Shown here: positions 1 to 13,124 of the stretch, one piece after another
Layout of the letters: every line of letters starts with the position of its first letter
How positions within the stretch are numbered: position 1 is the stretch's first letter
Virus genome (UHGV): UHGV-1724027
Reading direction: 5' to 3' (one strand)
DNA length: 13,124 nucleotides
From: a virus
The notes under the pieces: generated by a model
The model's input: only the letters and a program-made list of their open reading frames with translations
Told to the model about the DNA's origin: nothing
Database searches by the model: none
Position numbers and translations under genes: made by a program

Positions 1-518
1 TACATGTAGTTTATTTCAGGAGTAGGCTTTTTAGTTGGTAAAAAAGCAAATTTTGAGTTGGAATAATAATGACGTCCATTTAAATGAACTGTATATTCAT
101 CCATAGTTTTATCAACAGGATATCCTCCAAGTGATTTTTCACTTATTGTTGAAGGTAATCTTCCTTCGTATGCTATAATATCAACAAAATAGTTTAAGTT
201 TTTAGGGCGGAAAGAATACACCGCACTAAAGTCTGCCTCAGATGATATATGAACTATCTGGAGTTGTTCCAGGGCGACAGATTCAAAGCGTGCAGTTCTT
301 TCCTTTTCAATAATTTCACTGTATGTTTCATACTTTGATTGCTTATAGTACTCAAAGAAACTATCTCCCCTATACCAAACAATCGCCATCATAAATAAAA
401 GAATTACGACAGCTACCCGGGAAGCAAGAACCTTCCCAGTAGCGTTATCTTTGAACAAGCGATCTAGAACACCAAACAGAATATCAGAGGGCGAAAATGA
501 TATTCTAGGTGCTGCCAT
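1..518 (-). CDS. t: Holin T (gene t), 5' portion only; the ORF runs off the left edge of the window (about 172 of ~218 codons present)
   Basis: Minus-strand translation from ATG (complement of 516..518) reads MAAPRISFSPSDILFGVLDRLFKDNATGKVLASRVAVVILLFMMAIVWYRGDSFFEYYKQSKYETYSEIIEKERTARFE..., which matches my recollection of T4 holin T. A strong RBS (AAGGAGGG) sits 5 nt upstream. It is absent from the supplied ORF track because it is truncated by the window edge. Position directly downstream of gene 38 matches T-even gene order. Confidence 0.9.
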   Translation of the reverse strand, partial: MAAPRISFSPSDILFGVLDRLFKDNATGKVLASRVAVVILLFMMAIVWYRGDSFFEYYKQSKYETYSEIIEKERTARFESVALEQLQIVHISSEADFSAVYSFRPKNLNYFVDIIAYEGRLPSTISEKSLGGYPVDKTMDEYTVHLNGRHYYSNSKFAFLPTKKPTPEINYM

Positions 519-548
519 AGACCCTCCTTTTAAGGATATTTATTCAAA

Positions 549-1343
549 TTATACTCTTGCACCATATATTGTACCAACTTTAGTCCAAGTTGGAGCATTA
601 CCAGTAACAGCTTTACCAGCCGCACCGGGGGAGTTCGAATAGCCGCTCAATCTAACCGCATCCTTACCTCGTTCACCAACGTTACCGCCATCGCCGCCGT
701 AGTATCCAACGCCGGAATACATTTTTCCGCCTGCACCTGGAGATGTTAAAGATGCCGATGATCCCGGGGCTGCTGCGCCATTATTGCCACCAGCTCCGAA
801 AGGACGTCCACCGCCACCGCCAGAAACGTATTTACCTCCCCATCCATTATCAGTTGATTGGGCGCCACCACCGCCACCACCGCCAGCAATCGCTCCATTA
901 TTAGTGATTCGTAGACGAGTACCTATACCATTGTTAATTGCAGTACCGCCAGCTTGCCCTGCCTGGTTTCCCGCTTGCGCGCCACGACCACCACGACCAT
1001 ATACTGTTACGCCACCATTTATAATAAGCGTTACATAAGCATTAGTTAATGAACTAGGAAAATCTAAGCAAGGTTGCCCAGCTGATGAAGAAACAATATT
1101 TCCTGTAATAGTAACAACAACAGGAGTACTACCTTGAGATTTGAGATAATTTATTAGCGTGTCTTTATTATATGAATTACTAGCGCCAATACTGTAATAT
1201 ACTTCTTTAGATTGCCCAGCCATTGAACTCATCCAACCGGGAACTGAAACACGAACTGCTCTCATCGCAGCATCCATCCAACGTTGTCCAGTTTCATTCA
1301 CGGCAGATTCGCCAATCCAGCCAGGAACACCTACAATTGCCAT
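549..1343 (-). CDS. 38: gp38 receptor-recognising adhesin of the T2/T6 type (264 aa), with glycine-rich motifs alternating with short variable segments
   Basis: The N-terminus MAIVGVPGWIGESAVNETGQRWM resembles the conserved gp37-attachment domain of T2-like gp38 as I recall it. Residues ~109-227 are poly-Gly blocks (GRGGRG, GGGGGGG, GGGGGRPFGAGG, GGDGG) separated by short non-Gly inserts. ATG at complement of 1341..1343 with an AAGGA RBS. At 264 aa it fits T2-type gp38 (~260 aa), not the 183-aa T4 gp38 assembly chaperone. Confidence 0.9.
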   Translation of the reverse strand: MAIVGVPGWIGESAVNETGQRWMDAAMRAVRVSVPGWMSSMAGQSKEVYYSIGASNSYNKDTLINYLKSQGSTPVVVTITGNIVSSSAGQPCLDFPSSLTNAYVTLIINGGVTVYGRGGRGAQAGNQAGQAGGTAINNGIGTRLRITNNGAIAGGGGGGGAQSTDNGWGGKYVSGGGGGRPFGAGGNNGAAAPGSSASLTSPGAGGKMYSGVGYYGGDGGNVGERGKDAVRLSGYSNSPGAAGKAVTGNAPTWTKVGTIYGARV

Positions 1344-1354
1344 TAAAAATCCTT

Positions 1355-1372
1355 AGAGGGCCGAAGCCCTCT
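1355..1372 (-). other. Stable RNA hairpin with UUCG tetraloop in the 37-38 intergenic spacer (mRNA stem AGAGGGC-UUCG-GCCCUCU)
   Basis: Perfect 7-bp inverted repeat around a TTCG loop, read directly from the sequence. It lies immediately 3' of the gene 37 stop and is followed by AAGGA (the gene 38 RBS) and then TTTTT. Because the U-run is not adjacent to the stem, this is more likely an mRNA-stability or translation-modulating structure than a strong terminator. Confidence 0.55.
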
Positions 1373-1373
1373 T

Positions 1374-4300
1374 TTACATAAGTTTAGATTCAAGTTCTTT
1401 TACACGAGAAGAAAGTGTTTTCACAGCTTCAACCAGAAGAGCAATCTGGGATTGAGAAGAAACAGTGAGTATTTTATTACCCTTAATATCTTCAACTTCA
1501 CGAACTGCTTCTGGTAAAACATCTTGCAGTGTTTGAGCCACAATACCCGCTTCAGTTTGAACAATTTCACCGCCTATATAGTCAGCTTTATCATAGATTA
1601 AACCATCAAGCTGTTCAACCTTTTCAAGAGCATTTTCAATAGGTCTGAAATTAGATTTCAAACGAATATCAGAACGAATATAAACGTTTGGGGCATTTAT
1701 ATTCATGTCAGAATAAGTGTCACCCGTTTGGAATCTCATTCGGCGTGCGGCATTAGTAATGATATCAAGAACTCCGTCAGCGGATTGTTTAATTCCGGTA
1801 TCATTATCACCAAATGCTATACTATTTCCACCAAGTGCGTTATTGATATTAATACCAAATGAATTTGTTTGATTAATACCAGCTACAGTAGCATTATTTA
1901 CTACAAAGCGGTTAGCTCCACCTGGAGTCTTTTCAAAGTAAGCAATATAGTTAGTGTCATCGGCAATTTCAATGCGGTTACCGCGAGAAGCATCACCAGC
2001 ATGAAATATTCTCATATTTCTCGGGTTCGCACCGGACTTATCAAAGTTAATAGAACCATTATCTTTGACGTTTATGCTATTATAGAATAAAGCAGCGCTG
2101 CGAACAGCTATGCCATTATTCATCATCACTTCGCCGGTTGTTAAGTTAATTGCGAAAGGACGTTTACTATTCCAATCACCATTAACAGTTGCTGCGCCAT
2201 CGGTGGCATTTTTATCTGTAAACAGAATATAAAAACTGCCGCCGTCATTTCGTAACATTGTAGCCACAGAACCAGTTTTATCGGCATTGCTTCTGATACG
2301 AATACCGGTTTGGCTATTAATAGCTATTTCAGAATCGGCTTCATAACGCTTCACACCGTTAGGGGTAGGAGCCAAGTTGTTCAGAACACTAGCAACCTGT
2401 CCTTGAATAGCCGTCTCAGGAAGTTCAACCGCAGTTTCTGTTGCACCCGGTTGGTCCGTTGCAAATATCTGATTAATGGTAGCATTAGGAGTAGCATAAT
2501 AAGAAACTGCTAACGCCTGAGCATAAGTACCAACGTTTACATAGATGTCATAAACATCGCCTGATGTATTGACCGTTGCAACATTCTTAATACCCTGACC
2601 GATATCCATCGACCAAACAACAGCGTTAATACCTTTCGGGTTATTGTTCGAAGTTCTTAAAACAATTTTCGAAGTAACGCATTGGTGTGGGGTGTTGACA
2701 TTATATCCATTACCACCAGCAATTTCGAATGTGACGGTTGAAGTGGATTGTGGCATTGTTACAGTGGCTAATTTATACCAACCGCCAGTACCTGAATAAG
2801 AAACCATTCGGGTATTGACTTTACGGTCTAGTGTCAAGTTCAAGTTAGCAAAGTTAGGTAATGAACCGCCCGTGATATTACCGTCAGTACCAATACGAAC
2901 CGTACCAGCGCCTAATTTACCAGGGGAAATAAAATCACCGGTTCTATTGAATTCCCACCCGAAGTCCTTAATTAAAGGGCCCGTCGAATCATTATCACCA
3001 CCTTCATGATAATGAACTCTAAAGTTACCACCATTAATTAGAGTTCCTAAAGAATAACAGCTATTTCCTTGAACATATCGTTGTTTCAAAATAGGAACAT
3101 ATGTACTAGTATCAGTTCTATCAATATTCATATAGAACGGCGCACGTACATTTTCATTATTTTGGGAAGCAAAAGAACCCGCTCCGGCCGGACGTGCTCT
3201 ATCAGTACATTCTGCATCAATGTATGCCGACTGACCTATCTGCATTCTGAAATTAGGAGAAATGCGACTATTACTAGTAACAACAACAAGTTTGTTATCA
3301 TTGTCCACTGTAATCATATTACCGCCAGCACCATCGTCACCTAACGTGACAGAATGACGCATTTGCACCATACCATTATTAAGGCTGATACTTAATGGGC
3401 GAAGATTACTTATTCCGCCAGATTCACCTGCATCTTTAGGAGTTGGAATAATATGCAATGCCGCCTCTGAACGACGGAAAATAGCACCGTATTCAGCATT
3501 CCAAATTCTTAATGCATCTGCCGTTCCACCGAATTTAGCCTGACCATTTACAGATAATCCATTATTTGCAACTAAACTTGATTCAGTAACAATAGAACCA
3601 GATGATGTAATACCACCAGAAGTTAATAAACCACCATTAACTCGAAATTGAATAGGTCCGACGGTAGAACCTGATCCGGGAGCAACTCGTTGAGAATAAA
3701 AATGGTAACCTTGTCCATCTGATACTTCAAAAACTGTTTCACGGGAACGATCGCCAGAAGCGTTAAATGAATTACCCCATGCTTTAACAGTTACATAGCT
3801 TTTATTCTGACCAGCACGAGTACCGCCTTCCCACAAAATTTGCTTAGTGCCATCAATTGTAGTAGTTGGAGCGAATGTTAGCCCAGCAGTAGAATTATTA
3901 GCTGCTAAATATATGCCGTTATATATTGAAAGCTGCTTAACAGATGTAATACCGCCATCAGCATAAAACATTACATTATTAGAGCCAGTTACCAATTTCA
4001 AAATACCCGGGTTAACTTCCATGCCTTCTTGAGTATTAATATTAGTTTTTCCTTTACCACGGAAATAGTGGTTCATTTTTCCGCCAGAATTATATCCAAT
4101 ATGGGTTTGACCGTCTCCAGCAGTGTTTTCATCAGCCTGTGTTTGAACCGATAAAAACGCGGCGTTCGTTCCAGGCATATTCCATGTTCCGCCTTGGTCT
4201 TCTGAACGTCCAAATAATGCTTTACGAGTACTACGGAAACTGTCAGGAGTAATAGACGCGATAGAAAGACCATTAGCAACTAAATCATATACACCAGATC

Positions 4301-5285
4301 TTTTATATGATACACCAGTTGCGGCATCTCCAATGACTATATAGCATTCACCCATTGCTCCAGTGGAGCCGTAATTATTAATGTTTTCATCTGTTGTAAT
4401 TGTACCAATTGCGAGTGAGCGTCGCAACACTAAAGACCCATCATTGCGAAGGCCCATTTGTTTATTAACGGCTGTATTACCGGTCCACCAAGACAGTTCA
4501 TCACTTTTTCCGGTTTGTGCAGAAGCTAATTCATGATAAATCGTACCACCAGATTTTGCACGGAATTTACGAAGGTAATTAATTCCGTTTGTTTCACCAG
4601 TTCCAGGATAAACATATTGAACTAATGACTGCGAATCGTATTGTCCAAATGCTTTTGTGTCAAATACTATAGTCTTTGTATTGATTTGCGGAGCAGAAAC
4701 TACCCCAGTAGCCGAATTAATATTACCAGAAGCAGAAATATTTCCATCTGTTACTGTCAAACTTCCTGTATCAACAACAAATCCACCATCTCTACGAAAT
4801 GTCCAGTATTTTGAAGTTCCCGATTCGTTGATATAATGAATTTTAAAACTACCTTCGTTTACTAACGTACCAACAGAAAAAGTTCCATCTTTATAGCGTT
4901 GTTTAATCAGCGGATGATATTCTGAAACGGAAGTAGTTGAGCTCAAATCTGTAAAGACAGGAGCTTTATTTAGGTGTTGATTTGCCCATGCACCATTACC
5001 AGCTGTTTTAGGTAAAAATTCAATATATTTTCCTGCATAAACAAACTGATTTCCATTGAGATTATATGTACCGTTCTGTAAATAATCTCCAGTTTGTGTG
5101 ATATTTCCACTGATATTACCGCCAGCGGAAATGCTTAAATCAATGATATTTCCTGAATCATCTTTAGTAAAAATTGTTCTATCTTTTAAGTTTATAGCCA
5201 ATTCGCCTTCGGCTAATACTGAAGCAGCAGGACGTGCACCTGCGGTTTTGCTTCTTTTAAATTGTATTTGTTTTAAAGTAGCCAT
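1374..5285 (-). CDS. 37: gp37, long tail fiber distal subunit (1303 aa); T4-like N-terminal and central parts, with a C-terminal self-cleaving chaperone module
   Basis: N-terminus [48 protein letters not shown] matches my recollection of T4 gp37. The internal segment [31 protein letters not shown] parallels a segment of gp34. The C-terminus carries the motif S-D-I-R-L-K. ATG at complement of 5283..5285 preceded by a GAGGA RBS, 8 nt after the gene 36 stop. Confidence 0.95.
1377..1670 (-). other. Predicted C-terminal intramolecular chaperone / autoproteolytic module of gp37 (peptidase S74-like), C-terminal 98 residues; predicted cleavage between Ser1205 and Asp1206
   Basis: The motif ...NVYIRS|[34 protein letters not shown]... 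is seen in the translation. It resembles the S-D-x-R-L-K signature that I associate with self-cleaving chaperone domains of phage fibers and tailspikes (K1F endosialidase, T5 pb1). The exact cleavage site is an inference. Confidence 0.6.
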
Positions 5286-5293
5286 AAGTCCTC

Positions 5294-5953
5294 TTAATAA
5301 TAGCCGAAATCTTGAACAGAATCCTTAATTACGATTTGGTCAAATCGCGGAACGTGTGAAGGTTGAGATGCAGGATTCTGTGAGAAAAAGTTTGGTGCGG
5401 TTAAGTTTCCAGTCATAGTGTCTCCTTTACGGAAAACTCTAGAATCCGCATTTGCCGTAACAGTATTTATTGCTCCATCAACATAGTCCTTTCTAGTAAG
5501 GTCATTCGCTGCTATAGGAGCAGCTGCATCACTTCTTACTTGACCTGCTGCCGACACAACACCTTTTGTACTAATATCACCATTACGTGTATTAATTACC
5601 ACAGTTCGGGCTGCTGAACCTTGCGATGATTTAAAACCAATACCATACCACGAAACAATATCCATATTTGTAGTATCATACGTGGCATTATCGCCAGGAC
5701 CAGCAAAAATACCATTGTCACCTGATCCTGCGCCAGGAACAGTCATTCCTTTATTAAAAATTACTTTATTTAAATATGTACCACCATTAGCTTTAGAAAC
5801 GAAATCGTTATCAACAGCTTGTGGTTTATTATATTCTGAATATATTTTAAATGATTTATAGAGTACATCGTCACCGGCTGGATTCAATGGAAAATTTCCT
5901 TGATGCCAAATGACAGAGCCTCCAGTTGTTGAACCTACTTTTAAATCAGCCAT
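5294..5953 (-). CDS. 36: gp36, long tail fiber distal connector (hinge) protein (219 aa)
   Basis: Size and position between genes 35 and 37 match T4 gp36 (221 aa). It is directly preceded by a late promoter box and an RBS, and its stop is 8 nt from the gene 37 start. Confidence 0.9.
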
Positions 5954-5976
5954 TGTATGCCCCTTTATTTTAATAG

Positions 5977-5984
5977 TATTTATA
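5977..5984 (-). promoter_or_regulatory. T4-type late promoter box TATAAATA (minus strand), upstream of gene 36
   Basis: Exact match to the T4 late-promoter consensus TATAAATA on the minus strand (plus-strand TATTTATA), about 25 nt upstream of the gene 36 ATG and immediately after the 35-36 terminator. Confidence 0.75.
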
Positions 5985-6010
5985 AAGAAAAAGGGAACCC
6001 GAAGGCTCCC
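5985..6010 (-). terminator. Rho-independent terminator between genes 35 and 36 (mRNA stem GGGAGCC-UUCG-GGUUCCC followed by UUUUUCUU)
   Basis: A 7-bp stem (one G-U pair) with a UUCG tetraloop, followed directly by a T-rich run on the minus strand, starting 5 nt after the gene 35 stop. Confidence 0.7.
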
Positions 6011-6015
6011 TCAAT

Positions 6016-7131
6016 TTATACTTCTCTAAATTCTTGCCCAAACACTTTACCAGTTTTAGACGATGCTTGTGTAGGAAGTACCATTATATCCGGAGGTGAA
6101 GCAGATTCACAGATATAATTAACACGAATACCATTGACGCCAAATTCAGCAGGTTTTGAAATACCGCCGTTTCTTGATACTTCAGAAAAGCTTAAATTTC
6201 TCATGCCACCTTGGCCAGCTTGTGCAGTTCTTTGTGCATATATCGTAAATCCTACAGCGTTTTCTGGAACAACTACATAATCTTCCTTTAATTCCCATGA
6301 CCCAGCTTGTCCAGTAAATTCAGCCTGTGTTGAAGAAATATATCCGTTAGATGCATTATAAAATCGAATGGATATATTCGTAGTTCCAAGAGCAAGTAAA
6401 TCAGCATCAGCATATAACTGAGCTTTAAGATAAAGAACATCACCAGGAATTAAATTATAATCAGATAATTTACTTATAGCAGCTGAAGTTGGTAGACGCG
6501 CAATTTCGTTATTAGTTCCACCAACCGCTGACATAAATTGCTCAACGCTTTCATACGTTCTTCTTGGAAACCCGGTAGCTCCGACATCTTCTAAACTGTC
6601 AAATACAACATCTAAAATAGTTTGATAATCATCTGTGCTTTTTCTATTACTTAATTTAACATGCTCTAATGCGATAGCTCTTTTAGAAGAAGTATAAAAA
6701 GCAGCATATGATACGTCGAATCTTGACAATATAGAATCAGATGGAAAAGCAGACGTTCCGGCGGTTCTTAACCAAGATACTACTTCAGGAGGAAAATTAA
6801 CCTTTCCGTTAGTTAATATAGCAACAATTCGATTATTCGTCAAAGAATTCATAAAACTAACAAAAGCAGCTGATGTAGTATCATTTGAAGTCGAAAAAGC
6901 ATATGACTTACTATCAACTAATGCTCCGGTGGAAGGGTCAAAAACTCTTAAATGAAGGCCTGCGCTAAATGTTTGACTTCCTACAGGATTATCCTGAAAT
7001 TTAACGTATGGTCCTGCAGTAGAAAGCGGGCAAGAACCCGCTATGCTTATTTTATATCTTACTGAATTGCTTTCCGATAAAAACGGCGTTTGGACATATC
7101 CTTGTCCAAACTCTGCCATAAATTTTTCCAT
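6016..7131 (-). CDS. 35: gp35, long tail fiber hinge protein joining proximal and distal half-fibers (371 aa)
   Basis: Size (371 aa against 372 in T4) and position between 34 and 36. An AAGAGG RBS lies in the 8-nt spacer after the gene 34 stop. Confidence 0.9.
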   Translation of the reverse strand: MEKFMAEFGQGYVQTPFLSESNSVRYKISIAGSCPLSTAGPYVKFQDNPVGSQTFSAGLHLRVFDPSTGALVDSKSYAFSTSNDTTSAAFVSFMNSLTNNRIVAILTNGKVNFPPEVVSWLRTAGTSAFPSDSILSRFDVSYAAFYTSSKRAIALEHVKLSNRKSTDDYQTILDVVFDSLEDVGATGFPRRTYESVEQFMSAVGGTNNEIARLPTSAAISKLSDYNLIPGDVLYLKAQLYADADLLALGTTNISIRFYNASNGYISSTQAEFTGQAGSWELKEDYVVVPENAVGFTIYAQRTAQAGQGGMRNLSFSEVSRNGGISKPAEFGVNGIRVNYICESASPPDIMVLPTQASSKTGKVFGQEFREV

Positions 7132-7139
7132 AATACCTC

Positions 7140-9785
7140 TTATTCAACCCATTCAAATTTAACCGTTTTATTCACTGGGTCAGGAATAATGCGAACATTA
7201 CCAATTCGCAAGAAATCACGAATAGTAAGATTCCCCATTGTAGCATTATCAGATGGTAAAGCACCGATATCAGATGGTTGAGGAGGGTTACCTCCGTCAA
7301 ATACCTGAACAAAACTTGACCAAGAGTTTTTGGTTTTCTGCCATGTACGTGTCCAGCGAGTGGTACGCGCTTCTGGCGTCGTTGGATAAGTAATCCAATC
7401 TTGGTAAAGCGAATCAAGTGTGTTACCAAACTGAGTCAGTGTACCAGGAGATTTAACTTCTTCGCCACGTTCTAAGTATGGAAGCCCAGTCACTTCATTA
7501 GTTTTTTCAACCATTTTAAAATAACCCGGGAACTGGTTATAAGTGGCTGAATCGTTAATATCGATTGACCAGAATCCTACAGTATCAGATGTTGGCGCAC
7601 GGGTGTATAAATCAGATGTTTTAGTACCCTGAGAACGAATTCTCGAGTTAACAGTTAAACCACCTGAATTTATAGTAGCACCTTTGGCAATGATTAAGCC
7701 TTCACCAATCGTAACCTGACCAGATGCATTATTAATAGCTAAAGGACGTAATCCATTAAATCCGCCAGTCTGATCACCAGATGCAGTAAGCATAAAATAG
7801 GTATTAGCAGCATCATTGCGAATAAAGAATCCGTAATCACCACTAATTGCTCTAAATGCATTTGCAGACTTGCTAATGAATTCACCATTGGCTGTAACTG
7901 AACGACCGAATGTTGCAACACCATTCACATTCATCAAACCGGAAGCATTAATATTTATTGGCATCACAGTACCATTAATGCTAAACGCTATATTACCGTC
8001 TTTATTACGTTGAGAATAAAAGTGATTAGACGTTTCATCACCAACTTCAAATACAGTAGAACGTGTTGTATCTGAACCGCCGCCAAACTGATTTCCCCAA
8101 ACTCTGATAGTCATCGTCTGTGCTGGGTTAGTTCCAGTTTGAGGTCCTTTCTCAAAAATCAGACGAGTTGCAGTTCCAGTATTAGAAATAGTTAATGTGC
8201 TGTTTGCCGAAACTGATCCGCCAAACGTAGCAGTACTAGATGATACAAGAGGGGCACTCAGATTCGTTTGTTGGGTTAAGGTTAGTGAACCATTAACCGT
8301 CTGTGCAATATCCCTACGAATGAACTGAGATGAATCTAGACCATCCAATAAATTACTATCTACAGCTTTTGCTTTTAATGGCAAATAATTTGCTAATACA
8401 CGGTTTAATTCATATGGTGATACTGCATAGCTATTTTTCTCGTATAGCTCTAAGTCCTGCGTAGAACCAGCTGTATCATTACCAACAAATGTAATTGAAC
8501 CAGATGAAGTTTTAACAAAGCCTCTTATCGCAGTAGTAGCTGCCCAAGTAGGTTCACTCTGCACAATCCATTTTAAATTTTTTGGAGATACAGCAGTATT
8601 TGCTGATGTTCCAGTCACAGTTTCAGACTGAGTTGCAACTTTAATAACACCTTCTTGCGATTCGGTAGATTTAGTACCTAAAAGCTTTTTAGGAGTTATT
8701 AAAACATTATCTAATGTTCCTGCAGCAGCTTCAACCTGTGTAGCTACACGAAGTGTACCACGCTGTGTCTCATTTGCTTCAAGAATATTAAGGGTATAAT
8801 GGTCCCAGAGAGTTCCTGATTCAACTAATCCAGATAGAGCAACAACAGAAGTACGATCAGTACTATTAAATCTGGTTTTAATTTTTAATGGTGTAGAGAT
8901 ACGAGTATCGTCGACGCCTGCGTCGAATTCAACTTGTGTAGCAATTTCAGCTATACCACTTAAACTTTCAGTTGCTCTACGGTCATTTAAAGTTTTAGGA
9001 GTGACTGCACGAGTATAATCAGTTCCTGTATTAACTTCACTTTGCGTAGCAATTTCAATTAAACCAATTCTTCCATCGGTTGATGTCTTTTTATGTAACG
9101 TTTCTGGCGTTACAACAGCATTTGCCCATCCTTCCTGACTTTGTCCAGCAATTACTTCACTTTCAACTGCTAAAATTACTGCACCTTGCTGCGTTGGAGT
9201 AGCTTTATACTGATCCAAAGCTTTAGGTGAAACAACTAAATTATTAGTGTTTTTATTATAAACATTCGTACCATTTAATTCACGGCTAGAAGCTGGAGTA
9301 GCACCTGCAGTAGATACAAAAGTTACAATACCAGATAATGATTCAGAACCTTGACGAGCTTGAAGCTTTTTAGGAGTGATGATTGTAGTGTCATCAGTAC
9401 CTGTATTAGTTTCCTGCTGCGTAGCAATTTCTGCGACACCTCTGCGAGTTTCTGTAGCAGTTCTTTCATTCAGCTTTTTAGGAGTGATGATAAGGTCATC
9501 AGCAAAAGAGAATGTGGTGTTCTGATTCACTTGAGCAGTAGTTGCTATTCTTGCGATACCTCTGCGAGTTTCAGTAGCAGTACGGTTAGCTAATGTTTCT
9601 GGAGTAATTGCTAATTCTTTTTGTGGAGAATTTTCTAAATCGACGTTAGCTTGAGCTTGTGTAGCTAAAGCAATTACGCCTAATCTTGCTCTAGTAGAAT
9701 CATTTAAAGAATCTACTCTTTCGACAGTTGGAACGTTTTGCTGTACAACCCAATATTTTCCATCAGAATCTTCAATATAAGCAAG
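7140..9785 (-). CDS. 34: gp34, long tail fiber proximal subunit: C-terminal ~881 codons, in a different frame from the N-terminal part because of a 1-nt frameshift
   Basis: The supplied ORF 7140..9530 starts at a GTG only because there is no in-frame start codon further upstream. I translated this frame by hand upstream to ~9785 and it stays open, reading LAYIEDSDGKYWVVQQNVPTVERVDSLNDSTRARLGVIALATQAQANVDLENSPQKELAITPETLANRTATETRRGIARIATTAQVNQNTTFSFADD..., a plausible continuation of gp34. The C-terminus ...KTVKFEWVE matches my recollection of T4 gp34. Confidence 0.85.
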   Translation of the reverse strand, partial: LAYIEDSDGKYWVVQQNVPTVERVDSLNDSTRARLGVIALATQAQANVDLENSPQKELAITPETLANRTATETRRGIARIATTAQVNQNTTFSFADDLIITPKKLNERTATETRRGVAEIATQQETNTGTDDTTIITPKKLQARQGSESLSGIVTFVSTAGATPASSRELNGTNVYNKNTNNLVVSPKALDQYKATPTQQGAVILAVESEVIAGQSQEGWANAVVTPETLHKKTSTDGRIGLIEIATQSEVNTGTDYTRAVTPKTLNDRRATESLSGIAEIATQVEFDAGVDDTRISTPLKIKTRFNSTDRTSVVALSGLVESGTLWDHYTLNILEANETQRGTLRVATQVEAAAGTLDNVLITPKKLLGTKSTESQEGVIKVATQSETVTGTSANTAVSPKNLKWIVQSEPTWAATTAIRGFVKTSSGSITFVGNDTAGSTQDLELYEKNSYAVSPYELNRVLANYLPLKAKAVDSNLLDGLDSSQFIRRDIAQTVNGSLTLTQQTNLSAPLVSSSTATFGGSVSANSTLTISNTGTATRLIFEKGPQTGTNPAQTMTIRVWGNQFGGGSDTTRSTVFEVGDETSNHFYSQRNKDGNIAFSINGTVMPININASGLMNVNGVATFGRSVTANGEFISKSANAFRAISGDYGFFIRNDAANTYFMLTASGDQTGGFNGLRPLAINNASGQVTIGEGLIIAKGATINSGGLTVNSRIRSQGTKTSDLYTRAPTSDTVGFWSIDINDSATYNQFPGYFKMVEKTNEVTGLPYLERGEEVKSPGTLTQFGNTLDSLYQDWITYPTTPEARTTRWTRTWQKTKNSWSSFVQVFDGGNPPQPSDIGALPSDNATMGNLTIRDFLRIGNVRIIPDPVNKTVKFEWVE
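8700..9700 (-). repeat. Imperfect tandem repeats within gene 34, encoding repeated (A/I)-E-I-A-T-Q...T-G-T-D...I-T-P-K-K-L units
   Basis: Near-identical DNA copies are visible: TGCGACACCTCTGCGAGTTTCTGTAGCAGT (9432..9461) and TGCGATACCTCTGCGAGTTTCAGTAGCAGT (9552..9581), 120 bp apart. AGCTTTTTAGGAGTGATGAT occurs at 9364..9383 and 9472..9491. A motif of the form TG(C/T)GTAGCAATTTC recurs near 8937, 9046 and 9414. The protein shows at least six matching peptide repeats. Confidence 0.7.
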
Positions 9786-11008
9786 TTGTAAACTGGAACA
9801 TAATTAGTTTCACCGTTAAAAACTAATTCTTGGACTGTAACCCATTCAGCTTCAGGCGGATATTCTGAGCGTTTTGGGAATTGCAGTAATTGAACTGAAG
9901 AAGCAATTTTATCTTCACCGGCAGCTTTGATTTTAACTGTTTGTCCTTTTCTCATGTAATTCATGGAAATTTTAACAGTATCACCAACAGAAATATCAGT
10001 AGGAAGCTGAAGCTCAATTGTTTGGGTTGTTCCGTTATTCGCACCAAATACCATAACTTCTTCGTTTGGACGAATATTAGAATTAGTCGTTATAATGCGT
10101 AAACGCGCTTTACTATCCCCGTCAAACAATCTCCACAATTTCTCATTATCATCAAACATCAAGAAACCGTCAATCGATGTACGGCCTTCAATGGAATGAG
10201 TTCCAACTTCTTGTACTGAAGTCGTTTCATCGTATGTAGTAACAATTGTATGATAAAGTGGATTTAGTTTATCTAAATCGACGAAATTAATAATATCTCC
10301 ATGATTAGCAAATCTCGGAAGTTTAATATTTATCGGTGCAGCAGAAGTAAATCTACGCACGATAAAATCATTAGATTGCGCTTGATAAGTATTCGCTGGT
10401 GTTACAACTACAGCTTCTCTACTATAATCAGCTACATACATTTGCCACAGACGATTACTAAAAATTAAAACTAGCTGTGACTTTGGATGAGTCATTAGTA
10501 CTGAACGTACCTGTTCACCTCTAAAGTTTACAATACTTTGCACTGGAGCTACAATTAAAACTTGGTTAACTCCAGGTTTTCCTCCAATATCTTGGAGAAC
10601 GATAGTATCACCGTCAATTGGGGTAGATGGTAAAGTAAATGTAATATCATTACCAGCTGCAGTGTTAACCGAAATAGCTTCACCGGATTTTAATTGATAT
10701 GAACCAGATGAGACTGTAATCCAGTTAGCATCGGTACGTAATGCTCTCCAGCGTCCGCTATTAAAAGCTCCTGCCGGTTTTGGAATATCATTTATAGCAG
10801 CCCAAAAGCGGTTATCATAAATGATTACAAAATCTTTTAAATATCCACGAGTTGGATCGTATTGTTGAACTGTGTTTTCTTGAATTAAGTAATCAACGTT
10901 AACACCGTCAGTTCCTACGGTACGATCAGCTAAAGCTACGTTGATTATTTTATCGCCACCTGCGTCCAGACCATCTTCTGCTCTGAACTTTCTTTTAATC
11001 TCGGCCAT
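9713..11008 (-). CDS. 34: gp34, long tail fiber proximal subunit: N-terminal fragment (431-aa ORF; first ~406 aa native, last 25 aa out-of-frame read-through to a TAG)
   Basis: N-terminus MAEIKRKFRAEDGLDAGGDKIINVALADRTVGTDGVNVDYLIQENTVQQYDPTRGYLKDF... matches my recollection of T4 gp34. After ...ETNYVPV the translation becomes low-complexity (YNLLILKILMENIGLYSKTFQLSKE*) while the -1 frame continues the fibre sequence. 406 + 2 + 881 = 1289 codons, the known length of T4 gp34. Confidence 0.85.
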   Translation of the reverse strand: MAEIKRKFRAEDGLDAGGDKIINVALADRTVGTDGVNVDYLIQENTVQQYDPTRGYLKDFVIIYDNRFWAAINDIPKPAGAFNSGRWRALRTDANWITVSSGSYQLKSGEAISVNTAAGNDITFTLPSTPIDGDTIVLQDIGGKPGVNQVLIVAPVQSIVNFRGEQVRSVLMTHPKSQLVLIFSNRLWQMYVADYSREAVVVTPANTYQAQSNDFIVRRFTSAAPINIKLPRFANHGDIINFVDLDKLNPLYHTIVTTYDETTSVQEVGTHSIEGRTSIDGFLMFDDNEKLWRLFDGDSKARLRIITTNSNIRPNEEVMVFGANNGTTQTIELQLPTDISVGDTVKISMNYMRKGQTVKIKAAGEDKIASSVQLLQFPKRSEYPPEAEWVTVQELVFNGETNYVPVYNLLILKILMENIGLYSKTFQLSKE

Positions 11009-11042
11009 TCTCCCGGGCTCCTATTGTGTTTTCAATAATAAG

Positions 11043-11050
11043 TATTTATA
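11043..11050 (-). promoter_or_regulatory. T4-type late promoter box TATAAATA (minus strand), upstream of gene 34
   Basis: Exact TATAAATA on the minus strand, about 35 nt upstream of the gene 34 ATG. An AGGAG RBS lies between the box and the start codon. Confidence 0.75.
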
Positions 11051-11053
11051 CTT

Positions 11054-11083
11054 GTTTACTTTAAGATTTGGATGGTATATAAT
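11054..11083 (+). promoter_or_regulatory. Putative sigma70/T4 early-type promoter for rnh (-35 GTTTAC at 11054..11059; -10 TATAAT at 11078..11083; 18-nt spacer)
   Basis: GTTTAC followed 18 nt later by TATAAT, about 30 nt upstream of the rnh ATG. This resembles the T4 early-promoter pattern as I recall it. It partly overlaps the divergent late promoter for gene 34. Confidence 0.4.
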
Positions 11084-11112
11084 AGAAATCTCACTAATTG
11101 AACGAGGTTCAT

Positions 11113-12030
11113 ATGGATTTAGAAATGATGTTGGATGAAGATTACAAAGAAGGAATTTGCTTTATTGACTTTAGTCAAATTGCGCTTTCAACTGCTTTAG
11201 TAAACTTCCCAGATAAAGAAAAAATTAATTTATCAATGGTTCGTCATTTGATATTGAACTCAATTAAGTTTAATGTCAAAAAAGCAAAAACGCTTGGATA
11301 CACTAAAATTGTACTGTGTATTGATAACGCGAAATCTGGATACTGGCGTCGTGATTTCGCTTATTATTATAAGAAAAACCGTGGAAAAGCACGAGAAGAA
11401 TCTACTTGGGACTGGGAAGGTTATTTTGAATCCAGCCATAAAGTTATAGATGAATTGAAAGCTTATATGCCATACATTGTTATGGATATTGATAAGTATG
11501 AAGCGGATGACCACATTGCTGTTTTGGTTAAAAAGTTCTCTTTAGAAGGACATAAGATTTTAATCATTTCATCGGATGGTGACTTTACACAGCTTCACAA
11601 ATACCCAAATGTTAAGCAATGGTCACCGATGCACAAGAAATGGGTTAAAATTAAAAGCGGTTCTGCTGAAATTGACTGTATGACTAAAATCCTTAAAGGC
11701 GACAAAAAGGATAACGTTGCTTCAGTTAAAGTACGATCTGACTTCTGGTTTACCAGAGTTGAAGGTGAACGAACTCCTTCAATGAAAACATCAATCGTTG
11801 AAGCTATTGCTAATGACCGTGAGCAAGCTAAGGTGCTTCTCACAGAATCTGAATATAATCGTTATAAAGAAAATTTAGTTCTAATTGATTTTGATTATAT
11901 TCCTGATAATATTGCTTCAAACATTGTGAATTACTATAATTCATATAAATTACCACCGCGTGGCAAAATTTATTCATATTTTGTAAAAGCGGGTCTTTCT
12001 AAATTAACTAATAGCATTAATGAATTTTGA
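11113..12030 (+). CDS. rnh: RNase H (5'-3' exonuclease / flap endonuclease, FEN family), 305 aa
   Basis: Translation MDLEMMLDEDYKEGICFIDFSQIALSTALVNFPDKEKINLSMVRHL... matches my recollection of T4 RNase H. The supplied ORF begins at a TTG at 11098; the ATG at 11113 with a GAGGT RBS 5 nt upstream gives the expected 305 aa. Confidence 0.93.
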   Translation: MDLEMMLDEDYKEGICFIDFSQIALSTALVNFPDKEKINLSMVRHLILNSIKFNVKKAKTLGYTKIVLCIDNAKSGYWRRDFAYYYKKNRGKAREESTWDWEGYFESSHKVIDELKAYMPYIVMDIDKYEADDHIAVLVKKFSLEGHKILIISSDGDFTQLHKYPNVKQWSPMHKKWVKIKSGSAEIDCMTKILKGDKKDNVASVKVRSDFWFTRVEGERTPSMKTSIVEAIANDREQAKVLLTESEYNRYKENLVLIDFDYIPDNIASNIVNYYNSYKLPPRGKIYSYFVKAGLSKLTNSINEF

Positions 12031-12038
12031 GGTGAATA

Positions 12039-12308
12039 ATGGCTAAAAAAGAAGTGGTTGAATTTGATGAAGCTATCCATGGCGAAGACTTGGCTAAATT
12101 TATTAAAGAAGCATCTGATCATAAACTGAAAATTTCCGGTTATAATGAACTGATTAAAGATATTCGAATTCGTGCCAAAGATGAACTTGGTGTTGATGGT
12201 AAGATGTTTAATCGTCTATTAGCTTTGTATCATAAAGATAATCGTGATGTGTTTGAAGCTGAAACTGAAGAGGTAGTTGAACTTTATGACACAGTTTTCT
12301 CTAAATGA
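12039..12308 (+). CDS. dsbA: DsbA, double-stranded DNA-binding protein (89 aa)
   Basis: An 89-aa acidic/basic small protein immediately downstream of rnh, matching T4 dsbA in size and position. ATG at 12039 with a GAGGTGA RBS. Confidence 0.85.
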   Translation: MAKKEVVEFDEAIHGEDLAKFIKEASDHKLKISGYNELIKDIRIRAKDELGVDGKMFNRLLALYHKDNRDVFEAETEEVVELYDTVFSK

Positions 12309-12624
12309 TATTCGTCCGGTCGATGAGACCGGTCTTTCAGAAAAAGAACTTTCAATTAAGAAAGAAAAGGATGAAATAGCAAAGCTTCTTGATCGTCAAG
12401 AAAATGGATTTATTATTGAAAAAATGGTAGAAGAGTTTGGAATGAGTTATCTTGAAGCTACGACAGCATTCTTGGAAGAAAATTCTATTCCTGAAACTCA
12501 ATTTGCTAAATTTATTCCTTCGGGTATAATTGAAAAAATTCAGTCAGAAGCTATTGACGAAAATCTTTTACGTCCTTCTGTTGTTCGTTGTGAAAAAACT
12601 AATACATTAGATTTTCTACTATGA
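12286..12624 (+). CDS. 33: gp33, late-transcription accessory protein (sigma co-activator), 112 aa
   Basis: Translation MTQFSLNDIRPVDETGLSEKELSIKKEKDEIAKLLDRQENGFIIEKMVEEFGMSYLEATTAFLEEN... matches my recollection of T4 gp33. The ATG at 12286 lies inside the 3' end of dsbA (23-nt overlap) and gives 112 aa; the supplied ORF starts earlier at a TTG at 12277. Confidence 0.9.
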   Translation: MTQFSLNDIRPVDETGLSEKELSIKKEKDEIAKLLDRQENGFIIEKMVEEFGMSYLEATTAFLEENSIPETQFAKFIPSGIIEKIQSEAIDENLLRPSVVRCEKTNTLDFLL

Positions 12625-13124
12625 TTAAACTCCGCATGCCTGCTGGTGGTGAAAGATACATTGATGGTAAATCAGTTTATAAATTATACTTAATGATAAA
12701 ACAACACATGAATGGAAAGTATGATGTAATTAAGTATAATTGGTGCATGCGGGTGTCTGATGCCGCTTATCAAAAGCGAAGGGATAAGTATTTTTTCCAG
12801 AAGTTATCAGAAAAATATAAATTAAAGGAACTTGCTTTAATCTTTATAAGTAATTTGGTTGCTAACCAAGATGCTTGGATTGGTGACATCTCTGACGCTG
12901 ATGCACTTGTGTTTTATCGTGAATATATCGGACGCTTAAAACAAATTAAATTTAAGTTTGAAGAAGATATTCGCAACATTTATTATTTTAGTAAAAAAGT
13001 TGAAGTTTCTGCTTTTAAAGAAATCTTTGAGTATAATCCAAAGGTTCAATCAAGCTATATTTTTAAACTACTTCAATCGAATATAATTTCATTTGAGACG
13101 TTTATCTTGCTTGATTCATTTTTA
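12621..13124 (+). CDS. 59: gp59, helicase loader (loads the gp41 helicase), 5' portion only; the ORF runs off the right edge of the window (168 codons present of ~217)
   Basis: Translation MIKLRMPAGGERYIDGKSVYKLYLMIKQHMNGKYDVIKYNWCMRVSDAAYQKRRDKYFFQKLSEKYKLKELALIFISNLVANQDAWIGDISDADALVFYREYIGRLKQIKFKFEEDIRNIYYFSKKVEVSAFKEIFEYNPKVQSSYIFKLLQSNIISFETFILLDSF matches my recollection of T4 gp59. Its ATG overlaps the gene 33 stop (ATGA). It is absent from the ORF track because it is truncated by the window edge. Confidence 0.9.
   Translation, partial: MIKLRMPAGGERYIDGKSVYKLYLMIKQHMNGKYDVIKYNWCMRVSDAAYQKRRDKYFFQKLSEKYKLKELALIFISNLVANQDAWIGDISDADALVFYREYIGRLKQIKFKFEEDIRNIYYFSKKVEVSAFKEIFEYNPKVQSSYIFKLLQSNIISFETFILLDSFL

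Follow-up and report, generated by a model that had tools for sequence, protein, structure and literature searches.

The question raised by this locus, a minus-strand reading frame at 549..1343 in a 13,124-nt stretch of phage DNA (UHGV virus genome UHGV-1724027; hereafter the window), is whether its glycine-rich product is the receptor-recognizing protein at the tip of a T2-type long tail fibre, and, if so, which receptor it recognizes and how the gene was assembled. The locus is very probably gene 38 of a Tequatrovirus (T2-type), a recombinational mosaic whose product has OmpC as its likeliest receptor.

Pfam profiles covered nearly the whole protein: PF21721 (Gp38_N) matched residues 1-42 (E 8.3e-18, 64.6 bits vs a cut-off of 25) and PF05268 (GP38) matched residues 47-264 (E 3.2e-72, 243.3 bits vs a cut-off of 25). 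Among PDB sequences, gp38 matched the receptor-binding domain of PP01 (9V85, E 3.9e-55) and chain D of the S16 structure (6F45, E 7.2e-46). The gene lies in a minus-strand long-tail-fibre operon with the order gp34-gp35-gp36-gp37-gp38-t (Table 1), so that the assignment as a gp38 adhesin made in the first-pass annotation is borne out by sequence, by gene order and by the fold described below.

Table 1. Features of the gene 38 locus and its neighbours in the window; aa numbers refer to gp38 unless another protein is named.
Feature	Position	Strand	Basis
Gene t (holin), 5' part, directly downstream of gene 38	1..518	-	translation MAAPRISFSPSDILFG...; holin annotated there in relatives
Gene 38, T2-type long-tail-fibre tip adhesin (receptor-recognizing protein)	549..1343	-	ORF, 264 aa + stop
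N-terminal attachment domain, aa 1-42	1218..1343	-	Gp38_N Pfam match
N-terminal part of beta-helix domain, aa 43-108	1020..1217	-	AF2 strands E48-108, pLDDT 95-97
Glycine-rich receptor-binding core, aa 109-240, predicted polyglycine-II sandwich + loops A-E	624..1019	-	composition, entropy, PP01 superposition
GRM1, GRGGRG, aa 116-121	981..998	-	G116, R117, G118, G119, G121 invariant in 44 homologues
Loop A, start of HVS1, AQAGNQAGQA, aa 122-131	951..980	-	high-entropy 123-128; aligns with PP01 loop-A W119-I124
GRM2, GGGGGGG, aa 154-160	864..884	-	G155-G159 invariant
Loop B/HVS, AQSTDNGWGGKYV, aa 161-173	825..863	-	entropy segment 162-173; PP01 loop-B mapping
GRM3, GGGGGRPFGAGG, aa 175-186	786..821	-	G176, G178, G179, P181, G183 invariant
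Loop C/HVS, NNGAAAPGSS, aa 187-196	756..785	-	entropy segment 187-195; PP01 loop-C mapping
Loop D/HVS, GKMYSGVGYY, aa 206-215	699..728	-	entropy segment 205-216; PP01 mapping
GRM4, GGDGGNVGERG, aa 216-226	666..698	-	G217, G219, G220, G223, G226 invariant
Loop E/HVS, KDAVRLSGYSNSP, aa 227-239	627..665	-	entropy segment 227-238; PP01 mapping
GRM5 + conserved C-terminal strands, GAAGKAVTGNAPTWTKVGTIYGARV, aa 240-264	552..626	-	conserved columns
GRM5, GAAGKAVTG, aa 240-248		-	invariant Gly columns in 243-248
UUCG-tetraloop hairpin between gp37 stop codon and gp38 ribosome-binding site	1355..1372	-	fold -13.4 kcal/mol, z -2.4
Gene 37, distal long-tail-fibre subunit, 1303 aa, carrier of gp38	1374..5285	-	ORF
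gp37 C-terminal intramolecular-chaperone domain, gp37 aa 1205-1262	1500..1673	-	Peptidase_S74 E 1.4e-13
gp36	5294..5953	-	
gp35	6016..7131	-	
gp34, two ORFs	9713..11008, 7140..9530	-	

The GC-rich, polyglycine stretch that had first drawn attention to the locus, at 663..1019, is real and encodes gp38 residues 109-227, and all the peptides quoted from it were found in the translation (GRGGRG, GGGGGGG, GGGGGRPFGAGG, GGDGG, AQSTDNGWGGKYV, NNGAAAPGSSASLTSP, KMYSGVGYY and NVGERGKDAVRLSGYSNSP). Since the last of the quoted inserts ends only at residue 239 (coordinate 627), about 36 nt past position 663, the core is better bounded at 624..1019 (aa 109-240). The GC content was 0.552 in 663..1019 vs 0.378 across the whole window; the highest value for a 357-nt interval (0.563) was found at start 642, and intervals of that length reached a GC of at least 0.50 only at starts 484-755, about 2% of all positions. 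Glycine made up 37% of the residues encoded in the stretch (44/119) vs 11% in the remainder of gp38. Because the GC-rich codons there were those of glycine (GC 0.79; 0.78 for Gly, Ala, Pro and Arg together), while the other codons had a GC of 0.26 and the third-position GC (GC3) was low (0.30, vs 0.21-0.25 in the adjoining coding sequence), the GC excess is entirely compositional. Two plus-strand ORFs in the same stretch (743..904 and 784..1038) were discarded as genes, their Pro-rich translations being mirror images of the glycine codons.

An alternation of five Gly-rich motifs (GRM) with hypervariable segments (HVS) in the C-terminal half of gp38 was reported in Drexler et al. 1989 and in Trojet et al. 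2011, and a later structure showed it to be a polyglycine-II sandwich from which loops protrude (Dunne et al. 2018, as cited in PMC12892980). The protein encoded at 549..1343 has this GRM/HVS alternation. In an alignment of 44 sequences, the invariant columns were almost all glycine and fell at residues 116-121, 155-159, 176-183, 217-226 and 243-248, with G177, R180, F182 and G186 of GRM3 kept in 90% or more of the sequences; the high-entropy segments were located at 123-128, 162-173, 187-195, 205-216 and 227-238. The non-glycine inserts named beforehand thus fall on the family's high-entropy segments and on the receptor loops A-E seen in the crystal structure of PP01, and one further such segment, 123-128, had not been set apart. 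A 9-nt tandem repeat lies within GRM2 (863-885, period 9, TRF).

An AlphaFold2 model of gp38, obtained from 44 homologues, had a mean pLDDT of 87.7. Foldseek aligned it with PP01 gp38 (9v85_C) at a target-normalised TM of 0.95, an rmsd of 1.1 Å, 54% identity and E 1.8e-26, and with S16 gp38 (6f45_D) at a TM of 0.77-0.81 and E 1.8e-21; in the PDB, no fold besides these two gp38 proteins scored better than E 0.9. The model therefore superposes on the S16 structure, the comparison that had been proposed from the sequence, and it has the predicted attachment domain, beta-helix and polyglycine-II sandwich seen in S16 (6F45) and PP01 (9V85). [quoted passage not shown] On this reading, GRM1-5 would fold into a polyglycine-II helix sandwich acting as a rigid scaffold, with the five non-glycine loops A-E projecting from its distal face, where they would bind an outer-membrane protein at its extracellular loops; such binding would constitute the first, reversible, host-range-determining step of adsorption.

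Two readings in which the locus would not encode a tip adhesin were weighed against these results. The closest GenBank records (SA21RB, ime09 and T6) carry the T4 chaperone name 'distal long tail fiber assembly catalyst', in keeping with a T4-type product that would act only as a chaperone for gp37 assembly and be absent from the virion, gp37 itself binding the receptor. This is highly improbable, since both adhesin Pfam families match the 549..1343 protein, whose predicted fold equals that of the fibre-tip adhesins of S16 and PP01, whereas T4-type gp38 shows no sequence relationship with the T2-type family according to the account of Trojet et al. 2011; moreover, the C-terminal chaperone domain of gp37 is of the cleavable T2/S16 type and not a T4-type needle tip. 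The T4-type role was accordingly rejected on family and fold, the GenBank label being a legacy T4 name, and the gene should be annotated as 'long tail fibre adhesin gp38, predicted OmpC-binding' in place of 'assembly catalyst'. As for the GC-rich island, it is the sole stretch of the window with a GC of at least 0.50 and it contains short 6-9-nt tandem repeats, as might be seen in horizontally acquired foreign DNA or in a non-coding repeat element; but the repeats of the region are merely runs of glycine codons (15-23 nt), its GC3 (0.30) and the GC of its codons other than Gly, Ala, Pro and Arg (0.26) are typical of the phage, and the frame is open and conserved, with a dN/dS of 0.05. A foreign or repeat-element origin, refuted by codon-position composition and purifying selection, has a vanishingly small probability.

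With the product taken as a tip adhesin, its allele group was delimited in a phage collection of 50,697 records, which was searched for the full-length receptor-binding cassette. Only 11 records, representing eight distinct phages, carried the cassette over its full length: SA21RB, SP21535, ESh26, KRT47, ime09, Sf22, CrRp10 and ECP2301. The hosts of these carriers are Escherichia, Shigella and Citrobacter, genera in which OmpC is present. The number of amino acid differences from gp38 was two for SA21RB (R28K and S195A), three for SP21535, five for ESh26, six for both ime09 and KRT47, seven for Sf22 and eight for CrRp10. SA21RB (UIU27920.1; 264 aa) was 99.2% identical in amino acids and 98.5% in nucleotides, and the Shigella phage SP21535 (264 aa) was 98.0% identical in nucleotides; in both, the five loops were the same save for S195A, and the gene likewise lay between gp37 and t. 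Sf22 and KRT47 encode proteins of the same length, with the same GRMs and 97-98% amino acid identity, and diverge by about 7-8% in nucleotides, almost all of it synonymous.

Within this group, a receptor has been defined experimentally only for Sf22 and KRT47: both require OmpC, and their adsorption is blocked when loops 5 and 7 of ompC are mutated (Tinney et al. 2022, according to PMC12892980 and PMC11654681). For ime09, CrRp10 and SA21RB no receptor data were found in the literature, and the receptors of SA21RB and SP21535 were unreported in the papers that could be searched. The receptor-binding domain of the 549..1343 protein was 97-98% identical to those of Sf22 and KRT47, with loop identities of 90% (A), 100% (B), 80% (C), 100% (D) and 92% (E), and four differences were located in or beside loops A, C and E (Q130E, A191K, S195A and S233N). 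At residue 195, all seven close cultured relatives compared had alanine in place of serine.

The other characterised adhesins were more distant. Next in closeness came PP01, an E. coli O157 phage whose gp38 (PDB 9V85) binds the OmpC of O157 at loops 5 and 7 and whose receptor-binding domain was 62% identical (54% when structurally aligned); its loops B-E were 38-60% identical and of the same lengths, except for a 2-residue difference ahead of loop D, whereas its loop A was unrelated (20%) and its N-terminal domain was of a different, T6/M1 type (32% identity). Of eight PP01 residues linked to contact with OmpC or LPS, five are kept (K168, Y169, G208 and Y230, implicated by cross-linking or mutagenesis, plus Y209, corresponding to K171, Y172, G213, Y235 and Y214), and three are changed (Y159 to Q162, Q161 to T164 and A228 to S233). 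Since PP01 is only 62% identical, these mismatches do not exclude OmpC. In PP01, however, Y159 is essential and the polar substitution A228D abolished infectivity, and because Q162 and S233 occupy these two positions the binding mode may differ in detail from that of PP01. The gp38 of the Salmonella phage S16 (6F45 chain D), which also recognizes OmpC, has the same three-domain architecture and GRM/HVS alternation, but its receptor-binding domain was only 44% identical and its loops 0-20%. The adhesins of T2, T6, M1 and the related K3/Ox2 group, directed at FadL/OmpF, Tsx and OmpA, belong to the same family, with five GRMs and the same gene position, and the N-terminal 108 aa of T2 were 74% identical; in contrast, loops B-E were 0-31% identical and loop A up to 40% identical in the T2/T6/M1 group, that is, essentially unrelated, so that receptors other than those of this group are to be expected. 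The limits of 31% for loops B-E and 40% for loop A held when adhesins for Tsx (T6 and JK38), OmpA (M1), FadL/OmpF (T2) and OmpF (fPS-2) were considered together.

Since the receptor is predictable from the phylogeny of gp38 taken without its N-terminus (PMC12032242; bioRxiv 2026.04.02.716166), OmpC is the best-supported receptor. On these comparisons, the OmpC porin of Escherichia, Shigella or Citrobacter is most likely the receptor, because the allele belongs to the small ime09/Sf22/KRT47/SA21RB group, and nearby LPS sugars probably add to the binding. Of the earlier proposal that the inserts set receptor specificity, the role of the loops stands, loops A-E being close to those of the OmpC-dependent Sf22 and KRT47, while the specificity itself is an ordinary one: the first-pass annotation had held that inserts identical to those of a phage with a defined receptor would make it a known type, and here they are equal or almost equal to such inserts. 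The adhesin type and the specificity type are thus already known, and the interpretation is a textbook one with nothing novel in it. Its importance beyond annotation is small, consisting of one further natural allele and one further gp37/gp38 pairing in a well-mapped family, which serves receptor prediction and the engineering of phage host range.

If the residues Q130, A191, S195 and S233 retargeted a true gp38 adhesin relative to Sf22 and KRT47, towards another porin, an LPS or O-antigen sugar or a distinct class of OmpC variants, then the OmpC assignment would be wrong or incomplete. A single HVS substitution (Q206L) suffices to switch a gp38 receptor from OmpF to OmpW (bioRxiv 2026.04.02.716166), and in host-range mutants of Ox2 the recognition of a protein receptor was extended to a carbohydrate one (Drexler et al. 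1989/1991, as cited in PMC12892980). Loops C and E or their immediate surroundings hold three of the four differences, and S233 is the counterpart of A228, a contact residue of PP01, but loops B and D are identical to those of KRT47 and Sf22 and all the substitutions are conservative or small (A/K, S/A, S/N and Q/E). The isolation hosts also differ, E. coli O156:H25 for SA21RB and Shigella for KRT47 and Sf22; yet the same cassette is carried by phages of all three host genera, each with OmpC, and a dN/dS of about 0.05 argues for a group held under one constraint. Retargeting is, on balance, unlikely, and recognition of OmpC is the preferred reading. It is doubtful, too, that A191, S195 and S233 retune the SA21RB-like sub-allele to another variant of OmpC loops 5 and 7 or to another receptor; this would be a natural case in which one to three loop substitutions shift the host range while the rest of the scaffold stays frozen. 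The four loop differences from Sf22 and KRT47 represent a small natural mutagenesis set for the recognition of OmpC variants.

Comparison of the Gly/loop part with KRT47, Sf22 and ime09 yielded a dS of about 0.37, a dN of about 0.018 and a dN/dS of about 0.05. Judging from these alignments, the 'hypervariable' loops are strongly conserved inside the allele group, their variability being found between alleles and not within them. Metagenomic members of the clade at a greater distance (P0002-P0006, 78-91% identity) differed mostly at loops B, D and E.

Searches for related genes by tblastn with the full gp38 returned mostly matches to aa 1-109 only, and DNA searches and explicit alignments were used because the low-complexity filter of tblastn masks the Gly-rich half. 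Nucleotides 1-305 of the gene were 100% identical to slur07 and REP1, phages that carry unrelated cassettes; this identity collapsed at about residue 102, just before GRM1, and resumed at about nt 735, in GRM5. SA21RB, in contrast, was only 91-93% identical in nucleotides at gene nt 46-110, where the gene equals slur07 and REP1. Exact nucleotide runs of 30-48 nt in common with slur07, REP1 and JK38 were located in 552..626, which on this basis serves the cassette as its 3' homology arm. Since nt 1-305 and the sequence from about nt 735 onward match phages with other cassettes, the cassette (about nt 306-734) appears to have been exchanged as a block via its conserved flanks. When the cassette itself was compared with six divergent alleles, a single exact run of at least 14 nt was shared, a 14-nt run with T2. 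The Shigella phage SH-1 was KRT47-like up to the run of seven glycines (aa 160) and unrelated thereafter, a pattern that clearly places its breakpoint at or just after the GRM2 seven-glycine motif.

Recombination at the glycine motifs has long been published (Tetart et al. 1996/1998; Trojet et al. 2011), and the suggestion that the glycine-codon repeats promote shuffling is supported: the gene is a mosaic and the SH-1 breakpoint falls at or after a glycine motif, but most of the exchange seen here ran through the conserved flanks of the cassette. As the main sites of recombination, the internal glycine motifs were only partly borne out: one clear breakpoint of this kind was found, in SH-1, and exact runs of at least 14 nt inside the cassette were limited to the one with T2. 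The cassette would thus be swapped between phages via its conserved flanks and, less often, via the internal glycine motifs. The distal part of gp37 had its best DNA matches in phages Solly and TB37, which were closer than SA21RB; the gp38 of Solly is of the Tsx type (REP1-like), and TB37 matched gene 38 over just 52% of its length.

The exact gp38 protein was present in three public metagenome contigs, and S195 was found only in metagenomes, in those three contigs. A 90%-identity cluster grouped gp38 with the proteins of ime09, KRT47, Sf22, CrRp10, ESh26 and SA21RB. One contig (L019) was 100% identical to the window across 9.8 kb, and in another (L017) the identical gp38 protein lay behind a different gp37 (1267 aa).

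Around the gene, a hairpin separates gp37 from the gp38 ribosome-binding site (Table 1); in the K3 record, the matching sequence, where gene 37 reaches its 3' end, is annotated with a stem-loop or potential terminator. An apparent gp34 pseudogene was traced to a scaffold gap. The genes rnh and dsbA and a late-transcription coactivator gene were located on the plus strand of the window.

The same 264-aa gp38 was found alongside two different gp37 proteins, one of 1,267 aa in L017, a metagenome contig encoding exactly this adhesin, and one of 1,303 aa in the window (L017 6167..10795 vs window 549..5285). The distal gp37 of the window was nearest to those of phages Solly and TB37, of which the former carries a Tsx-type gp38 and the latter matches gene 38 of the window over no more than about half. 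One tip with two shafts, together with these gp38 differences, shows that shaft (gp37) and tip (gp38) reassort freely.

Exchange was also detected inside gp38, in the natural chimera of Shigella phage SH-1 (L015). Its sequence was like that of Shigella phage KRT47, which belongs to the same allele group as the window, through the GGGGGGG motif (aa 154-160), with a handful of nucleotide mismatches; after this motif, loops B-E followed another allele, resembling the gp38 sequence P0016. In the window, the DNA coding for the poly-Gly runs at 863..885 and 808..826 consists of short units repeated in tandem (CGCCACCAC x2.6, CCACCG x2.5), and an imperfect direct repeat of 19 nt, its copies 63 nt apart, was also present in the poly-Gly coding DNA. 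Slippage could occur at these repeats, and the length of the Gly run varied from G7 to G9 across gp38 family members.

Features of the tail-fibre genes and their coordinates
Feature	Location	Strand	Remarks
Peptidase_S74 (endosialidase-type intramolecular chaperone) domain	1500..1673	(-)	near gp37 C-terminus
UUCG-tetraloop hairpin, AGAGGGC-UUCG-GCCCUCU	1355..1372	(-)	between gp37 stop codon and gp38 Shine-Dalgarno
gp34, proximal long-tail-fibre subunit	9713..11008 + 7140..9530	(-)	apparently two ORFs, junction near 9792
SH-1 gp38	L015 201..992		natural chimera

The Peptidase_S74 domain implies that gp37 is cleaved autocatalytically before gp38 attaches, as is the case in T2 and S16. The intergenic hairpin is stable (free energy -13.4 kcal/mol, z -2.4) and may act on the g37-g38 transcript, either stabilising or attenuating it; in the matched stretch, where gene 37 has its 3' end, the K3 GenBank record marks a stem-loop or potential terminator.

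At the gp34 junction the window reads TTT, one base fewer than the TTTT of Citrobacter phage PhiZZ6. Since an ENA scaffold from the same phage population (L018) has a run of 10 N at exactly this position, while TTTT and an unbroken gp34 of 1,290 aa are found in L017, a related contig, the frameshift is almost certainly an artefact of assembly or of a scaffold join.

Follow-up and report, generated by a model that had tools for sequence, protein, structure and literature searches.

The distal subunit of the long tail fiber in this phage (virus genome UHGV-1724027) carries an intramolecular chaperone (IMC) of the Peptidase S74 type at its C-terminus, an assignment supported by profile match, conserved residues, and predicted fold. 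In the window, by which we mean the whole 13,124-nucleotide stretch that was analyzed, gene 37 was identified from the ORF list and its translation at 1374..5285 on the minus strand, encoding 1303 amino acids followed by a stop codon. Its last 99 residues, Ser1205 to Met1303 (1377..1673, minus strand), were assigned to the IMC module on the evidence of Pfam PF13884, phmmer, a PDB profile search, and AF2/Foldseek. We consider it very likely that this module is a Peptidase S74/endosialidase-type chaperone that aids trimerization of the fiber and then cleaves itself off so that gp38 can dock. Self-cleavage of gp37, the exact bond, the chaperone function, and the docking of gp38 are all inferred from the homologues in T2, S16, T5, and K1F.

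The SDIRLK motif begins at residue 1205 in the translation, with the Ser1205 codon at window positions 1673-1671 and the Met1303 codon at 1379-1377. An earlier note on this DNA had quoted the sequence exactly and recognized an S74-type signature in it, and its estimate of about 98 residues holds as well, since 98 residues follow Ser1205 and 99 are counted when Ser1205 is included. The span it gave, 1377-1690, does cover the module, but its 314 nt are out of codon phase, with 17 nt preceding the Ser codon. A chance match or a gene on the opposite strand at 1377-1690 was rejected, as there were zero plus-strand ORFs of at least 60 aa and the E-values were far below chance.

The profile search that the earlier note had proposed for the gp37 C-terminus gave a clear match to Pfam Peptidase_S74 (PF13884). 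Residues 1205-1262, the Peptidase_S74 core (1500..1673, minus strand), aligned to positions 1-58 of the 58-position profile with an E-value of 1.4e-13 and 51.3 bits, relative to a gathering cutoff of 22 bits, and the isolated 128-aa C-terminus scored 55.9 bits. With the IMC domain as phmmer query, 20,816 proteins of the library scored E<=1e-3. Conservation was assessed on 156 aligned domains, drawn from 150 representatives of clusters formed at 50% identity. These homologues were taken from an exhaustive search of representatives and not from a search with residues 1139-1303, whose matches were for the most part short fragments of prophage tail proteins, aligned to the region that precedes the chaperone. 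Asp1206 was present in all 156 aligned domains and Ser1205 and Lys1210 in 155 each, while Gly1247, Ala1250, Gln1251, and Pro1258 were likewise near-invariant. The sequence S1205-D-I-R-L-K1210 thus has the S-D-x-x-x-K family motif at the start of the domain. The earlier note had numbered the lysine 1211; residue 1211 is a Ser, and the conserved Lys is at 1210. As in gp37, the domain is C-terminal in most of the 150 representatives, where the match stops no more than a few residues short of the protein end.

Proteins of known structure were found with a profile built from 30 diverse domains, which matched S16 gp37 (6f45_A, 1e-17), a tail fiber (8jov, 2e-10), the MyRF ICA (7dc3, 7e-10), and the GA-1 IMC (3gud, 4e-5) in the PDB. 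In the profile alignment, SDIRLK of gp37 lines up with SDRRIK in S16, SDERHK in GA-1, and SDERLK in 8jov. The same 30-sequence profile did not find 3GW6 or 4UW8 in the PDB by sequence, and 3GW6 surfaced only in the fold search. Single-sequence phmmer searches of the PDB with gp37 or its C-terminus picked up S16 gp37 and neither K1F nor T5.

An AF2 model of a 114-aa query, calculated as a monomer (pLDDT 91.2, pTM 0.77), contains the elements H-E-E-H-E-E followed by a 26-residue helix, and so matches the IMC fold, in which a long helix at the C-terminus comes after a small alpha/beta unit. This helix (H88-113 of the query) corresponds to gp37 residues ~1277-1302, encoded at 1380..1457 on the minus strand, and it is expected from the T5 and K1F structures to form a trimeric coiled coil. 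In a Foldseek search of the PDB, the only matches with a probability above 0.9 were IMC/ICA domains (7dc3, 3gw6, and 3gud). The best structural match was the MyRF ICA 7DC3 (TM 0.69, E 7e-7, 25% identity), in which the same fold takes a compact form. MyRF is a membrane-bound eukaryotic transcription factor, and its cleavage frees the N-terminal factor instead of maturing a fiber. The K1F structure 3gw6 was matched with Foldseek probabilities of 0.94-1.0, at TM values of 0.4-0.5 with partial overlap.

The IMCs of the K1F endosialidase (PDB 3GW6) and T5 pb1 (PDB 4UW8) are the founding and mechanistically characterized members of the family. They have a Ser-Lys dyad with the Lys at Ser+5, trimerization-dependent autoproteolysis, and a central coiled coil, but they are longer than the gp37 module (T5, 133 residues) and bear long beta-hairpin "tentacles". 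Their client domains are unrelated to the gp37 tip, being the beta-helix stalk of a sialidase in one case and the bullet domain of T5 in the other. Given its short length and the loose alignment of its model with K1F, the gp37 module probably lacks the long hairpins seen in the T5 and K1F chaperones. The model is closer to the MyRF ICA than to K1F/T5 (TM 0.4-0.5), which may point to a minimal "tentacle-less" unit that performs only coiled-coil registration and self-cleavage and does not wrap its client. We regard this as speculative and rather unlikely, and nothing in the data requires it. Were it the case, release of a tentacle-less IMC might be coupled mechanistically to the hand-over of the tip to gp38, which would make it a distinct sub-mechanism within the family.

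Conservation of the Ser and homology to S16, T5, and K1F place the predicted scissile bond between Arg1204 and Ser1205, whose two codons lie at 1671..1676 (minus strand). S16 gp37, from the closest solved relative, is cut at DLNVS^SDRRIKK according to PMC7917993. In T5 the Thr1263-Ser1264 bond is cut and the Ser departs with the chaperone, as it does in K1F (PMC4690869), and the crystal chain of the GA-1 IMC (3gud_A) starts at the Ser equivalent to Ser1205. Since S16, T5, and K1F are cut before the Ser, mature gp37 is predicted to end at Arg1204, and not at Ser1205 as the earlier note had it. A genuine S74 chaperone could instead be cut after its Ser, which would leave Ser1205 as the mature C-terminus; we judge this improbable, given that all of these relatives lose the Ser with the chaperone and that density for a Ser-retaining end was graded "less convincing" in PMC4690869.

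The codon of Lys1210 is located at 1656..1658 on the minus strand. At Ser+5, this residue is predicted to serve as general base in the Ser-Lys dyad, a role based on its conservation and its equivalence to T5 Lys1269. In T5, Lys1269 activates Ser1264, and a Ser1264Ala change blocks cleavage (PMC4690869). T5 and K1F also have a "folding sensor", made up of an Arg from the neighboring chain plus an Asp, for which no counterpart could be located in the gp37 tip by sequence alignment; R1184, R1185, R1187, D1189, and D1193 are upstream candidates for sensor or oxyanion-hole residues in a tip that is unalignable with T5 or K1F. Removal of the C-terminal piece by a different protease, of phage or host origin, with the S74-like domain serving only in folding or registration, would agree with the early T2 work, which, as cited in PMC3157838, mentions only "proteolytic processing". 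This is nevertheless very improbable, as retention of both the Ser and the Lys of the dyad in nearly all of these diverse homologues would be difficult to account for if they played no part in catalysis, and the T5 Ser-to-Ala change stops processing during expression in E. coli without other phage proteins (PMC4690869).

By analogy with these systems, self-cleavage of gp37 would begin with the C-terminal helices of the chaperone bringing three nascent gp37 chains into register and thereby nucleating folding of the trimeric distal fiber. Once the trimer had folded correctly, Ser1205, activated by Lys1210, would attack the Arg1204-Ser1205 bond in each chain, and the 99-aa chaperone trimer would then dissociate. 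The exposed ...NVYIR tip would be capped by one copy of gp38 through the Trp-bearing attachment domain at the gp38 N-terminus, and the docked gp38 would set receptor specificity.

The partner required by this scheme is encoded directly downstream. Gene 38 (549..1343, minus strand) starts 30 nt past the gene 37 stop and encodes a T2-type Gly-rich adhesin of 264 aa, identified by Pfam (GP38, 3e-72; Gp38_N, 8e-18 for residues 1-42), PDB matches (9v85_A, 4e-55; 6f45_D, the S16 gp38, 7e-46), and 61% identity to T2 gp38, in agreement with the length, composition, and adhesin type proposed earlier. The N-terminal attachment domain, residues 1-42 (1218..1343, minus strand), contains Trp9, Trp22, and Trp37, and a docking role for such Trp "prongs" of the gp38 N-terminus is described in PMC7917993. 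On the gp37 side, the NVYIR strand, residues 1200-1204 (1674..1688, minus strand), is the predicted new C-terminal tip and docking surface. It agrees with the consensus found in relatives directly before the cleavage Ser, (D/N)-V-Y-I-R, and an equivalent DVYIR strand has been predicted to be the gp38 docking tip in the fPS phages (PMC7917993). The NVYIR strand together with W9, W22, and W37 of gp38 has the features of T2/S16-type docking, which would be expected to take place here as well. Only two differences from T2 fall within the first 55 residues of gp38. Overall identity to T2 in the specificity domain reaches only ~60%, so the receptor may differ.

As the earlier note had suggested, these features support placing the fiber tip, by sequence comparison, in the T2/T6/S16 type, with an IMC-bearing gp37 and a gp38 adhesin, and not in the T4 type. 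T2 has the same gene order (36-37-38-t), and T2 gp37, which at 1341 aa is 38 aa longer than gp37 of the window, has the same Pfam architecture, with Gp34_trimer and, at the C-terminus (1243-1300), Peptidase_S74. Identity to T2 gp37 is 87% over the last 99 aa, 79% over the last 165 (aa 1139-1303), and 68% over aa 1-1066 of the window protein, while residues 1051-1176 of T2 gp37 do not align with the region at ~1067-1138. The cleavage context is identical in T2, including |SDIRLKSNF, and the IMC domain is 100% identical to that of phage slur07. Processing of T2 gp37 by proteolysis, followed by capping with gp38, is reported in PMC3157838. The closest solved structure is the S16 gp37 tip with gp38 (PDB 6F45), whose gp37 tip and IMC were matched both by a single-sequence search (E 5e-8) and by the profile (1e-17). 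S16 and window gp37 have in common the motif S-D-x-R-(I/L)-K, although the S16 IMC is longer (113 aa, compared with 99), its cut follows DLNVS instead of NVYIR, and the tip domain ahead of it shows only weak similarity. Autocleavage of the S16 IMC uncovers the gp38 docking surface, according to PMC7917993.

The T2 and S16 comparisons also bear on whether the domain might stay in the mature fiber, as a permanent cap or a non-cleaving relic, with gp38 attaching elsewhere. S74-like domains can lose activity in principle, and nothing more specific speaks for a retained domain. It is hardly credible here, as all conserved residues are intact, the domain is so close to that of a gp37 known to be processed, and gp38 of S16 docks on the very surface laid bare by IMC release. 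The reading in which the IMC cleaves itself off before gp38 docks remains by far the preferred one.

T4 differs from the window in this region. T4 gp37 matches Collar and Phage_fiber in Pfam and has no S74 domain, whereas window gp37 matches neither Collar nor Phage_fiber, and the two proteins are 57% identical over aa 1-~820 only. The T4 gp37 tip carries an Fe-binding His-x-His needle (HSHS/HTHS/HSHY/HSHT/HSHS/HTHT/HGHT). The absence of such His-rich repeats, which had been claimed for this gp37, was borne out, as its sole HxH motif is HYH at 758-760, within the shaft region common to T4. The chaperones of the T4 tip are gp57A and gp38; T4 gp38, 183 aa long and unrelated to gp38 of the window, serves in assembly and is absent from the virion. 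Window gp37 therefore does not have a T4-type long tail fiber tip. T4 and the window are alike in the homologous ~820 N-terminal residues of gp37, in genomic position, and in flanks.

The T4-like flanks around a host-range cassette, also noted earlier, were evident by blastn against T4, with 98.7% identity at 1-543 and 95.2% at 5136-13124. The variable cassette relative to T4 (544..5135, no strand assigned) comprises gene 38 and gene 37 minus its first ~50 codons. Within it, 2838-4655 matched T4 at 74-78% in patches and 544-2837 had no blastn match to T4, leaving gene 38 and distal gene 37 without a T4 counterpart. The flanking genes are nearer T4 (95-99%) than T2 (79-85%). The gp38-adhesin arrangement is the predominant form, and it is the distal gene 37 and gene 38 of T4 that were replaced (Trojet et al. 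2011, PMC3157838). Together with a gp37 IMC, this arrangement has already been described in T2, T6, S16, the fPS phages, and many other Tequatrovirus phages, so that the main value of the finding lies in correct annotation and fiber engineering, and no new question is opened. The mature distal fiber should be annotated as residues 1-1204, and the host-range determinant of the phage would be gp38, not the gp37 tip. Host-range swaps or recombinant expression would have to leave the 99-aa chaperone in place, Ser1205 and Lys1210 included, to secure fiber folding and exposure of the gp38 docking site.

A terminator-like scan found a UUCG-tetraloop hairpin, AGAGGGC-UUCG-GCCCUCU (1355..1372, minus strand), between the gene 37 stop and the gene 38 ribosome-binding site, with an RNA folding energy of -13.4 kcal/mol and a z of -2.1. 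A pattern search of the window for T4-type late promoter boxes found none directly before gene 37 or gene 38, and genes 36, 37, and 38 are thus probably co-transcribed. A TATAAATA box lies upstream of gene 36 (5977..5984, minus strand). Such boxes sit 24-35 nt upstream of the gene 36 and gene 34 starts, positions that are suggestive, although their number (two, with a shuffled expectation of 1.8) is not above chance. Gene 34 contains, in a T-run at window ~9789-9792, a real or assembly-derived 1-nt deletion that breaks the reading frame in two.

The window is the long-tail-fiber locus of a T4-like phage (Tequatrovirus), with Escherichia phage vB_Eco_Solly as its best match over the full length (94% identity across 96% of the window). 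The minus strand carries the 5' part of holin t (1-~518), g38 (549-1343), g37 (1374-5285, an ORF of 1303 aa), g36 (5294-5953), g35 (6016-7131), and g34 (7140-11008), and rnh, dsbA, g33, and the start of g59 lie on the plus strand.

The distal long tail fiber subunit gp37 had been proposed to end in a peptidase S74-type intramolecular chaperone (IMC), and this assignment held. The SDIRLK sequence quoted in the earlier note is present exactly and starts at Ser1205 (1673-1671); the last residue of the protein is Met1303 (1379-1377). The profile search suggested there was positive: Pfam Peptidase_S74 (PF13884, "Chaperone of endosialidase") covers gp37 residues 1205-1262 over its whole 58 positions (E 1.4e-13; score 51.3 bits, curated cutoff 22). 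An exhaustive phmmer search with residues 1190-1303 against 1.84 billion cluster representatives yielded 20,816 proteins at E<=1e-3, of which 341 reached E<=1e-10; the match mostly lies at the C-terminus, in proteins 500-1500 aa long. Among 156 aligned domains from the best 150 representatives of that search, Asp1206 is invariant (156/156), Ser1205 and Lys1210 are each conserved in 155, and Gly1247, Ala1250, Gln1251, and Pro1258 are also near-invariant; the consensus of the five residues preceding the serine is (D/N)-V-Y-I-R. Searching the PDB with a profile of 30 diverse family members recovered S16 gp37 (6f45_A, E 1e-17), a tail fiber (8jov, E 2e-10), the MyRF ICA domain (7dc3, E 7e-10), and the GA-1 neck-appendage IMC (3gud, E 4e-5), whose crystal chain begins at the equivalent serine.

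The predicted fold also agrees with this family. An AlphaFold2 model of the IMC with the family alignment as input was confident (pLDDT 91.2, pTM 0.77) and shows a small alpha/beta unit that leads into a C-terminal helix of 26 residues. Only intramolecular chaperone domains filled the top ranks of a Foldseek search of the PDB, namely MyRF ICA (TM 0.69, E 7e-7), the K1F endosialidase IMC 3gw6 (probability 0.94-1.0), and GA-1 3gud (probability 0.97-0.99), with the remainder at a probability of 0.66 or lower. Because the domain is short, at 99 aa compared to 113 in S16 and 133 in T5, and the model overlaps only partially with the K1F structure, the long tentacle hairpins are probably absent. The feature itself is ordinary, having already been described in T2, T6, S16, fPS phages, and hundreds of sequenced relatives, and 1652 phage records carry the domain by tblastn with its 99 aa; the value of the finding lies in annotation and fiber engineering.

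While the observation was confirmed and its interpretation supported, two one-residue corrections are required. Residue 1211, given as a lysine in the earlier note, is a serine, which places the conserved lysine at Lys1210. The mature end, previously placed at Ser1205, moves to Arg1204 when the cut of characterized homologs is transposed. In T5 pb1, the bond cut is Thr1263-Ser1264, processing is blocked by Ser1264Ala, and the serine is activated by Lys1269 (Ser+5); in both T5 and K1F the serine departs with the chaperone, and for phi29 alone was it modeled as the last mature residue, on weak density (PMC4690869). A second report places autocleavage of the S16 IMC, after trimerization, within the Ser-Ser pair of DLNVS^SDRRIKK, and cleavage at DVYIR^SDGRLK has been predicted for T2-like Yersinia phages (PMC7917993). 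By analogy, we infer self-cleavage, chaperone function, and gp38 docking for this gp37: a cut at Arg1204|Ser1205 would leave a mature protein of 1204 aa and set free the 99-aa chaperone, and NVYIR would form the tip where gp38 could dock through its N-terminal domain (W9, W22, W37). The neighboring-chain Arg/Asp "folding sensor" of T5 and K1F was not located in gp37 by sequence alignment.

As had been suggested, the fiber tip is of the T2 rather than the T4 type. T2 gp37 is 79% identical across the last 165 aa and 87% across the last 99, and its Pfam architecture is the same (S74 at 1243-1300). In contrast, alignment with T4 gp37 stops at residue ~820, and that protein contains Collar and Phage_fiber but no S74 domain. 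The reported lack of H-x-H repeats in the distal region is also correct, as the single such motif (HYH, 758-760) lies inside a shaft segment also found in T4, compared to seven HxH pairs in the T4 tip. The gp38 protein is Gly-rich and 264 aa long, as described, matching Pfam GP38 (3e-72) and Gp38_N (8e-18) as well as S16 gp38 (6f45_D, 7e-46). Its identity to T2 gp38 is 61%, and just two of the first 55 residues differ. The specificity domain (residues ~56-264) shares only ~55-60% identity with T2 and S16 gp38, and the DNA at 628-862 falls out of alignment with Solly, so receptor specificity is not readable from T2.

The locus is a mosaic cassette, as the earlier note held. By blastn, holin t (1-543, 98.7% identity) and the region from the g37 5' end through g59 (5136-13124, 95.2%) are T4-like, g38 and distal g37 (544-2837) have no T4 match, and the middle of g37 (2838-4655) matches patchily at 74-78%. 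T2 DNA is 79% identical in the g38/g37-3' region and 85% at 3423-7785. Within the T2-type group the closest phage varies by segment, with Solly, PaulHMueller, and SA21RB each best for different parts; at protein level the IMC is 100% identical to that of slur07, a phage absent from the best whole-gene matches. According to Trojet et al. 2011 (PMC3157838), the gp38-adhesin arrangement predominates in the T4 superfamily, and the replacement of distal g37 and g38 took place in T4.

Two further segments of gp37 have relatives elsewhere. Residues ~1139-1198 (1691-1871), just before the IMC, match many short "phage tail protein" entries without an S74 domain in E. coli and Salmonella genomes, and this sequence similarity suggests a tip sub-module that gp37 has in common with prophage side tail fibers. 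Residues 509-633 (3387-3761) are homologous to the gp34 C-terminal trimerization domain (Pfam Gp34_trimer, 2e-10; PDB 4uxe/5nxf, E ~1e-15), an internal duplication common to proximal and distal half-fibers that T2 and T4 gp37 also carry.

At 3869 nt, the proximal subunit gene g34 has a length not divisible by three, and it is split into two minus-strand ORFs (9713-11008 and 7140-9530). Alignment to Solly and T4 shows that the run CCAGTTTTAC (~9789-9792) is one T short, which causes the frameshift and the stop at 9713 (affected span 9713-9806). The likeliest cause is a sequencing or assembly error in the homopolymer; a genuine deletion would truncate the proximal half-fiber and leave the phage without functional long fibers.

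Late-promoter boxes of the exact T4 type, TATAAATA, occur on the minus strand upstream of g36 (5977-5984) and g34 (11043-11050), and a pattern search of the window found none before g35, g37, or g38; their number is not above chance, and their placement alone is suggestive. This placement fits co-expression of g36-g37-g38. A stable UUCG-tetraloop hairpin (AGAGGGC-UUCG-GCCCUCU, 1355-1372, minus strand) with a 7-bp GC-rich stem (-13.4 kcal/mol) separates the g37 stop codon from the Shine-Dalgarno sequence of g38 and is followed by AAGGAUUUUU. Similar stable CUUCGG hairpins are known from intercistronic regions of T4, and this one could stabilize the transcript or modulate g38 translation.

What the first reader, a model, noticed from the sequence alone, without database searches (positions are those of the whole stretch)
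9783..9805. Gene 34 (proximal long tail fiber) is interrupted by an apparent single-nucleotide deletion
The gp34 reading frame changes between codons ~406 and ~409 (minus-strand ...GTT CCA GTT TAC AAC TTG CTT..., plus 9786..9790). The N-terminal frame ends 25 codons later at TAG (9713..9715). The rest of gp34 continues without a stop in the -1 frame down to 7140, and that frame is closed by a TAA just upstream of the junction. Adding one nucleotide restores a single 1289-codon ORF, the length of T4 gp34. Five nucleotides lie between the last codon shared by both frames and the first clear downstream codon, where two codons are expected. gp34 is essential for long tail fibers, so this is either an assembly or homopolymer error (the AA at the junction could be a shortened AAA), or a genuine tail-fiber-defective mutant, or, much less likely, a recoding site.
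Basis: partly seen in the sequence, partly recalled or inferred. Interest (0 to 1): 0.6.

Follow-up and report, generated by a model that had tools for sequence, protein, structure and literature searches.

The report
Tail-fibre gene frameshift is assembly artefact
The one-base "deletion" that splits the long-tail-fibre gene 34 of this T4-like phage falls exactly where two metagenome contigs were joined, so it is almost certainly an assembly error and not biology.

Summary
Gene 34 (minus strand, 11008..7140) is 3869 nt, one short of 1290 codons. It reads as a 431-codon ORF ending at TAG 9713-9715, followed by an open -1 frame down to 7140. Alignment to T4 and its relatives shows a single indel in 3870 columns: one T is missing from the run TTTT in GTT CCA GTT TTA CAA, and the window has TTT at 9792..9790. 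None of 299 matching phage records scores 99% or more, as an identical record carrying the deletion would. All 60 sampled records have the extra base. The junction string is absent from three contig collections.

Two public metagenome assemblies of the same sequence both break at this base. Contig L009 is 100% identical over 9788 nt and begins at the TTT. Scaffold L008 reads GTTCCAGT + 10 N + TTTACAAC. Concatenating its two contigs gives TTTT and an intact 1289-codon gene. The window equals the same two contigs merged with a 1-nt overlap.

The downstream frame is a live coding sequence: 48 synonymous against 5 non-synonymous codon changes versus the nearest relative, plus the gp34 Pfam domains. 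There is no slippery heptamer. Verdict: an assembly-join artefact, not a real feature, and of low interest.

The parts
7140..11008 (-). Gene 34 (long tail fibre proximal subunit), 3869 nt as given; 3870 nt (1289 codons plus stop) in every relative examined
   Evidence: Repaired protein is 99.4% identical to ESh33 gp34 and 96.3% to T4 gp34.
9790..9792 (-). TTT run where relatives have TTTT (codons GTT|TTA, Val406-Leu407). Base 9792 is the single base shared by the two joined contigs.
9713..11008 (-). N-terminal ORF as it reads in the window: 406 authentic gp34 codons, 25 out-of-frame codons, then TAG (9715..9713)
7140..9788 (-). Downstream -1 frame: authentic gp34 residues 408-1289 plus stop, carrying Pfam Gp34_trimer and Gp34_2nd
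9804..9806 (-). TAA that closes the downstream frame just upstream of the junction. With TAG 9713-9715 it bounds the roughly 90-nt zone in which the frame change must lie.
9792..13124 (.). Segment identical to the left contig of public scaffold L008 (L008 54..3386, which ends ...GTTCCAGT before 10 N)
5..9792 (.). Segment 100% identical, without gaps, to public contig L009 (all 9788 nt), whose first bases are the TTT of the junction

Best explanation
The window is a metagenome-assembled piece of a Tequatrovirus (T4-like) genome carrying t', 38, 37, 36, 35, 34 on the minus strand and rnh, dsbA, 33, 59' on the plus strand. Gene 34 is not interrupted in the phage. The window was built by joining two contigs that end and begin inside the run G-TTTT-A. 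The left contig ends ...CCAGT and the right contig begins TTTACAAC.... The join treated the terminal T of one contig and the first T of the other as a 1-nt overlap, which gives TTT instead of TTTT and a -1 shift of frame. Shown here: the site is a contig boundary in two public assemblies of the identical sequence; plain concatenation restores the conserved sequence and the 1289-codon ORF; and the deletion is unique to the window. Inferred: that no read spans the site, and which software made the join.
For: (1) One search found two public contigs that encode the window's exact gp37. Searches compared them with the window. L009 (ENA ERZ27334065 k115_121195) is 100% identical over all 9788 nt and starts exactly at the TTT. 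L008 (ENA ERZ28657847 ...METAG-scaffold_3377) matches the window up to ...GTTCCAGT, then has 10 N (its only N run), then TTTACAAC.... The window differs from L008 there by exactly 11 bases, the 10 N plus one T.
(2): the only indel in 3870 aligned columns is this T. T4, PhiZZ6, ESh33, JK1, SHBML-50-1, PhiZZ23 and Solly all have TTTT.
(3): none of 299 matching phage records reaches 99% identity, as an identical record with the deletion would. All 60 records sampled across the ranking span one base more than the query.
(4): 17 fetched loci carry the TTTT form and none the TTT form.
(5): all 15 contigs found by the RNase H and gp36 look-ups encode a 1289-aa gp34.
(6): the junction string is absent from the viral, genome and metagenome contig collections.
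(7): downstream of the junction there are 48 synonymous against 5 non-synonymous codon differences from ESh33, and a synonymous majority against ten further relatives. The 'out-of-frame' 882 codons are therefore a selected coding sequence. One search finds the Gp34_trimer and Gp34_2nd domains there.
(8): PhiZZ6 is identical to the window from gene nt 1021 to 1589 apart from the missing T, so the two contigs fit seamlessly.
(9): the window has 205 homopolymer runs of 4 or more bases (11 of length 6). Within gene 34 this 4-run is the only place with an indel against three relatives, and the other genes keep intact reading frames. That pattern fits a sequencer homopolymer error less well than a join error.
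Against: The public assemblies show that the site is a contig end, not how many Ts the reads carry. A true TTT with contigs overlapping by one base is formally as compatible with L008 and L009 as a true TTTT with abutting contigs. The choice between them rests on conservation and selection. I could not see reads. I could not establish that L008, L009 and the window come from the same read set. L009's name implies k=115, which is longer than I would expect for the reads behind L008. If the read sets are independent, a break at the same base would suggest a sequence-specific cause, such as a real TTT/TTTT polymorphism forming an unresolved bubble. In that case, however, L008's left contig should end in ...CCAGTTT, and it ends in ...CCAGT.
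Confidence: 0.85

Rival explanations
1. A read-level error: a homopolymer miscount or a low-coverage consensus error in the reads, with TTTT read as TTT, and no joining error. The gene is still intact in the phage.
For: The lost base lies in a homopolymer. The contig ends shared by three assemblies suggest low coverage.
Against: A 4-base run is a weak target. The window holds 58 longer runs, and none of those in coding sequence breaks a reading frame.
Confidence: 0.07
2. A genuine one-base deletion in gene 34 in part or all of the sampled phage population, giving a tail-fibre-defective genome that encodes a 431-aa truncated product.
For: The sequence as given. A TTT/TTTT polymorphism could in principle cause the assembly graph to break at this run, and L009 begins exactly with the suffix TTTACAAC that both alleles share.
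Against: The allele is absent from the phage records checked and from three contig collections. The downstream frame shows no decay. From established T4 genetics (my own knowledge, not tested here), gene 34 mutants make fibreless, non-infectious particles, so such a genome could not be the propagating majority. Under a bubble, L008's left contig should end in CCAGTTT, not CCAGT. One-base bubbles are also normally merged by assemblers (my own knowledge).
Confidence: 0.06
3. Programmed recoding: a -1 ribosomal frameshift or transcriptional slippage restores full-length gp34 from the two frames.
For: A -1 shift anywhere in the roughly 90-nt overlap between TAA 9804-9806 and TAG 9713-9715 would give a protein of about 1289 aa.
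Against: There is no X XXY YYZ heptamer in any phase within the overlap. A T3 run is far too short for transcriptional slippage (my own knowledge). Every relative examined encodes gp34 in a single frame, so no recoding signal is conserved. The site coincides with a contig join.
Confidence: 0.01

Closest known systems
Bacteriophage T4 gene 34 / gp34 (long tail fibre proximal subunit, 1289 aa; NC_000866 150809-154678)
   Same: Same position in the rnh | 34-35-36-37-38-t module. Colinear over the whole length, with 96.3% amino-acid identity after adding the one T. Same length. Gp34_trimer and Gp34_2nd domains are present.
   Different: As given, the window's copy lacks one T of the TTTT run at gene nt 1217-1220, which splits the ORF.
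Gene 34 of Shigella phage ESh33, Escherichia phage JK1 and Citrobacter phage PhiZZ6 (nearest deposited Tequatrovirus relatives)
   Same: 97.0-97.5% nucleotide identity over the gene. PhiZZ6 is identical for about 570 nt around the junction.
   Different: All are 3870 nt with TTTT. The window as a whole is a distinct strain, at most about 95% identical over 13 kb, mainly because of genes 37 and 38.
Scaffold-gap and contig-join artefacts in short-read metagenome assemblies
   Same: The frameshift lies at the exact base where a public scaffold of the same sequence has a 10-N gap and where another public contig begins. The same public scaffold has a second mis-join, with 67 nt of gene 35 lost between AG...AG.
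   Different: In the window the gap has been closed silently, with no N, so the error looks like a mutation.

Membership tests
T4-type gp34 (long tail fibre proximal subunit) | C-terminal Gp34_trimer (PF21446) and Gp34_2nd (PF21560) domains | tested here: met
   E = 8e-34 and 9e-38, both in the downstream frame 7143-9788
T4-type gp34 (long tail fibre proximal subunit) | Full-length colinearity with T4 gp34 (1289 aa) | tested here: met
   after adding one T the protein is 1289 aa, 96.3% identical to T4 and 99.4% to ESh33, with no other indel
T4-type gp34 (long tail fibre proximal subunit) | Synteny: divergent from rnh and followed by genes 35, 36, 37, 38, t | tested here: met
T4-type gp34 (long tail fibre proximal subunit) | A single uninterrupted reading frame | tested here: not met
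   split at 9790-9792 in the window as given. This is attributed to the assembly and not to the phage.
Assembly join / scaffold-gap artefact | The anomaly coincides with a contig end in other assemblies of the same sequence | tested here: met
   L009 starts at the TTT, and L008 has its only N run (10 N) there
Assembly join / scaffold-gap artefact | Flanks are otherwise seamless, and plain concatenation of the contigs gives the conserved sequence | tested here: met
Assembly join / scaffold-gap artefact | No sequencing read spans the join | not testable with these tools
   Raw reads are not available here
Programmed -1 ribosomal frameshift site | Slippery heptamer X XXY YYZ within the zone where both frames are open | tested here: not met
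   none in any phase in gene nt 1201-1296
Programmed -1 ribosomal frameshift site | The two-frame arrangement is conserved in relatives | tested here: not met
   every relative examined has a single frame
Programmed -1 ribosomal frameshift site | Downstream stimulatory RNA structure | not tested
   Not pursued once the two features above failed
Pseudogene / inactivating mutation | The same lesion is seen in independent sequences | tested here: not met
Pseudogene / inactivating mutation | Relaxed selection downstream of the lesion | tested here: not met
   48 synonymous against 5 non-synonymous codon changes versus ESh33. A very recent mutation would not show relaxation either, so this excludes only an old lesion.

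The most novel reading that the evidence does not exclude
The TTT allele is real in the sampled gut phage population. It would be a frameshifted gene 34 carried at appreciable frequency, for example as defective genomes complemented by co-infecting wild type, or rescued by low-level -1 slippage. The repeated assembly break at this base would then reflect that polymorphism.
Probability: 0.05. Interest if true: 0.4.

Novelty: not a real feature. Interest (0 to 1): 0.04.

Why it matters
It matters only as quality control. A silently closed scaffold gap can look like a loss-of-function mutation or a recoding site in an essential phage gene. Annotation or host-range inference from this contig should treat gene 34 as intact (1289 aa). 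Metagenome-derived viral contigs of this kind should be checked for frameshifts at contig joins. Nothing new follows for tail-fibre biology.

Tried and rejected
- Exact-pattern scans for the TTT junction in viral contigs, genome contigs and metagenome contigs found nothing. The deletion has no independent occurrence, and the window's own source is not in those collections.
- Exact look-ups of the 431-aa product and of the repaired 1289-aa gp34 found neither in the collection. I could therefore not find a same-strain contig that spans the junction.
- Look-ups with RNase H, gp36 and gp38 returned only other strains, because these proteins are too conserved. All of those strains have an intact gene 34.
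- A literature search for the sample accession returned nothing. Reading the record name 'ZELL14-1' as a 2014 human-gut study is my guess only.
- A scan for -1 slippery heptamers found none.
- I tested whether the join is chimeric, with a change of nearest relative at the junction. It is not: PhiZZ6 is identical on both sides for hundreds of bases.
- I rejected a sequencer homopolymer error as the main cause. The window has 58 longer runs, no other gene has a broken frame, and no assembled read sequence crosses the site in L008 or L009.

Full report
**1. What the window is.** The 13,124-nt window is a stretch of a T4-like (Tequatrovirus) genome. On the minus strand it carries:
- a partial holin gene t (518..1);
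- gene 38, a T2-type adhesin (549-1343; Pfam GP38 and Gp38_N);
- gene 37 (1374-5285; 1303 aa with a C-terminal Peptidase_S74 chaperone domain);
- gene 36 (5294-5953);
- gene 35 (6016-7131);
- gene 34 (7140-11008).

On the plus strand it carries rnh (11113-12030), dsbA, gene 33 and the start of gene 59. This matches the annotation of ESh33, JK1, Solly and T4. No deposited phage is the same strain. The best whole-window matches are about 94-95% identical, and gene 34 alone is at most 97.5% identical.

Gene 34 is 3869 nt.
- Frame 0 from the ATG at 11008 is open for 431 codons, to TAG at 9715..9713.
- The -1 frame is closed by TAA at 9806..9804 and is then open for 882 codons, to the stop at 7142..7140.
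- Frame 0 has 59 stops beyond the junction.
- Adding one base gives 1289 codons, the length of T4 gp34 (PMC5537660).

**3. Which base is missing.** Alignment with PhiZZ6, SHBML-50-1, JK1, PhiZZ23, ESh33, Solly and T4 shows one indel in 3870 columns. The relatives read GTT CCA GTT TTA CAA (T4: GTT CCA GTT TTG GAG). The window reads GTTCCAG-TTT-ACAA. One T of a TTTT run is therefore absent, and the window has TTT at 9792..9790.

**4. The deletion is unique to the window.**
- An 80-nt query centred on the site matched 299 phage records. None reached 99% identity, as an identical record with the deletion would.
- In a sample of 60 records spread over the whole ranking, every record spans exactly one base more than the query.
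- Seventeen fetched loci contain GTNCCAGTTTTRCA, and none contains the TTT form.
- All 15 contigs found through the RNase H and gp36 look-ups encode a 1289-aa gp34.
- The junction string is absent from the viral, genome and metagenome contig collections.

**5. The decisive result.** Looking up the window's exact gp37 found two public metagenome records.
- **L009** (ENA ERZ27334065, k115_121195, 9788 nt) is 100% identical to the window without gaps. Its first bases are the TTT of the junction (window 9792), and it runs to window position 5.
- **L008** (ENA ERZ28657847, ZELL14-1_SAMEA2467067_METAG-scaffold_3377, 13,117 nt) is identical to the window from window 13124 down to 9792. There it reads ...GTTCCAGT, followed by its only run of N (10 N, L008 3387-3396), followed by TTTACAACTT....
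- The gene calls stored for L008 (415 aa and 890 aa, overlapping across the N run) show that the Ns are part of the deposited record.

The position of the 'deletion' is therefore a contig boundary in both assemblies. Removing the Ns from L008 gives GTTCCAGTTTTACAAC, which is the conserved sequence with an intact frame. The window differs from L008 here by 11 bases, the 10 N plus one T. So the window equals the same two contigs merged as if their terminal T and initial T were a one-base overlap. L008 and the window also end at the same base (window position 1), and L009 ends 4 nt short of it. This suggests that contig ends are set by where reads stop, as happens with a low-coverage genome. That last point is an inference.

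**6. The downstream frame is alive.** Compared with ESh33, the 882 codons after the junction carry 48 synonymous and 5 non-synonymous codon changes. Ten other relatives also show a synonymous majority. The downstream frame contains the Gp34_trimer and Gp34_2nd domains. PhiZZ6 is identical to the window from gene nt 1021 to 1589 except for the missing T, so the nearest relative does not change at the join.

**7. Rivals.**
- **Sequencer homopolymer error.** This is possible but less likely. The window has 205 runs of 4 or more bases, including 47 of length 5 and 11 of length 6. This 4-run is the only indel in gene 34, and no other gene has a broken frame. No assembled read sequence crosses the site in L008 or L009.
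- **A real deletion.** This cannot be excluded without reads, because the public contigs do not fix the number of Ts. It is disfavoured by its uniqueness and by the intact selection signature. It is also disfavoured by the textbook requirement of gp34 for infective particles, which is my own knowledge. Finally, L008's left contig ends in CCAGT, whereas a TTT/TTTT bubble would leave CCAGTTT.
- **Programmed -1 frameshifting.** This fails two defining tests. There is no X XXY YYZ heptamer in the two-frame overlap, and the arrangement is not conserved in any relative.

**8. Verdict.** The interruption of gene 34 is an assembly-join artefact: a silently closed scaffold gap with a spurious 1-nt overlap. 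My confidence in that specific cause is about 0.85. The probability that the feature is not biological, from a join error or a read error, is about 0.92. The gene should be read as an intact 1289-codon gene 34. Interest is low.

Noticed in passing
window 6581-6649 (gene 35); L008 about 6538-6539: Public scaffold L008 lacks 67 nt of gene 35 that are present in the window and in L009. The loss is flanked by AG...AG and splits gp35 into 169-aa and 172-aa calls. It looks like a second mis-join in that deposited scaffold and supports the view that this genome was assembled from sparse reads.
   Followed up: partly
window 1 and 13124; L008 and L009 ends: Window position 1 is also the last base of L008, and L009 stops 4 nt short of it. 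At the other end L008 extends 53 nt beyond the window. The shared ends suggest that all three are assemblies of one read set and that the window is a whole contig. L009's name implies k=115, which I could not reconcile with that.
   Followed up: partly
window 549-1343 (gene 38) and L020 (Logan ERR13995192_1459): The window's 264-aa gp38 adhesin occurs with an identical sequence in a different T4-like phage, whose gp37 is 1267 aa and gp34 is 1290 aa. This is an example of adhesin-module exchange between strains.
   Followed up: no
window 1374-5285 (gene 37): gp37 (1303 aa) carries a C-terminal Peptidase_S74 intramolecular-chaperone domain and an internal weak Gp34_trimer-like match. It is followed by a T2-type gp38 adhesin, not the T4-type gp38 assembly chaperone.
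   Followed up: no
about 90 nt downstream of the junction in gene 34 (L022 693-702, against the T run at about L022 609-612): The phage GiZh and Kha5h records annotate an 'ori type 2 repeat' inside gene 34 near the junction region. T4's oriG (ori34) is annotated further downstream, at gene nt 2139. I found no link to the frameshift.
   Followed up: no
gene 34, window 7140-11008: The nearest relative changes along the gene. JK1 is closest in the first 1.2 kb (15 differences) and ESh33 is closest afterwards. Clusters of differences lie around gene nt 2400-3400. This is the usual T4-like mosaicism, and the change is not located at the junction.
   Followed up: partly
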